Source: Candidatus Bathyarchaeia archaeon (lineage in GTDB: Archaea > Thermoproteota > Bathyarchaeia > Bathyarchaeales > Bathycorpusculaceae). Taken from it: 64,000 nucleotides of DNA. This document shows, in pieces, positions 1-64,000 of this stretch. The notes under the pieces were generated by a model that saw only the letters and a program-made list of their open reading frames with translations, did not search any database and was not told the DNA's origin. The stretch covers positions 96,001 through 160,000 of the forward strand of contig JAVZNC010000003.1 in assembly GCA_038882955.1 (NCBI GenBank). The letters are read 5' to 3'. A program made the translations under genes and the position numbers. Numbering within the stretch: the stretch's first letter is position 1; each line of letters opens with the position of its first letter.

Positions 1-664
1 TCATGGTTTCCTTCAGCCGCGACGTTCTCTCTTCTCTTTATCAATATTGTTCTCATTCCAACACTTTTAGGTCCAGCCACATCTAAATTGGGCATGTCGC
101 CAACAAAGACAGTTTTATTGGCTTCTACGCCTAATTCCTTTAGGGCTTTTTCAAAGATTTCGCGGCTTGGCTTGCGCTTGTTTATTTCTCCGCTTATTAA
201 AATGACGCTGAAGTACCTTCTTAAACTGAATTTTTCAAGGAGTTTCCAGCCGCATTCTGGTATGGCAAGATTCGAAATTAGTCAAGTTTGTATTTTCCAT
301 GAAGTTTTTGTAGGACGCTGATGGCTTCTTCATCTAAGCGTATATAATGCATAAACTCATCAGTGAAAGACTTTGTGGCTTCAACGATAATTGGATTTTC
401 TGTTTCGATGTTGTAGCCAAACTTCGCAAGCGTCTGCGAGATTCTCACGTTAAAGTGCGGCTCATCTAGAGACTCGCGTGATTCAGAGTAAAGCCTATCC
501 CTTACTTCAAAGTAGACTTTAACGAAGTCTTCAAAAAGAACTTTTACACCGTTTTTAAGCAAGGATTCGTGCAGCTTTTTTAAGGATGGAATGTAGAAGG
601 CTTCGCCTCCCTCTATTATCACCAGCGTGTCAAACAGATCAAAGAGTACAGCTTCAACTTGCAT
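1..664 (-). pseudogene. HAD-superfamily hydrolase, frameshifted near 283 (or sequencing error); runs off window edge
   Basis: Motif I FDLFDTL in ORF 278..664. Adding one G near 283 restores KYKLGLISNLAIPECG...KRKPSREIF...FVGDMPNLDVAG (HAD motifs II-IV) in the next frame. Confidence 0.8.
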
Positions 665-699
665 TTTGTTTCCTTATTTCAAGTGTTTGGATCGGGCCT

Positions 700-2097
700 T
701 TAAAATGGTTTTTGTTTTGTGTGCCAGTTTCCCTTGTCGCCTATTACATAGTATGCTATGCTTGTTAGACGGGCTGTTATGTTTATGAACCTTATTATTG
801 GGTAGAATGGCGTGTAGAAGAGCAACGCCCTATAATTGTGATTGTTGTAGGCGTATTTTAGGGCTATAGCTTGGTTTGCAACGCCTATGATTAAGCCGTA
901 TGGCGCAAAGATTAGAAGGTTCAGGATGAAGTGGATGCGGTCTGGGGCGAACCAGAAGATGAACGGAAACGCGGTTATTGCGGCTAGGTCTATGAGTGCG
1001 CCCCCATACTCGAATATGTAGCAGTACCATAACAGAAGCGTTAGCCAAGACTTTTTTAGGAGCAGGTCTCTATGGATTTCAAGTGTGTTGTGGAGCCATC
1101 CAGTGAACCATCTTAGTCTTTGGCTCCATAAAACGCTTAGTGTGGTTGGGGCGACTGTTATGCTTTTGGCTGTGCTTACGTAGCCAACATTCATGCCTCT
1201 CTTGTGCATTTCTAGGGTTATTTCTAAATCGTCTGTGACCGAGCGCAGGTTTTTTTCGGCGAAGATTTTGCGCAGTGTTTCCGCGTCGTATAAGCCTATT
1301 GCCCCAGAGACAACGAGAACTTTGTCGCCTAGGGACTGGGCGCAACGTGCTATTCCTAAGCCTTGGCTGTATTCGAGCTGTTGGAGAATAATGTATGGGC
1401 TTGTTTCTTCATCGCCATCCGTTGGGTGCACATAGCCTGTCACAGCCTTTTTTCCGTTTAGCAGCATGTAATCAACAAGCTTGACAAGTGTGCTCGGTGT
1501 CCAGCAAGAGTCAGCGTCAACTATGGCTATTAGGCTTCCAAGAGCCTTGCCAACTCCAGTTTTCACGGCTTCGATTTTGCCAATGTTGGATGTGTGTCTA
1601 ACAATTTTTGCGCGGGTTGCTGGATGCCTTTTGCGGTTAAGTTCTATTGTTGCCCAAGCAACCTCGTATGTGTAATCTGTGCTCCCGTCATCCACAACTA
1701 TAATTTCGCATAAGCCATCGTATTTTTCTGCACATTTGAATAGGCTGTTTATGCAACACGAAATCTTTTCTTCCTCGTTATATGCTGGGACAATAAAGGA
1801 AACCATTGGATAACTGGGCTTTTTAATTCTGCCTTGCTTAATTCGCGTGTACGTGGCGATTAAAGCCCAAACTCCAGCAACGCCAATAGCCAAGAACGTG
1901 TACCATGCATAAAAGAAGTTTGTAATGGCAAGCCACAATGGGCTTGGGGGCTGCTGCGGCGCTGAATAGTTGAAGATTTGTGTTGTAAGCCAGTTTGCGA
2001 GGATTGGGAAGAAGCGCCATGAGGCATAAGCCAGAACAAACGGTAGGCAAAGCGTCAAATAGAAAAGCACGCGGTTTTCTGGCAGCCTTAACTTCAT
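700..2097 (-). CDS. Membrane GT2 processive glycosyltransferase (cellulose/PNAG synthase-like)
   Basis: VPAYNEE, DDGSTD, DADS, TDD and QRLRW motifs, with flanking TM helices. Confidence 0.9.
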   Translation of the reverse strand: MKLRLPENRVLFYLTLCLPFVLAYASWRFFPILANWLTTQIFNYSAPQQPPSPLWLAITNFFYAWYTFLAIGVAGVWALIATYTRIKQGRIKKPSYPMVSFIVPAYNEEEKISCCINSLFKCAEKYDGLCEIIVVDDGSTDYTYEVAWATIELNRKRHPATRAKIVRHTSNIGKIEAVKTGVGKALGSLIAIVDADSCWTPSTLVKLVDYMLLNGKKAVTGYVHPTDGDEETSPYIILQQLEYSQGLGIARCAQSLGDKVLVVSGAIGLYDAETLRKIFAEKNLRSVTDDLEITLEMHKRGMNVGYVSTAKSITVAPTTLSVLWSQRLRWFTGWLHNTLEIHRDLLLKKSWLTLLLWYCYIFEYGGALIDLAAITAFPFIFWFAPDRIHFILNLLIFAPYGLIIGVANQAIALKYAYNNHNYRALLFYTPFYPIIRFINITARLTSIAYYVIGDKGNWHTKQKPF

Positions 2098-2300
2098 TTG
2101 GCTTGTCCTCTAAACGCAGTTTAAGGGTGAGGGTCTCCTCCTTCCTCAAAAAGGGAAGATAGTTTACATGGGATAAAGCGTGTATTCCCATCCTGACAAT
2201 ATTTCAAAACGAGAAGATTAATATCCAAATTTTATATGATAGTTTAAAAATGCACAAAATGCCCACAACAAATCATAAGCCAATTTAAGGTGAAAGACGC

Positions 2301-3128
2301 TTGACAGAAGACCTATCAAGGCACTACACGCTGTTACGAGACCCAGCGCGAAGAAAAATAATCGAAATACTTGGCACGCAAGAAAAAATTGGATTCAAAG
2401 AGCTCCGAGAAATGCTTGGACTCGGTGTAGGCACCGTGTACTATCACTTGGATATGCTGTCAGACTTTATAACGCAAGATAAACAACGCAAGTATAGGCT
2501 TAACGACCGCGGACAAGCCTTGTACAGAGTTCTAAAGGAAGGCAGCATTCCAACAACATTGGACATTAGCGTAACCTTTAGCAGTAAAATTGCGAGATGG
2601 TTGTTTTTGTCCCCTCTCTTTGCGAAAACCGCAAAACCCTTTGCACTCATACCATCAATAGCGATATTGTTACTGGGAGCTTTTGGTGCAGCTCAAGCCA
2701 AGCTTGAACCAGCTTTGTTCTTTTATACGTCCCCCTACTCCACCTACAGCCAATTTAGCATAATTTTCATGTACATCTTCGGCTGGGTTGGCTTGTTCTT
2801 GTTTGTGGAAATTCTAACATCTCTCATTTATAGGAGATTTGGAAATGAACTGCAACTTTTTGCTTGCATAAACTTGGCGGCTTTTCCACTCGCGGCATTT
2901 CCATACATTTACATCGCTGTCTCCACCATGCTACCAACACTAGGAAGCATAGAACTAAATGCAATTATGCAGTACGTGCAAATCGCTCTTCAAATTTGGA
3001 GCCTTCTTTTGGTGACAGCAGCCATATGTTTTGGGAAAGGAATAAGGTTAGATAAGGCTTTTATGACAAGCTTGTCCGCCATGTATTTGAACATGTTAAT
3101 TCTGTTCCTGCTTGGTGCTTTTAAGTAG
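2301..3128 (+). CDS. ArsR-like winged HTH fused to multi-pass membrane domain
   Basis: DPARRKIIEIL...GVGTVYYHLDML N-terminus, then about 5 hydrophobic helices. Confidence 0.8.
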   Translation: MTEDLSRHYTLLRDPARRKIIEILGTQEKIGFKELREMLGLGVGTVYYHLDMLSDFITQDKQRKYRLNDRGQALYRVLKEGSIPTTLDISVTFSSKIARWLFLSPLFAKTAKPFALIPSIAILLLGAFGAAQAKLEPALFFYTSPYSTYSQFSIIFMYIFGWVGLFLFVEILTSLIYRRFGNELQLFACINLAAFPLAAFPYIYIAVSTMLPTLGSIELNAIMQYVQIALQIWSLLLVTAAICFGKGIRLDKAFMTSLSAMYLNMLILFLLGAFK

Positions 3129-3139
3129 AGTCTACATGA

Positions 3140-3159
3140 AGTTCTAGAAAACTAGAACT
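3140..3159. promoter_or_regulatory. Perfect 8-bp inverted repeat (AGTTCTAG-aaaa-CTAGAACT); candidate operator or terminator
   Basis: Seen directly between the HTH gene and the downstream secreted-protein gene. Confidence 0.35.
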
Positions 3160-3238
3160 CTTATGAGGCTTGTTTCGGGTTTTTTAGAAGCGTTTTCCTT
3201 AATAAGCTGTTTAATGAAGTTATTTTCGGTGAAAAACC

Positions 3239-4621
3239 GTGAAAATCGGAAAAAACAAAATATTGGCTTCAACTCTTGCCTTGCTAATGGCACTACCAAT
3301 TGCCGCTATGGCGTTTCCAAAAGCCGACGCCGAAACCAGTTGGTCAAATGTTGAAGTTGGTCCAGTAGAGCCAGTAATGGAAGGAATATGGTGCAAGTTT
3401 GAGACTCCACTAATTACGTTGATCTTTCCTGCTAAAGGGACGAAGCCTATGTTCTTATGGTGGTACACAAACGACAACAGCACAATATACGTAGTGAAGT
3501 TCCAGGGAGTAATCGAATACCTAATAATGGATAAGCCATATTATCAAAAGCGTTTCCAAGCGGACAATACAACCATAAATTCATTGTTATGGGGCAATTA
3601 CATCGAACCAGCGCTTCGTTCAAGATATAAATACGGCTACCCACAATATAATCAAGCTGCTACCAGATTCTTAGGGATTTTGCTCGGGTTACATAACGCC
3701 TATTTGCCGTTCAGCGCTTGCAACTGGACCCTCACACCACCAGAACTCGTAGTAAACGGCAATTCTTCCTACTGGGCGTTCAGCTTTAAGCTTGCTGAAG
3801 TGTTTGGCCATCAGAGATTTACACTTGCAGAAAATAACATCGAGATAAGGTGCAGGTTCTATAACACAACAACCACTGAAATACCCGATGCAAACAATCC
3901 TGACTATAACTATACTGTTGCAGCCGGACAGTTGAAATTCGACTTTGTTGTGCACAAATGGAAATGGAACATAGACGCAATCAACGAGTTTCTCGATGAT
4001 TATGGGATAACAATACCAGTGAACAGAACAGGCTTGGCATTGTGGATTAACATGGCTTCGATAAAACTTGAAAACATGACAACTGCTCAAAATGAAGTTC
4101 AATATGAAGCAGAGCATCATGTAGAAGCACAGGTGCAAGTCGAAAATGGAGCAAGCATGCAAAATGCAATGATAGGCGGCGATTACTGTGTTGCAAGCCA
4201 AAACGAGACAAACCAGGATGAAAAACCAGTTCAAGCAACGTTACAGCTCAGAGAAAGATTCAGAGAACGCGTAAGAGCCTACTTTGCATGCGGAAAAACT
4301 GATGTCCCAGTTGGGTTCCTAGAGTTTGTTCCATGGGCAAGACTTCTCGACGAAAGTGGCAACACAGTAAACTTCACCGATGTCACAGCGTCCTATATTG
4401 CTGCTGGCGGTTACGTGAGATTATTCATTTGCTATCCATACTTTGGAAACTACACGCTTGAACATGATCCAACAATAGGACTTGAAATGGCTCCACCAAA
4501 TCCATCACTCATCGGACCTGGAGTAATAATCATTCTGCTAGGCGCCACTATAGCTATCGCTGTCGTCGTGGCTGCTGTCAAGTTGCATAAGAAGACCGTA
4601 AACATCGTTAACGTTCAATAA
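3239..4621 (+). CDS. Secreted, C-terminally membrane-anchored glycoprotein of unknown function
   Basis: Signal peptide, many N-x-S/T sequons, HDPTIG motif, C-terminal TM helix with basic tail. Confidence 0.8.
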   Translation: MKIGKNKILASTLALLMALPIAAMAFPKADAETSWSNVEVGPVEPVMEGIWCKFETPLITLIFPAKGTKPMFLWWYTNDNSTIYVVKFQGVIEYLIMDKPYYQKRFQADNTTINSLLWGNYIEPALRSRYKYGYPQYNQAATRFLGILLGLHNAYLPFSACNWTLTPPELVVNGNSSYWAFSFKLAEVFGHQRFTLAENNIEIRCRFYNTTTTEIPDANNPDYNYTVAAGQLKFDFVVHKWKWNIDAINEFLDDYGITIPVNRTGLALWINMASIKLENMTTAQNEVQYEAEHHVEAQVQVENGASMQNAMIGGDYCVASQNETNQDEKPVQATLQLRERFRERVRAYFACGKTDVPVGFLEFVPWARLLDESGNTVNFTDVTASYIAAGGYVRLFICYPYFGNYTLEHDPTIGLEMAPPNPSLIGPGVIIILLGATIAIAVVVAAVKLHKKTVNIVNVQ

Positions 4622-4723
4622 CACTCACCATCTTTTTCTTTTTGTTTGTTGCATTTTTTGGGAGTAAAAGTTTATATGGAGTATTGCTATACAATAAATC
4701 GCTGTAAGGAGACTTCCAAACAA

Positions 4724-4900
4724 ATGAAACAAAACAAAAACGTCGACGAAATTAGGTGGCGGGTAGTAAAAGCCATGCTTGAAGAATTCCCATCACTAAG
4801 AGTCAGAGTCCAGGAATATCTCAAAGAAAGGGAGAAAAAGGGAAAAGCGAACACAACCCAAATTTTGGCTTTAATCCCAAAAGACAAACGCGAAAAATAA
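4724..4900 (+). CDS. Small basic hypothetical protein
   Basis: ATG at 4724 after GGAG; amphipathic helical sequence. Confidence 0.45.
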   Translation: MKQNKNVDEIRWRVVKAMLEEFPSLRVRVQEYLKEREKKGKANTTQILALIPKDKREK

Positions 4901-5187
4901 CGTTTTTCATATGGTTCTTGCGCGGTAATCGCTGAAATAGGGGATTTCCTCTTCAACCTCAATTTTGAAGCCAGAACACGCCAAAAAATCTTTCACCCTA
5001 TCAAAATCGCAACGTCGCTGTTAACTCTGAAGAAGTATTCTTCACCCAAAATGACGCCTCTAGAAAATTCACGGCAACCATCGAATTTTTAGAATGTATA
5101 TTGCCAAAAGCCCTATTCAAAGTCTCTAATAAGTTTGATGAGGCGCTTTCATCGCTGTTCAAACGAAAGCCTTTAAAATAAGTTCAT

Positions 5188-5682
5188 GTGGATGCAGTTT
5201 TAGATGATTATATGAAAGAAAATTTGCATCCTTATGTAGTTTTTCTTCCATCAGAAGAAAAGGAGAAAATCCTACATGCAATATTCGGCTCAAAGGCAGC
5301 CTTCGAAATCCTAAAATTCTCACTGACACAGGGAATTTCAAAGGAAATTTACCAAAAAGACCTTGTGCAAAAACTGCCATACTCAAACAAGACAATAATT
5401 GAAAACCTTAAAACGCTAACAAACCTCGGAGTTGTCGAAGAAGGCATGAAGAAAACAGAGAAGGAAGGGCGGACAATTTGGGTTAAAGCCTATAGGCTTT
5501 CAGACGTTGGAAGGTGGTTTGCACTTTTAATCGCCGAAGAAAAAGATTTGTCTCAAAAGGAAAAGGCGGATATATTACAGACAATATTTAGAACGTACGT
5601 AAAATGGGTGAAAGATCTGTCTGAAAAACTGCATGTTGACAAAGGCACTTTAACAAAAATCTTTATGGAAGAAATACGATAA
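5188..5682 (+). CDS. Winged-HTH transcriptional regulator
   Basis: IYQKDLVQKLPYSNKTIIENLKTLTNLGVV helix-turn-helix followed by wing. Confidence 0.75.
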   Translation: MDAVLDDYMKENLHPYVVFLPSEEKEKILHAIFGSKAAFEILKFSLTQGISKEIYQKDLVQKLPYSNKTIIENLKTLTNLGVVEEGMKKTEKEGRTIWVKAYRLSDVGRWFALLIAEEKDLSQKEKADILQTIFRTYVKWVKDLSEKLHVDKGTLTKIFMEEIR

Positions 5683-5695
5683 GGGAGCAAACAAA

Positions 5696-6226
5696 ATGAA
5701 AAAGCCAGCTGTCATCGCGATCATCGGAAGCAAAAGTTCAGGAAAAACAACAACAATAGAAGCCCTAACAAGAGAACTCACAAAAAGAGGCTATAAGGTA
5801 GCTGCTGTAAAACACATTCCAGAACCAAACTTCACAATGGACACCGTTGGAAAGGACACTTGGCGGTTTGCAAAGGCAGGAGCAAAAACCATAATCAGCG
5901 TGACTTCAAACGAGATAGCAACAATAGAAAAGACTGAAGGAAATTTTACACTGGATGAAATTTTGCAGAAATGCAGAAAACATAATTTTGTTTTAATAGA
6001 AGGTTTCAGAAACCTTGTAAGCAAAAATAGTGCAGTACCCAAAATTGTGACAGTCAAATCCGCAGAAGAAGTTCTGGAGGCTCAAAGGATTTTCAACCCA
6101 ATCATCGCTTTCACCGGACCTTACTCACCCAAAAACCTAAAACTGGAAATCCCATACATTGACGTACTTAAAAATCCAGAAAAAATTGCGGATATAGCAG
6201 AGGCAGCGGCAAAAAAGTGTTTTTGA
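5696..6226 (+). CDS. mobB: Molybdopterin-guanine dinucleotide biosynthesis protein B
   Basis: GSKSSGKTT P-loop, VKH, GKDTWRF, LIEGFR. Confidence 0.9.
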   Translation: MKKPAVIAIIGSKSSGKTTTIEALTRELTKRGYKVAAVKHIPEPNFTMDTVGKDTWRFAKAGAKTIISVTSNEIATIEKTEGNFTLDEILQKCRKHNFVLIEGFRNLVSKNSAVPKIVTVKSAEEVLEAQRIFNPIIAFTGPYSPKNLKLEIPYIDVLKNPEKIADIAEAAAKKCF

Positions 6227-6357
6227 GAGCTTTGCGAAACTGTGTTGGGTTTGTGGGGTTTAGAGATTTTGTTGGAGGGGAGAAAGGAGAGTTGCAATAA
6301 AAATAAGAACAAAACGCTCTAAACCTTTCCACCCAACATCCAATTCACAAAGCCCTC
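6225..6357 (-). repeat. Long imperfect inverted repeat / RNA hairpin filling the mobB-cdvC convergent gap
   Basis: Four stacked helices (14, 8, 9 and 7 bp). Outer-helix mismatches become G-U pairs only on the minus strand. Confidence 0.7.
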
Positions 6358-6360
6358 CCA

Positions 6361-7530
6361 TTAAAGTGCTTTGAAAGCCTCAAACCACCTATTATATAAG
6401 CCCAGCATTTCGAGGGATACGCTTGGCTTTCTATCCTCTAATATTTGCCTAAAATCATCCATCGTTAAAAGTCTAGGCTTCGCCTGTTTGTTAATCGCTT
6501 GACCAGACTCAAAGAATTCCCCTATAACCTTCAACTGGGCTGCTTGGCAGACGTCCCTTATGTCGCTTCCAGAAAAACCTTCTGAAAGCCTAGCCAACTC
6601 ATGCAAGTCAACATCTTCCGCCAGCCTCAAATTATTTGTGTAAAGCTTAAACATCATCAAACGTGTGTGATGGTCTGGGAGTGGCACAAGAATTCTTTTC
6701 TGGAAGCGCCTTATGAAAGCCCAGTCCAAGTCCCAAGGCTTGTTTGTGGCGCCGATAACATAAACATGCAGCTTCTTGCCCTTGTCAACAACGCCATCCA
6801 TCTCCTTCAGGAACTGGTTTCTAACGCGAACTTCTCCCCCAACCTCGTTAGAGTGCTTACCCATCAAAGAATCCAGCTCATCAATAAAGACTATTGCCGG
6901 TTTTCCGTTGTTAGCTGACTTTCTGGCAGAATTGAAAAGCTTGGCAACGTTCTGTTCAGCCTCGCCAAGCCACTTCGACATTATCGAAGCCGCATCAATG
7001 GAGATGAAAGTTGCATCTATCTCCGTGGCGACAGCCGCAGCCAGCAAGGTCTTCCCACAACCAGGAGGACCAAATAGGAGGATTCCCCTAGGCCATCCAA
7101 GTGGGAATAGGTCTGGTCTCTGAACTGGATAGACTATTGCTTCTTTTACGGCTTTCTTTGCACTTTCGAGTCCGACAACTTCATCCCACTTCACGTTAGG
7201 CTTTTCCGTCACAACGAGCTCTTCGTAGCTTGACTTCCCCTCTTCTGTTGTTTTTGCGCCTTCAGCGCCTTTCTCCTCTTGCGGTTGAAATGGCACAACT
7301 GCACCCTGCAGCGCCTTTATTCTCTCTTGGTAGGCTATTGCCCTTTGTATGTAAATCTTGTTCAGACTGTATTCGGGGTAAAGCTGAACAAGTTTTAGGA
7401 GACTTTCAATTGCCTTCTGGTACATTGTTATTGCCATACCCTTTGAGCCTTGCTTGTCAAGTCTAACAGCCTCCAACGCATACGCGGTTGCGTTTTTCTC
7501 CAACTCTTGGGAAGCGCTCATAATTTTCAC
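6361..7530 (-). CDS. cdvC: Vps4-like AAA+ ATPase with N-terminal MIT domain
   Basis: MIT helices, GPPGCGKT Walker A, IVFIDELD Walker B, SKWLGE pore loop, RRFQKRI. Confidence 0.95.
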   Translation of the reverse strand: MKIMSASQELEKNATAYALEAVRLDKQGSKGMAITMYQKAIESLLKLVQLYPEYSLNKIYIQRAIAYQERIKALQGAVVPFQPQEEKGAEGAKTTEEGKSSYEELVVTEKPNVKWDEVVGLESAKKAVKEAIVYPVQRPDLFPLGWPRGILLFGPPGCGKTLLAAAVATEIDATFISIDAASIMSKWLGEAEQNVAKLFNSARKSANNGKPAIVFIDELDSLMGKHSNEVGGEVRVRNQFLKEMDGVVDKGKKLHVYVIGATNKPWDLDWAFIRRFQKRILVPLPDHHTRLMMFKLYTNNLRLAEDVDLHELARLSEGFSGSDIRDVCQAAQLKVIGEFFESGQAINKQAKPRLLTMDDFRQILEDRKPSVSLEMLGLYNRWFEAFKAL

Positions 7531-8408
7531 CCCTCAGCCTTTAACTCAATCTTAATCTTACCTTTAGAACCCAAACTTTCAAGAGCCTTCTCAATTTCTT
7601 CACGTGAGGCTTTCAAATCAACAGAGCATCTTTTCATGTCAATTTCACCATTACACTTCTTAATATATTCAAGAAGTAAATCTTCCAAGGATGAATTTTC
7701 CACTTTAAGGGAAATTTCCTGAATTTCAGCTTTCCTAAAAGAAAGGAGGGTGGAAGAGTTCTTATCCGATTCTTCGATGTTTTCTTGGCTTAGCGCTTGC
7801 GAGCAATTGGCTGTCAAGGCGACGAGTTGCCTTAACGCAGCTTTTTCCTCTTGTGGGATTTCAAGGGTTGCGGGCGGTTCAGGGAGCTTTTCCGCGATTT
7901 TCCTTTCAAGGAAACCAGAAACCTCGTTTAGCACTTCTTCGCCTTCTGGTGTCTTTATGTTTACGGGTATTATAGACTCGTCTGCACTTATGCGCGTTGA
8001 ATGAAGCGTTTCGCTTATTTCTTCGCTGACCTTATTCAATTCAGCGCCAACATCAGGTAACAACTCAAAAAGTTGCTGCGAGACTCCTTGAAGAATTTTT
8101 AAAGCTGGCTTTAGATCGATAACTATGTCGCTTAATTCCCTTATAGTTTCAAGTCTGAGGATGACACGTTCAATAGCCAATTCCACGTTATAAAGGAACT
8201 TCAGAAGCTTTCGAACTTCAGCAATCTCATTAGCGCAGATTGCCGCTCTTTCTCTATTATTATTGTTTAAGGCATTAACGCATGTCTGGAAAAGTATTCT
8301 GTCTCGTTCTTTAAGTCTAAAACTTGCCTGTTCAAGCTTTCCATGCTGAACTTTAAGCGTTTGTATTGACTTAACAATTACTTCGCGGAGTGGAGGGCTG
8401 GAACGCAT
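7527..8408 (-). CDS. cdvB: ESCRT-III protein CdvB with C-terminal winged helix
   Basis: Snf7 core (ANEIAEVRK...LRLETI), MIM2-like KLPEPP, wH tail EEIEKALESLGSKGKIKI. Confidence 0.9.
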   Translation of the reverse strand: MRSSPPLREVIVKSIQTLKVQHGKLEQASFRLKERDRILFQTCVNALNNNNRERAAICANEIAEVRKLLKFLYNVELAIERVILRLETIRELSDIVIDLKPALKILQGVSQQLFELLPDVGAELNKVSEEISETLHSTRISADESIIPVNIKTPEGEEVLNEVSGFLERKIAEKLPEPPATLEIPQEEKAALRQLVALTANCSQALSQENIEESDKNSSTLLSFRKAEIQEISLKVENSSLEDLLLEYIKKCNGEIDMKRCSVDLKASREEIEKALESLGSKGKIKIELKAEG

Positions 8409-8451
8409 AAATCCCTTAATAGCTTTTCCCTCCGCCCGCCTGTCCTCTACC

Positions 8452-9168
8452 TTACATTCCCACTTTTCCGATTTCCTTCACGTAAACAACAACTGGCGGT
8501 TCCGGAAGTTCAGGCGATGCTTCTGTTATGCTGGGTTTTGCGGTTTCCTCCACTTTTGGATTTGGAGTTTCTCCCAGCACAATGTTTGAGAGTTTGCTTT
8601 TCATCTGCTCCAAATCACTTTTCTCAGCGTTAACTCTCTTCAAGTTTTCCTGTATCAGCGAGAATGCTGTGCTATAGGATTGATCGTTGATTTGCCCTAT
8701 CTCATGTTCAATTTCAAGGTTTACGAGTGCATAATTAAGCTCTCTTGTTGCGTTTATGCACTTGGCAATTTCTTTGTCAATTTCATTTATCAACGCCTGT
8801 GCTTCGCCCTTAAGTTGGTTTAGTGCACCTTCAAAATTACTGTGGAGCTCTTGGTAGAGGTCCTCTGAAATCTTCTTCTTTTCAGCTAGGTCCTTAAGCG
8901 CTTGGTCCTTGCGCCACAAAAGCGGAATTTGATCGCAGAGAACATTCGTTCTCAACTTAATTTTAGATGTCAGTGTAACGTTGTCGCCGTCAAACTTCAA
9001 ATATTCAACAGAGTTTTTTAGGAATTTGCCGTCGCCAAGTTCAATATAAACCGCGTCAAATTTTCCACTTGGGGTTAAGGCGAAAGAAGCCACTTTTCCA
9101 ACTACACGCCCATATTCATCCTTGATGGGCTTCCCAATTGAGAGAAAGAAATTGGGGTTTTGCGACAT
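8452..9168 (-). CDS. cdvA: Cell division protein CdvA (PRC barrel + coiled coil)
   Basis: IGKPIKDEYGRVVGKV PRC barrel, coiled coil, C-terminal PPVVVYV tail, position in cdv operon. Confidence 0.9.
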   Translation of the reverse strand: MSQNPNFFLSIGKPIKDEYGRVVGKVASFALTPSGKFDAVYIELGDGKFLKNSVEYLKFDGDNVTLTSKIKLRTNVLCDQIPLLWRKDQALKDLAEKKKISEDLYQELHSNFEGALNQLKGEAQALINEIDKEIAKCINATRELNYALVNLEIEHEIGQINDQSYSTAFSLIQENLKRVNAEKSDLEQMKSKLSNIVLGETPNPKVEETAKPSITEASPELPEPPVVVYVKEIGKVGM

Positions 9169-9188
9169 GCCATCAATCCCTCCAGTTT

Positions 9189-9851
9189 TTAAGAGGTCTC
9201 CGTTGATTGCTTTTCTCCTATTGGGACTGTTGGTATTCCAGGCGGTAGCTCTGGGAACTTCTCCTTAATTCTCTGTTCTGCGACTGTCGCTGCTTCTGTG
9301 AGAATTTTCTGTGCATCCTCGTTCACGGCGTCAAAGTTAAGCGTCATTCCTGAACTTTGCCCAGCCTCGATCATTATGCCGCTTAGCAGATTTCCTATTT
9401 CGCCAAGCTCATTTTCTGCCTCTGGGAAAACGCTTGCAAGCCCAGCTCGCACGGATCTTAAAACGCCTACTGCTGGTCCGAGTGTTGATACGACATCTCC
9501 AAGTTCTGATACTGTTCGTAATCTTAATACTATTTGTTCAAGTGCGAGCCTAGCATTCATAATAAGCCTTTCCATTTTGCGTATTTCCGCTAACTCGTTT
9601 GCGAACACGTTTGCGCGTGCCGTGTCATGCTTAGTGTAAGCGTCAACTATCCTTGCGAATATCGCTTTGTCTCTTTGGCTAAACCTCTCTGTCGCTTGGT
9701 CCAGCTTCTGAATTTGAAGTTCAATGCGCCTAACAGCAAAGTCTAAGCGTGGCTTTAATGGACCTGGTGGTCTCACAGCGTCTTTGATGCGGTTTGTGAG
9801 TGGTTGCTCGTCTTTCTTGCTTTCCCATTTTCTACTAAATCGTTCAGACAA
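9189..9851 (-). CDS. ESCRT-III paralog (CdvB1/B2-like, no winged helix)
   Basis: Snf7 core ANELAEIRKM...LRLRTV; KFPELP MIM2-like tail; TTG start at 9851 after GGAGG. Confidence 0.9.
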   Translation of the reverse strand: MSERFSRKWESKKDEQPLTNRIKDAVRPPGPLKPRLDFAVRRIELQIQKLDQATERFSQRDKAIFARIVDAYTKHDTARANVFANELAEIRKMERLIMNARLALEQIVLRLRTVSELGDVVSTLGPAVGVLRSVRAGLASVFPEAENELGEIGNLLSGIMIEAGQSSGMTLNFDAVNEDAQKILTEAATVAEQRIKEKFPELPPGIPTVPIGEKQSTETS

Positions 9852-10076
9852 GTTTGTTCCTCCGAAAAAAGAGAGGGTGCGTGAAACTGTCTTATACATT
9901 TTTAATATGGTGGAAATATGCACGTATATACGTAGAGCTATATGTCAAAGCAAAATTGTTTTAGGCTTTAATTTTATAAAGTAAAGGTTATGCTGACCTT
10001 TTTCTGATAATAAACAAAAATATGTAAGTTAAGCTAAAAAGAGGCTTAAATTGAATTTAAACAAAGGTGAAAACAG

Positions 10077-10295
10077 ATGGGTGAAAGACTTAAAGTATTC
10101 GCGCTAGTAGCGGTTTTGGGCTTCATAGCAGGAGTAATTGCAGATCTAACCGCAACATACATTATACCAGCACTCGCAGCAATTCTGCCAGCCTTCCTCA
10201 ACGCAAGATACATCCTATCGGGACTTGCAGGCGCAGTACTAACGCTTGTGCTTGTCAGTGTTTGGGCCTACATAACAGGGCCATCAGAAAAGTAA
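10077..10295 (+). CDS. Small two-TM membrane protein divergent from cdv operon
   Basis: GGTGA RBS, two hydrophobic helices. Confidence 0.75.
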   Translation: MGERLKVFALVAVLGFIAGVIADLTATYIIPALAAILPAFLNARYILSGLAGAVLTLVLVSVWAYITGPSEK

Positions 10296-10346
10296 ACTCT
10301 CTCCCCTCCCCTTTCTCTCATGCAAAATTTTAGTTTTGGCTCTATT

Positions 10347-10417
10347 TTGGACTCGGGAGCGGAAAAAGCAATCATCCGCCATCAGCGTCAGCGTACCTCG
10401 ACTTCCTCATAGTCCAA
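10347..10417 (-). ncRNA. Box C/D guide sRNA, probable target the 23S C2498 equivalent
   Basis: Terminal stem UUGGACU/AGUCCAA, C box AUGAGGA, guide AGUCGAGGUACG, D' CUGA, C'-like UGAUGG, D-like CCGA. Confidence 0.7.
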
Positions 10418-10478
10418 CATCTAAATTAGTTAACTCTAAAATATTTACATTTACAGTAATTCTGTTAGGCATGATAAA

Positions 10479-11270
10479 ATGTGTGGCATATTTGGGTTCG
10501 TATTAAATAAGCCGGTTCCCCTTGTCAAAGTTTTTAGGGTTCTCGCGAAACTGGAAGTTCATCAGTATACACATGAGCCAAAACCTGTCGGCGGCTTCGG
10601 CGCCGGTGTAGCTGTACTTGACGACGATGGAAATGTTTTATTGAAGAAAGTTGGAGATGTTGGCGGTTCCCCAGTTAGGCGATTGTCCAAAATTGTTGAT
10701 GTTGATGTAGCGCGTGCTTTAGTTGGACATGTGCGTATGCCAAGCCCACAGTTTATGAAAACAGCGAAATTTAGGGAAACAGCACAGCCATACATTACGC
10801 GATGTTTCAGTAATTTAATGTTGATTTCTGCTCACAATGGAAATGTGGCAAACTATAAGACTTTGAGAGAAAAAATCGGCGCAAAGCACGTTTTTGAATC
10901 GGAAAAAATAGAGCTTATTGATTCAGAGGTTATTCCACACTTGTTCGAAGAACTTTTAGCAGAAAAATGTGACCCAAGCAAAGCTGTTGAAGCGCTTTTC
11001 CATTTTCTAGAAGGATCAAACACTTTTAGTATCTTGCAAATCGAAAAGAATCGTTTGTTGTTGCACATCGTCCACAAAGGAAAAACAAGAGGGCTAACAA
11101 TATGGAAAAATGGCGTTGGAGAGGTAATTTTTTGCTCCAGAAAAGAGCCTCTAATGGAAAAGTTTAATGAAATTCTTATTGAGGGAAAATTTGAAGAGTA
11201 CGTTTCAATTCCATACGGCGAAGAAGGAAACTTGAAGACGACTTTGCCTTTTAAATCATGGTGTAAATAA
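10479..11270 (+). CDS. Stand-alone class II (Ntn) glutamine amidotransferase-domain protein
   Basis: MCGIFG N-terminus, GHVR, AHNG, DSEVI. Confidence 0.85.
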   Translation: MCGIFGFVLNKPVPLVKVFRVLAKLEVHQYTHEPKPVGGFGAGVAVLDDDGNVLLKKVGDVGGSPVRRLSKIVDVDVARALVGHVRMPSPQFMKTAKFRETAQPYITRCFSNLMLISAHNGNVANYKTLREKIGAKHVFESEKIELIDSEVIPHLFEELLAEKCDPSKAVEALFHFLEGSNTFSILQIEKNRLLLHIVHKGKTRGLTIWKNGVGEVIFCSRKEPLMEKFNEILIEGKFEEYVSIPYGEEGNLKTTLPFKSWCK

Positions 11271-11545
11271 TAAATAGAAATGTTAGCATCTAGATTTTGA
11301 GGAGAGTTTTACATGAACCTTTTGAAGGCGAAAGTACAATATCTGAAAACGAGAGAAGTCTAAGAAGAAAAAGAAAAACACGTAAAGGAGTTATAATTTC
11401 ACTTTTGATACGTCTCATGAAGAAATCTCTCTGTTATGCTTTGCTTTTCTTCTATGAATGTAAATATATGCATGGTTCTATCAATAAATATGAAATGTCA
11501 TTAAAAGTTTTAATAACAAACTATTGAGAACTGTTCTCTTAACGC

Positions 11546-12820
11546 GTGTTCGATATGAATGAAGGGGAAGTCCAAAAATCAAAGCTTAAGCCTGCTTTGG
11601 GGTTGTTTGACGCTACGGCCATAAGTGTAGGCGCAATCGTAGGCGCGGGCATATTTGTTGTCACTGGCATTGCGGCTGGTTTGGCTGGTTCGGCTGTTGT
11701 TGTTTCCATGCTTTTAGCAGCTGTAATTGCATTATTCACGGCATTAAGCTTTGCAGAACTTGCTGCTTGGCAACCACTGGAAGGAAGCATTTACGAGTAT
11801 GCCTATCAATTGATTTCGCCTTTTGCTGGCTTCTTGGTTGGGTGGATGTGGATACTCTCAAACACTTTTGTAGGCGCCGCGGTATCCCTTGGATTCGCAA
11901 GCTACTTTACGGCTATATTTCCAGCTTTTCCAGCCAACTGGATTGCAGCAATCCTCTGTATATTCTTCACCTTGTTGAACTTTTTTGGAATCCGCCAATC
12001 AGCACTTCTCAACAATTTCTTGGTTGCCGCAAAACTTCTTGTACTAGCATTCTTTATCGTGTTTGGCTTGGCTTACATTAAACCCGAAAATTATGTGCCA
12101 TTTAAACCCTTAGATGTCGGAATGATTTACGGTGCATGCTACATTTTCTTTGCCTACGCAGGATTCGCTAGGGTTGCTGTTGTCGCCGAGGAGATTCGGG
12201 ATGCGAGGCGAAACGTTCCAAGGGCGATACTGCTCTCGCTTGTTATATCAGCCGTCGTTTACATACTTGTTGGCTTAGTAGCCGTTGGGCTTGTAGGCGC
12301 AACTAGCCTTTCTAGTTCAAATTCGCCTTTAACTGAAGCAATTCGCACCACGGAAAATACAGTTGCAGTTTACATAGTTTCTGCTGGCGGCTTGCTCGCA
12401 ACAGCAAGCGTGTTACTGACCGCAATTTTAGGCGTTTCCCGCATGGCTTACGCCATGGCGAGAAGAAATGATATCCCACAAGCCTTGGGCAAGCTTCACC
12501 CAAAATACAATACACCACACCTTTCCATATGGGCTGTCGGCATTTTAATGGCTCTTCTCGTTTTATTTGTTGACCTTTCAAGCGTCGTAGCCATAAGCAC
12601 GTTTGCCTTGCTTTTCTACTATGCGATGGCTAATGTTTCTGCATTAAAAATAAATGTTCAAGGCAGATTGTATCTGCGCGTTATTCCAGTTTTAGGTGTA
12701 CTTACATGTGCCGCCTTGGCAGTTTTCATTCTGTTTGTTTCACCGCAAGCTTGGATTGTGGGCGCTGCTGGGTTATTAGCTGGCATGGTTTACTATTTTG
12801 CTAGAAAAGGGTTACGCTAA
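11546..12820 (+). CDS. APC-family amino acid permease
   Basis: GAIVGAGIF, FAYAGF, about 12 TM helices. Confidence 0.9.
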   Translation: MFDMNEGEVQKSKLKPALGLFDATAISVGAIVGAGIFVVTGIAAGLAGSAVVVSMLLAAVIALFTALSFAELAAWQPLEGSIYEYAYQLISPFAGFLVGWMWILSNTFVGAAVSLGFASYFTAIFPAFPANWIAAILCIFFTLLNFFGIRQSALLNNFLVAAKLLVLAFFIVFGLAYIKPENYVPFKPLDVGMIYGACYIFFAYAGFARVAVVAEEIRDARRNVPRAILLSLVISAVVYILVGLVAVGLVGATSLSSSNSPLTEAIRTTENTVAVYIVSAGGLLATASVLLTAILGVSRMAYAMARRNDIPQALGKLHPKYNTPHLSIWAVGILMALLVLFVDLSSVVAISTFALLFYYAMANVSALKINVQGRLYLRVIPVLGVLTCAALAVFILFVSPQAWIVGAAGLLAGMVYYFARKGLR

Positions 12821-12823
12821 AAA

Positions 12824-15250
12824 CTACTTCTTTTCCTTCCTCTTTAGCATATTCTCCAAGACTGGGCGCAGTTTCTCATTTTCGGCTTTAATGCGCTCCT
12901 TTCCAAGCGCGCGCATTTGCTCAGTCATCTCCCTGATAATTTCCGCGAACTTGACGCCTTCAGCTGCTGAAACATATTCCACACGGAACCGCTCTGGGCT
13001 TAATCCAAGCTTATGAAGCATAGGCGCCAACGCATCCATTCTAGCCTTCATCTTCCAGTTTCCACTTATATAGTGGCAGTCATATGGCAAGTGACAAGCA
13101 GCAACAAGAACCATTCCAGCGCCAAGCCTTAATGCTTCTAAGACAAAATCGCGGTCAACCCTCCCAGAACACATAACCCTTATCGGACGTATCGTTGGCG
13201 GATACTCAAACCTACTCGTTCCAGCCAAGTCCGCGCCCGCGTAACTGCACCAGTTACAAAGGAAAGCCAAAATCTTATCTTCCGGGTTTGTTTCTAGGGC
13301 AGCTCTTATTTGAGCAAAGATTTGCGCGTCCGTGAAGTGCATCTGTTGTATGGCGTCTGCTGGACACTCTGCAACGCATGTTCCGCAGCCGTGGCACATG
13401 GCAGTTATCACTTGGGCTGGCTTTTTTTCTTCTGCCCTTATTGCTCCGTAGGGGCATCTTTCGGCGCAAATGCCACACTTTGTTGTAACGTTTCTGCATT
13501 TCGTCGCATCAACAACAGCCACTATAGGCTCTATTTTCCACTTTGGCTTGGAAAGAACCGTTGCTGCTCTTGAGGCCGCTCCGCAACCTTGCGAAACACT
13601 GTAGGGTATGTCCTTCGGCGCTTGGCATGCTCCGGCTAGGAATATTCCGTCTGTTGGAGCATCCAAAGGCTTAAGTTTCGGGTGACTTTCCATGAAGAAA
13701 CCGTCTGCACCGCGTGTTAGGTTTAAGATTCTGGCTATTTCTTCAGCGCCTTTCTTTGGTATGGCCGCTGTTGCCAAAACAACCATTTCCGCTTCGATTT
13801 CTATTGGTTGTCCAAGCGTCATGTCTTCAGCGTGGATAAGTAAGTTCTTTGTTTCGGGAATCTCCAAAATGCGGCTTACCCTTCCGCGGATGAAGTTTAC
13901 GCCCAACTCGCGTGCACGTTGATAGAATTCTTCAAAACCCTTGAAGTTTGTTCGCATGTCCATGTAGAAAACGTAGACTTCCACGTTTTCCTTGTATTTC
14001 TCCTTAAGTTGAACAACATGCTTTAAGGTGTACATGCAGCAGAAGTTCGAGCAGTACGGGTACTTGCTCGCATCTCTAGAGCCTACGCATTGGATGAAAG
14101 CGACACTGTGGGGTTTTTGTCCATCGGAAGCCCTAACAACCTTTCCGCCTGTTGGTCCAGCGGCGAGTATGAGCCTTTCAAACTCTAGGGAGGTTATCAC
14201 GTTTGTGTATTTTCCATAACCGTAAAGTGGCATATCGTACGGTAGGTAAATGTCATAGCCTGTTGCAACAACAATCGCGCCTACTTCCAGTTCTATTTCT
14301 TCTGGTTGTTGTTCAAAGTTTATGGCTTGCCTCGCACCACAAGCGTCGACACACTTGTAGCATTCAATGCAATAATCCTTATTTATCGTGTAAACGAGCG
14401 GGACAGCTTGGTCAAATGGAACTGATATGGCTTTTCTCACGCCTAGATTCATGTCCCACTCGTTTGGATACTCTATTGGACAAGCGTCTTTGCATTCGCC
14501 GCATCCAGTGCAGTTTTCGGCAATAACATAACGCGGGTTCTTCCTAATTTTAACCTTGAAGTTGCCGATGTACCCGCTTACGCTCAGCAAATCAGCATAA
14601 GCGATGATTTCTATGTTTGGGTGCCTTCCAACATCAACCATCTTTGGTCCTTCGATGCATATTGAACAGTCCAGTGTTGGAAACGTCTTATCCAACTGCG
14701 CCATGTGTCCGCCTATGCTTTCGCTTTTTTCAAGCAAGTAAACCTTGAAGCCCATTTCCGCCAAGTCTAGGGCAGCGTTCATTCCAGCAATTCCACCGCC
14801 AACCACAAGTGCCTTGTTGGTGACTGGAACCTCTATGGTTTGTAGGGGTTGAAGCAGCCTTACTTTCGCTACTGCCATCTTAATTAAGTCTTTGGCTTTT
14901 TCCGTTGCCTCTTTAGGTGTGCTTGGATGACACCAAGAAGAGAATTCGCGGATGTTCGCCATCTCGAAAAGAAACGGGTTCAAATTAACGTCTGAAACTG
15001 TTCTTCTGAAGGTTGGTTCGTGCATTCGCGGCGAGCATGCCGCAACAACAACACGGTTGAGCTTATGTTCCTTTATGGCTTTTCTGATCTCCTCTTGTCC
15101 AGGGTCTGCACATGTGTAACGGTTATCCTTCACATAAACAACATTTGGCAATGTTTTCGCGTATTCGACAAGCTCTTTTATGTCTAGGACTCCAGCTATG
15201 TTTAGTCCGCAGTGGCATATGAAAACTCCAATTCTCGGTTCTTCAGCCAT
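12824..15250 (-). CDS. hdrA: Heterodisulfide reductase subunit A fused to MvhD
   Basis: ICHCGLNI, GGGIAG FAD site, DKTFPTLDC, QCVGSRD, ferredoxin motifs, and C-terminal CNWCSYAGAD...VMCSGR...CHY MvhD domain. Confidence 0.95.
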   Translation of the reverse strand: MAEEPRIGVFICHCGLNIAGVLDIKELVEYAKTLPNVVYVKDNRYTCADPGQEEIRKAIKEHKLNRVVVAACSPRMHEPTFRRTVSDVNLNPFLFEMANIREFSSWCHPSTPKEATEKAKDLIKMAVAKVRLLQPLQTIEVPVTNKALVVGGGIAGMNAALDLAEMGFKVYLLEKSESIGGHMAQLDKTFPTLDCSICIEGPKMVDVGRHPNIEIIAYADLLSVSGYIGNFKVKIRKNPRYVIAENCTGCGECKDACPIEYPNEWDMNLGVRKAISVPFDQAVPLVYTINKDYCIECYKCVDACGARQAINFEQQPEEIELEVGAIVVATGYDIYLPYDMPLYGYGKYTNVITSLEFERLILAAGPTGGKVVRASDGQKPHSVAFIQCVGSRDASKYPYCSNFCCMYTLKHVVQLKEKYKENVEVYVFYMDMRTNFKGFEEFYQRARELGVNFIRGRVSRILEIPETKNLLIHAEDMTLGQPIEIEAEMVVLATAAIPKKGAEEIARILNLTRGADGFFMESHPKLKPLDAPTDGIFLAGACQAPKDIPYSVSQGCGAASRAATVLSKPKWKIEPIVAVVDATKCRNVTTKCGICAERCPYGAIRAEEKKPAQVITAMCHGCGTCVAECPADAIQQMHFTDAQIFAQIRAALETNPEDKILAFLCNWCSYAGADLAGTSRFEYPPTIRPIRVMCSGRVDRDFVLEALRLGAGMVLVAACHLPYDCHYISGNWKMKARMDALAPMLHKLGLSPERFRVEYVSAAEGVKFAEIIREMTEQMRALGKERIKAENEKLRPVLENMLKRKEKK

Positions 15251-15251
15251 T

Positions 15252-16184
15252 TTATGTGCTCCTCCATCCAAGCCTTTTCCCCACGGACTCCAAAACCTTC
15301 TGCGAGCTTTTCGCTTTCAACTCCTTACTCATCTCAATCGGAGAGGCTATTCTCTCCAAAACCTTGTTCCACGTTCCAGAGCGAATTGACGTGTGAAAAA
15401 CTCTGGTTCGCTTAAGCTCCAATGCCTCTTCAACCGGACAGACGGCTTTGCACGCTCCACAGTAAATGCAAAACAGCTCATTCACATGCACCTTTTTGTC
15501 TTCTTCTGAAAGGTAAAGCGCCCCAGTTATTGGGCAAACATCCAAGCAGTCTGTGCAGCCTTCTGGACACTTTTCTTGGTGTATTAGGATTTTTCCTTGA
15601 AGGAACTTGCGCACTTGCATGACGCCTTCTGGACATTTGACTTCGCATATTCTGCAACATGGGCAATGCTCCACGTCAACATCAACTTGCACTTTAAGCT
15701 CTTTCTTCTGTTTTTTGGTCAAAGACTTTAAATTTTCAACAATTTTTCCATCCAGAGTTAACCTTTTAATCTTGATTAGGTTTAGTGGACATGCCTCCTC
15801 GCATTCAACACAATCCACGGGACATTTGCTTGCATCTACCCTTATTTCACGTATCAATTGTGGGAAACTTTCCTTCTCAACGATTGAAAGTGCATGTTCG
15901 CCGTTAACCGTTACTTTTATCGCGCCATATGGGCAAAGTACGTCACATATTCCGCAAAAATTGCATTTTTTCAAGTCTATGTCGACTTTTGCCCTTTTCG
16001 CTTTTTCTCCTTGAACTTTTGGCTGTCTTTCAACTTTTATTGCCTCTTTTGGGCAAGCCAAGGCGCAGATTTGGCAGCCAACACACAAGTTTTTGTCAAG
16101 ATTAAGCTTGTAATTTTTTACGTGTAAAATCCATTCTAGTGTTAGGGCTTTTGCCGTTTCGGTTTTCGCTGTTTTTAGCGGCAT
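15252..16184 (-). CDS. Polyferredoxin (MvhB/FwdF-like)
   Basis: Six CxxCxxCxxxCP-type motifs. Confidence 0.9.
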   Translation of the reverse strand: MPLKTAKTETAKALTLEWILHVKNYKLNLDKNLCVGCQICALACPKEAIKVERQPKVQGEKAKRAKVDIDLKKCNFCGICDVLCPYGAIKVTVNGEHALSIVEKESFPQLIREIRVDASKCPVDCVECEEACPLNLIKIKRLTLDGKIVENLKSLTKKQKKELKVQVDVDVEHCPCCRICEVKCPEGVMQVRKFLQGKILIHQEKCPEGCTDCLDVCPITGALYLSEEDKKVHVNELFCIYCGACKAVCPVEEALELKRTRVFHTSIRSGTWNKVLERIASPIEMSKELKAKSSQKVLESVGKRLGWRST

Positions 16185-16284
16185 CTTACAGCCAACCTAT
16201 TGTTGATATGCCACTTATAATGGAAATATAGCCTATGTTGAACCTTCATATATAGTTTAGTTTTAACTTTGTAAAATTTTCACA

Positions 16285-16839
16285 TCAAAGTTTGACGCAA
16301 ATCGCCACATAACACTTCAAGCTTTCATCTTTAAATTTAACACTCTTCAGATTCGCACTCAACAATAACTTTTGAAATTGCTCCAAAGTGAAAGCCTTCT
16401 TCATGCCCGTTACAATAATTTTGGCTTTTCCCTTTGCAACGCGCCCGATCTCTGCCAAAGTTTTAGCTGGTTCAGGCATGTTCTGAAGAACCGTAACGCC
16501 AAAAACATAGTCAAAAAGGCCTTCTCGAAATGGCATGTTATCAGCATCAGCCAAAATCAAATGCGCGTTTTCAAGATTTTTAGCACTTTTCTTTGCTTCT
16601 TGCAGTGTCTTCCTAGAAATGTCCACTCCGACAACCATCTTTGCTTTGTTAACAATGTAGTTTAACAATATTCCAGTTCCACAACCTGCATCCAAAACTA
16701 AAGAATGCCTTTTGATCGTTATTTCCCCAAGCGCAACCTCAATCTTTTGTTTCTGCTCTTCAGCATAACGCATATCATACAAGTGCGCTGTTATGTCGTA
16801 AAGCCTCATTATTTCACGCTTTTTGTCCCACTCGCTCAT
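16285..16839 (-). CDS. Class I SAM-dependent methyltransferase
   Basis: VLDAGCGTG, GVDIS, ADADNMPF. Confidence 0.9.
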   Translation of the reverse strand: MSEWDKKREIMRLYDITAHLYDMRYAEEQKQKIEVALGEITIKRHSLVLDAGCGTGILLNYIVNKAKMVVGVDISRKTLQEAKKSAKNLENAHLILADADNMPFREGLFDYVFGVTVLQNMPEPAKTLAEIGRVAKGKAKIIVTGMKKAFTLEQFQKLLLSANLKSVKFKDESLKCYVAICVKL

Positions 16840-16899
16840 AAGCGCCTCTTCTCAGAAGTCTTATGTAGTTAATGTTCTTGTAAATTTATTGGATGAATA

Positions 16900-17694
16900 T
16901 TGACTGAACAAAAGCCCCTAACCGTTCTGGTAAACCCAAATGTCGCAGAAGCGGAGAAAATTATTAAAGATGCTGTTTCCCGTCACAAAACACTACTTCT
17001 GGTTGGTAAATGCTGGGTGCACTACAGCGGAAGGGCAAAATCCAGACTTGAACCAGGAGAACGTATACTGATCATAAAAGAGGATGGCTCGCTGCTTGTC
17101 CACCGTTCAGTCGGCTATGAACCGGTCAACTGGCAACCGCCAGGCTGCATATTTCATGCTCAAACGCGGAACGGCGTTTTAGAGATTCACGCTGTTAGGC
17201 AAAAGCCACCAGAATCCGTCAAAGTGTTTTTCGACGAAATCAAGCTGGTTTCAGCTCTAAGCCTCATTGATTCTGGAGAATTTGCATTGTACGCAAGCGA
17301 AGAAGATATGCATAAGGCTATATTATCTGAGCCTTCAATTTTGGAGGAAGGCTTCAAACCAATAAGTTATGAGAAAAAGGTTGAGCCTGGCTTTGTAGAT
17401 GTTTACGGTGTGGACAAGGATGGAAAGCTTGTTGTTGTCGAAGTTAAACGCAGAACAGCTGGCAGAGAGGCGGTGTTCCAACTTGCCAAGTACATAGAAG
17501 CGATTAAATCTAAATCGAATAGAGAAATCAGAGGGATTCTTGTCGCGCCAAGTATTGCAAAGGATGTTCAAAAGTTGCTGTTAACTCTTGGGTTGGAGTT
17601 TAAGGCTTTAGACCCGAAGAAATGTGCAGAAATACTGAAGAGAGCAGAAGCTAGGAAGTTGGAGTCGTTCTTTAGGGAGGAAACTGCACAATGA
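16900..17694 (+). CDS. nucS: Mismatch-specific endonuclease NucS/EndoMS
   Basis: YSGRAKS, PVNWQPPG, VD...VVVEVKRR, QLAKY. Confidence 0.95.
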   Translation: MTEQKPLTVLVNPNVAEAEKIIKDAVSRHKTLLLVGKCWVHYSGRAKSRLEPGERILIIKEDGSLLVHRSVGYEPVNWQPPGCIFHAQTRNGVLEIHAVRQKPPESVKVFFDEIKLVSALSLIDSGEFALYASEEDMHKAILSEPSILEEGFKPISYEKKVEPGFVDVYGVDKDGKLVVVEVKRRTAGREAVFQLAKYIEAIKSKSNREIRGILVAPSIAKDVQKLLLTLGLEFKALDPKKCAEILKRAEARKLESFFREETAQ

Positions 17695-18602
17695 TTCGCA
17701 AAATTGATCCGTTAGCCTTCGACAGCTTCGGCGTCCGTTCAATGGCAACGTTCATCGAAACTGACGACTTAAAAATCTTGATAGACCCTGGAGTTGCTTT
17801 GGCGCCAATCCGCTACGGGTTAGAACCCCACCCCCTAGAGTGGCAAAGGCTGGATGAAACTTGGGAAGTCATCAAGCAGTATGCGGAGAATGCTGATGTT
17901 TTAATTGTTACGCATTATCATTATGACCATCATGATCCAGACTACCCAGAACTTTATAGGAATAAGGTGGCATTCATAAAGCATCCAACAGAAAACATTA
18001 ACAGAAGCCAAAAAGAACGCGCAGCACTCTTCCTTGAAGCGATAAGGGATATGCCGAAAAAACTTGAAATTGCCGATGGCAGAAGCTTCCATTTTGGAAA
18101 AACAGCGATAAAATTTTCAAAGGCTGTTTGCCACGGGACAAATCCGCGTCTCGGGTACGTAACAGAAGTCAGCATCAAATGTAACAGCGAAAGTTTTCTG
18201 TTCACTTCTGATGTTGAAGGTCCATCGCTTGACGAGCAGATAAGCTTTATTCTAGAGGAGAAGCCCGACATCATATTCGTTGATGGTCCAATGACTTACA
18301 TGCTTGGTTATCGCTATTCCTTCAAAAGCCTTGAAATCTCAAACAACAACCTTGTTAAAGCTATAAAACAAACGCGTGTGCAGACGCTTGTTTTGGACCA
18401 CCATTTTCTGAGGGATTTAAATTACAAGTTGAGGATTAAGCCAGTTTACGAAGCAGCGGAAAAGCGTGGCGTAAAAGTATTAACCGCCGCGGAGTTTTGT
18501 GGAAGAAAAATTGAGATGCTTGAAGCTTTAAGGAAGGAATTGTACGCGAAGCACACCAAAGAAGAGTTTAAGTTTGAAAGGCGCGCGCTGAAAAGCGACT
18601 AG
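17691..18602 (+). CDS. Metallo-beta-lactamase-fold hydrolase (UPF0282-like)
   Basis: DSFGVRSMAT, THYHYDHH, DHHFLRD. Confidence 0.9.
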   Translation: MIRKIDPLAFDSFGVRSMATFIETDDLKILIDPGVALAPIRYGLEPHPLEWQRLDETWEVIKQYAENADVLIVTHYHYDHHDPDYPELYRNKVAFIKHPTENINRSQKERAALFLEAIRDMPKKLEIADGRSFHFGKTAIKFSKAVCHGTNPRLGYVTEVSIKCNSESFLFTSDVEGPSLDEQISFILEEKPDIIFVDGPMTYMLGYRYSFKSLEISNNNLVKAIKQTRVQTLVLDHHFLRDLNYKLRIKPVYEAAEKRGVKVLTAAEFCGRKIEMLEALRKELYAKHTKEEFKFERRALKSD

Positions 18603-18657
18603 GGCTTTTGAGGAAAAGGTAATTAATGTGTTCAATTATCTAGTTTTGGGTTTGCAT

Positions 18658-19191
18658 ATGAACATCTGGAAGGATATTCCGTCAGGCGATAAGCCGCCAC
18701 AACTGCTCAACATGGTTGTCGAAGTCATAAGCGGCTCAAGAGACAAGTATGAGTACCATCTTAAATGGGAAACATTCGTCCTAGACCGCATAATACCCTC
18801 TTCAGTCGTTTTTCCAGTGGATTACGGGTTTGTTCCGCAAACGTGGTTCGATGATGATGACCCGCTTGACATTATGGTTTTAAGCTATGAACCATTGGAG
18901 GTCGGGTGCATAGTCAAGGTGCGCGTCATAGGTGCATTAATAATTGAGGATGAGAAGGGTGAAGATCCTAAAATGTTGTCTGTGCTTGTTAACGATGCCA
19001 GATTCGATGGATACATGGACATAAGTGATGTCCACAAACACCAGCTTGTTGAAATCCAAGAGTTTTTCGAAACTTATAAGAGGCTTGAGCCGCACAAGTG
19101 GGTTAAATTCAAAGAGTGGAAAAACGCCAAGCAAGCCATGGAAATCGTAAACTACGCCATTGAAAAATTTAAGAAATTAAACGTAAAGTAG
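18658..19191 (+). CDS. ppa: Inorganic pyrophosphatase (family I)
   Basis: KYEY, YGFVPQT, DDDPLD, DEKGEDPK. Confidence 0.95.
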   Translation: MNIWKDIPSGDKPPQLLNMVVEVISGSRDKYEYHLKWETFVLDRIIPSSVVFPVDYGFVPQTWFDDDDPLDIMVLSYEPLEVGCIVKVRVIGALIIEDEKGEDPKMLSVLVNDARFDGYMDISDVHKHQLVEIQEFFETYKRLEPHKWVKFKEWKNAKQAMEIVNYAIEKFKKLNVK

Positions 19192-19197
19192 TTGTCT

Positions 19198-20823
19198 TCA
19201 AGCAAGATTCTGACTGAAACTTTCGTATTCTTTTTCCGAAAACCAGCCCTCATCCCTAAACTGTTTTAATGCAGCAGCAATTTTTTCTCGAATTGTACTT
19301 CGCTTCAGAATGTTAAGCCTGCTTCCTTCTTCAAATATTTCCCTTTCGAAGGCGGCATTCTGCCCAACCAGTACTGGAAGTTTGCCTAAAAGCTGTGTCA
19401 AAGCGTCGAAGCGTGGGGTAAGAAGTTGTTTTATTTTAGCCATACCCAATGCTCCCTTAATTTTTGCTGTTAAGCCTATGCTGTTTGCGAATGAAGGCGG
19501 AAATATAACATAGCGACTTTTTAGTTCAAATTGGTAGCAAGCCATGTAGAATGGCACATAAACCAGTGTTGTTGCCCTTTGTCTTTGCTCCATTCCCAAA
19601 TTTTCAAGTTCATTAAGGTTCGCCATCCTCGCCTTTGCTGTTTTATCAATTTTTTCGGTTACTGCGAATGTCAAGTTTCCAAGACTTTCAACTTTTTGTT
19701 TAAGAAATTCAACCTTTGCGTCTCGTGTCACCTCAAGTTCAAGTAAATCCCTTTTCGCCTCATTAACCCTGTTTTCCCAAAGCGACTTCAGCTTAAAGGT
19801 TTCTTCAGATTTGTTTCCTTCAAGCTTTTCAATTTCCGCTTTAACATTTTTTATCCGCTTTTCTAATTCGGAAATCTCCTTTTTGCTTTGGGCGATTTTC
19901 TCTTTCCATTTTCTCTCACCCACAGCATCCTTTTTGGAAGCACATGTTTTCGCATCAACATTGTAGCGTTCAATTCTGTTTTGCAACTGCTCCTTTGCCT
20001 TTTCAAGTTTTATTTTCTCCTTTTGCAGTGGAAAAAGACTCTTCTCAAAGTCCTTAGCGAGTTTCTTTACCTTCTCGTTGAACTCCTCGTTTATGCCCCG
20101 AACTTTGGACTTTGTTATGGCTTCTTGCTCCTTTATTTTCTTGCCAAATTCTTCCTTTGTGGCTTTCATTTGCTTATGAAGTTCTCTGGTGAAAGTTTGC
20201 GCTTGTTTGTTGAGAAACTTCATACCATCATAAAGGACTTCAATTTCTTCCTTAAATGATGCCTTTATGTTTTCAATTTCCTGAACAACAGAAGAGATGC
20301 GCGACTCGTCCATTGTTAACGGCAATTTTAGTACATCCGCCAATGGTTTTTCAAGCTCCTTTGCTTCAGAAAAATGCGATGAAAATTCGCTGAGAACGCC
20401 AACATCCGCAATTAACCCATTTAGCGTTAACTCCTTCTTGACTGAGGGGTACTGAAAATAGTTTAAGTTTTCAGAGAGAAAGGAAATGAATGTTTCTAAA
20501 TCTTTGGAGCTTCTTTCAACGCCTTCCATAAAGCTTTTTGCGTCTGGCAAAACAGCATATGCAAAATTGCAGCTTGCCTTGCCCAATCCATCAAAGAGTA
20601 GGCTTCTTTTCTTCCATGGAACAACCCAGAATGGATAAGCGCTCTCAACAATGAAGGCTAGTTTTTCCTCAGGCTGTTTTAAGATTAAGCCTCCGCCCTT
20701 TGCCCTTTCCAGTTCGGCGAAACAGAAAATTGCAGCCTTTTCCATATCTTTAGTGAATGGCTCTTCACGACTTTCAGAAGCCACGGAAAACGGGAACAAC
20801 AACTGCCTAATTTCTTGAGACAA
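19198..20823 (-). CDS. Hypothetical protein with long central coiled coil
   Basis: About 220-aa K/E-rich heptad region flanked by YPFW and YVPFY-bearing globular segments. Confidence 0.8.
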   Translation of the reverse strand: MSQEIRQLLFPFSVASESREEPFTKDMEKAAIFCFAELERAKGGGLILKQPEEKLAFIVESAYPFWVVPWKKRSLLFDGLGKASCNFAYAVLPDAKSFMEGVERSSKDLETFISFLSENLNYFQYPSVKKELTLNGLIADVGVLSEFSSHFSEAKELEKPLADVLKLPLTMDESRISSVVQEIENIKASFKEEIEVLYDGMKFLNKQAQTFTRELHKQMKATKEEFGKKIKEQEAITKSKVRGINEEFNEKVKKLAKDFEKSLFPLQKEKIKLEKAKEQLQNRIERYNVDAKTCASKKDAVGERKWKEKIAQSKKEISELEKRIKNVKAEIEKLEGNKSEETFKLKSLWENRVNEAKRDLLELEVTRDAKVEFLKQKVESLGNLTFAVTEKIDKTAKARMANLNELENLGMEQRQRATTLVYVPFYMACYQFELKSRYVIFPPSFANSIGLTAKIKGALGMAKIKQLLTPRFDALTQLLGKLPVLVGQNAAFEREIFEEGSRLNILKRSTIREKIAAALKQFRDEGWFSEKEYESFSQNLA

Positions 20824-21069
20824 TTGTTCACCATTCTAGATTTTAGAAGCCATTAACAACTTAAATGCTTTGTGAAACCCTTGAGATTGGAAGTTCGCCA
20901 TCCACTGTGCCTATTGCAAAAGTCTCAAAGCGTATTTGCCTTTATCTTTTCGGATAATAGAAAAATTTGGAGTTTTAGGCAGCAGCAGATAGGCATTCTA
21001 TTTGGTCACTTTAGTGACCTCGAATCTATAATTGCGGTTATTTGTATAAATTTTGCCCAAGCAAGCCTA

Positions 21070-22305
21070 TTATGACCTTTTCTTTTGTTTAAATAGTGAA
21101 GTTCCCACGGTGGCTATTATTGCAGTAGCAAGAATTATTATGACTGCAAGGTTTATGTAAAGCGGTCCAAAAACTTGGAATATTGAACCAGCTTCTGGAT
21201 ACAATATGGGATTAGCATATTGCATTGGTAGTGTTGCCAAAACAGCTGCAGCCAATCCTCTTGTCAATAGCACGCTCATTATTGGGCGTTCGCATGCTAG
21301 TTCGCTGGAGTCTTTTATTGCTATTGTTACTGCACCGAATCTAGCTAAAAGCAGTGTTAAAGATAGAATTATTCCAATAACGATTGTTGCTACGTCGCTT
21401 ATCGCCACTATTAAGCCTATGTAAACGAAGAAGAATGTTCTTAGGAGAAAAGCGATTTCCGACTCGAACTTTTTTAGTCCAGCATCAACAACCACGCTTT
21501 GGATTCTCTCCATCTTTAATATGTGATAAATCTCCTTTTCATTGCCAAAAACTATGCCGAACAGGAGTGAACAAAGCGCGCCGCTTCCGCCTAAAAATTC
21601 TGTGAAAGCGTAGGCTAGGAGCACAACCGCCAATGTTAGCATGTAAGCGTAAGATGCGATGGCAACTTTCCTAAGTATGGTGAGCCATATCAACCCGAAA
21701 ATGATGCCTAACACTATTCCAGTTGAGAATCTGCGTGCTATAGACTGGACGATTGCTGTTAAGTCAACGGTTCCTTTTAATATTATTTCAATAACGACCA
21801 GCGAGAAGACTATGCAGAAAATGTCCGTAATCGCAGATTCGAGGCTTAACACTGTTGAACATTTCTCGCTTAAACCAATTTTTGAAGCTAAAGAAAACAT
21901 AACTATGCTGCAACTGCCACCGAACATTGTTCCAAAAAGTATGCAGTAGGGTAGCGGAATGTCTGGGCGGGCAACCATTAAGACCAAGGTTACTGCGAAG
22001 ACGCTGAATGTAAAACCAGTTATTGCGAGAACAACTGCTCTTGGGCTTTCTGAAAACACGCGGTAAATGTTAATAGCCATTCCACCATCAAACAAAATGA
22101 AGACAAGCGCCAACGCAGCAAGATACGGCGCTAAACCCATTATTGCCCCAGCGTTAACAACATTTGTAACTGGTCCCAGAAGCATTCCAAGGGTTATTAG
22201 TATTAGCACGTCTGGAAAGCCTGTTCGCTCAAAAACGTAATTGCCCAAAAAACCGATAACAATTATTGCACCGCTTAGTATCAACGCAAGCGTGACGGGA
22301 TCCAT
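21070..22305 (-). CDS. CPA1/NhaP-type cation:proton antiporter
   Basis: ILFDGG, LESAITD, TRGLAAAVLA. Confidence 0.9.
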   Translation of the reverse strand: MDPVTLALILSGAIIVIGFLGNYVFERTGFPDVLILITLGMLLGPVTNVVNAGAIMGLAPYLAALALVFILFDGGMAINIYRVFSESPRAVVLAITGFTFSVFAVTLVLMVARPDIPLPYCILFGTMFGGSCSIVMFSLASKIGLSEKCSTVLSLESAITDIFCIVFSLVVIEIILKGTVDLTAIVQSIARRFSTGIVLGIIFGLIWLTILRKVAIASYAYMLTLAVVLLAYAFTEFLGGSGALCSLLFGIVFGNEKEIYHILKMERIQSVVVDAGLKKFESEIAFLLRTFFFVYIGLIVAISDVATIVIGIILSLTLLLARFGAVTIAIKDSSELACERPIMSVLLTRGLAAAVLATLPMQYANPILYPEAGSIFQVFGPLYINLAVIIILATAIIATVGTSLFKQKKRS

Positions 22306-22425
22306 ATCTCCAAACCTTTCCGCCCATAGTTTAGCAGAATCGCTTAAAGAATTTTCGTAGATGCTTGAAAGCGAAAAATAGAAATATGATTGATGCTATG
22401 CTCATCTAGTTCGCGTGTGTTTAGA

Positions 22426-23370
22426 ATGTTTGATCTCGTGCTCAATGTTTTGGCATTAGCCCTTTCGCTAGTTGTGTTAGCCGTGGCTAGCCAGTTCACT
22501 ATAAAATCAATCGAGAGGTTGATTGAGCTTACGCGACTCAGCGAGGCTTCTATTGGTTTTGTTGTAATGTCTGTGATGACAAGTATTCCTGAAATTTTTG
22601 TTGCTGCTTCCTCTGTTCTGCATGGTAAACCAGCATTTTCGGTGGGTGACATATTAGGCTCTAATGTTTTTAACATGGGGATAGTTGTCGGAGTTTTAGC
22701 GACCATGGACTTTCTTAAGAAGAGTTCCTCAGAACTTTTAACAGAACTTGTTGACATACTGTTCCTTTCATCCATAATTCCCCTAATCCTTGTCATTTTT
22801 GGGGCAGCCCACTCCTTGATTGGATTGGCGCTCATATGCATCTTTATGTTTAGCGTTCGCGAGATGACAAAAAAGAGGAAGCAAGCACCGCTTGACGATA
22901 AAACAGCCAACAATAAAAAGGCGGTTAGCAAGAAAAGCGTCCTTTTTAAGATAGTTATTGGAATTGCCGTGGTTATTGTGGCAGCCGAGCTTATAATTAT
23001 GTCAGCATCCAACATCTCAATAATACTTGGAGCTGCACCTGTGCTGATAGGCGCAAAAATCATAGCGATAGGCACGTCAATGCCGGAACTTGCCCTTGAC
23101 TTGACGGCTGTTCGAAGGGGACGAGTTAACCTTGCCATTGGAGATTTAATTGGCTCAAACTTGACGAATATCACCCTTATTTTAGGGATTGTTCTGCTAT
23201 TTTCTTCACCTGAACTGATTAACTTTTCAATACTCGCAGAAATTGTTCCATTTGTTTTAATAACAACGCTCATTCTTTGGCGTTACCTTACAAAAGGCGG
23301 AGTTTCACAGTTTGGCGGATTAGCATTAATAATTGTTTATGTTATATTCCAAGCGGTTGTAACGGCATAG
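22426..23370 (+). CDS. Na+/Ca2+ exchanger (CaCA family)
   Basis: Alpha repeats TSIPE...GSNVFN and GTSMPE...GSNLTN. Confidence 0.9.
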   Translation: MFDLVLNVLALALSLVVLAVASQFTIKSIERLIELTRLSEASIGFVVMSVMTSIPEIFVAASSVLHGKPAFSVGDILGSNVFNMGIVVGVLATMDFLKKSSSELLTELVDILFLSSIIPLILVIFGAAHSLIGLALICIFMFSVREMTKKRKQAPLDDKTANNKKAVSKKSVLFKIVIGIAVVIVAAELIIMSASNISIILGAAPVLIGAKIIAIGTSMPELALDLTAVRRGRVNLAIGDLIGSNLTNITLILGIVLLFSSPELINFSILAEIVPFVLITTLILWRYLTKGGVSQFGGLALIIVYVIFQAVVTA

Positions 23371-23384
23371 AGAAACGCATTTCC

Positions 23385-24071
23385 TTACCAGATTTTGTCC
23401 ACCTTCAAATGCGTTAAGTATCCAGCAACACCATACAGCGGAAAAGAGGAAATCTCCACCATGTTTCCTGTTGAAATCGGATTTTCGACAAAGACAAAAA
23501 ACCCAACCAAGAGAAGAAATACACCATAAACCGCGAGTGATCTAAAGTTATGGAAAGTTTCAACGGTTCTCCATTTTAGGCGTACTCCAGAAAATAAAAC
23601 CCAAATTACAATGGGCGCAAACAACAAAATAAAATATCTTTTATACCATGGCGGGTCTTTGTAGACGGAACTGTTTTCCCTTTTTCTATAAATCGATGGC
23701 AAGTCTGGAAGAAAATTGCTGTAGAAGAATACGAGCATGCCCCACAACATGGGAGCGATGGAATTTTCACCGAAGAAGTAGAAATTTGCAAATACAAAGA
23801 TTATGCTTGCTGGTAAAACCACGAATTTGAAAACCTTAACAGCAGCATGCACGTGTTCTGCTGTTTCTTCTTTCATACGCCAAACTGGAAACTTTGACTT
23901 CACTTTTCGGTTTATACTCTTAAAAGAGTGCAGTACAAAACCGTAAATGGCAGTGTATAACCCCTTAAGAACATCACGAATAGCTTTTGAAACCCCACCC
24001 TTCTTTTTACGCGTAGTCCATCGCCACCCGCCCATTAAACGCCATCCGACTTTAACCTTTTGCTTAAGCAC
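23385..24071 (-). CDS. Membrane protein, YdjM-like metal-dependent hydrolase motifs
   Basis: FLPDLP, TFHN, GYLTHLKVD in a multi-TM protein; start uncertain. Confidence 0.6.
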   Translation of the reverse strand: MLKQKVKVGWRLMGGWRWTTRKKKGGVSKAIRDVLKGLYTAIYGFVLHSFKSINRKVKSKFPVWRMKEETAEHVHAAVKVFKFVVLPASIIFVFANFYFFGENSIAPMLWGMLVFFYSNFLPDLPSIYRKRENSSVYKDPPWYKRYFILLFAPIVIWVLFSGVRLKWRTVETFHNFRSLAVYGVFLLLVGFFVFVENPISTGNMVEISSFPLYGVAGYLTHLKVDKIW

Positions 24072-25440
24072 TTGAATGTACAGTAGGCTTTCTTGCCAAA
24101 AAATCTGTTATCTTCTTTTGGAAAAGAGCATTTTTCAAAAGTTCACTCCGCATAATCCACCGTTGAATCGGAATTTGAAATCTACTTGCAATAAACTTTA
24201 AGGCTTCATCTAAATTATTAAAGGCATAAGGCTTCTGGCGCATGGCGTTCCTAACATTTTCTCTCACCTGCCAGACACCAACTGGCATTATATAGCCTGG
24301 ATGAGCCTCACGCAAAACAATCACCGTCGCTTGTCTCTCTTCCTTGACAAGTTGTTCGCAAACTGCCAGACGCGCCGCATAGTAGCACCCGCCAATCTCC
24401 GCGTAGGTTGTTCTTCCATCATAGCCCTCCCAATCAGAATACATGACAACACTTTTTCCGCTAGGGTTCCAAACAGTTCCCGGATACCAAGCCTCAATAG
24501 CCTCGTAGCTCCATTTGCCTGGAATCATGAGCACTTCGAAGATATTGTCCAAGTAACGTGATTCGTAAACACGGTATTCGCTTATTTCTGTAAAAGTCTT
24601 CACTTTGTCCATTAACTGTTTTGAGATTATGCTGTCAACGGCTGTTATGCTCCAGCGTGTTGGCACAAGTCGCCTATTCCTTTTTAAGCCGAAAGCGCCG
24701 ACACTGAAGGCTCTCTGAATTTTTGTCACAAACACGCCTTTACCGTATAGTTCTGTCACAGCCTCCGCCGCCCTCAAGTCCGTATCATAGTATGCCTTTT
24801 CAATCTGGTGGTCCCATCTGGCATTGCCAACAAGCATGTTTCTTATCGGTGCTGATGGACCGAAGGGCTGAACTTCATCATCCAAAAGGATGAAGCCTCT
24901 AGGCTTTTTCTTTAACATTAACTCGACATCAACTGGGTTAACAGCCAAAGCCAGTTCACGCGTCTTCTCAATTATTTTGCCTCCAGCTTCAAACTTTTGC
25001 ACATGAACGCGGTATTTGCCCCTTATCAGCAAAGAGCGAAAACCAACAATGTCGTCTATGGACTTTCCAAACCAAAACTCTGGCAAATCATATAGGCTTG
25101 TGTCTTCCCTAATTGGCGGAACAAGTGGTCCAGCATAAACGTATGGATAACCGATCCTTCCAACAAATACGCTTGGGGGCGAAGCCCCAGCAATTTCCTC
25201 GCTCTGCATAAGAGGCATGCTCTTCAAGAAATAGTTAGCCTTCACAATTATAGGACAGCGAGTTTTGCCGCAAAGAAAACGCGAACCCTTGCACACCACG
25301 CACAAGCCGCTTCGAGAAGCTTTAGCGATTATCTGGCTTTCGTCGTAATTAATTTCAGAAACTGCGCCTGACTCCTTTAGTATGTCAAGTAGCCAGACAT
25401 TTGGAGAACGGCCATTCGCTTTCCTATGAGAAAGCCTCAA
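24064..25440 (-). CDS. nreA: Archaeal DNA repair protein Nre
   Basis: CVVCKG..LCGKTRCP zinc site, PPSVFVGRIGYP, LVPTRWSITAVD, PVGVWQVRE, C-terminal PIP box QKKITDF. Confidence 0.92.
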   Translation of the reverse strand: MRLSHRKANGRSPNVWLLDILKESGAVSEINYDESQIIAKASRSGLCVVCKGSRFLCGKTRCPIIVKANYFLKSMPLMQSEEIAGASPPSVFVGRIGYPYVYAGPLVPPIREDTSLYDLPEFWFGKSIDDIVGFRSLLIRGKYRVHVQKFEAGGKIIEKTRELALAVNPVDVELMLKKKPRGFILLDDEVQPFGPSAPIRNMLVGNARWDHQIEKAYYDTDLRAAEAVTELYGKGVFVTKIQRAFSVGAFGLKRNRRLVPTRWSITAVDSIISKQLMDKVKTFTEISEYRVYESRYLDNIFEVLMIPGKWSYEAIEAWYPGTVWNPSGKSVVMYSDWEGYDGRTTYAEIGGCYYAARLAVCEQLVKEERQATVIVLREAHPGYIMPVGVWQVRENVRNAMRQKPYAFNNLDEALKFIASRFQIPIQRWIMRSELLKNALFQKKITDFLARKPTVHSSA

Positions 25441-25540
25441 CTTTTATCACCATAACCCTTGGTCTAAACAGGCTCATAATGCTTTCTGGAAAATTTAAAA
25501 TATCAAGATGGGCATATTGGGAAGAAAAGGCTTTGAAATT

Positions 25541-27394
25541 ATGTATAAGAAAAGTGCAATTAAAAGAATCGCGCTTACGCTGTTCGTTTTGGCGTTTGCG
25601 GCTTCTCTTCTTCCAACTAGCATAAAAATCCATGGCAGCCCATCGGACAATTGGTGGCCCATGTTCCAATGTGACCCCTGTAGGACGGGCAGTTCAGGCT
25701 CAAACGTACCAATCTCCAATTTGACACTTTGGCATTACCAATTCTCAACCGCGCAGGGATTTTATGTCTTTTCGCCTGTTGTAGTGGATGGACGAGTCTA
25801 TATTACGGTTCCTTACATGCAATGTATAAATGCGACAACTGGTCTTCCACTGTGGTATAATCATACTTTGGGAATAAACACATTTTCTCCAGCAGTTTCA
25901 AACGGGAAAGTCTACGTATGCAATGGCACGAATGTCTACTGCTTAGACGCTTACACTGGCAACTATATTTGGAATTTTACCACATCGCAGAATTTCACTT
26001 GGCTTAACTCTGCTCCTATTGTTGCTGGTGACAAAGTTTATGTGGGCAACGGAGGCGGAATATGGTGTTTAAACGCTGCAACTGGCAGCCAAATATGGTA
26101 CGCTGCTCGTGATGCATATTATGGAATTTCTCTTGATGGAGACAGAATTTTCGCAGCACGTTATGAGATTAACTGCTTAAACGCAAGTACTGGCGCCTTA
26201 TTATGGTATACTCCGTTAAAATGTATGACGTGGACGATGCCGGTGGCTTATGAAGGAAGAATCTTTGTGGGTGACATAGTGTCTTACACGAATCAAACAG
26301 GAGTTTTACACTGCCTAAACCAGACCACTGGAAGCTATATTTGGAACTTCACAAGCGATGTGCAAAGTCCATCATTATTTCCTCCAGCTGTTGGCTTCTG
26401 GAAAGTAGTCATAGCCTTCGGTGACTATCTGTACTGTTTGCGGGCTGACAACGGTGAAATGTTGTGGTGGCGTGGCTTCTGTCAACCTATATTCACGTCG
26501 CCAGTGTTAAGCCTCACAGCAGATTCAAAAGTCATTGTAGGCTCCAACTATAATGTTTACTGCTGCAGCTTACTAAACGGAAATACAATCTGGGAGCATC
26601 CTACTGGCGACTGGGTGGAATCCACACCAGCAATAGCTGATGGAAAAATTTTTGTCGGCTCAGACGACGGTTATCTGTACTGTTTCGGAAGCGAAAACAT
26701 TCCTCCGTCTATAACGATAACTTATCCAGAAAACATGACCTTTACCAATATTTCGACGGTAACGGTTTCTGGAACAGCGTATGATAACGTGCAAGTTAAA
26801 AGCGTCAAAATCAGAGTAAACTATGGCTCATGGAGCAACGCCATCGGCACAACATCGTGGAGCCAAAATGTCACATTAAGCTTCGGCTCAAACATCATAC
26901 AAGCACAAGCCTTCGACTCCTTCAACAATCCATCTTCAATAGAAACAATAAACATAACCTTCGACGACGTAAGCCCAACAATTTATCAACCAATCCAAAG
27001 CCCATCACATGACAACGTATTTCCAAACCAGCCAGTACGAGTCTTCGCTTTAATGAGTGACGTTGGAACAGGAATAAAAAACACTACTTTATACTATGAG
27101 GTTAACGAAAATGGCACATGGATACCACGCGAAATGCACCTCAACGAATCAATAGGACTATACGAAACGGAAATCCCCGGATACCCCGAAAACACGCTAA
27201 TAAAATACAAGATATTGGCTTATGACTATGCTGGAAACGGCGTGGAACAAAACGGCACAGGCAGCTACTACCCATACACGGTTATCCCAGAACTCCCAAC
27301 AATACTTATGCTAACATTATTAATCGCCACAACAACATCAGTACTCGTAATAACCTGCCACAAGAGAAAACCGTCAAAAACACCTAACTCATAA
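25541..27394 (+). CDS. Secreted PQQ-like beta-propeller protein with Ig-like domains and PEF-CTERM-like anchor
   Basis: WPMFQ start motif, repeated CLNAxTG..W blades, VIPELP + TM + basic tail. Confidence 0.9.
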   Translation: MYKKSAIKRIALTLFVLAFAASLLPTSIKIHGSPSDNWWPMFQCDPCRTGSSGSNVPISNLTLWHYQFSTAQGFYVFSPVVVDGRVYITVPYMQCINATTGLPLWYNHTLGINTFSPAVSNGKVYVCNGTNVYCLDAYTGNYIWNFTTSQNFTWLNSAPIVAGDKVYVGNGGGIWCLNAATGSQIWYAARDAYYGISLDGDRIFAARYEINCLNASTGALLWYTPLKCMTWTMPVAYEGRIFVGDIVSYTNQTGVLHCLNQTTGSYIWNFTSDVQSPSLFPPAVGFWKVVIAFGDYLYCLRADNGEMLWWRGFCQPIFTSPVLSLTADSKVIVGSNYNVYCCSLLNGNTIWEHPTGDWVESTPAIADGKIFVGSDDGYLYCFGSENIPPSITITYPENMTFTNISTVTVSGTAYDNVQVKSVKIRVNYGSWSNAIGTTSWSQNVTLSFGSNIIQAQAFDSFNNPSSIETINITFDDVSPTIYQPIQSPSHDNVFPNQPVRVFALMSDVGTGIKNTTLYYEVNENGTWIPREMHLNESIGLYETEIPGYPENTLIKYKILAYDYAGNGVEQNGTGSYYPYTVIPELPTILMLTLLIATTTSVLVITCHKRKPSKTPNS

Positions 27395-27409
27395 AAGTCT
27401 CGTGTTTAA

Positions 27410-27487
27410 TGGCGCCCTGGCCGGGATTTGAACCCGGGTCTAGCGGGCGACAGCCGCTTATACTAGACCGGACTATACTACCAGGGC
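27410..27487 (-). tRNA. tRNA-Asp(GUC), CCA encoded
   Basis: Cloverleaf GCCCUGG.../AGCGG-CU-GUC-GC-CCGCU/GGUUCAAAUCC. Confidence 0.97.
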
Positions 27488-27930
27488 TCATGGCATTTTG
27501 AGACGCCAAAAGAATAGGTTGAGATAGCAAATTTAAACCTTATCTTCTAATGATTATTTTTTGGAATTGCTGCTGTTTGGTTCTTGCAAATTGCCTTAAT
27601 CTTTTCAAATTCCTCATCTTCCGCGTGTTTCCTTCGCAAGTACAAATCCAAAATGAGCATTGAAATGTATGGCACTAAAAAGATAAAGCACAGCGAAGAG
27701 AAGATTCTCAAATAACATACATAAGCCGAACGCTCGGCTTAAAGGCTCAAACTCATAAAACCTTAAGATGTCCTGTATTATGAAAGCCAAAAAGTCAACA
27801 TCAAACAAACCACAAACTGAACAAGCACACTTCTATACTTTCCCAACAGAATAACAAGTAATAAGCAAAACACGCAGGTTTTCATCACAAAAGGGGATAT
27901 AAAGAAAGAGGTTGGCGTCATCCTTTGCAT

Positions 27931-28569
27931 TTAGGCTGGTGTCGCAGCTGATGTTGCAGGTTGTGCCTGTTGGGGTTTTATCTGGAAGAATGCGATGGCA
28001 AGCAATAGTGCCGAAATCCATATTAGGATTAATCCTATGCCGAAAAGAATGATTAGCACTGCACCTATTAGAAGCAGTAATCCAGCGGTTGAGAACAAAC
28101 CGACACCTGATTTTACTGAAAGCGTTCCAAGCGAGCGCCTGACAAAGAATGCTGAGATGATAGAGAAAACCCAGAAAGTAACGAACACCACGAACACGCC
28201 TACAAGGAAAGGTGTAATGGCTTCTAAAGAAAACTTTGACATATCCGGTGTTAGACCTGAAAGTGCCGTCCAGTCGCCATTCCAGTCTGGGAAAATCGTA
28301 TATAGAAAATCAGTCAGCGAAGTTAAAACCGTAATAATAGCTAATGCCATTGCAATCACGCCACCGACTATTCCTATTATCAGTCCGTAAAGGGCGTTGT
28401 TGAAAATGCTTCCTTCGTGGTAATAGCTAGCCAAATTGTACAGGGCAACCATGACAAGCACTAGACCGACAAGCTCGATTATGCCAAGGTAATTGATGTA
28501 TGGAAAAATCCCAATAAACATCAGCAATGCGCCTACTCCGCCCAATATTCTACCATTTTCTATTGACAT
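27931..28569 (-). CDS. DUF996-like membrane protein
   Basis: ILGGVGALL...IFNNALYG...LFSTAGLLLLIGA...AFFQI. Confidence 0.8.
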   Translation of the reverse strand: MSIENGRILGGVGALLMFIGIFPYINYLGIIELVGLVLVMVALYNLASYYHEGSIFNNALYGLIIGIVGGVIAMALAIITVLTSLTDFLYTIFPDWNGDWTALSGLTPDMSKFSLEAITPFLVGVFVVFVTFWVFSIISAFFVRRSLGTLSVKSGVGLFSTAGLLLLIGAVLIILFGIGLILIWISALLLAIAFFQIKPQQAQPATSAATPA

Positions 28570-28724
28570 TTTTATCCTCAACCCCCTAATCTAAGTGAAC
28601 TAAGAATAAAAGGGTTACCAAAACGTTGAGTCCTTCACATTAAACTAGAGGCGAAAAGCAACAGAATTCAATAATTTAGTTAAAACAATGCCCTTCTTCA
28701 ATGTGAACCTGGATATTTTCGTTT

Positions 28725-28985
28725 TTCACCTAATTACTTTGACTCCGCCGATTATACCCGAGATGAAGCCTATTATGAATTCTTCTCCCATGATTATGCT
28801 GGGTATCGAGAACACAATGGCTGTAATACTCGCAAATGGACCGCTGCATTATTGGCTGATCCTAGAAGCGCAGGAAAATCCAAGGAAACCATGTTGCTGC
28901 AATTCCTACTGCCACAACATTGTAAACTATCAAGATCCCCGCTACCAGAGACAAGGCAAATGTTTTTGTTGGTTTTCGCTTTGGC
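28725..28985 (-). pseudogene. Degraded small membrane-protein gene
   Basis: Hydrophobic fragments KPTKTFALSLVAGILIV...WFPWIF and TAIVFSIPSIIMG..FIIGFISGIIGG split across frames and stops. Confidence 0.5.
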
Positions 28986-28995
28986 TTGTATCATA

Positions 28996-29550
28996 TCACT
29001 CTCGAGATTTTCTTGCAAGTTCCCTAGCCCAATTGTAAATTTCATCCCAGCTGCGCAGGTCATAGATATTTGGTGCAACTTTGAAGCCGTGTTTTTCAAG
29101 TTGCGGTTTGAAGAATCCCATACCTTTACGTGCTATGAAGCCCATTTTGTTATAGTCGATAACTCCGCCGAAAAAACCTAACGCTATAGGCTTGAGATCG
29201 TACTTTGCAACTTTGTCCTCTAGGGCAAGCTTTCGCGTTCTCGCAACGTCATCCATCTTTCCTTCTCTCTCAAAAAACGTTATCATCGAAGAGACAAACA
29301 AAGCCAGCTTTTTACCTTCAAAGTTCTTCCTGAATTTTTTCAGAAAATCCTCAGCCTCACTTGTATATCTACAATTGCCCATGCCACTGCCCACAATGAT
29401 TAAGTCATACTCTGATATGTCTTCAATTTTTTCTTCTTTCAAGTTAGCTACCTTAGTGTCAAAACCTTCCTCTCTTAATATCTTTGCTATTTCCTCTGAA
29501 GTTCCAGCAGTTGCTCCATAGCGTGTACCATATGCAATCAACGCTCTCAA
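28996..29550 (-). CDS. Flavodoxin-domain protein (HemG-like)
   Basis: IAYGTRYGAT, YDLIIVGS, FGGVIDY, DLRSWDEIYNWA. Confidence 0.88.
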   Translation of the reverse strand: MRALIAYGTRYGATAGTSEEIAKILREEGFDTKVANLKEEKIEDISEYDLIIVGSGMGNCRYTSEAEDFLKKFRKNFEGKKLALFVSSMITFFEREGKMDDVARTRKLALEDKVAKYDLKPIALGFFGGVIDYNKMGFIARKGMGFFKPQLEKHGFKVAPNIYDLRSWDEIYNWARELARKSRE

Positions 29551-29676
29551 GATCTCACCTGCACACTGGTTTTCAACTAGATTAATAAATATTCCTTAGG
29601 CTGGCACACGCGAATAAGTGACCGACGTATACGGATTCAAAAATCCTCTGCCAACGCAAGCAATTCTAACAAAAAG

Positions 29677-29696
29677 TGCGGGGAGTGGGATTTGAA
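29677..29696 (-). repeat. Degenerate copy of the tRNA-Leu 3' end (att-like)
   Basis: TGCGGGGAGTGGGATTTGAA matches 33937..33956 at 19/20 positions. Confidence 0.8.
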
Positions 29697-29858
29697 TCTC
29701 GCAGCATTGAGAAACCACTCGCAAAGCTTATGCAGTCATGATTACTGCAGCATTGCCCTGCGTTGAGTTTGCTGATGATTTTTCTTCTATAAGATTATTA
29801 CAGAAAAATATAAGTTGATTTATAACTCATAATGCTGAGCGCCTAAGGAGAGCAAATA

Positions 29859-32800
29859 ATGAGACGGCCAATTTCTGTCACCATGTTATGTCTTATTGCG
29901 TCTTGCGTGTTAACGTCAGCATTTAATGTTAACCCAATTAAAGCTTGGAATGGAACTATTTACATTAGAGAGGATGGAACAGTTGATCCTCCCACCGCGC
30001 CCATAAGACGAAATGGAAACTTCTATGCCTTAACTGGAGATATAACAACTAATAGCGATGGGATTGTGATTGAACTTGGCGGCATAGTTCTAGATGGGGA
30101 AAGTTATTGTGTGCAAGGGGCAAACAAGGGAAACGGAATTGTTCTTTCTGGTGCAAGCAGCTGCGAGATTATGAATATTAAAATCAAAAATTTTAACATA
30201 GGTATTCGGTTATTAGTGGATTCAAATTTTAACAGCATTTCCGCCATTGATCTGGTGAATAATAGCTATGGAATCCTTTTAGAGCATTCACACGATAATA
30301 TTATATTTGCAAGTAATATGGAGAAAAACATTTATGGTATCGGCTTTTACGAGTCATCTAATAACCGTTTTTACTACGTAAATTTTGTTGACAACTACCA
30401 ACATGTGCACGATTTTGCTTCAGGCAATCCGATTGAACCTTCAATAAATTTTTGGGATGATGGATACTCTTGGGGTGGAAATTACTGGAGTGATTATTCA
30501 GGTGTTGACACTAACGGAGACGGAGTAGGCGACATACCATATATTATTGACAACAATAATATAGATTATTATCCACTCTGCTCCAACAAGCCTTTACATC
30601 CTAGCTATTATGAAACCAGCGAGTTTCTAATAGGAAGCATGGCTGTCGGTGTAATATTCCCAGAAAGTAATGGAGAAAACGATCCAGACACAGAAAATTG
30701 GACTGAAATTGAAGAATCAAAGATGGTTACTAGAATAACAAATGCACTGAATTGGTTGAAAGAGTATAATCCTTCAGCAAATATTTCATTTTATTTAGAG
30801 GTTAATTATCGCGTGCCCACAGGCCTTGAACCAATTAACCGCTTTTACTCCGAATATCCATTATGGGTTACTGAAACAATTTATAACCTCGGTTATAGAA
30901 GCGTCCTTGATTATGTTAACAACCTAAGAAACAGGCTAAAAACAGATTGGGCATTTATTCTTTTCATAGTAGACAGCTCCAACGATGCTGATGGATGCTT
31001 TCCAGAAGGATATGATGCTGGCGCGATTATTGGTGGCCCTTTTGTTATAAGTACGACTAGATGGATTGATTCCGCATTATTGGAAGCTATTCTTGCACAC
31101 GAGATATGCCATCTCTTCTACGCAACTGACGAATATAATCACATACAGGAGTTTAGTGGATATCTAAATGTTTCAGATGCGGATGGTGCTTATTGTTTAA
31201 TGACTTCAAATGCACGAAAAATTTGCCAAGCCACTCAAGAACAACTTGGATGGCGTGACACAGATGAAGATGGAATTTATGATATTATCGATACATTTCC
31301 ACAAATCAGTTTTGATGCAAGTCAATATCAATATGTCAATGGAACCTTAATTTTCACGGGATATGTAACCGAGGTTCCGTATCCCAACTGCAATTCATAT
31401 AGCCGTCCCAGATGGCCTGATTGGCAAGAAGTATTTTTCCGGATGCCAAAGACACGTAAGAGTATAACAATTAACACAATTACGAACGTAGAGTATAGAA
31501 TTGATGACGGCCCATGGATCAACGCAACGCCAGTTGATGGGAGTTTTGATGAAGCACAAGAATACTTCACTCTAAATATACCTGGACCACTACTAGGTAA
31601 CCATTCAATAGATTTGCGTGCAATAAATTCCGTAGGAAATAGTGCATTTCATTTCAGTAATCCTTGGGGAAGGCACTTAATAGTGCCTGAGGGTTATCCT
31701 ATTGTGGACATGGCTGTCTACAAAGGAAGCTTGTATCTCGCAGCTAACAATAGACTCTATACCTACAGTAGGAGCAAATGGAATGTTTTAGAAGCACCCA
31801 CGTTTTTGGTTTCGCTTGAAACGATATCCATAACTCTGGGGCTCCAGCAACAAGTTGTTTTAGCTGAATGGAATCAGACATATGGAGGATCTGAATTAGA
31901 AATTGCATATTCATTGATGCAAACGAATGATGAAGGATATGCTATATTAGGATGGACAGAGTCTTTTGGCTCGGGTCTCAGCGACATTTGGTTAATTAAG
32001 ACAGATTCTAATGGTAACATGCAGTGGCATAGGACATATGGAGGAGCAAACAATGATTACTCTGGTACTCATGCTTTATTGCAAACCAGTGACGGAGGTT
32101 ATGCGATAGCTGGGTACACAAATTCTTTTGGGTCTGGCGATTTCGATTTTTGGCTTATTAAGACTGACTCCGAAGGCAACGTTCAATGGAACAAAACATA
32201 TGGAGAAATAGGCGATGATGAAGCATTTTGCCTTATCGCAACCCAAGATGGTGGATATGCGATGGCTGGTGTCACCACTTCTTTTGGTGCGGGTCTAGGC
32301 GATTTTTGGTTGATTAAAACCGATTCATATGGGAACATGCAGTGGAACATGACATATGGCGGAGTAGGCGACGAGTGTGCATATGCTTTGACGCAGACTA
32401 TTGACGGAGGTTATGCTTTGGCAGGCATCACAAATTCTTTTGGAGCGGGTAACTGGGATTTCTGGCTGCTTAGAACTGATGCAAATGGCAATCATTTATG
32501 GAACGCTACATTTGGGGGAATAGACCGTGATGTTGTAAGAGCTTTAGTGCAAAGTGGCGATGGTGACTATGTATTGGCAGGTTACACAGCATCTTTTACA
32601 TCTGGTGACGAAGATGTATGGCTAGTCAAAACAGACTCGTCAGGAAATATGGAGTGGAATAGAACGTACGGAGAACTTGGCAACGAGCGAGCCTGCGATG
32701 TAATGCAAATTAATGGAGAAGGATATGTGATTGCGGGTTGGACGAATTCTTTTGGCTTTAGCAAAGATTTTTGGCTTATCAAAACGGATCTAGACGGCAA

Positions 32801-33833
32801 TATGGAGTGGAATCAGACTTACGGGGGAATGGTTGATGATGTTGCATGGGGTCTGACAAATACTAGCGATGATGGCTATGCAATTGCGGGTTGGACTACC
32901 TCCTTTGGATGTGGCGGTGATGTTTTGCTTGTTAAAACAGGAGCGTCTGGTTTTAAGACTTACTTTCATTCGGAAACTTCTCTTGTAGCAGGGGGATTAG
33001 GCGGATTATATTGCTATAATGGATCATCCTTTGAGAAGATATTTTCTGTGCCTACATACATTAAGGTGCTTGGAGTGTACAATAATACAGTTTATGCTGG
33101 AACGTTATTTGATAACCCACCAAAACTCTACTATTGTAACGGTTCTGTAACCAACTCAACTAATTGGCATATTGATTCTGATTTTTCAGCAATATTAGAG
33201 TTCTCTGGTGTTTTCGGTAGCATAGATTCTTTTGGAGTCTGCAATAATATAATGTACGTAAGTTCTGGTGGTAAACTATATTCTTTCAATGGAACAAGTT
33301 GGAGCATTGCAGCAAGTTTCGATGATGTATACGCATTTCTTGACATGCAATGGTACAATGGCAAGCTTTACTTGGCAACCAGAGATCAAGCTTGGAGAAA
33401 ACCACTTTACTTGGGTGGAACAGGATTCAGCGGCAGAATAATTGAATATAACGGCACAAGCTGGACAACGGTGTTTGACAATGATTACTGGATATATTCC
33501 TTAGAAGTCTATGAAAACAAGCTGTATGTTGGAACAGCTAACAAAATTTTCGCCTATAACGGAACTTGCTGGGAACTCTCCTTTAATACCGCAGAAGATA
33601 CATACTACATCCTTTCACTAAAAATTTATGATGGCATAATTTATGCTGGAATGGGTAATGGATACCTTTTCGCGGATCCTACGCCTATGAAAAAGGACAT
33701 TGAAACGATAACAATCCCAGAATTTCCATCAGCCGTAATTGTAATTTTGCCACTATTCATAACCTTCACCGTAATGGTCACAATCCTGTCAAATAAAAAA
33801 ATAAGACATAAGATTTTAAAAATGGTTCTATGA
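29859..33833 (+). CDS. 1324-aa modular surface protein: NosD beta-helix, HExxH metallopeptidase, beta-propellers, PEF-CTERM-like anchor
   Basis: GGNYWSDY..D.NGDGVGD, LAHEICHLFYATDEY, seven WNxTYGG repeats of about 50 aa, TIPEFP + TM. Confidence 0.9.
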   Translation: MRRPISVTMLCLIASCVLTSAFNVNPIKAWNGTIYIREDGTVDPPTAPIRRNGNFYALTGDITTNSDGIVIELGGIVLDGESYCVQGANKGNGIVLSGASSCEIMNIKIKNFNIGIRLLVDSNFNSISAIDLVNNSYGILLEHSHDNIIFASNMEKNIYGIGFYESSNNRFYYVNFVDNYQHVHDFASGNPIEPSINFWDDGYSWGGNYWSDYSGVDTNGDGVGDIPYIIDNNNIDYYPLCSNKPLHPSYYETSEFLIGSMAVGVIFPESNGENDPDTENWTEIEESKMVTRITNALNWLKEYNPSANISFYLEVNYRVPTGLEPINRFYSEYPLWVTETIYNLGYRSVLDYVNNLRNRLKTDWAFILFIVDSSNDADGCFPEGYDAGAIIGGPFVISTTRWIDSALLEAILAHEICHLFYATDEYNHIQEFSGYLNVSDADGAYCLMTSNARKICQATQEQLGWRDTDEDGIYDIIDTFPQISFDASQYQYVNGTLIFTGYVTEVPYPNCNSYSRPRWPDWQEVFFRMPKTRKSITINTITNVEYRIDDGPWINATPVDGSFDEAQEYFTLNIPGPLLGNHSIDLRAINSVGNSAFHFSNPWGRHLIVPEGYPIVDMAVYKGSLYLAANNRLYTYSRSKWNVLEAPTFLVSLETISITLGLQQQVVLAEWNQTYGGSELEIAYSLMQTNDEGYAILGWTESFGSGLSDIWLIKTDSNGNMQWHRTYGGANNDYSGTHALLQTSDGGYAIAGYTNSFGSGDFDFWLIKTDSEGNVQWNKTYGEIGDDEAFCLIATQDGGYAMAGVTTSFGAGLGDFWLIKTDSYGNMQWNMTYGGVGDECAYALTQTIDGGYALAGITNSFGAGNWDFWLLRTDANGNHLWNATFGGIDRDVVRALVQSGDGDYVLAGYTASFTSGDEDVWLVKTDSSGNMEWNRTYGELGNERACDVMQINGEGYVIAGWTNSFGFSKDFWLIKTDLDGNMEWNQTYGGMVDDVAWGLTNTSDDGYAIAGWTTSFGCGGDVLLVKTGASGFKTYFHSETSLVAGGLGGLYCYNGSSFEKIFSVPTYIKVLGVYNNTVYAGTLFDNPPKLYYCNGSVTNSTNWHIDSDFSAILEFSGVFGSIDSFGVCNNIMYVSSGGKLYSFNGTSWSIAASFDDVYAFLDMQWYNGKLYLATRDQAWRKPLYLGGTGFSGRIIEYNGTSWTTVFDNDYWIYSLEVYENKLYVGTANKIFAYNGTCWELSFNTAEDTYYILSLKIYDGIIYAGMGNGYLFADPTPMKKDIETITIPEFPSAVIVILPLFITFTVMVTILSNKKIRHKILKMVL

Positions 33834-33936
33834 TTTAACCTAATGCACCATTAATTAATGGACAAGTTGCAAGCACAACTCAATTAATCTGTTACAACCA
33901 AAAATGAATGTTCTACTAAAAGAAGTTCATTAAAAA

Positions 33937-34021
33937 TGCGGGGGGTGGGATTTGAACCCACGAACCCCTATGGGACAAGGTCCTAAGCCTTGCGCCTTTG
34001 ACCAGGCTTGGCGACCCCCGC
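33937..34021 (-). tRNA. tRNA-Leu(UAG)
   Basis: CAAGG-CU-UAG-GA-CCUUG anticodon arm, long variable arm. Confidence 0.97.
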
Positions 34022-34131
34022 ACTTTTTCAGCTGCCATTTGCATATGAAATCTTGAAAATAATAAATTATTTGTTTTGCTTTTTATGTAGCACGAAATCT
34101 TTTAAAAAATAGGATGCGTATACTTGTTTGG

Positions 34132-34205
34132 GCCTCGGTAGCTCAGCATGGTGGAGCATCGCCTTGGTAAGGCGGTGGTCGCGGGTTCAAATCCCGCCCG
34201 AGGCT
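34132..34205 (+). tRNA. tRNA-Thr(GGU)
   Basis: UCGCC-UU-GGU-AA-GGCGG anticodon arm, GGUUCAAAUCC. Confidence 0.97.
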
Positions 34206-34312
34206 TGTTTTGGTTTTTGTGTATTTTTGTTGTTCATGTGAACGGAAATGTTTATTAAATATTAATATTATAGATTCATGTTGAAAGTACATTCTAAAGC
34301 GAGGCAGCAGAA

Positions 34313-34654
34313 ATGCCCTTCCTCCACTCACACGAAGAGAAACTAAAATGTCCATACAAGGGTTGCGGCAAAACGTTTTCTAAGCCAACGGTCTTGACTG
34401 ATTCCTCAGCAATTCCAAGACAAACTTACTATGCTTGTCCTCACTGCATGTCGAAGCTTGACATAATAGTTGAAAACGCAAAAATCATAGGTGTGAAGCC
34501 AACAGAATATCCGAAAGTTTTCGAATCGCCGGCAAAATGTGCGCACTACCTTGGATTTCTAAACACTATTTCAAAGGACATGCCAATACCAGACGAGTGC
34601 CTAGTATGCCCAAAAGTCCTCCAGTGCAGCATAAGAAGACGACAAAACGTTTAG
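34313..34654 (+). CDS. Small zinc-finger protein
   Basis: CPYKGC...CPHC and CAHY...CLVC...C clusters. Confidence 0.8.
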   Translation: MPFLHSHEEKLKCPYKGCGKTFSKPTVLTDSSAIPRQTYYACPHCMSKLDIIVENAKIIGVKPTEYPKVFESPAKCAHYLGFLNTISKDMPIPDECLVCPKVLQCSIRRRQNV

Positions 34655-34726
34655 CCATATTTCTTTTAAAGAGAATCTTTTAAATTTACCTTCTAAAATT
34701 TTAAAATGATGTAGCGCCCATTATGC

Positions 34727-34804
34727 GGGGCTGTCGGCTAGCTTGGTCTAGGCTTGGAGACTTGGGCTCTCTAGACCCCGGTTCAAATCCGGGCAGCCCC
34801 ACCA
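34727..34804 (+). tRNA. tRNA-Pro(UGG), CCA encoded
   Basis: GGGGCUG.../GGAGA-CU-UGG-GC-UCUCU/CAGCCCCACCA. Confidence 0.96.
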
Positions 34805-34809
34805 CATTT

Positions 34810-35301
34810 TCATGAGACAATTCGCTTTTTGAGTTTGTACAAAATAAGAGCTGTATTCAGAGAACAAAATGCATACAACCATCCAAAGAGCATAAACCAA
34901 AATTCGACGCCCCAGTACAAAAACAGTTGCCAAAACCATGTTAAAGTTAGAACTGCAATAAGAATAAATAAAGAGGCAATCAATAAGCCGAGTTTTGGAT
35001 GTGGGAGAGCCTTCCTAATCTTTAGAAGGGTTGCTCCCCAAACCAGAATCCCAACATTCAGAGACGCTAGAAAGTTTGAAGTAGTTACCAAAATATTGCT
35101 TTGTGAAAGGTAAAGTCTTATAATTGAATAGCTTGCAATGGCGAAAGAAGCCAAATATAAAAGGCCGCAAAATAAGGCTACGTTTGAGTTGTACCTCATT
35201 TTCAATCCGAAACATGCAAAGCTGCCAAGTAAAAATGAAGCAAGGAAAAAGCTGTAAACAACTGTTAAATAAGCTACGGACTGAATAAATATTCCGCTCA
35301 T
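34810..35301 (-). CDS. Hypothetical membrane protein
   Basis: About 5 hydrophobic helices. Confidence 0.6.
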   Translation of the reverse strand: MSGIFIQSVAYLTVVYSFFLASFLLGSFACFGLKMRYNSNVALFCGLLYLASFAIASYSIIRLYLSQSNILVTTSNFLASLNVGILVWGATLLKIRKALPHPKLGLLIASLFILIAVLTLTWFWQLFLYWGVEFWFMLFGWLYAFCSLNTALILYKLKKRIVS

Positions 35302-35466
35302 AAAACTTGGATGGCCATAGCCAAGCCAATAAGCTATAAGATTTAAAAGTACAAGTAAAAACCACGTAAACCAACCTAAAAAGCCAAAAATATATCGATG
35401 CAGCCAATTTGGAAGAAAATGGTGCTTTTTGTGTCATCAGAAAACAGAGTATTCCCTCCACGGCTT

Positions 35467-36453
35467 TTATGTTATGAAGTGCTTGTATATTGGGTGTCCT
35501 TTAAAGCGCAGTGTTGTTTCTGATTTTTCCACCGTTCCGCTTGGTAGCCTTATGCATATGGAGTTTACTACGGCGCCGTTTGGTATGAATCGTACTCCAT
35601 CTAACAGTTCGCCTTTTGTTACGCCGGAAGCGCAGAATACCAACTCGTTTCCTTTGGCTAACTCGTCTTGTGTGTAGGTTTTATTTACGTCGACTCCTTC
35701 TGCCACAAGCCTATCAAGCCTTTTTGGGTCGTCACTTTTGTCTCGCCAAACCTTTACGAGCATTGTTCCGCCTAGGCATTTCACGGCTGTTGCGGCTATT
35801 GTTGCTTCTGGTCCTGCTCCAGCGCCTATGAGGAGGTCTACGCCTGAGCCTTGGATGCATGTGGCTACTGCCGCTGCTATGTCTCCGTCTGGTATTAGGA
35901 TTATTCTTACACCCATTTGCCTTAGTTTTTGAAGTATCGCCGCGTGTCTTTCGCGTTCAAGCATTATCACGGTGAAGTTTTCGAACGGTAATCCTTTAGC
36001 CCTGGCTACAGTTTTGACTATTTTTTCTATTGACATTTCCAGCGATATTTTTCCTATGGAGTGATGGTCTGTTGCAACTTTGAAGTAATATCCGTCGTCT
36101 GGAAGAACTTGGAAGCACCCTTTTGGCGCGCATGCCAATGCAGAAATCGCGTCTTTTCTTCCTTTTGAGGCGGCTGTTGTGCCGTCAACTGGGTCTATGA
36201 CGAATTCGACTTTTGGTCCTTTTCCAGTTCCAACTTTTTCTCGGCGCATGAAGGCTGGAGCGTTATCCTTTGGTCCTTCACACGCGATTACTTCGCCTTC
36301 CACGTCTGTTTGTGCCAGGACAGCCCTTGAAAATTGAACAGCTTTCTCGTCTATTAGGTTTGGGTCTCCTTGTCCAATGTGCAATGCGGCGCCTACAGCC
36401 GCCGCAATCGTGATTCGCGTTAGAGAAGGCGCTAAAGCCCTTAAAGAAACCAA
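35467..36453 (-). CDS. glpX: Class II fructose-1,6-bisphosphatase (GlpX family)
   Basis: EGPKDNAP, IDPVDGTT, RERH, IPDGDI, GPEA, SGVTKGELLDGV. Confidence 0.88.
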   Translation of the reverse strand: MVSLRALAPSLTRITIAAAVGAALHIGQGDPNLIDEKAVQFSRAVLAQTDVEGEVIACEGPKDNAPAFMRREKVGTGKGPKVEFVIDPVDGTTAASKGRKDAISALACAPKGCFQVLPDDGYYFKVATDHHSIGKISLEMSIEKIVKTVARAKGLPFENFTVIMLERERHAAILQKLRQMGVRIILIPDGDIAAAVATCIQGSGVDLLIGAGAGPEATIAATAVKCLGGTMLVKVWRDKSDDPKRLDRLVAEGVDVNKTYTQDELAKGNELVFCASGVTKGELLDGVRFIPNGAVVNSICIRLPSGTVEKSETTLRFKGHPIYKHFIT

Positions 36454-36481
36454 ATGTTCACCAATCTAGCGTAAGCCTTTT

Positions 36482-37585
36482 TCATTTGTAAACCTTTTTA
36501 GGCTTTCCAAGAAGGTGTTCGTCCAGCTCTTTTATACCTAAGCCATGTTGCTTTGTGAATGTTCGTTTTGAGTCCTTAATTTTTGTTCCGCCCTTTTTTA
36601 CGAGTCTGTCCTTGTGTATAAGGTCTGAGTCTAGGTCTGCGTACATTATGTTTTTTGATGCTGCTGCGAGGTGGGTTCCAGCGGCTATGCCTATTTGGGA
36701 TTCGCCCATACATCCTATCATGCATGGTATTCCTGCGGCTTCGGCTATGTCTGCGATTTTTCTGCCTTTTAGGATTCCCCCGCTTTTCATCAGCTTTATG
36801 TTGATTAGGTCTACTGCTTCGGCTTTTATTAGGCGTATGGCGTCTTCCGGTGAATGAACGCTTTCATCAGCCATGATTGGTATTGGCGAGTTTCGCTTCA
36901 CTTCGATTAAGCCTTTCAGGTTTTCTGCTGGGACTGGTTGCTCGGCGAATTCTATGTTGAACTTTTCCATTTTGTTTAGGGCTTCTATGGCTTGTTTTGG
37001 CGTCCAGCCTTGGTTTGCGTCGATTCTGATGGCGATTTCGCTGCCAACAGCCTCGCGTATAAGCTTGATGCGCTCCAAATCTTCTGTGGGGTTGACGCCG
37101 ACCTTGACTTTTAGGGCTTTAAATCCTTTCTTGACGGCTTTTAACGCGTCCTTAGCCATCTCTTTTGGAGATTTTATTCCAAGTGTTATGTCTGTTAGGA
37201 CTTCTGTGCGGTAGCCCCCCAAGACCATGAAAAGCGGCTTTTTGACTGTTTTTCCAAGAATGTCGTGTAGGGCTATGTCTATTGCGGCTTTTGCCGCTGG
37301 ATTTTCCTTCACAATCGAGTCCATCAGTTCTATGTTTTGTTCTATCCGCAGTGGGCACATGCCGATTAGTTTTGGTGCAACTTTGTCGATTGTTTGGAGG
37401 ACTGTTTCTGGCGTTTCGCATGTAACCCTTTCTGATGGTGAGGATTCTCCCCAACCGATTACATCATAGTCTGTAATTATTTTTACAACTACGTTGTGAC
37501 TTTCTATGCTTGCTCCTGGCGCTATTCTGAATGGTTCATAGTAGGCTAGTTTGACTGGGTAAACTTCAATCTGTTTTATACCCAA
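36482..37585 (-). CDS. Dipeptide epimerase (L-Ala-D/L-Glu epimerase-like, enolase superfamily)
   Basis: KVKVG, DANQGW, EQP, ADES, NIKLMKSGG, GCMGE, DLD. Confidence 0.9.
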   Translation of the reverse strand: MGIKQIEVYPVKLAYYEPFRIAPGASIESHNVVVKIITDYDVIGWGESSPSERVTCETPETVLQTIDKVAPKLIGMCPLRIEQNIELMDSIVKENPAAKAAIDIALHDILGKTVKKPLFMVLGGYRTEVLTDITLGIKSPKEMAKDALKAVKKGFKALKVKVGVNPTEDLERIKLIREAVGSEIAIRIDANQGWTPKQAIEALNKMEKFNIEFAEQPVPAENLKGLIEVKRNSPIPIMADESVHSPEDAIRLIKAEAVDLINIKLMKSGGILKGRKIADIAEAAGIPCMIGCMGESQIGIAAGTHLAAASKNIMYADLDSDLIHKDRLVKKGGTKIKDSKRTFTKQHGLGIKELDEHLLGKPKKVYK

Positions 37586-37642
37586 CTTAACACCAAGAAT
37601 ATGTTTGTTTGTTTTTATGGAAAAGCTTTACTGAAAAATAAT

Positions 37643-38920
37643 TTATGTGGCTCTTTCTTTTCGCTTAAGGAGTCCCCTAAACTTTAGTTTTGCTGTTAGG
37701 ATTTTCTCTGTTGCGAAAAGCCTCGAGGCAAAGTACATTATGGCTACTGTGAAAATTGCAACGTAAGCTATTCCGCCTATCGCCGTCATGTAGTCGCCCA
37801 TTATCACGGCTTTCGAGGTTATTATTGGCTGGCTGTATGGAATAGCATAAATCAAAATTCTCAACGCCATTGGAATCGTGTTAACATCCAAGTACATCAG
37901 CGCGAGCGAAGGAATGAATATTAATGGGTAAATGTAGCCCACAAGCGACTGAGCGCCCCTGACGTCTTCTGCAAAAGCGGAGATTATAACAGCCAAAGCC
38001 AAAGCCGAAAGAAGTGTAACGAATAGGGATATTCCCAAAAGTACATAGCCAAACATTGATGGAACAAGCCCAAGCGCAGCCAAATCCACGTTAACGTTTG
38101 CCGGTATCGCCGATGATAACGAATCAAGATAATAAGTGAAGCCAACCATGTAAGCTAACGCGCCTATCGCAGCAACAATTATCGAGCCGGACAATTTTCC
38201 GAGGAGAATAGAGAAGCGATCCATTGGCAAAGTTAAAAGAGTCTCCAAGGTTTTCGCTTCCTTTTCCATAGCCACGGAAGTTGCGGCAATCTGCATCGAG
38301 TAACTAAGCAGAATCATGATTATTATTGGCATGGCGATTGCTTGGGACATCATCAAATTTGAAAGAGTTTGAGCGTCTAAACCTTCTATGGCTTGCCCTT
38401 TTACAATAACCGATTTGGTTGGAATTACAATGTTTGGACGTAAGCTTCTATTGAACTGCTCTATTAAAGAGTCAATTACCGCAGCGCTTACGCCGGAAAA
38501 CATACTTGCGCCGGAAAATACGCTGTAAAATTCGATGTGTACTTGTAGTCCAGCTGTTAAATTCGCGCTGAAGTCGCTTGGAATAACAATAGCTTCTGTG
38601 ACGTTGTTTTGAGACATCAATTCAACTACGTTCACGGTCCCAGTAACATTAATTGGAATTACATTAAAAGTGGAATTTAGATAAGCTATAAAGAGCGTTG
38701 CGTTTTCTCCGGCATCATAGTTGATTATTAGGATTGTTGTTTTTGCGGCTTCTTCTTGTGCGGACTGTATTGAAAAGCTCATGATTCCGCCAAGCAGGGG
38801 GAACATTATCACGGGAATTATAATCATTCCGAGGAAAATTTTTGGGTCTCTGATAAGCTCTTTAAGTTCTTTAAGTAGAAAGTTTCCAAAACCTTTAAGC
38901 AAGCTTGACCACCTTTGCAA
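37643..38920 (-). CDS. ABC-2 exporter permease (NatB-like)
   Basis: KELKELIRD, EKEAKTLETLLTLP; true start likely near 38897. Confidence 0.9.
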   Translation of the reverse strand: MQRWSSLLKGFGNFLLKELKELIRDPKIFLGMIIIPVIMFPLLGGIMSFSIQSAQEEAAKTTILIINYDAGENATLFIAYLNSTFNVIPINVTGTVNVVELMSQNNVTEAIVIPSDFSANLTAGLQVHIEFYSVFSGASMFSGVSAAVIDSLIEQFNRSLRPNIVIPTKSVIVKGQAIEGLDAQTLSNLMMSQAIAMPIIIMILLSYSMQIAATSVAMEKEAKTLETLLTLPMDRFSILLGKLSGSIIVAAIGALAYMVGFTYYLDSLSSAIPANVNVDLAALGLVPSMFGYVLLGISLFVTLLSALALAVIISAFAEDVRGAQSLVGYIYPLIFIPSLALMYLDVNTIPMALRILIYAIPYSQPIITSKAVIMGDYMTAIGGIAYVAIFTVAIMYFASRLFATEKILTAKLKFRGLLKRKERAT

Positions 38921-39647
38921 AAACTTCTTCTAGGTTCGCGCTTGCGTATTTCTCTTTAAGCTCTTGCGGTTTTCCTTCAGCAACGATTTTGCCCGTGTTT
39001 AATAGGGCTACCCTATTGCATAGGTGCTCAACTTCGAGCATGTTGTGGCTTGAAAGCAACACTGTGACGCCGTGCTCTTTCACGTAGCGCTTTATGATTT
39101 CCCTAACATGGTAGGAGTGCAACACGTCTAAACCGCTTGTCGGCTCGTCTAAAATTGCAAGTTTAGGCTTCGTCATCAAAGCCCTCGCAACCAAAAGCCT
39201 ACGCTTCATTCCCTTACTGTAGGTTTTAGACTTGTCTCTCAACCTTTCGCTTAAACCAGAAATTTCAGCCGCCTCTTCCACGATTTTATGGATTTCACCC
39301 TTATCGTTGGTGTTAAATTTTGCCATAAACTCGAGATACTCCCAACCAGAAAGATTAGGGTAGACGCCGGCTTCCTCTGGCAGATAGGTTATGATTTTGC
39401 GAACTTCGCTTGCCTTTTCAACAACATCTAAATCGAAAACCCTGGCGGTTCCAGAGGTCGGTAGAAGTAGCGTGGAAATTATGCGTAGGGCTGTTGTTTT
39501 TCCAGCGCCATTTGGACCAATCAAGCCGAAAATTTCTCCTTGATTGATTTTGAAGCTTAACCCGTCCAAAGCGCGTATGTTCCCGAAAACTTTAACGAGG
39601 TCTTGTGTTTCAACTGCAAAGCTCATTGTGGTTTGCCCCAAAACCAT
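38895..39647 (-). CDS. ABC transporter ATP-binding protein
   Basis: GPNGAGKTT, YSKGM, LDEPTSGLD. Confidence 0.95.
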   Translation of the reverse strand: MVLGQTTMSFAVETQDLVKVFGNIRALDGLSFKINQGEIFGLIGPNGAGKTTALRIISTLLLPTSGTARVFDLDVVEKASEVRKIITYLPEEAGVYPNLSGWEYLEFMAKFNTNDKGEIHKIVEEAAEISGLSERLRDKSKTYSKGMKRRLLVARALMTKPKLAILDEPTSGLDVLHSYHVREIIKRYVKEHGVTVLLSSHNMLEVEHLCNRVALLNTGKIVAEGKPQELKEKYASANLEEVFAKVVKLA

Positions 39648-39693
39648 TGGTTCAGCATGTTTAAAAGGGTTGAGGTCTCAAATGTGCCTTTTC

Positions 39694-40281
39694 TCATCTT
39701 TTTGAAGGTGGCACGTACTCGACATCAAGCGCCTTCACAAGCTTTCGCAGTTCTCTTTCGCTAAGCCACTCTGTCTTCAGGTACTGGCATATCCGCGCGT
39801 CATCTAAACCGAGCCTACGGGCTTCTTCAACAGCGTGATGGTATGCCTCAATTTCTGTTGGTCTTCCAACATAGTCGTACCTATCGTCGAAGAGCTTCTT
39901 GCCCTCCATAAACTGTTTCACGTGAACTAATTCGTGGATAATGTCCAAGTAAATGTCAATCAAGTCGCCATTATTCAAGTAGTACGCACTAATCATCAGG
40001 TGACCGTCCACGTCGCTAACGCCCATGTAACCCCTAAAACCCACAAACTCCACTTGCAGATTGCGTAGCACATCAGCTGTCTTTTCGCCGAAAATGCGCT
40101 TGACAGCCTCAACGTTTTCAAAACCCTTAAAATAATCTGTAAATGGGTGCGTCGTAATCCTAACGTTTCTTGGTATTTTAACCCCAAGCTGCGCCTCCAC
40201 GATTGCGTTAACCTCCCAATTTTGAGTTTTCACGTTCACCACCCTAGTAAAGTTTATGCCGACAAAAACGTGATAAAACAT
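39694..40281 (-). CDS. Small zincin-like (HExxH) protein
   Basis: IIHELVHVKQ...PTEIEAY; start uncertain. Confidence 0.7.
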   Translation of the reverse strand: MFYHVFVGINFTRVVNVKTQNWEVNAIVEAQLGVKIPRNVRITTHPFTDYFKGFENVEAVKRIFGEKTADVLRNLQVEFVGFRGYMGVSDVDGHLMISAYYLNNGDLIDIYLDIIHELVHVKQFMEGKKLFDDRYDYVGRPTEIEAYHHAVEEARRLGLDDARICQYLKTEWLSERELRKLVKALDVEYVPPSKR

Positions 40282-40308
40282 GCACCTAACAAAAAGGCTG
40301 AAAAGGAA

Positions 40309-41154
40309 ATGGTGTTTAAGGTTAAGAGGATGTCTTCTGAAGACATTGAATTTGCGGTTCGCATAACTGACACCATGAACTGGAACCTAACAGAACAAGA
40401 CTTCGCGTTCATGATGCAACTGGAACCAGAAGGATGCTTTGCACTATTATGCGACTCGGAAAAAATTGGCATCGCAACAACCATATGCTACGGCAAAATC
40501 GGCTGGATTGGAAACGTTGTCGTAGACGAAAAATACCGCAGAAAAGGGGCTGGAAGCACCATTGTAAAGCACGCCATAGACTACTTGAAAAGCAAAGGCG
40601 CCGAAACAATAGGCTTATACGCATACAAGGAAAAGGCTAATTTCTATGCAAGACTAGGCTTCAAACACGACTTACAATTCGCAGTTTTAAACGGCAAAGT
40701 CCGTTCTTCCAGTTTTGAAGCGTCTAACGTGAAAGAAGCGGAAAAAACTGAAATGCGAAAGATAATAGAATTTGACAACTTCTACTTCGGTGCATCGAGA
40801 GAAAAGCTACTGCAAAAAATAGTTAATGAAAAAGACAACTTATGCTACCGTTATGTTGACGATGGGGAAATTTTGGGGTACGTCATGGCAAAGGTTTACG
40901 GACACTACGCGGAGATAGGTCCACTCATCTGCAGAAGAGAAAAAGGCGATATAGCCAAAAACCTTCTAGGTGCAGCGCTGAAAAAGGTTGAGGGCGCTGA
41001 AGTTTCGATGTGTCTACCAAAAAGGGAAAAGGCGATAATAAACATGCTTTTTGATTTCGGATTCAGAGAAAGCTTTACGGTTGTTAGGATGTTTTCTGGA
41101 CCAATAGCTTTTAGGGACTGCATTTACATTGCAGAATCCCTAGAGAGAGGCTGA
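40309..41154 (+). CDS. Tandem GNAT acetyltransferase
   Basis: VVVDEKYRRKGAG, FYARLGF, EIGPL. Confidence 0.9.
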   Translation: MVFKVKRMSSEDIEFAVRITDTMNWNLTEQDFAFMMQLEPEGCFALLCDSEKIGIATTICYGKIGWIGNVVVDEKYRRKGAGSTIVKHAIDYLKSKGAETIGLYAYKEKANFYARLGFKHDLQFAVLNGKVRSSSFEASNVKEAEKTEMRKIIEFDNFYFGASREKLLQKIVNEKDNLCYRYVDDGEILGYVMAKVYGHYAEIGPLICRREKGDIAKNLLGAALKKVEGAEVSMCLPKREKAIINMLFDFGFRESFTVVRMFSGPIAFRDCIYIAESLERG

Positions 41155-41160
41155 AAGCAC

Positions 41161-42519
41161 TTGACACAACAGAACCTAGCCAAAACGATTCTTGAGGATT
41201 TCTTAAAAAATTCACGGTTATGCCTAGAAGTTTTGGTGAAGGAACTCGCACAATTTGAGGGAAACGAGAAAAGGGTATTCGCCTTCTTCCATTTTAAAAA
41301 TGGCAAAAAACACGAGGTTAAGCTTAGCGGCAAACACTTCTTTTTGCGGAGTTCGGTTGAATATTCAAATCCACAGTTAACAGTTGAAGAAGTTCAAGGA
41401 ATAATTGCCGCCCGATTACTCGAAGTTTGCGGAAACTACTTCCACCAGCACGGTTTAGGCGAAATCAAAAAAGAGGACATTAACGAAATATGCGAGAATC
41501 TGCAAAAACCGCCAGAAGGAAAAATCATCGCGTTCCTACTCAACACAGACGACACAGAACCAGACAGATATTCAATGAATCCGCTGAAAGCGTCAATCGT
41601 GACAAGCGGACAAAGCGCTTTCCCATCAGCCTACGTCAAAACTGAGCAGTTAAAAATAGATGAAAACTTCGCCAGAAAGTATGACGGCACACTCATATCG
41701 CAAGGCGAAATTGAACTAATAAGGCACCACTTGGAAACTTGCAACAACAGTTACGTGGACATGGCAGATGCAGTAAAATACGAACAGATTGAGAAGCTTT
41801 CAGAAATCTTCGGAATGAACCTATGCTTATATGCTATACGCATGCCAATCGAAACCCTGCAAAAGGAAGACGCTCAAGGCTTGCTGCACCACATAATAAA
41901 AGAAACGCACAGAGACTATCACGCAATTGAAGGCGCATACCAATGCATGGGCAGAAGCATGAAAAAACGCACAACACTCTTGACCGTTCCGCACTCTGTT
42001 AAGGGTTATGGCTCAAAACGCGCGGCAAGGGGCAGAATATACTTCGAAAATGAGAAACTCAAAAGCGTGAAAGTGACGTACAAGACCACGATGCTTTATC
42101 CAAACGCCATAGACCCAAACGACGTAAGCATAGCAGAAGCCGAAGACGAGTTCACAGTTGAAGGAGAAGCCCTAACAAACTATGATTTCAAGAAAACTCC
42201 ATCATCACCACAGTTCTTCCTTTACGCGCTTGCTTCGCCAGAAAATGCTGCATTGTGGCATGGTATAGGCGTCTTCGGAGCAAAAGAACTGCTGAAAAGC
42301 TACGCCTCAATACGCAAAGCGTGCGCAAACAACAACGCTTTAATAAGGAATCTAGGCGCCTATGGCGTATCCACAAAAGTTCCAGTACAATTTAACCTCG
42401 CACCCCAGCACATGTGGGTTCACCCAAAACACCGCAACATAGACGCAAGCATAGGCTGCGTCCAAAACATTGAAGAACTAGTGAATATGGGCATGCATAT
42501 CGAACACATTCCACCATAA
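41161..42519 (+). CDS. Hypothetical 452-aa soluble protein
   Basis: Long ORF, host-like codon usage, operonic spacing; family not recognised. Confidence 0.85.
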   Translation: MTQQNLAKTILEDFLKNSRLCLEVLVKELAQFEGNEKRVFAFFHFKNGKKHEVKLSGKHFFLRSSVEYSNPQLTVEEVQGIIAARLLEVCGNYFHQHGLGEIKKEDINEICENLQKPPEGKIIAFLLNTDDTEPDRYSMNPLKASIVTSGQSAFPSAYVKTEQLKIDENFARKYDGTLISQGEIELIRHHLETCNNSYVDMADAVKYEQIEKLSEIFGMNLCLYAIRMPIETLQKEDAQGLLHHIIKETHRDYHAIEGAYQCMGRSMKKRTTLLTVPHSVKGYGSKRAARGRIYFENEKLKSVKVTYKTTMLYPNAIDPNDVSIAEAEDEFTVEGEALTNYDFKKTPSSPQFFLYALASPENAALWHGIGVFGAKELLKSYASIRKACANNNALIRNLGAYGVSTKVPVQFNLAPQHMWVHPKHRNIDASIGCVQNIEELVNMGMHIEHIPP

Positions 42520-42533
42520 AAGAGGCGCATAAA

Positions 42534-43145
42534 ATGTTCTTTAGACAAATAAAACATCGCGGCGACAACTTCTCCTACATCATAGCAGACGAAACAACAC
42601 GAGAAGCCGCCGTAATCGACCCAAGCTTCAACACAGAAGCCATAACACAGCTCTTGAAAACACACAGCTTCCAACTAAAATACATTATAAACACCCATGG
42701 ACACGCTGATCACACGGCGGGCAACCAAAAACTACAAGAGAGGTTTAACGCAAAAATCGTAGCTCACAAAAAATCAAAAATCAACAAACACATAAGCATA
42801 GAAGGCGGAGACACCATAAAATTTGGAAAAGTAACAATAAAGGTTATCTACACGCCGGGACACACGCCAGACAGTATATGCCTCCTAGTAAATGGTAAAC
42901 TGCTCACAGGCGACACGCTTTTTGTCGGAGAATGCGGCAGAACAGACTTACCAGGCGGAAGTGCAGAAGACATGTACAACAGCCTCTTCAACAAAATTTT
43001 GAAATTAAACGACGAAATAGAAGTTTATCCCGGACACGACTATGGAGAACAACCATACTCAACGATAGGCAAAGAAAGAAAAACAAATTACACGCTTGAA
43101 AAGCGCACACTCGAAGAATTCATAGAATTCATGAAACAACCATGA
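42534..43145 (+). CDS. MBL-fold hydrolase (glyoxalase II-like)
   Basis: THGHADH, TPGHT, TGDTLF, YPGHDY. Confidence 0.92.
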   Translation: MFFRQIKHRGDNFSYIIADETTREAAVIDPSFNTEAITQLLKTHSFQLKYIINTHGHADHTAGNQKLQERFNAKIVAHKKSKINKHISIEGGDTIKFGKVTIKVIYTPGHTPDSICLLVNGKLLTGDTLFVGECGRTDLPGGSAEDMYNSLFNKILKLNDEIEVYPGHDYGEQPYSTIGKERKTNYTLEKRTLEEFIEFMKQP

Positions 43146-43193
43146 AGACATTCAATAAAGATCGTTGTTTTCCCATAAACCTTCTAAAACTTA

Positions 43194-43218
43194 TGGTGGG
43201 GCCGGCCGGATTTGAACC
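43194..43218 (-). repeat. Perfect 25-bp copy of the tRNA-Trp 3' end (att-like)
   Basis: TGGTGGGGCCGGCCGGATTTGAACC is identical to 46463..46487. Confidence 0.92.
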
Positions 43219-43509
43219 CACGCCTTCTCTTAGATAAGACATCTAATGGTTTCTTATCATCTTCCTTTTTTCTTATTTTCTTTAGTTTTGCCATTTTCTT
43301 TATCCTCTCCTTTTACGTTTATTATTTTGTTATTTGGGGTTTTTAAATGGCAGTAAAGAACTTTCTGTAGTGGTTTCTTCCTTTTCTAACAGACTATGTA
43401 TGAAAAGCGGGAGGTAAAAGCATTCCAGAAGGCGGTTATATTTTTATTTAAGGCTTTGCTATTTGTCGCGTAATACTTATTTAGGCTTGCGCCTTCAAAT
43501 CAATGTGAA

Positions 43510-44823
43510 ATGACCCAAATGAATATTACAACTTCCTTTCTAAAAGATTCTATGATAAAAGGGCAGATTTTTACTTGCACAAATAAGTCAGAGAATGAAT
43601 GCTTTGAGCGTATGCTTTTTGGAACAAACAAACTTTATGCGCCTGCTGTAATGAGAGTAAGAAAAGGAGACCTTTTATTCCTTCTTAATCTGGACACCGA
43701 TATACTTTATGGCGTATTTAGAGCCACTTCTGATGCAAGTATTGATATCGATCCTGAAGCATGGGGAGGAAAGTATCCTTATCAAGTTAAAGTGGAACTT
43801 GTCGGGAAGATACTAATACCTTTAAAAAATGCTAAAAAACTGTTGAAAATACTGAAAATAAAACGCTCTTGCCCGATAAACAAGAAGGTAACTATTAAAC
43901 TCTTTGAACTCTTTCGACCGAGAGATTTGCAAATAGCTGAATGGTATAAACTCTTAAATTCAAATGACATGGCTAACTTAGAAGAAATACAAAAAGAAGA
44001 GCCGAAGTCTTGGGAATTATTCGCTGATTTCAGTGATTTAAAAAGGACTGATTTAGAGCCAGAAGAGGAACTGCCAAATTTAGAAGCCACCACTCTATGG
44101 GATTTTCCAAAACAAAGTTACGGCAAGACGCCTAAAGGTGATAACAAGTATCCCGGAGTTACTCCTGCAGGAGTTATATGGAATCTTGTCTGGAGATACA
44201 CTGAACCTGGGGATTTAGTTGTTGATCCAATGGCAGGTAGTGGAACAACTCTTGATGTATGTAGAGAAGAAGGACGCAGGTGTATCTGTTATGACATCGC
44301 CCCTCAGAGGGCAGATATTATTCAAAATGATTCAAGAGAAATACCTTTGCCAGATGATTACGTGGATTTAGTTTTTGTTGACTCTCCGTATGGAGATAAC
44401 ATAAGATACAATGATAACCCCAATTGTATAGGAAAAATTTCAAGCGAAACTGAAGAATTTTATGAAGAACTCGAAAAAGTGATTAAGGAATGCTATCGAA
44501 TACTAAAACCTGGAAAAGTTCTCGGTTGGCTCATTGGGGATCAGTGGGTAAAAGGAAAGTTTACTCCTGTAGGATTTAAAGTGTATCAGACATTAACTAA
44601 ATATTTTGAAACTCTTGACATAATATGCGTGGTTCGAAGAGGCCAAGCATCTCATACAGGCTTATGGTTCAACCGTGCCAGAAGGTTTAATTTTTTCTTA
44701 CGTGGCTTTAAGTATTTATTTATAATGAAAAAACCATCGCTTGCACATGCTGATGCTGACAAACCGCGAAAAATTAAATGGGCATATTATGAAAGAAATA
44801 CAGTTGGTAAAAATGAAATTTAA
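43510..44823 (+). CDS. DCD-domain / amino (N4C or N6A) DNA methyltransferase fusion
   Basis: N-terminal IFTCTNKSENEC..RMLFG...GDLLFL...LYGVFRA...AW..KYPYQV (DCD); DPMAGSGTT motif I and VDSPY motif IV. Confidence 0.85.
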   Translation: MTQMNITTSFLKDSMIKGQIFTCTNKSENECFERMLFGTNKLYAPAVMRVRKGDLLFLLNLDTDILYGVFRATSDASIDIDPEAWGGKYPYQVKVELVGKILIPLKNAKKLLKILKIKRSCPINKKVTIKLFELFRPRDLQIAEWYKLLNSNDMANLEEIQKEEPKSWELFADFSDLKRTDLEPEEELPNLEATTLWDFPKQSYGKTPKGDNKYPGVTPAGVIWNLVWRYTEPGDLVVDPMAGSGTTLDVCREEGRRCICYDIAPQRADIIQNDSREIPLPDDYVDLVFVDSPYGDNIRYNDNPNCIGKISSETEEFYEELEKVIKECYRILKPGKVLGWLIGDQWVKGKFTPVGFKVYQTLTKYFETLDIICVVRRGQASHTGLWFNRARRFNFFLRGFKYLFIMKKPSLAHADADKPRKIKWAYYERNTVGKNEI

Positions 44824-45508
44824 AGATCTCGTTGGGTTATATGAAGAAAAAAGGCGAATTTACGGAGATGCTACTTATCGGCATATATCTGAGATTTTTG
44901 AGGAGGCTAAAAAACTACACTACAATGATTGGTTAAAGCATCCAACTTCAAAGAAAGATCATGAACAATCGTGGAGGGCTTTTAAAGGGAAAAATTTCGA
45001 GAAGTTGATCTTATACATGATTGAGAAAGAAGTCCAAAGTTTGGGATTAAAAACAGTCAAGGGAGATACGCTTGATAGAACAAGAACCGAAAATCTTAGT
45101 CTCGAGTTAAATAAAGTAAAAAGAAACCTGCTTATTGATTACGGTCAGTTTGGTTGTCATCTTCCTGATGCGGATATTGTAATTTACGAACCTAAAACTT
45201 GCAGAGTTATTGCTATAATTTCAAGTAAAATCACTTTGCGCGAAAGAATTGCTCAGACGGGTTATTGGAAGATTAAACTTTCCAAGGATGAGGTAACTAA
45301 ACATGTAAAAGTGTTTTTTGTAACCACCGACGAAGACGGTGATCTCGTGCGAAGGGCACCAGCTACGAAAGGGAGAGCCATAGTAGAAATTGATACAGAC
45401 GGCGGCTATGTTATGAGTAAAACTCAAGTTGAAGAAGATGATAAAGTGAAAATGTTTGATAAGTTTATTGAAGACTTGAAAAGATGTAGGAATCAAATGT
45501 TAGCATAA
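44813..45508 (+). CDS. Type II restriction endonuclease, BsaWI/Cfr10I-like
   Basis: QSWRAFKGKNFE, LPDADIV, SSKITLRERIAQ (PD...K..RER, typical of CCGG-core enzymes); overlaps MTase stop. Confidence 0.85.
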   Translation: MKFKDLVGLYEEKRRIYGDATYRHISEIFEEAKKLHYNDWLKHPTSKKDHEQSWRAFKGKNFEKLILYMIEKEVQSLGLKTVKGDTLDRTRTENLSLELNKVKRNLLIDYGQFGCHLPDADIVIYEPKTCRVIAIISSKITLRERIAQTGYWKIKLSKDEVTKHVKVFFVTTDEDGDLVRRAPATKGRAIVEIDTDGGYVMSKTQVEEDDKVKMFDKFIEDLKRCRNQMLA

Positions 45509-45529
45509 ATCGGTAACTGCTTTTAAGAT

Positions 45530-46264
45530 TTAAGAGATTCCTTTTAATAAATCACATTCCTTAATTTTGGCTTTGTTGAACCACACAGCAAGAGACCATT
45601 TAGCCATGCATACATCTTTAAAGTTTTTCGATTTCAAGTAAGTTGTTATTTTCTCTGATTTTTTAAGCACTTCTCTAAAAAAATCTTCTCGAACTCTGCA
45701 CCTATTTACTTCATCTTTATTTAACCTAAGAACGCTTGCAACATGGGTATCAAGGATGAGGAGATTATTGTCCATACCGACAAAAATTTTCATAGCTGCT
45801 AAATTTTTGAACGTAACTCTTATTCCTTTGTGAAGCCTTAATTTTTTGAAAATAACAAAAATAGATTGATTTTGTAAAATATGTCCAAAATTTTCCCATG
45901 TGTTATATTCTTTATAAATAACTTCGCAAAGATTCTTCAACTGAATTGAAATTTCATTTCGAAACATTAAAGGCTCTAAAATTTTAGAAATTTTTTCTGC
46001 GGGCATAGACAAAATAACGTTTAAATCAAATAAACGAGTATATTTTGCTAATTTAAAAATCTTAGGTTCAACCTGAACCCATTTTTGAGGTATAGAATAG
46101 AACCAGGAATAAACCACTGCAAATCCTGGGCTAAAATACTCTTTTAGTTTTCGCGCTTTTTTCAAATAATTTTCTGCATCTTTGCCGTTTGAATGGTAGA
46201 TTTCTTCAATTTCCTTGAGTACACTTTGAATTTTTTCCTTTGGTATCTTTGACATTTCAGGCAT
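45530..46264 (-). CDS. Putative HhH-GPD-like DNA glycosylase
   Basis: LRLHKGIRVTFK HhH-like segment followed by LILDTHVASVL. Confidence 0.5.
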   Translation of the reverse strand: MPEMSKIPKEKIQSVLKEIEEIYHSNGKDAENYLKKARKLKEYFSPGFAVVYSWFYSIPQKWVQVEPKIFKLAKYTRLFDLNVILSMPAEKISKILEPLMFRNEISIQLKNLCEVIYKEYNTWENFGHILQNQSIFVIFKKLRLHKGIRVTFKNLAAMKIFVGMDNNLLILDTHVASVLRLNKDEVNRCRVREDFFREVLKKSEKITTYLKSKNFKDVCMAKWSLAVWFNKAKIKECDLLKGIS

Positions 46265-46462
46265 TCTACTGAAAATGTATTAGCTATCCTTTTTTGAATT
46301 TTATTCTTTTCTCGGCTCCAAAAGAGTGGTGCAACGAGTTTTTCCAGTATAAGATTCAATTGGCAACGAAATAACTTTATCAAAACCAAACGCTTAGTCC
46401 GCTTAAGCCACAAAACAAAGTTAACCGTTTCCCCAGCAGCTAAAGGGGGCTGGTTTATGCCG

Positions 46463-46633
46463 TGGTGGGGCCGGCCGGATTTGAACCGGCGACCTTTCCC
46501 CGAAACAGCGCTTGGCTGTTTCTACGGGTTTCTCTTTGACCGCTCCAGAACTTCTTCATTCCGCTCGGGCGGTCCGTAAACCCGTCTATGTGGTTCTGGA
46601 GCCCGTCGTCATGCCTTCCTAGACTACGGCCCC
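46463..46633 (-). tRNA. tRNA-Trp(CCA) with two introns (66 nt at 37/38, about 46530..46595; 28 nt at about 43/44, about 46496..46523)
   Basis: Removing both segments gives a 77-nt cloverleaf ACGGG-CU-CCA-GA-CCCGU-AGGUC-GCCGGUUCAAAUCCGGC-CGGCCCCACCA. Confidence 0.92.
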
Positions 46634-46777
46634 TGCTCTTTCCGAAGAAATATTTGGGGGATGGGATATATGCGTTATTCCCTTTTTGCTGGAATAACGT
46701 TTAATTATTCTTGTTGTGTTTTTGTTAAAGTATTTATTGATAGTTTATGTAAATATGTTGACAGATGTGATTTAGGG

Positions 46778-47878
46778 TTGACAGAAAGGAAAGGCAGCGG
46801 CGCTGGTTCAGGCGGAAGATTTGTTCTTTATAGGGATTTAGATGGAACCGCCTACGAAGTTGATTTGCCTCTGACTTCGCATGTTGACGCTGGGGAACTT
46901 CGGGAAAGTTTGGGTTTGCCTTCATACATAGATTTGAATTATTTTCCGATGAAGAGCGCCATGGTTGTGCTTTGGGCTTCTGTGAACGCGCCTAGGCTTC
47001 ATGAGTTGTACCCGAAAGTTTTTGAGAAGACTGTTAGCAAAAATCCTATTCCGGCGTTGCTTTTTGGCGGCGCAGCCGTGAAGATTCATTGTCCAAGTGC
47101 GAATTGCGGCGGATGCTTAGAAAGGCCGATTAAGGATACGGATTTTATAGTTCCGAAGAAGCAGGGAGTAGATTTTTACAAGCTTTTGTTGAGGATGGAT
47201 GGGGCTTTTGGGACGCAGTACAAGTCTTTCGCCACGGCGAATGATAGGCGGTTTAATGCTTGGAGGCACGGCGAAAGGTATAGGTTAACCACGATTAATG
47301 GGATAACAAGCGAAGGGCTTCCAACGATAACTGTTTTGGACATTTTCTGCGATGCCATAGATTTGAGGCATAAGGTTGACGTTAGAGAAGCATTTGCGAG
47401 TTATAGGGAGAACCTATACACAATAGGTTTGGAGAACCTAATAATTTCAAAGGCGCAGTTCATACTTGACATGCCAAAGGAATGCACGGAAGAACTGAAG
47501 AAGTGCGGATGCGACTACAGGATTCTCTCTTACTCATATTATGCAGAGGACAAAATTGTCGTGGGAATGGAGGAAAAAGACATTAAGGACGTGTGTGCAA
47601 TTTTTTTGGACCATGAAGTTGGTGTTGGAACCGAAGACATAAACGCGCAGAAGATGAAAAAAGCGTTGGAGAAGGATAAGAAACTCGCGTTGACAGTGAC
47701 TCTGAACCTCAAGAACATTGTTGAAAAGGCTGATGCGCTCAAAAAGTGGATGTCGAAGGGCGAAATTTCGAAGGTAACGGAAAGGATAGAGTGTCTCCTC
47801 AAAGAGTTGCCAGTTGTTGACAAGAAGTGGGATAAGCCTTGGTGGAACACCGCCGTTGAAACGCCAACAATCGAGTGA
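46778..47878 (+). CDS. Pol-beta-superfamily nucleotidyltransferase-like protein, paralog 1
   Basis: LFGGAAVKIH, KDTDF, LDIFCD, ISKAQ, KDIKD; TTG start inferred. Confidence 0.75.
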   Translation: MTERKGSGAGSGGRFVLYRDLDGTAYEVDLPLTSHVDAGELRESLGLPSYIDLNYFPMKSAMVVLWASVNAPRLHELYPKVFEKTVSKNPIPALLFGGAAVKIHCPSANCGGCLERPIKDTDFIVPKKQGVDFYKLLLRMDGAFGTQYKSFATANDRRFNAWRHGERYRLTTINGITSEGLPTITVLDIFCDAIDLRHKVDVREAFASYRENLYTIGLENLIISKAQFILDMPKECTEELKKCGCDYRILSYSYYAEDKIVVGMEEKDIKDVCAIFLDHEVGVGTEDINAQKMKKALEKDKKLALTVTLNLKNIVEKADALKKWMSKGEISKVTERIECLLKELPVVDKKWDKPWWNTAVETPTIE

Positions 47879-47879
47879 A

Positions 47880-48773
47880 CTACTTTGCTCTTTTTATCAG
47901 CCTCTTAATCATCGCGTAGGTTTCTTTTCTTGAAAGTCCAGTTCTTGAAAGTGGCAAGTCGAATGTTCCATCTTTTGAATAAAGCCTCAAACATGTTTCG
48001 CGTTTAGGCGTAACGTATATGGTTACATCTGAAAAGTCCGTCCATTTCGCTTCTTTAGCGCTTTTGCCTTCCCAGAGTTTGAAGCCCATGCTGTCCATAA
48101 TAAGCGTCATATGGTAACGTGTCTTGTAGAGGCGGTAACCAACAACAAGTGAAACCATAATTGCAATTAGGAATGAGAGGGGATGCATGGCTTGAGGAAA
48201 ACCGGAGATTGACAAAAAAATTTGGAAAAGCACTATAAACAGTAAAGTTACCGTGAAACTTTTTAAATAGTTTGGAAGGTCGAAAGCCTCTAACTTTGCC
48301 TCTGTCAATTTCAACTGTTTTGCTAAACCTTTTCCAAGAACATTTTCAGAAGTCACTGTTTCCTTTGATTTTAGACTATAGGCGGCGATGCCAACATTTT
48401 TGTCAGCAGTATTCACTATGGCTTCCTTCGTCTCCTTCTGGAATGATTGGGTTTGAACAAGCCCTAGAAAGATCCAGTCTTCAGCGCCAAACTTGCTTTT
48501 ACAAGCCAAAACTAGTTTCCTAACAAGTTTAGGGTCAAAGTTCTGCTGCGTATAAAGCAACAAGTGAATCTTGTATCTTGGCGTAACTAACGCGGAGAAA
48601 ATCTTTGAAAGAAAAAAACCCTTTTCTTGCAAGCTTCCGAAAGCATATAGAGGAAAAACAACGTCACCCACTTGGTAGTCTTCGTGGATTTCGCTGAAAT
48701 TGGCTAGCCACCGTAGGTTTCCACGCACGAGTTGCTCTTCAACGATATCTGTTACAAATTCAAGTTCAGACAA
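47880..48773 (-). CDS. Membrane protein: soluble alpha/beta N-domain, 2 TM, PH-like C-domain
   Basis: Two TM helices followed by KWTDFSDVTIY...CLRLYSKDG pattern resembling bacterial PH domains. Confidence 0.65.
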   Translation of the reverse strand: MSELEFVTDIVEEQLVRGNLRWLANFSEIHEDYQVGDVVFPLYAFGSLQEKGFFLSKIFSALVTPRYKIHLLLYTQQNFDPKLVRKLVLACKSKFGAEDWIFLGLVQTQSFQKETKEAIVNTADKNVGIAAYSLKSKETVTSENVLGKGLAKQLKLTEAKLEAFDLPNYLKSFTVTLLFIVLFQIFLSISGFPQAMHPLSFLIAIMVSLVVGYRLYKTRYHMTLIMDSMGFKLWEGKSAKEAKWTDFSDVTIYVTPKRETCLRLYSKDGTFDLPLSRTGLSRKETYAMIKRLIKRAK

Positions 48774-48831
48774 ACATTAAACACCATGTTTTTGACAGTT
48801 TTAGATGAATAAAAAGGATGGGGTATTTAGG

Positions 48832-50649
48832 CTATTCTGGAGGTATGCTGATGTAAAGCGTACGCATGTCCACGCCTCTGGTCGTATTGCGATACATGTA
48901 ATAGACGTACAACAATATACCAACGATTATACAGCCGAAGAAACCGGCTGCACTGACCACTTCCCACGTTTCCGCACCGGTTTTAAAGAGCGACCAGATC
49001 CATGAAGACTCCTTAATGAAAATGTACAGACAGAAGGCGCCTCCAAGTGTTGCTATAAAACCTAAGCCAACAACAGCGCCTATTGAATGTTTAACGGCTG
49101 CACGGTCGTAGATTTCTCTCCTTTCCAGCGGAAGGAGCATGCACGAAATACAGAATAGCGTTAGGAAGAAGGCGTCAAATATGTCTGTGCCAACAACTCC
49201 CGCAAACGCCAAGTAGTCTGCGGCTCCTTTTGGAAAGTTTGCTTCAGCCATGCACGCTGGAATAGCGAAAACTGCGGTTATTATTATTGACCATACTGGG
49301 GCGTGCCACCTTTCGCTAACGTAGGCGAACTTTTCGGGCATCATTCTATCGAAAGACATGGCGAAGAACGTCCTAGAAGCAACAAGCAAGAATGGCGGAA
49401 TGTCGTTGGCAACCCAGAGTACACCACCCAAAGCGATTAGTATTGCAAGAATTCCTAAATTCATACCAATTGAAGTAATTGACGCTATACCAGTGCTCCA
49501 AGCACTCAAGAAGTTAATTGGACGCGTAGGGTCAATTCCTTTGAATGCCGGATTTGAACTTTCTTGTATATGAGTCCAGTTTCCCTCACCGTACTTTGTA
49601 ATATTTGGGTCAACTCCTACATAGTTGTATGCTGCTTCCCAGTCTACTGGACCGTAGCTTAGAAAAGCATACGCTTGATAGAAGCTCCATTGATTCGGAT
49701 AATCGGTTGTTGTGTCTGTGTAAACTCCCATTGCGGAAAACGCTGAAAGCGATGAAGCCAGTAAGTAAACTATCATTATTATCAGTCCTGCAATAGCAAC
49801 CACTTTAGGAAGTTTCTTATTCGCTTCTTTAACTTCTCCCGCCACAAACGTGGTGGCGTACCAGCCCATGTAAGCCCAGAACGCACCACCTAACGCAACG
49901 GAAAAGGCGCTGAAGAACCCAGTTTTTGCTTCCAACATTCCACTATGAAGAGCTAGATTCACTAAACTTTGAGGCGAAATATTCATTACGGCTTTTACTC
50001 CCTCTTCGACGACGCTTGGATTCGCTATGCCAGCAACCCACATCGCAAAGAAAATTATCGTAATTGCGGCAGGTATGTAAAAGAGCACTTCCATCAATCT
50101 ACCGTAGAGCTTGGTTCCAAGCAGTGCAATTATCGCAAATATCCAAACAATAGCAAGTCCACCTAAGAAGAGTTCAACTGCCCCAAATGAAATGGTAGTC
50201 GGAGCCAACGCGATGTTGAAGAATATCATCACTCCTTCGAACACCGCAACGCCAATTAATCCATAGGAAAAGGCTTCCGCGAGGAACATTAGCCAACCAG
50301 CAATATAGCCTATGGACGGATGTATTACCCTTGAGATTGTGACGTAGCCGCCTCCTGAACGTGGCATTGCTGCGGTCACGTAGCCCGCGGCATAGCCAGT
50401 AATCAACACGATTATGCCGCATACGAGGAAAGCCCAGAACATTGCTGGTAAGCCAAGTGGCATTTCATTTGTTGGCATTGGCGCGGGACCAGTGAATTGG
50501 AATGCTCTCTTTTGCCATCCTAAGCCGACGACGTGGCTCATGATTATAATTATTCCCAGTGTGAAGCCTATTTCGCGTACTAGTCCAGTTGCTTCTCTGG
50601 CGAATAGTCCTGGTTTACTTGAAGCCATTTTCTTATAACACCCGAACAT
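48832..50649 (-). CDS. APC-superfamily transporter with large extracellular loop
   Basis: LFAREATGLVRE, AMPRSGGGY, GEVKEA, SRTFFAMSFDR, terminal IPPE. Confidence 0.9.
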   Translation of the reverse strand: MFGCYKKMASSKPGLFAREATGLVREIGFTLGIIIIMSHVVGLGWQKRAFQFTGPAPMPTNEMPLGLPAMFWAFLVCGIIVLITGYAAGYVTAAMPRSGGGYVTISRVIHPSIGYIAGWLMFLAEAFSYGLIGVAVFEGVMIFFNIALAPTTISFGAVELFLGGLAIVWIFAIIALLGTKLYGRLMEVLFYIPAAITIIFFAMWVAGIANPSVVEEGVKAVMNISPQSLVNLALHSGMLEAKTGFFSAFSVALGGAFWAYMGWYATTFVAGEVKEANKKLPKVVAIAGLIIMIVYLLASSLSAFSAMGVYTDTTTDYPNQWSFYQAYAFLSYGPVDWEAAYNYVGVDPNITKYGEGNWTHIQESSNPAFKGIDPTRPINFLSAWSTGIASITSIGMNLGILAILIALGGVLWVANDIPPFLLVASRTFFAMSFDRMMPEKFAYVSERWHAPVWSIIITAVFAIPACMAEANFPKGAADYLAFAGVVGTDIFDAFFLTLFCISCMLLPLERREIYDRAAVKHSIGAVVGLGFIATLGGAFCLYIFIKESSWIWSLFKTGAETWEVVSAAGFFGCIIVGILLYVYYMYRNTTRGVDMRTLYISIPPE

Positions 50650-50752
50650 CTAGTTTTGGTTCTATCCAGATTTAAAACTTTCCATAAACCCTAAATTTAA
50701 ATAGTGCAAATCCATGATTTACAGTGAAAATAAAGCATAGGAAATGGTTTAA

Positions 50753-51727
50753 TTGGCGTTTCTATTCAAAAAGAAGAAAGAAACCGAAACAAGGATACTG
50801 TTCGCAACAGACATGCATGGCTCAGAAGGCGTGTGGAGAAAATTCCTAAACGCCTCGGCAATGCTTAAGGTGGATGTTGCCATTTGCGGCGGAGACCTAA
50901 CTGGAAAAATGATAGTGCCAGTCGTCAAACATAAGGACGGAAAATACTCATACTACCACCTCAAAAAGACGCACACGGTGAACGAAAACGAAATAGAAAA
51001 AGCCCTGAAGGAAATAAGGGGCATAGGCTATTATCCCTACATCACAAATGAAAGCGAATACGAGGAAATGGTGAAAAGTTCCAAGAAGGTCGACGAGGTT
51101 TTCCACACGGTCATGATTGACACAATAAAGAATTGGCTTGACCTAATTCCGCAGAAGGTTCCAAGCGAAACAAGGGTTGTGGTCTGCCCTGGAAACGACG
51201 ACAGACCAGCCGTAGACGAGATAGTCAACAACCACAAGTACGTGCTGAACGGCGAGGGCAAAGTCATAGAAATTGACGATTCACATGAGATGATAAGCAC
51301 TGGATGGGTGAACCCAAGTCCGTGGAAAACAGCCCGTGAAGAAGAAGAGGAAAAACTCGAAGCGCGACTCGAAAAATATGTTTCGCAGCTTAAAAACCAC
51401 GAAAACGCCATATTCAACTTTCACGCTCCCCCATACCAGTCAAAGCTCGACGAAGCCCCACTTTTAGACAAAGACTTAAACCCAGTAATCCAAGGCGGAA
51501 GCGTCGTCATGGTTCCAGTAGGCTCAAAAGCAGTTAGGAAAATGATTGAAAAATACCAGCCTTTCCTCGGGCTTCATGGGCACATACACGAGGCAGCTGG
51601 CTCAATGAGAATCGGAAAGACATACTGCGTAAACCCCGGAAGCGAATACGCAGAAGGCATCCTAAGAGCCTTCCTAATAGAGTTCAAAGGCAACAAAATA
51701 ACGAGGCTACAGCGAATAGAAGGCTAA
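50753..51727 (+). CDS. Icc-like calcineurin-type metallophosphoesterase
   Basis: TDMHG, GGDLTG, PGNDD, HAPP, HGHIHE, NPGS. Confidence 0.92.
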   Translation: MAFLFKKKKETETRILFATDMHGSEGVWRKFLNASAMLKVDVAICGGDLTGKMIVPVVKHKDGKYSYYHLKKTHTVNENEIEKALKEIRGIGYYPYITNESEYEEMVKSSKKVDEVFHTVMIDTIKNWLDLIPQKVPSETRVVVCPGNDDRPAVDEIVNNHKYVLNGEGKVIEIDDSHEMISTGWVNPSPWKTAREEEEEKLEARLEKYVSQLKNHENAIFNFHAPPYQSKLDEAPLLDKDLNPVIQGGSVVMVPVGSKAVRKMIEKYQPFLGLHGHIHEAAGSMRIGKTYCVNPGSEYAEGILRAFLIEFKGNKITRLQRIEG

Positions 51728-51746
51728 GCGCGAGGGAAACGAAGCC

Positions 51747-52676
51747 ATGGCTTGGCTTCTTGATAGGGAAATTAAACGTGAACTGCCAGAGGAATGGAAT
51801 GGCATAGTTCCAACAGAAATTTTCATCCAAGAATCCAAGGAAATCGTTGAAAAGGCAAGGCAGGAAGGCATAATCCTAAGAATCCTCGGCGGACTAAGCA
51901 TAGCAATTCACTGCGAAGAGCATAGGGACTTTGCGCAAAAACTCGGCAGAATCGGAACCGGCGTAATTGAAGGACAAGAGTACAGCGACATAGACCTCGT
52001 TTCATATCGCGGCCACAGAGATAAAGTGAAAGAGTTATTCGAAAAGTTGAGCTATGCGAAAAGGAGAGCGACGCTTTCAACGGCAGCGTCTGAAAGGCAA
52101 ATCTACTTCCACCCCAAAGGCTGGTTTTATGTGGACGTTTTCTTCGACAAACTCTTGGTGGCAAACCACCCAATAGACTTCAAGGGAAGACTTGAACTCG
52201 ACTATCCAACAATAACTGTGACAGACATGCTCCTAGAAAAGATCCAAATGTGGGAAGCTTTCAGCGCAAAAGACCTAAAAGACTGCCTATTGCTTCTAAA
52301 GGCACACAACATAAGCGGAAAAACAGAGAAAGAAAGCATAGACGCCGCGTACATAGCAAAACTGTTAGCAGAAGACTGGGGATTCTGGTACACAGCAACA
52401 ACAAACCTCCAAAAAATAAGGGTGTTCCTAATGGAAATTGACAGGCTCGGCCAAGAAGCAGGCATAGACCCAAAACAAATAACGAAAGAAGATAGAGAAG
52501 AAATAATACAAAAAATAGACAAAATATTGGAAACAATCGAAAAAGAACCGAAAACCTTCGGATGGAAAATGCGCGCAAAAATAGGAACAAAAAAGCAATG
52601 GTACAACCCAGTTGAACGTCCAGAAACAGTCGGCGGATTCGGAATATGGGAAACATTACTAAAAGGAGAAAGCTGA
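51747..52676 (+). CDS. Pol-beta-superfamily nucleotidyltransferase-like protein, paralog 2
   Basis: ILGGLSIAIH, SDIDL, VDVFFD, LLEKIQ, KDLKD. Confidence 0.8.
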   Translation: MAWLLDREIKRELPEEWNGIVPTEIFIQESKEIVEKARQEGIILRILGGLSIAIHCEEHRDFAQKLGRIGTGVIEGQEYSDIDLVSYRGHRDKVKELFEKLSYAKRRATLSTAASERQIYFHPKGWFYVDVFFDKLLVANHPIDFKGRLELDYPTITVTDMLLEKIQMWEAFSAKDLKDCLLLLKAHNISGKTEKESIDAAYIAKLLAEDWGFWYTATTNLQKIRVFLMEIDRLGQEAGIDPKQITKEDREEIIQKIDKILETIEKEPKTFGWKMRAKIGTKKQWYNPVERPETVGGFGIWETLLKGES

Positions 52677-52727
52677 ACCTCACCAAGAAAGCGAAAAGTT
52701 AATGAGCAAAGCCTTAACGTGTATTCT

Positions 52728-52853
52728 GGGGTTTGCCGGCCATAGGGCGCGGGACCCACCCGATCCCATTCCGAACTCGGAAGTTAAACCGCGCTCCGTT
52801 CCCGGTTGTAGTGTGGTCTTCGGCCACGCGAAGCCGGGAAAGCTGGCAGCCCC
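52728..52853 (+). rRNA. rrf: 5S rRNA (unlinked)
   Basis: CCCGAUCCCAUUCCGAACUCGGAAGUUAA core; terminal helix GGGGUUUGCCGGC/GCUGGCAGCCCC. Confidence 0.97.
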
Positions 52854-52928
52854 GCTTAACTTTGATTTTTGGCGAATGTTTAAATTGTGGTTTTTTGCTG
52901 TTTATTGCCTTCTTTAAGTGATGTTGGC

Positions 52929-53726
52929 ATGTGGGAGTGGTTGCTTCCGCTGTTTGGCTTCTTGATAAGCATAGCTGCGGCTTTAACGGGTGTTGGAGGC
53001 GGAATATTCATAGTGCCGTTGTTAACGCTTCTTTACGGTTTTGAACCTGTAGTGGCTGTTGGCACAAGCCTAGCCACTATAATAATTACTTCTGTAGCCT
53101 CTTCGGCGAATTATTTGAAGCAGAATCGCGTTTATGTCAAGGCTGGACTGGTTTTGGCTTGCACTACCACTCCCGGCGGCTATGTTGGCGCGGCCATTAC
53201 TGCGGTTCCAGTTGTTAAAATGTGGCTTGGCGTTATTTTCGGCATTTTCCTAATCATTGTTGCGGTTCAGATGGTGTACAAGGCTTTGTCCACAAAATCT
53301 GTTAAGGGCTGCGGTGTTGTTGACGCTGCCTTTGAGAAGTCGCTTCTAAAAGACTGGAGGAAGATGCTTTCTGGCTTGTTCTTGGGATTTTTCGGAGGCG
53401 TAGCCTCTGGACTGCTCGGCATAGGCGGAGGAACAGTTCTCGTGCCAGTCATGTGTTACGCACTTGGCTTTCCAATTCATTTCGCTATACCCACATCAAT
53501 GTTTATCATGATTTTCACTTCAATTTCTGGCGTCATCAACCACGTGCAACAAGGAAACGTGAATAGCTTGCATGCAGTCTATCTTGGAATTGGAGCGGTT
53601 TTGGGCGCTCAGGTTGGCGCTTACGCAAGCAGAAAGCTTTCGAGTAGGAATTTGAGTTTGGTTTTCGCTGCGATGCTTGTGGTTGCGAGTGTAAATATGA
53701 TATTGAAGAATCTGCATTACATTTAG
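52929..53726 (+). CDS. TauE/SafE sulfite exporter family protein
   Basis: GVGGGIFIVP, AVGTSL, GIGGGTVLVP. Confidence 0.9.
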   Translation: MWEWLLPLFGFLISIAAALTGVGGGIFIVPLLTLLYGFEPVVAVGTSLATIIITSVASSANYLKQNRVYVKAGLVLACTTTPGGYVGAAITAVPVVKMWLGVIFGIFLIIVAVQMVYKALSTKSVKGCGVVDAAFEKSLLKDWRKMLSGLFLGFFGGVASGLLGIGGGTVLVPVMCYALGFPIHFAIPTSMFIMIFTSISGVINHVQQGNVNSLHAVYLGIGAVLGAQVGAYASRKLSSRNLSLVFAAMLVVASVNMILKNLHYI

Positions 53727-53808
53727 TCTTTATTGCATATCTTACTTGGAATATCCTAAAATTTATAACCAAGCGTTTTGTAGTTTCTCGAAAAGGTGAG
53801 TTAAAAGC

Positions 53809-54933
53809 GTGTTTGAAGTGGCTACGCTATTTGCAACTATACTTATGCAGATTGACATTCAGCAGATTCTAAGCCTGCTCTTCTACATCGTATTCATAGT
53901 CTTCATTTTTTATGGACAAAGAATCCAAATGTACGTCATGTTAAGGGAAGTTGAAGGCTCACTTTTCAAGCTTAAATACATAAAGGATGAGGGGAGAAAA
54001 ATCGCCATAGAAACAATCAAGGAGATTGGAAAGCCCCAGTCAGACCCAACCGTTAGGGTTGACAGGTTCCTCGAATACTTCACAATATCGCCTCAAAGCC
54101 TTGACCCAGCGGGCGTTGTTTGGAAGCTTGAGCACATTCTCGACGTGAGAGATGTGCGTTTCAAGGATGAAGTTAAGCTTATGGCGCCCTCGGCTGACGA
54201 AACACAAACTAACAATTTGGAGAACACGCTTGAGGCGGCTATGGCTTTAAACTACATTTACAAGGTTATAAGGCACTATTACTTGCTTGGCAAGAAAACG
54301 TTAAGCCTATACATAATAATGCAGTTGCAGATGATACTGCCCCTAGTGATGCGCGAGGCGGAAGCCTACGCAAGCGCGTTAAAGGCTTTTGCATATGGAC
54401 AACCAATAGGCGACGGTGCCGGCGCATTGGTTGCAGCTAAACTTATGCGGGGATATGAAACGCGAAAAGTTCCCAAAGACTGTGTTGTGGCAACAGTTCC
54501 AATGGAGGGACGGACAGCATTCGTGATTAAGGCTGAAGGGCCGGGGGGAAACGTTGGCAAGATAGGCGATGCCATAAAAACGGTTATTGAGGAGAATGAG
54601 GGAAAAATTGCCACAATAATAATGATTGATGCAGCCATGAAGTTGGAAGGCGAGGATGTCGGCGAGGTTGCAGAGGGTGTCGGCGCAGCTATAGGCGGTC
54701 CTGGCGTTGACCAGTTTAAGATTGAGGAGTCTATTTTGAAGTATCGGATACCAATAAACGCTGTTATAATCAAGGAGGATATTGGAGATGCTGTTTCGCC
54801 AATGCGCAAGGAAATCTTTGAGGCTGCCGACAAGGCTATAGAGCGTGTGAAGCAAGTTATTTTGGAGAAAACGAAGGAAGGAGACAAAGTGATAATTGCG
54901 GGGGTTGGTAACACCATTGGAATTGGTCAGTGA
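53809..54933 (+). CDS. DUF1512-family protein
   Basis: LDPAG, PIGDGAG, AEGPGG, IDAAMKLEGE, GVGNTIGIGQ. Confidence 0.85.
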   Translation: MFEVATLFATILMQIDIQQILSLLFYIVFIVFIFYGQRIQMYVMLREVEGSLFKLKYIKDEGRKIAIETIKEIGKPQSDPTVRVDRFLEYFTISPQSLDPAGVVWKLEHILDVRDVRFKDEVKLMAPSADETQTNNLENTLEAAMALNYIYKVIRHYYLLGKKTLSLYIIMQLQMILPLVMREAEAYASALKAFAYGQPIGDGAGALVAAKLMRGYETRKVPKDCVVATVPMEGRTAFVIKAEGPGGNVGKIGDAIKTVIEENEGKIATIIMIDAAMKLEGEDVGEVAEGVGAAIGGPGVDQFKIEESILKYRIPINAVIIKEDIGDAVSPMRKEIFEAADKAIERVKQVILEKTKEGDKVIIAGVGNTIGIGQ

Positions 54934-54943
54934 GGAGAGCAAA

Positions 54944-55342
54944 ATGAACGAGGCGTCTCAGGCGAAAAAAATTTCATCTTTCGTTTTGATGATAATTTTC
55001 GTGCTTTTGGCTTTGTCGTTGGCTGCTCTAGTTTTGGCTTTGCAAGCTTTTGGTTATGGCGAAGATATAACTGCCGGATATTTACTCTTGATAGGTTTTA
55101 TAGGTGTGGCTTTGTCTACTTATGTTTTGATGCAGATGAGAAGACGTTTGCTGCGTTTGAAGATTGCGACTCTACCGATAACTACAACTATTGAGTGTAA
55201 AAAATGTGGCTTCAAGAGCGTCCGCGAGTTTCAGCGTGGCGACTACATTTTCAAGGAAGTCGAGCCTTGTCAGAAATGCAATGACAAAATGTTGATAACG
55301 GCGATTTACAGGGAAGTTAGAGAAAAAGAACGTGAATGGTAG
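54944..55342 (+). CDS. Two-TM protein with C-terminal zinc ribbon
   Basis: CKKC...RGDYIFK...CQKC. Confidence 0.8.
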   Translation: MNEASQAKKISSFVLMIIFVLLALSLAALVLALQAFGYGEDITAGYLLLIGFIGVALSTYVLMQMRRRLLRLKIATLPITTTIECKKCGFKSVREFQRGDYIFKEVEPCQKCNDKMLITAIYREVREKEREW

Positions 55343-55352
55343 TTTTGGCTAG

Positions 55353-56258
55353 TTAAGTCAAGATTGAAGCACCTTTTTCCGTAACTAAAACTGTGTGTTC
55401 CGCTTGAGCTACGGGTCTTCTGCTAACTTCAACAAAGATTGGATAGCCCATTAGCGCCTTTGAAGATAAAAGTTCCTTAAAGGCTTGGGAATAATGTTCT
55501 TTCGGTATCGCCCCTTGTAGCCACCGTTCAGCGAACGGCAAGGTTCTGAAGTTTTCTTCTATGAATTTTAGGAGTTGCCGTGCATAGGGGTTTTTCAGCG
55601 GTCTTGACTTTACAAAGCGGAATATTGTTACTTCTTCCCCGTTTTCAACGCGTCCAACAGCTTCTGGAAACGTGACGAAAGGTTCTATGGCATATACTGC
55701 TCCAAGTTTAATTTTTGCTAGAGATATTTGCGAAATGTTTGGTATTGATGTGCCAGCGTGAACAAGATAACGCCCAACCTGATGACCAGTTAAGTTTGAG
55801 ATAGGCTTGAACCCCCTCGACTTTATTGTTTTTTCGATTAATCCACCGATTTTTGATGTTGTTATTTCTGGGCGAATAGCTGCTATGGCTTCTTTTAAGG
55901 CTTGTTCAGCTGCTTCAACGAGGCAGCGGTATTCCTGGTTAAAGCACACTGTTACAGCGGTGTCCGTTACATAGCCGTCAACGTGCGCTCCAATGTCAAT
56001 TTTTACTATGGATTTTTTTGGGATTCGCCTAGTGTCGTTTGGTGGTGACGTGTAATGTGCTGCTATTTCGTTTATTGAAATGTTGCATGGAAATGCTGGT
56101 TTTGCGCCCTTTTCTCTTATGGTTTTTTCAGCTTTTTCGCAAACTTCTATTATGGGCATTTCTTCGCGTACCAAATTTCGCATTATCTCGCGTGTTTCGC
56201 GTAGGATTCTTCCAGAAAGCCTAAACTTTTCTATTGCCTCGTCGTCGTATTGGCTCAT
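55353..56258 (-). CDS. map: Methionine aminopeptidase type II
   Basis: AFPCNISINEIAAHY, DIGAHVDG, NLTGH, AIEPF, QAEHT. Confidence 0.96.
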   Translation of the reverse strand: MSQYDDEAIEKFRLSGRILRETREIMRNLVREEMPIIEVCEKAEKTIREKGAKPAFPCNISINEIAAHYTSPPNDTRRIPKKSIVKIDIGAHVDGYVTDTAVTVCFNQEYRCLVEAAEQALKEAIAAIRPEITTSKIGGLIEKTIKSRGFKPISNLTGHQVGRYLVHAGTSIPNISQISLAKIKLGAVYAIEPFVTFPEAVGRVENGEEVTIFRFVKSRPLKNPYARQLLKFIEENFRTLPFAERWLQGAIPKEHYSQAFKELLSSKALMGYPIFVEVSRRPVAQAEHTVLVTEKGASILT

Positions 56259-56333
56259 CCAAATCACGCTATTTTTATTAACGCATAGATATATCATAGC
56301 TTTTAAAAGGGTTTATTGTGGGGTGCGCATAAT

Positions 56334-57005
56334 TTGGCTAAAATAACGTGGTTTGGACATGCAGCCTTCAAAGTGGAAATCGCAGACAAGATTGTTCTGG
56401 TTGACCCTTGGCTTGACGGAAACCCAACATCGCCAGTGAAGGCTTCGGAAATAGCGAAGGCGGACATAGTTTATGTAACACATGACCACGGAGACCATTT
56501 GGGCGATGCTGTGGGCATTTGTAAAAGGACAGGCGCCACCTTCGTTGGAACTTTTGAACTTGGCAATTACGCTCAAAACGAAGGCGTAAAAAACGTTGTC
56601 GGACTAAACATAGGCGGAAGCGCGGAGGTAAAAGGCATACGAATGCATGTTGTGCACGCTTTTCACACGGCTTCAAAGGGGGCGCCCACGGGCGTCGTCG
56701 TCGAGGGCGAAGGTAAAAGTGTTTACCACGCTGGGGATACGGGCGTTTTCGGCGACATGCAAATTATTGGAGAACTTTACAAGCCAGATGTTGCACTTAT
56801 CCCAATAGGTGGATACTACACAATGGGCGCTTTAGAAGCGGCAGAAGCGGTTAGGCTTATCAAGCCTAAGGCGGTTATTCCAATGCATTACAAGACTTTT
56901 CCAGTTTTGGCGCAGTCAGCAGACGAGTTCGCGAAGCTTGTAAGCGAAAAAGCGCGTAAGGTGAAGGTTGTCATGTTAAAGCCTGGAGAAAGCTACGAGT
57001 TCTAG
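56334..57005 (+). CDS. UPF0173 metal-dependent hydrolase (MBL fold)
   Basis: WFGHAAF, THDHGDH, YHAGDT, IPMHY. Confidence 0.92.
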   Translation: MAKITWFGHAAFKVEIADKIVLVDPWLDGNPTSPVKASEIAKADIVYVTHDHGDHLGDAVGICKRTGATFVGTFELGNYAQNEGVKNVVGLNIGGSAEVKGIRMHVVHAFHTASKGAPTGVVVEGEGKSVYHAGDTGVFGDMQIIGELYKPDVALIPIGGYYTMGALEAAEAVRLIKPKAVIPMHYKTFPVLAQSADEFAKLVSEKARKVKVVMLKPGESYEF

Positions 57006-57571
57006 GTTTTCGGCTTAAAGACTTTTGGTTCAAGCGTTGCGAACTCGTTTCCGCCAAGATGAAAAATCATCTTCGCTTTTTCTAGGTTATACACGCCTTC
57101 AAATGTTCCTTTGTCTGCGTATGCCTCAACAATTTCGCCCACAAAAATTGTGTGATCTCCAGCTGTGAACTGGTTTCGGAGTTTACATTCTAGGTGTGCT
57201 ACGCACTCCTTAATTATTGGCGCTTTCAGCTTCCTCGCTGGCAAAGGCGTTAGACGAGCTTCTTTAAACTTGTCGTGTTCTCTCCCGCTTGCAGTGCCGC
57301 AAAAGAAGGTTTCATCTAGTATTTCTATCGTTGGGATGTTCACAACAAACTCTTTGGTTTCTTCGATTAGGCTGTGCGAGTGCCTACGCGGCGCGATGCT
57401 TACGGCGACTAGTGGCGGATTAACTGATGTCGGCATAGCCCAAGCCAAAGTGATAATATTCGGTTTCCCGCTTTTTCCAATACATGACACAAGAACGGTG
57501 TGCATGGGATGAAGCAGCCTCAAAGCGTTAGGCGGACTAACGCCAACAACATCTTTTTCTTTTATCTGCAT
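57002..57571 (-). CDS. Flavin reductase-like protein
   Basis: EFVVNIP, AHLEC, GDHTIFVGEI. Confidence 0.92.
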   Translation of the reverse strand: MQIKEKDVVGVSPPNALRLLHPMHTVLVSCIGKSGKPNIITLAWAMPTSVNPPLVAVSIAPRRHSHSLIEETKEFVVNIPTIEILDETFFCGTASGREHDKFKEARLTPLPARKLKAPIIKECVAHLECKLRNQFTAGDHTIFVGEIVEAYADKGTFEGVYNLEKAKMIFHLGGNEFATLEPKVFKPKT

Positions 57572-57587
57572 TTTCGCATTTTCCTCC

Positions 57588-58718
57588 TTACCGTTTTATG
57601 TGAAACTTTTCCACGACGTTTCGCGCCTTTTCCCGCCTTTTCTGGTGTTCAGAAAGGAACTTGTTAACTCTCTCGGTTAGTTCCGTTTTGCATTCCCCGC
57701 AAAGGATTTCGCCGTCTCTGCATCGTCTTTCCCTCTCAAGAAGCTTCTTGTCATCTTCCTCGAAGAGGAAGTAGAAGTACTGAAAAACGCTGCATACGCT
57801 TGGGTCGCCGCCGAGTTTTCTCTGCTCCTCAACAGTTGCCCGCCCACCAGTAAAGGCGTTCCAAATCTTACGCTTAACAACCTCTGGCGGGTCAACCGTG
57901 AAAATGGATGTTTCCGGCTCTGAAGCGCTCATCTTTCCGCCCACACCCAAACCCGGCAAGAAACGGCAGTGAATCTGCGCTGGCTTATAATAGCCAAGCT
58001 TCGGAGCAACATCACGCGTTATACGCCAGTACGGGTCCTGGTCAATGGCGGCTGGAATCAAAGCTGGAACGTTGTCGCCAGTTAGTTTCGCGTGGATGAA
58101 GCATGGAACGGCTTGGATGGCTGGCCAGAAAATCCAGCCTATGTTTGTGCTTTCTTGAAAGCCAAATGTGGCTTTTGCCGTTGAGTATGTTACGCGCTTT
58201 GCAACTTCGAGGGCTATGTCATAAAGCAAGTCAATGTCTTGAACGTCGAATATTATGAAGGTGTTTTCTGGCTTAAAGCCTAGGGCTATTAGGTCTAAGG
58301 CGTTTTCATAAGCGAAATTCGTGGTTTCCTTAAGCTCAAGCGTATCGTCAACAACAAACTTTTCATCATCAGTCATCTGGAAATAAAGCCTAGTGTCGAA
58401 CTTTTCTTGCAAGTGCCTAGTGAAAATCCATGGAACAAGATGCCCAATATGGACGGGACCAGAGGGACCACGCCCAGTGTAGAGGACGAATTTTATTCCT
58501 TTCTCGTAGAGTTCTAGAACCGCATCCAAATCGCGGTGTGAAAAGAAGAGCCTTCGCCTAAGCTGAAGATGAAGCTCGCCGGTGTGTTTTGCCATCTTTT
58601 GCAGTAGCTCGTCGGTTAGAGGCTGCGTTCCAAACTCGCGTATTAGGCGTTCATAGTCAACTTTGCCCCTAACTTCCCATGGAGTTACCACCATCTCATT
58701 TCTATTTTCATCAGCCAA
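57588..58718 (-). CDS. trpS: Tryptophanyl-tRNA synthetase
   Basis: VTPWEV, TGRGPS, HIGH, IDQDPY, KMSAS. Confidence 0.97.
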   Translation of the reverse strand: MADENRNEMVVTPWEVRGKVDYERLIREFGTQPLTDELLQKMAKHTGELHLQLRRRLFFSHRDLDAVLELYEKGIKFVLYTGRGPSGPVHIGHLVPWIFTRHLQEKFDTRLYFQMTDDEKFVVDDTLELKETTNFAYENALDLIALGFKPENTFIIFDVQDIDLLYDIALEVAKRVTYSTAKATFGFQESTNIGWIFWPAIQAVPCFIHAKLTGDNVPALIPAAIDQDPYWRITRDVAPKLGYYKPAQIHCRFLPGLGVGGKMSASEPETSIFTVDPPEVVKRKIWNAFTGGRATVEEQRKLGGDPSVCSVFQYFYFLFEEDDKKLLERERRCRDGEILCGECKTELTERVNKFLSEHQKRREKARNVVEKFHIKR

Positions 58719-58981
58719 GCCATGCGCCGCCCAAGGTTTTAGCTCCTTATAAAATTCCCAGAAAACGTATTAAGTTTTGTGCGGAATACGCGCGGGGAAT
58801 AAGCTATAAATATGTTTCTGCTTTTCCTTTTATGTGCGCTGGTGAAGTGATGCCCCGCCAATTTACATGAAAGGGAAGGCTTTTTCTAGCGCAAAATTAG
58901 CGTGGCACATGCATACTTTTATTAAAAATAAAACAACTACAATACAAAGCCAAAACGCCAACAATAAAGAAGGGAAAGAAG

Positions 58982-60505
58982 ATGCTTGAACTACGAGAAC
59001 AAGAACACAAAACGCTGTTGACTCTGGAAAAACTCGAAGGGAAGGCTTCACTTGAACAAATAGTGAAGGAAAGCGTATTGCCAGACTCTGCAGTCATGCG
59101 CGCAGCCCTAACTCTGAAGGAAAAAGGACTCCTAAAAATCACGGAGGAAAAGCGAACAATTGCAACACTCACAAGCGAAGGACTAGAGTACGCAAAGAAG
59201 GGGCTTCCAGAACGCAGAATCCTAAACGCACTTTACAGTTTAGGCGGAAAAGCCAAAATAGCGCAAATCGTAGAAAAAGCTGGAATTCCAGTCAAAGCCG
59301 TTCCTCTGGCTTTGGGTTGGATTATAAAAAAGAATTGGGCTGCTTTAAACAAGGAAAAGAACATATTGGCTTTAATAGAAGATACACGTGTAAAAAAGCC
59401 GCCGAAGGGTAGCGACGAAAAACTTTTGGAGCTTCTGGCGGACAAAGGCAGAATAATAATAGAAGAAGTTGAGAAAAGCCTTCAAGAGGCTGCAGATGTT
59501 CTAAAAAGACGCAAACTCTTGGAAACAAGAGAAAAGGTGCTCTACGAATTTAAAATTACAGATGAGGGACGCAAACTGCTCAAAAAAGGCGTAAAAGCCG
59601 CAGAAGAAGTTACACAGCTCACGCCAGAACTAATAATGACTGGAAAATGGCGCCAAACAAAACTCCGAAAATTCGACGTCACTGCACCTGGACCAGCGGT
59701 TTATCCAGGCAAGGTTCACCCGCTACAACAGATTATCCAACGCGCCCGCGAAATCTTCTTGGAAATGGGTTTCACGGAGATTCGCGGACCGCTTGTTGAA
59801 ACTGCCTTCTGGAACTTTGATGCCCTATTTCAGCCGCAGGACCATCCAGCCAGAGAGATGATGGACACGTTTTACTTGGCTAGTCCAAATGCCGGCAGGC
59901 TGCCCTCAAAAGTTATCGTGGATGCAGTTGCGAAGGTGCATGAGAACGGTTGGACAACTGGTTCTAAGGGTTGGCGTTACAAGTGGAGCCACAAAGAAGC
60001 GCGTAGGCTTGTTTTGAGGACGCACACAACTGCTGAGACGATAAAGTATTTGGCAACACACAAGAAGCCGCCCATAAAAGTGTTTTCCGTGGACAGGGTT
60101 TACAGGAACGAGCAGGTAACATACAAACACTTGGCGGAGTTCCACCAAATTGAAGGCATAGTTGTCGGCGAGAAAGTTACACTTCGCGATTTAATGGGGA
60201 CACTGAAAACCTTCTACGCAAAGTTTGGACTAGAAAAGATAGAGTTTTGGCCAAGCTACTTCCCATACACTGAACCTTCAGCCCAAGCTGTGGCTTACCA
60301 TCCCAAGCTTAAGCGTTGGATTGAACTCTGCGGAATGGGCATGTTCAGACCAGAAGTTCTAGCGCCGATGGGAATAAAGTATCCGGTTCTTGCGTGGGGA
60401 GGGGGACTTGAACGCTTAGCAATGATTGAGCTTGGCGTGGACGACATCAGAATGCTTTATGGAAACCGTTTAGACTGGATTAGGAGGACGCCCATATGCC
60501 TGTAA
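58982..60505 (+). CDS. pheS: Phenylalanyl-tRNA synthetase alpha subunit
   Basis: WNFDALFQPQDHPAR, LRTHTT, FHQIEG, FPYTEPS, GGGLERL. Confidence 0.97.
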   Translation: MLELREQEHKTLLTLEKLEGKASLEQIVKESVLPDSAVMRAALTLKEKGLLKITEEKRTIATLTSEGLEYAKKGLPERRILNALYSLGGKAKIAQIVEKAGIPVKAVPLALGWIIKKNWAALNKEKNILALIEDTRVKKPPKGSDEKLLELLADKGRIIIEEVEKSLQEAADVLKRRKLLETREKVLYEFKITDEGRKLLKKGVKAAEEVTQLTPELIMTGKWRQTKLRKFDVTAPGPAVYPGKVHPLQQIIQRAREIFLEMGFTEIRGPLVETAFWNFDALFQPQDHPAREMMDTFYLASPNAGRLPSKVIVDAVAKVHENGWTTGSKGWRYKWSHKEARRLVLRTHTTAETIKYLATHKKPPIKVFSVDRVYRNEQVTYKHLAEFHQIEGIVVGEKVTLRDLMGTLKTFYAKFGLEKIEFWPSYFPYTEPSAQAVAYHPKLKRWIELCGMGMFRPEVLAPMGIKYPVLAWGGGLERLAMIELGVDDIRMLYGNRLDWIRRTPICL

Positions 60506-62157
60506 TCACGCTTAACGTGGGAAGATTCTCAAAATTCATGAACAGAAAAGTGACGGTTAAAGACTTGGTTGGATGGCTTCCATGGATAGGCTTTGACGTA
60601 GAGGAGACTGGCGAAGACTACGTTAAGGTTGAATACAACCCAAACCGCATTGACTATTGCAGCTACGCTGGGGTGGCAAGAGCGCTAAAAGGCTTTTTGG
60701 AAATTGAAACTGGAATGCCAAGGTACAAGACTGAAGAACCAAAAACCACGCTGATAATCGACGAGGCTGTTGCTGAAGTTAGACCATACATGCTTGCCGC
60801 CGTGGTTCGCAACATAAAACTCGACGAGGACGCGGTTGTCGAGCTTATGGAGATGCAAGAGGACTTGCACTGGGGGCTTGGCAGAGACCGCAAAAAAGTT
60901 TCAATTGGAATACACAACCTCGACGTTATTAAGCCGCCGTTCACTTACACGGCTGTTGCGCCGGAAAGCGTCAAGTTTGTTCCTTTAGGAAAAACAGAAG
61001 AAATGAACTTGAAGGAAATTTTGGAAAGGCATGAGAAGGGCATAGCTTATAGGCATTTGATAGACTGGGCGCCGCGTTATCCACTGCTAATTGACAGTCA
61101 AAAAAATGTTCTTTCAATGCCTCCAATAATAAATGGAGAACTAACAAGAGTCAGCGCTGAAACGCAAAATCTCTTTTTGGATGTTACTGGCATAAGTTTT
61201 GAGGCTGTCGAAAAGAGCCTAAACATTCTCGTTGCGGCTCTGGCCGATATGGGCGGAAAAATAGAGAAAGTAAACGTGAAAACCGCTGAAGGCACTATGG
61301 TTTCGCCAAGACTTGCGCCTGAAAAGATGCGTTTAAGGGTTGAATATGCGAATAGGCTTCTTGGATTGAAACTTTCGGAAAAAGAAGCAATAAGATGCCT
61401 ACAAAAATGCAGGTTGGACGCGGAAAAAGTCGGCAACGGAGCTTTGGAGGTGACGGTGCCGCCATACAGAGCCGACATATTACATGAGGTGGATTTGGTT
61501 GAGGAAGTAGCTATAGGATATGGCTATTATAGACTCAAACCGACAATACCCGCCGCCGTAACGGTTGGAGAACCGCATCCAGCACATGCGTTGGCGAATA
61601 TTGCACGCCAAATAATGGTTGGCTTGGGCTTTTTGGAAATGATGAACTTCACGTTAACAAATGAACGAGTGCACTATCAAATGATGCACATAAAAGAGCA
61701 GAAACCAGTGAAACTTGCGAATCCGGTTTCAGCGGAATACTCCATAATGCGTCAGTGGCTCTTGCCGGGGCTTATGAAAAATCTAGCTGAAAATAAGCAT
61801 GAGAGTTTCCCGCAACGGCTTTTTGAAGTTTCAGACGTAACGAGAATAAACGCGAAACTGGAAACAATGTGTGAACGAAGACTTCACCTTGCAGCGGTTT
61901 CGTCCCACGCCACAGCCAACTTCACAGAAATAAAATCCTTCACTGAATCTTTTCTCGCGAACATGGGACTGAAGAACTGGCAAATCAAAGCTGCAAAGCA
62001 TCCAAGCTTCATAGAAGGCAGAACGGCAGCCATCCACGTAAAAGGCAAAAAGCGGGGCTTTCTAGGCGAAGTTCATCCAGAAGTTCTAAACAACTTCGAA
62101 ATCGAAAATCCTACAGCAGCCTTCGAAATAGACTTGGAATGGTGCATTTTGGGCTAA
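60496..62157 (+). CDS. pheT: Phenylalanyl-tRNA synthetase beta subunit
   Basis: NPNRID, SMPPIING, YRADILHEVDLVEEVAIGYGY, GEVHPEVL. Confidence 0.97.
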   Translation: MPVITLNVGRFSKFMNRKVTVKDLVGWLPWIGFDVEETGEDYVKVEYNPNRIDYCSYAGVARALKGFLEIETGMPRYKTEEPKTTLIIDEAVAEVRPYMLAAVVRNIKLDEDAVVELMEMQEDLHWGLGRDRKKVSIGIHNLDVIKPPFTYTAVAPESVKFVPLGKTEEMNLKEILERHEKGIAYRHLIDWAPRYPLLIDSQKNVLSMPPIINGELTRVSAETQNLFLDVTGISFEAVEKSLNILVAALADMGGKIEKVNVKTAEGTMVSPRLAPEKMRLRVEYANRLLGLKLSEKEAIRCLQKCRLDAEKVGNGALEVTVPPYRADILHEVDLVEEVAIGYGYYRLKPTIPAAVTVGEPHPAHALANIARQIMVGLGFLEMMNFTLTNERVHYQMMHIKEQKPVKLANPVSAEYSIMRQWLLPGLMKNLAENKHESFPQRLFEVSDVTRINAKLETMCERRLHLAAVSSHATANFTEIKSFTESFLANMGLKNWQIKAAKHPSFIEGRTAAIHVKGKKRGFLGEVHPEVLNNFEIENPTAAFEIDLEWCILG

Positions 62158-62195
62158 TTTCATAAACCGTATTCATTGGTGTTATTCTAACAACA

Positions 62196-63386
62196 TTATT
62201 TTTTGCATGCTTGCGTACAAGATGCAAAATGTGCTTTACAAGTTTTAACTTTCCTTTTTCTGCATATTGCCACAGCCAAAAAAGCCAATGCCACAAATAT
62301 TGTTAAGATTAGGTTTGTTTGGAATTCTGGAATCATGAATGGTAATTGTATTGTGACTTGCTGGTTTGCAGTCATGTTTACCTGTTGTTGTCCAGCGTTG
62401 GTTTCGTAGGTGGCTGTTACTGTATAGTTTCCAACGGGATATTCGCCTGTGGCGTTAACCATTTTCTCCATTAATGTTAATCTTGCCCAACCATTTGTAT
62501 CGGTTAGTTCGGAATCTGCAATTGAATTGTCTGGGTAATAGGCTGTTACGTTTGCGTCTGGAACATCTGCGCTGTTCGCGTCTATAACGTGTGTGTCTAG
62601 ATACCAAAGTATGAAAAGTTGCGAACTGTCGTATAGGTTTCTCTCTGTGAAAGAGGAGTTCGTCAGCCAAACTACAGTTTCATTGTATGCGTTAATTCTC
62701 TGAATCGTAGAATCCAAAACATGCTGTTGAGAACCATCGCGAGCAGCCAACGCTGTTAATGTGCACTCGTAAATCCAAGTAACTCCGCTTGCGTACGTGT
62801 TTGAAACAAAAATTTGACTGTTGTGGATGTGAATTTCTCCAGAATAAACATTCAAATCATTGATGGAAGAATTAAAAATGAAAGTGCCGTTTCCGAATAC
62901 GCTTAAGCCACGGGTGCTAAAGTTATAGAAACTTGCTGTGGAAACTGTTCCTATTGAAAGCCAACAGTAGGCTGTTGGTTGCGCTCCTACAAATTGAGAA
63001 TCATAAACAATGGTTGAGCTGTTACTCCCCAGATTTATGGAATACTTGTAATTTGATATTATTGTTGTGTTTGTGACTTGTAATCGCGGAATCCCGTCAA
63101 GCGGGTTCCTCAAGGTCAAGTTATATTGCCAGTCACTAGACTGTGTAAAGTTCACCACGGCATCTCGTAGTATAAGCGTAGCGTTTTCTTCAACAATTAC
63201 ACTTCCATTTATATGAAAATCGCCCTCAATAACATAAACATCATTGCCCCCTAAAATTAGGTCTCCTTGATAAGGAACCGCGCCCTCGTCTACAAGACCA
63301 GTATTTACGACTTGCGCATGAACAACGAAACATACAAGAAAAACTGAAATAAAAAGCAAAGCAAAAGAGGTTGCAGCAAACTTCAT
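62196..63386 (-). CDS. Secreted beta-helix / carboxypeptidase-regulatory-like domain protein with PEF-CTERM-like anchor
   Basis: Signal peptide after GGAGG, beta-helix-like repeats, TDTNGWA, MIPEFQ + TM + basic tail. Confidence 0.85.
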   Translation of the reverse strand: MKFAATSFALLFISVFLVCFVVHAQVVNTGLVDEGAVPYQGDLILGGNDVYVIEGDFHINGSVIVEENATLILRDAVVNFTQSSDWQYNLTLRNPLDGIPRLQVTNTTIISNYKYSINLGSNSSTIVYDSQFVGAQPTAYCWLSIGTVSTASFYNFSTRGLSVFGNGTFIFNSSINDLNVYSGEIHIHNSQIFVSNTYASGVTWIYECTLTALAARDGSQQHVLDSTIQRINAYNETVVWLTNSSFTERNLYDSSQLFILWYLDTHVIDANSADVPDANVTAYYPDNSIADSELTDTNGWARLTLMEKMVNATGEYPVGNYTVTATYETNAGQQQVNMTANQQVTIQLPFMIPEFQTNLILTIFVALAFLAVAICRKRKVKTCKAHFASCTQACKK

Positions 63387-64000
63387 ATACTTTCCTCCAA
63401 AGCCTACTTGCTTTAGTGCTTCTAACCTCCGCGACGTATCGAACGCGTTTATATAAATTTTCACTTATTTCTTTGTGAGTGTTACATTCATACACGCATA
63501 AGCCAAGTCACATGCGGACCAGCACAAGTATAATTGGACTCGCCAAAATTTCTAGGAGAGGGAGGGGGTAGAGAAAATAAGCTGAAAAACAGTCTTAAAT
63601 TCCAACCAAAACTAAACAAACATGACCAGCACCAGCGGAAACAGCAACATTTAATTCCACAATAGCGAAAGACTATTTTGGCAATGACCACCAATTATGC
63701 GAGCCTAAATGCAATCCCGCCGGCAACACCATGCAGACGGACCCAACAGAGGCAAAAAGCCATTGACAGCGGGTTTACCCAAGCATGGGACACGGTGGGC
63801 GCGGGCGCAAAAATCCCACGCCAGAGAGAGCTTAACAAAGAGGAGCGCACTGCTCCACAATGAAGTTAAGTGATAGGTAACGTGGGAAACAAACGCCCGC
63901 GAAACAACTTTTAAGTTTGGCTTTTGCATTAGGGATGTAGAAGGCTTGATGAAGCTTGGACATAGAAACGAAGATTGATTTAGTTAAGAAACCGCCAACA

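Follow-up and report, generated by a model that had tools for sequence, protein, structure and literature searches.

The window, i.e., the entire 64,000-nucleotide stretch of Candidatus Bathyarchaeia archaeon DNA analyzed here, contains five open reading frames, designated A to E, at the coordinates reported in the original prediction (Table 1). Genes C and D form a divergent pair separated by approximately 100 bp, and the spacing of 19 bp claimed between the stop codon of D and the start codon of E was confirmed. The actual start of C may lie some codons 3' of the first ATG. The five genes had been put forward as one unit, which was not supported: the conserved core is the triad of C, D, and E, and A and B are an addition to this triad, restricted to a small subgroup of Bathyarchaeia. 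The co-occurrence of nucleotidyltransferase, phosphoesterase, and APC permease genes in other genomes was strongly evident in both archaea and bacteria. The locus is an enlarged version of a widespread, unstudied three-gene unit; in line with the original prediction, our literature search found no characterized function for the combination and no paper on a permease, a nucleotidyltransferase, and a phosphoesterase together.

Table 1. Genes and features of the locus, with positions in the window
Feature	Positions	Strand	Remarks
A	46778..47878	+	366 aa; TTG start within a longer ORF open from ATG 46661
A, motif I (GG 97-98) to motif II (DTD 120-122)	47066..47143	+	motif definitions from the accessible text of PMC3985639
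A, motif IV KDIKD (267-271), +DxxD pentad	47576..47590	+	motif definitions from the accessible text of PMC3985639
B	47880..48773	-	297-aa membrane protein; convergent with A
C	48832..50649	-	divergent APC-subfamily permease; 605 aa counted from first ATG
C, cytoplasmic C-terminal tail TTRGVDMRTLYISIPPE	48835..48885	-	subfamily signature
C-D divergent intergenic region	50650..50752		presumed promoters, from coordinates
D	50753..51727	+	cytoplasmic metallophosphoesterase, 324 aa
D, GNDD (147-150)	51191..51202	+	at the site of GNH[DE], the canonical metallophosphoesterase motif here
E	51747..52676	+	nucleotidyltransferase of the triad, 309 aa
E, motif I (GG 48-49) to motif II (DID 81-83)	51888..51995	+	motif search, family invariants
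E, D130, third carboxylate	52134..52136	+	aligns with E of 'VELHW' in NTP_transf_5
E, motif III K165 and motif IV K175-D176-x-x-D179	52239..52283	+	motifs as in the accessible text of PMC3985639

Predicted proteins of the locus

Pairwise BLASTP of A against E gave a best E value of 0.057, which is not significant. Profiles of the two built from close relatives only (A1, A2) matched at 86.4% (E 4.7e-6), and hhalign of the E family, in a diverse alignment, against the A family gave 99.5% (E 1e-22, 219 columns). Because these profile-profile comparisons are significant where BLASTP is not, we regard the homology as settled; judged from sequence, A and E are true, distant paralogues and, with their catalytic motifs intact, predicted nucleotidyltransferase-type proteins. 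Of the six shared motifs originally listed, five stand as written and occur in identical order in both proteins, i.e., GG.[AS]..IH (A 97, E 48), D[IV]F.D (A 188, E 130), H..D (A 198, E 141), and KD.KD (A 267, E 175), each found once per protein, and D.D (A 120, E 81), with an additional occurrence at A 20 (DLD). The sixth, TI....[IL].K.Q, was mis-spaced and matched neither protein, whereas a respaced TI.....[IL]..K.Q matched A 215 and E 155. Among 3078 ORFs of at least 80 aa in the genome, A and E were the sole matches to the full ordered pattern.

The proposed nucleotidyltransferase nature of A and E was borne out in that each of the two keeps the full four-motif set of the AbiEii/DUF1814-type Pol-beta enzymes. 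According to the accessible text of PMC3985639, motifs III and IV of this group consist of a lysine followed by +DxxD, and mutagenesis of AbiEii identified as needed the motif I glycine, the motif II arginine and both aspartates, the motif III lysine, and the motif IV aspartate; E retains each residue so named. The K...KDxxD tail previously likened to AbiEii/DUF1814 corresponds to motifs III and IV, which hhalign of E with bona fide AbiEii proteins placed in register (39.9%, E 3e-4). AlphaFold2 models (mean pLDDT of 59.8 and 57.0, catalytic cores below 50) are not reliable.

A has 525 relatives, annotated "hypothetical," with invariant G97, G98, D120, D122, D188, H198, K225, Q227, K267, D268, and D271; it is soluble and lineage-specific, with no predicted transmembrane segment, no curated-family match in Pfam, NCBIfam, or PADLOC, and no link to NTP_transf_5. 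The E family counts 2018 relatives and 1701 representatives at 50% identity and is covered by no curated model, the nearest being Pfam NTP_transf_5. Its invariant residues are D81, D83, H141, K165, D179, W211, and W285, with R45, G48, R117, D130, K175, and D176 near-invariant; weak MdcG matches appeared in 4/118 members. The two membrane segments predicted for B were recovered as a hairpin of hydrophobic stretches at residues 173-191 and 195-213. B matched nothing in Pfam, NCBIfam, or PADLOC, its originally suggested PH-like part included, and every cluster neighbouring it in the Atlas is an unnamed one from Bathyarchaeota. B adjoins A in 6/6 orthologous loci, so that the two make up a second nucleotidyltransferase/membrane-protein pair, present in seven genomes (the window and six loci); a second copy of A in the same assembly adjoins neither B nor the rest of the locus. 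The five window genes are kept together in two arrangements, one in loci L032, L033, L035, and L036 and the other in L037 and L038.

The assignment of C as an APC transporter was upheld by Pfam AA_permease_2 (PF13520), with 75.3 bits against a cut-off of 27, and by PF00324 with 74.4 bits, while every NCBIfam subfamily model scored far below its cut-off. C has 12 TM segments, its APC motifs are intact, and its closest solved relative is GkApcT (5oqt, E 5e-29). Its subfamily carries the signature G[IV][DP]xxxx[FY]x[EQ][IV]PP[EADV] at the extreme C terminus, with P[PTVSA]x ending 70/75 full-length members; this type of tail is missing from a generic APC permease that the genome also encodes, and another permease of this genome bears it (C4:145302-146876) with neither D nor E alongside. 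In the cytoplasmic parts of C, we found no conserved Ser, Thr, Tyr, or His beyond generic APC motifs, and since the tail aromatic is F in many members, it is not a Tyr acceptor.

D, named a phosphoesterase in the original prediction, indeed passed Pfam Metallophos (25.9 bits against a cut-off of 21.5). Metallophos_3 is its most frequent Pfam match (44/54 members), and the closest solved chain is aq_1956 (2yvt, E 2.4e-4). D has a complete metal-ligand set, the family invariants being D20, H22, G47, D48, G147, N148, D149, D150, H224, H277, and H279, and its catalytic motifs are intact by sequence. An insert of approximately 90 residues follows the GD motif and has conserved K52, P56, G92, Y94, and W128. 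The D profile matched LpxH, a pyrophosphate-cleaving metallophosphoesterase, weakly (E 0.003) and the PADLOC candidate model PDC-S10 at 1.3e-8.

Linkage and distribution of C, D, and E

Partners within 5 kb were counted for 107 E genes at 100 loci. Within this distance of E, D was found in 82/107 cases, C in 78/107, and both in 74/107, rising to 50/62 when only E genes flanked by 5 kb or more on both sides were counted. Linked triads occur in Bathyarchaeia, Asgard archaea, Thermococci, Chloroflexota, and Caldiserica, with variable gene order and orientation, D and E lying within 300 bp of each other in 38/107 cases; single contigs may hold several triads (three in L049, two in L041). Among 151 genomes of the class Bathyarchaeia, 41 carry E, 39 carry D, and 37 carry the C subfamily; the three families coexist in 35 genomes, 8 genomes have some of them, and 108 have none, the 8 partial cases involving E pseudogenes or fragments, completeness of at most 87%, or contig ends. 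Presence and absence of the three coincide over 31 family-level groups, and D and E copy numbers track each other (e.g., 13 E and 14 D in genome G063). Altogether, the co-occurrence of C, D, and E is near-obligate. D co-diversifies with C (Spearman 0.56; clade AMI 0.54-0.65), whereas E does so with neither C nor D (Spearman 0.20; AMI 0.02-0.36).

The catabolic genes beside the triad differ between loci while the triad stays constant. Contexts include DAO and GCV_T with choline-kinase-like genes and DeoR; FGGY kinases with DeoC and GntR; MttB with a corrinoid protein; luciferase-like oxidoreductases; aminotransferases; and, in Halobellus, alcohol and aldehyde dehydrogenases. Chloroflexota triads neighbour glycerol-kinase-like FGGY, DAO/Fe-S, Fe-ADH_2, and choline-kinase-like genes, and CBS-domain genes occur at 28/100 loci, mostly of this lineage. 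Directly upstream of the window locus is a restriction-modification pair, on a segment that is an insertion missing from a homologous contig.

Candidate functions of the triad

Tentatively, we favor a writer/eraser nucleotidylylation switch dedicated to permease C and reset by D; the preference is narrow, nucleotidylylation of the cargo being almost as likely. C would bring in a presumably amine-type organic nitrogen compound, and E (and A) would place an NMP from an NTP on a hydroxyl of a putative acceptor, the permease or a B-like membrane partner. This addition would switch uptake (the direction of control is presumed), and D would cleave the NMP phosphodiester, returning the switch to its initial state, with a logic like that of GlnD with PII and AmtB, although built from other folds and serving one permease. 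We favor action at the permease because the triad is constant while the catabolic neighbours differ, because a conserved cytoplasmic tail, absent from the generic APC permease, marks the C subfamily, and because E retains all AbiEii-essential residues. The pairing of A with the membrane protein B at all six orthologous loci points the same way. Moreover, these contexts already hold kinases and lyases, and a transferase opposed by a hydrolase looks less like one step of a pathway than like a cycle. Characterized relatives in the AbiEii/DUF1814 group, furthermore, target macromolecules, as MenT does tRNA in the accessible text of PMC11375011. Several observations argue against the switch, i.e., the missing conserved acceptor in cytoplasmic C, the low-confidence AlphaFold2 models, and the tail-bearing permease with neither D nor E beside it. 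In addition, as many as 13 or 14 triads can share a genome, every one with a separate D and E, which is more usual for substrate-specific enzymes than for regulators, and a writer recognizing its own permease should track it, which E does not.

The absence of a conserved protein acceptor in C would suit modification of the cargo itself, a possible though doubtful reading in which C admits an amine-type solute, E adds an NMP to it or to its phosphate, keeping free cargo low or activating it, and D later cuts the phosphodiester or pyrophosphate bond to free the cargo for the pathway encoded nearby, with different cargoes for different paralogous triads. The provision of a separate D and E for each permease paralogue, with many triads per genome, the operon-like C-D-E orders inside catabolic islands, and the congruence of D clades with C clades are consistent with this, as are the weak match of D to LpxH and a weak likeness of E to the small-molecule O-nucleotidyltransferase ANT(2'') (Aminoglyc_resit matched by 5/118 family members; PDB AadB at E 1.5 over GG...DID; VIA Z 4.7). 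However, these small-molecule nucleotidyltransferase matches all fall below significance, E does not co-diversify with C as a cargo-specific enzyme should, the two reactions would cancel out, and kinases are already at hand in these contexts. We also know of no catabolic route that requires an NMP adduct.

That the congruent pair is D and C could instead mean that D is the working enzyme, acting on an imported phosphoester or phosphodiester (e.g., phospho- or glycerophospho-amines) and regulated or modified by E, which we consider unlikely. The closeness of D and E (19 bp here) and the glycerol-kinase-like, DAO/Fe-S, Fe-ADH_2, and choline-kinase-like neighbours in Chloroflexota fit this; yet kinases by the triad point to unphosphorylated cargo, to our knowledge no APC permease carries phosphorylated cargo, and action of E on D finds no support in these comparisons. 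Less probable still is MenT/AbiEii-like growth control or defence, with E and A nucleotidylating tRNA or another RNA, D reversing or antagonizing this, and the permease as passenger or trigger. The four DUF1814 motifs in E and A, the hhalign register with AbiEii, the weak VIA likeness of E (Z 5.1-5.3) and A (Z 4.4-4.6) to MenT1, MenT4, and TglT, the PDC-S10 match of D, the patchy, multi-copy distribution, and the adjacent restriction-modification pair are in its favor. Nevertheless, that pair belongs to an insertion, the locus has no AbiEi-type or other antitoxin family, PADLOC matches neither A nor E, the E family appears in 0/50,697 phage and 1/72,556 plasmid records, the neighbours are overwhelmingly metabolic, and linkage to a permease of 12 TM segments whose APC motifs are intact is near-obligate.

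At best marginal is a second-messenger module in which E makes a nucleotide signal that gates the permease and D degrades it. This would fit the combination of a synthase-like nucleotidyltransferase with a phosphodiesterase-like enzyme, and CBS domains, which bind adenosyl ligands, are encoded nearby; kinship may explain the latter, since they fall mostly in one lineage, while a diffusible signal would cross-talk among many triads per cell, and the CD-NTase-type models in PADLOC match neither A nor E. Finally, synteny by chance or lineage, without shared function, is hardly credible: many of the loci come from related genomes, which share gene order, but two domains of life share the triad, in varied orders and orientations, its presence and absence coincide over the 31 groups, and the five window genes stay together in two distinct arrangements.

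Comparison with known systems

The curated family nearest to E is NTP_transf_5 (PF14907), with sub-threshold matches in 61/118 diverse E-family members (best 3e-6), an hhalign probability of 92.5% against 25 bona fide members (E 4.8e-7, 183 columns), matching G..A, R..DxD, third acidic residue, and helical domain, and PF14907 in the nearest named Atlas clusters (0.92-0.95). However, E of the window reaches 13.8 bits where the cut-off is 31.2, the bona fide members compared are 330-470 aa versus about 260 aa, and A shows no link to this family, which the sole paper naming PF14907 in our literature search calls uncharacterized. With AbiEii/MenT (DUF1814, PF08843), the shared elements are hGG, R-x3-D-x-D, a lysine in a hydrophobic helix, and +DxxD, in the terms of the accessible text of PMC3985639. 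Pfam matches, however, are weak and limited to 6/118 members, excluding the window proteins, the hhalign probability is 39.9%, and the partners of E are a phosphoesterase and a permease rather than AbiEi or MenA. ANT(2'')-Ia (AadB) resembles E as a small two-domain nucleotidyltransferase with a common GG...R..DID segment (the VIA match is to 4xje), but the C-terminal domain and motifs III and IV of E follow DUF1814, and there is no resistance context.

D shares its metal-ligand set with aq_1956, Metallophos_3, and YfcE-type proteins and differs by its insert with its own conserved residues; we know of no established physiological substrate for aq_1956 or the YfcE-type phosphodiesterases. The licABC system serves choline uptake and activation through a permease, a kinase, and a cytidylyltransferase, LicC, of a fold other than that of E. 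It likewise encodes a permease with a nucleotidyltransferase, and choline-kinase-like genes lie by Chloroflexota triads, but it has no phosphoesterase partner, and window-type contexts are catabolic and diverse. In AmtB-GlnK-GlnD, a nitrogen transporter is controlled through a Pol-beta-type nucleotidyltransferase and a nucleotide-removing, metal-dependent hydrolase. The likeness would be one of logic, with homology examined at the level of the nucleotidyltransferase superfamily: the locus has no PII gene, the candidate writer and eraser are separate proteins from other families, a DUF1814-like nucleotidyltransferase and, where GlnD has an HD domain, a calcineurin-like phosphoesterase, and the transporter is an APC permease, with one pair per permease.

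Layout of the locus and classification of A and E

The coordinates of the five ORFs and of the other features discussed are collected in the table below. A and B are convergent with 1 bp between them, C and D are divergent and lie ~100 bp apart, and 19 bp separate D from E. Relatives of the encoded proteins bear names that assign the window to Bathyarchaeia. Two hot-spring sequencing runs are labelled metatranscriptomic but are probably DNA, with contigs ~90% alike over all 30 bins, and they are uninformative on expression or co-transcription.

Coordinates of the five ORFs (A-E) and of associated features in the window, in other contigs of the same genome and in Halobellus limi
Feature	Sequence	Coordinates	Strand	Remarks
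A	window	46778-47878	+	366 aa from TTG 46778; ORF open from 46661
B	window	47880-48773	-	297 aa
C	window	48832-50649	-	605 aa
D	window	50753-51727	+	324 aa
E	window	51747-52676	+	309 aa
Segment missing in C10	window	~43227-46461		
Restriction-modification pair	window	43510-45508		
ORF with weak DUF5844 match	window	45530-46264		
TauE/SafE-type exporter and DUF1512 genes	window	52887-54933		
Second A copy	G000, contig C10	485-1603		
Second complete triad (locus L051)	G000, contig C5	13358-17600		
Third tail-bearing permease	G000, contig C4	145302-146876		
Halobellus limi triad (locus L200)	plasmid NZ_CP031312.1	386259-389795		

Family scans identified C as an APC superfamily permease, with matches above cut-off to Pfam AA_permease_2 (PF13520; 75.3 bits) and AA_permease (74.4 bits), and D as a calcineurin-like metallophosphoesterase (PF00149; 25.9 bits vs a cut-off of 21.5). 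The metal-ligand motifs of D (DxH, GD, GN[HD][DE], H and GHxH) are kept, the third as GNDD, with D20, H22, G47, D48, G147, N148, D149, D150, H224, H277 and H279 invariant or near-invariant among 54 sequences. A, B and E were without a match in Pfam, NCBIfam or PADLOC; PADLOC matched D to PDC-S10 only (1.3e-8) and C to a generic 'AA transporter' model. Hydrophobic segments number two in B and none in A, D or E, and B, once described as PH-like, gave no profile match to such a domain or to any other.

The original prediction had A and E share six ordered motifs. Five of these occur in identical order in A and in E, whereas the sixth had been misspaced and correctly reads TI.....[IL]..K.Q; the ordered pattern is confined to A and E among the 3078 ORFs of the genome. 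Direct BLASTP comparison of the two proteins was not significant (E value 0.057). Profile-profile comparison gave a homology probability of 86.4% when close-relative alignments alone were used and 99.5% (E value 1e-22, 219 columns) with 118 E-family sequences at <=50% identity, and the A-family profile cross-matched the C-terminal part of E-family genes from other genomes at 1e-11 to 1e-13. In that 118-sequence set, D81, D83, H141, K165, D179, W211 and W285 are invariant, and R45, G48, R117, D130, K175 and D176 nearly so. The A family keeps the equivalent positions, and its G97, G98, D120, D122 and D188 are invariant. The Pol-beta signature, hG[GS]...[DE]h[DE]h followed by a third carboxylate, is present in E as G48, D81, D83 and D130 and in A as the five residues just named. 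Both proteins also carry motifs I-IV of AbiEii/DUF1814 as defined by Dy et al. (PMC3985639), whose mutagenesis showed the need for hGG, an R located three positions ahead of DhD, a K within a hydrophobic helix and a +DxxD pentad.

The curated family closest to E is NTP_transf_5 (PF14907), to which 61 of the 118 E-family members gave sub-threshold matches; hhalign of the E family against 25 bona fide members returned 92.5% (E value 4.8e-7). The window's E falls below the gathering threshold of this family (13.8 vs 31.2 bits, E value 0.042), and A has no match. AbiEii is more distant from the E family (hhalign 39.9%, E value 3e-4, motifs in register); its profile PF08843 matched neither A nor E and weakly matched 6 of the 118 family members. 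Nothing was found when A was compared directly with PF14907 or AbiEii profiles, and A is joined to a curated family only through its likeness to E (99.5%). Searching PDB sequences with A or E as a single query gave nothing significant. AlphaFold2 models built from shallow alignments of close relatives (A1 and A2) had mean pLDDTs of 59.8 and 57.0 and cores below 50 (residues 118-215 of A and 70-155 of E). Fold searches with these low-pLDDT models listed nucleotidyltransferases (5uvd with Z 6.6, 4ok0, MenT1, MenT4, TglT and ANT(2'')) at Z scores of 4.4-6.6, all <8; structural support for the fold is weak. Altogether, we conclude that A and E are predicted active enzymes whose unmodelled family belongs to the Pol-beta nucleotidyltransferase superfamily, in the vicinity of NTP_transf_5 and DUF1814. 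The E family comprises 1701 representatives at 50% identity, and 580 relatives were confirmed in species-representative genomes. Searching longer proteins for E fusions yielded one 451-aa protein, and three long E representatives had a MarR-type HTH, an AhpC/TSA domain or no domain; both results are uninformative.

The core genes C, D and E are inherited together

Neighbourhoods were compared at 100 loci, 20 from 151 Bathyarchaeia-class genomes and 80 named loci from species-representative genomes, the latter covering Bathyarchaeia, several Asgard lineages, Thermococci, Nitrososphaerales, many Chloroflexota/Anaerolineales, Caldiserica and Methylomirabilota; the search for related loci used a 19-sequence alignment (A4). 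The anticipated co-occurrence of a nucleotidyltransferase, a phosphoesterase and an APC permease recurs in archaea and bacteria across these 100 loci and 151 genomes. It is nonetheless the triad of C, D and E, and not the five-gene unit first put forward, that is conserved, with A and B forming a lineage-specific pair. D-family genes were present in 63 of the 80 named loci and C-family genes in 47. Across the 100 loci, family HMMs detected 107 E genes, with 82 of them within 5 kb of D, 78 within 5 kb of C and 74 within 5 kb of both; where at least 5 kb of flank was available on each side, both partners lay within 5 kb of 50 of 62 E genes. Gene order and orientation vary among triads, and two or three triads can share one contig.

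Of the 151 Bathyarchaeia-class genomes, 41 encode E, 39 encode D and 37 encode a member of the C subfamily; 35 encode every one of the three and 43 one or more, and no member was detected in the other 108. The eight partial genomes include three with degraded or fragmentary E genes (G020, G116 and G150) and three that are 58-87% complete (G040, G057 and G103). The other two lack only C: in G045, of 74% completeness, the start of a contig holds E and a portion of D, and in G054 E and D lie within 4 kb of a contig start. Presence and absence are patchy over 31 family-level groups, among which related genomes are not independent. The results show that the three core genes C, D and E are inherited together.

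A bona fide A gene was found in 9 of the 151 genomes and B-family genes in 12 of the 100 loci. The window thus contains a triad plus the lineage-specific pair A and B. All five genes are present in six orthologous loci with flanks. Two arrangements occur: E comes after D in L032, L033, L035 and L036 and stands beside A in L037 and L038, and A is convergent with B in every one of the six. Fourteen loci other than those with B-family genes (L041, L045, L051, L054, L056-L059, L063, L064, L068, L070, L078 and L089) encode a ~230-aa membrane protein family that has no Pfam model, carries the C-terminal motif ...DY.GI.IVKKP..WRKYY.V and lies in or beside the triad in the loci inspected. A relationship between B and this family was considered and rejected, as hhalign gave a probability of 1.6%, i.e., no detectable relation.

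Several further observations concern the window's own genome, G000. Its second complete triad (L051) runs, in this order, through E, C with the tail ...YGELPPE, a 232-aa membrane protein and D; this E is the third E-type gene of the genome, on another contig, with the tail-bearing permease adjoining and the D paralogue 2.5 kb off, and the triad adjoins an S-Me-THD-like (DUF917) gene and an RraA-like aldolase. The second A copy, 82% identical to A, is followed by a ProC-like ORF and not by B. It lies on C10, a 17-kb contig homologous to the window region at 77-82% DNA identity, which is probably from a co-binned related strain (assembly contamination, 6.09%). In C10, the equivalents of window positions 43226 and ~46462 are joined directly. 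The intervening window segment, upstream of A, holds the ORF with a weak DUF5844 match and a restriction-modification pair. In this pair the gene for an N4/N6 DNA methylase with an N-terminal DCD domain (Dev_Cell_Death, PF10539) overlaps that for a BsaWI-type restriction endonuclease, and both sit in DNA of low G+C content (0.35 at 44-46 kb). As this segment is missing in the homologous contig, it is a recent, unrelated insertion. Downstream of E, the TauE/SafE-type exporter and DUF1512 genes look like lineage synteny outside the module, with DUF1512 recurring in orthologous loci L032, L033 and L036 and TauE in L033.

Permease subfamily and genomic surroundings

The C subfamily is far from every named APC subfamily. 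C stayed below the curated cut-off of each one scanned (NCBIfam/TIGRFAM 2A03xx, FrlA, BcaP, ethanolamine permease and others), its best score being 69.7 vs 556.8 bits for TIGR00909, and so did all 60 C-family members scanned. A conserved cytoplasmic C-terminal tail, G[IV][DP]xxxx[FY]x[EQ][IV]PP[EADV], ends 70 of 75 full-length members and is lacking in the one generic APC permease of the window's genome. Complex prediction with the last 40 residues of C as a partner of D and E scored 0.37, 0.02 and 0.16 (median 0.16, mark 0.32), which says neither for nor against binding. The third tail-bearing permease of the genome, on contig C4, also ends in ...YGELPPE; no D or E was detected beside it, and it may be served in trans or be an orphan.

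Triads lie in metabolic surroundings that differ by lineage. In Anaerolineales the neighbours are DAO+GCV_T oxidases, choline-kinase-like kinases, DeoR, CBS proteins, class-II aldolase, HAD and aminotransferases, and in other Chloroflexota they are FGGY kinases, DeoC and GntR. MttB and a corrinoid protein accompany the triad in Asgard archaea and Bathyarchaeia, and archaeal neighbours further include class-III aminotransferases, nitroreductases, luciferase-like oxidoreductases, M20 peptidases and an S-Me-THD-like protein. What unites these neighbours is the degradation of amines and of amino-acid derivatives. In the cultured haloarchaeon Halobellus limi (CGMCC 1.10331), the triad is accompanied by IclR, an iron alcohol dehydrogenase and an aldehyde dehydrogenase; its genes are named in RefSeq as metallophosphoesterase, hypothetical protein and APC family permease, and the permease tail is the variant ...GVDLDNLHSEIPKD. 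Because this organism is cultured, experiments on the triad are possible. The Halobellus megaplasmid, which carries the whole triad, is the only plasmid record in which the E family was found, and none was found in phage records; this speaks against a mobile element of the toxin-antitoxin or defence type.

Candidate mechanisms and comparison with known systems

At the locus, both nucleotidyltransferases and the metallophosphoesterase are intact, and a permease is encoded with them; beyond this gene set and its co-inheritance, we infer the mechanism. A transferase that makes phosphodiesters and an esterase able to cleave them would form an opposing pair. Our tentative first reading is a switch, in which E or A would nucleotidylate a protein acceptor, the permease or B, and D would reset it. 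Consistent with this reading, the triad stays constant while the surrounding pathways change, these pathways already hold kinases, the permease carries a subfamily-specific tail, and A and B form a second such pair of nucleotidyltransferase and membrane protein; moreover, the characterised DUF1814 enzymes have macromolecular targets, as stated in PMC11375011. The tail Tyr was ruled out as the nucleotide acceptor because the position is F in many members. That frequent F speaks for an only slightly less probable alternative, that the nucleotide is carried by the imported cargo, as does the finding that the permease has no conserved hydroxyl residue apart from those in generic APC motifs. The same alternative is supported by the operon-like gene arrangement and by the dedicated D and E of every permease paralogue, of which a genome can have up to 13 or 14.

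In 62 triads (loci L032-L131, p-distances, related genomes not independent), the clades of D and C agree (Spearman 0.56, AMI 0.54-0.65), and E agrees with neither (Spearman 0.20, AMI 0.02-0.36). This unexpected congruence of D and C without E fits neither a switch on the permease or B nor nucleotidylylation of the cargo neatly, and we regard it as a lead only. That D works on the cargo while E is a regulator we consider improbable. Slightly less probable still are a MenT-like module and, last, a second-messenger system; the scarcity of the E family in phage and plasmid records argues against a mobile toxin-antitoxin element, and PADLOC matched A, B and E to neither CBASS/CD-NTase nor any other catalogued defence system.

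Returning to the switch and its cargo counterpart, it is conceivable, if doubtful, that this APC subfamily of archaea and bacteria functions only alongside a nucleotidyltransferase and a phosphoesterase dedicated to it, that a permease nucleotidylylation cycle would act as a covalent on/off switch or as cargo-trapping 'vectorial nucleotidylylation', and that the Bathyarchaeia form adds a writer, A, aimed at B. If true, either route would control or energise transport in a way undescribed for secondary transporters. The module is abundant, spans two domains of life and is located within islands for the catabolism of nitrogen compounds in uncultured organisms from sediment and soil (Bathyarchaeia, Asgard archaea and Anaerolineales); should both enzymes control or drive uptake, this would provide a new principle for secondary transporters and a handle for predicting the diets of these organisms.

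Our literature search found no published study of the C-D-E gene combination or of the E family and no functional study of PF14907/NTP_transf_5; the one paper found to name PF14907 terms the family uncharacterised. Newly described are a five-gene form in Bathyarchaeia that includes a second paralogous nucleotidyltransferase, a signature for the permease tail, a presence/absence table covering all three families, and the congruence of D and C as against E. Unlike the bicistronic AbiEii/MenT systems of the type IV TA/Abi class, no AbiEi-type or MenA antitoxin was found among the 10 ORFs scanned or among frequent neighbour clusters, the neighbours being D, C and B. Compared with GlnD/GlnE-type switches, in which a single protein combines writer and remover and the target is PII or glutamine synthetase, the locus ORFs include no PII or GlnD-type domain; this weakens the proposal that the locus is a GlnD system, but not that it works like one.
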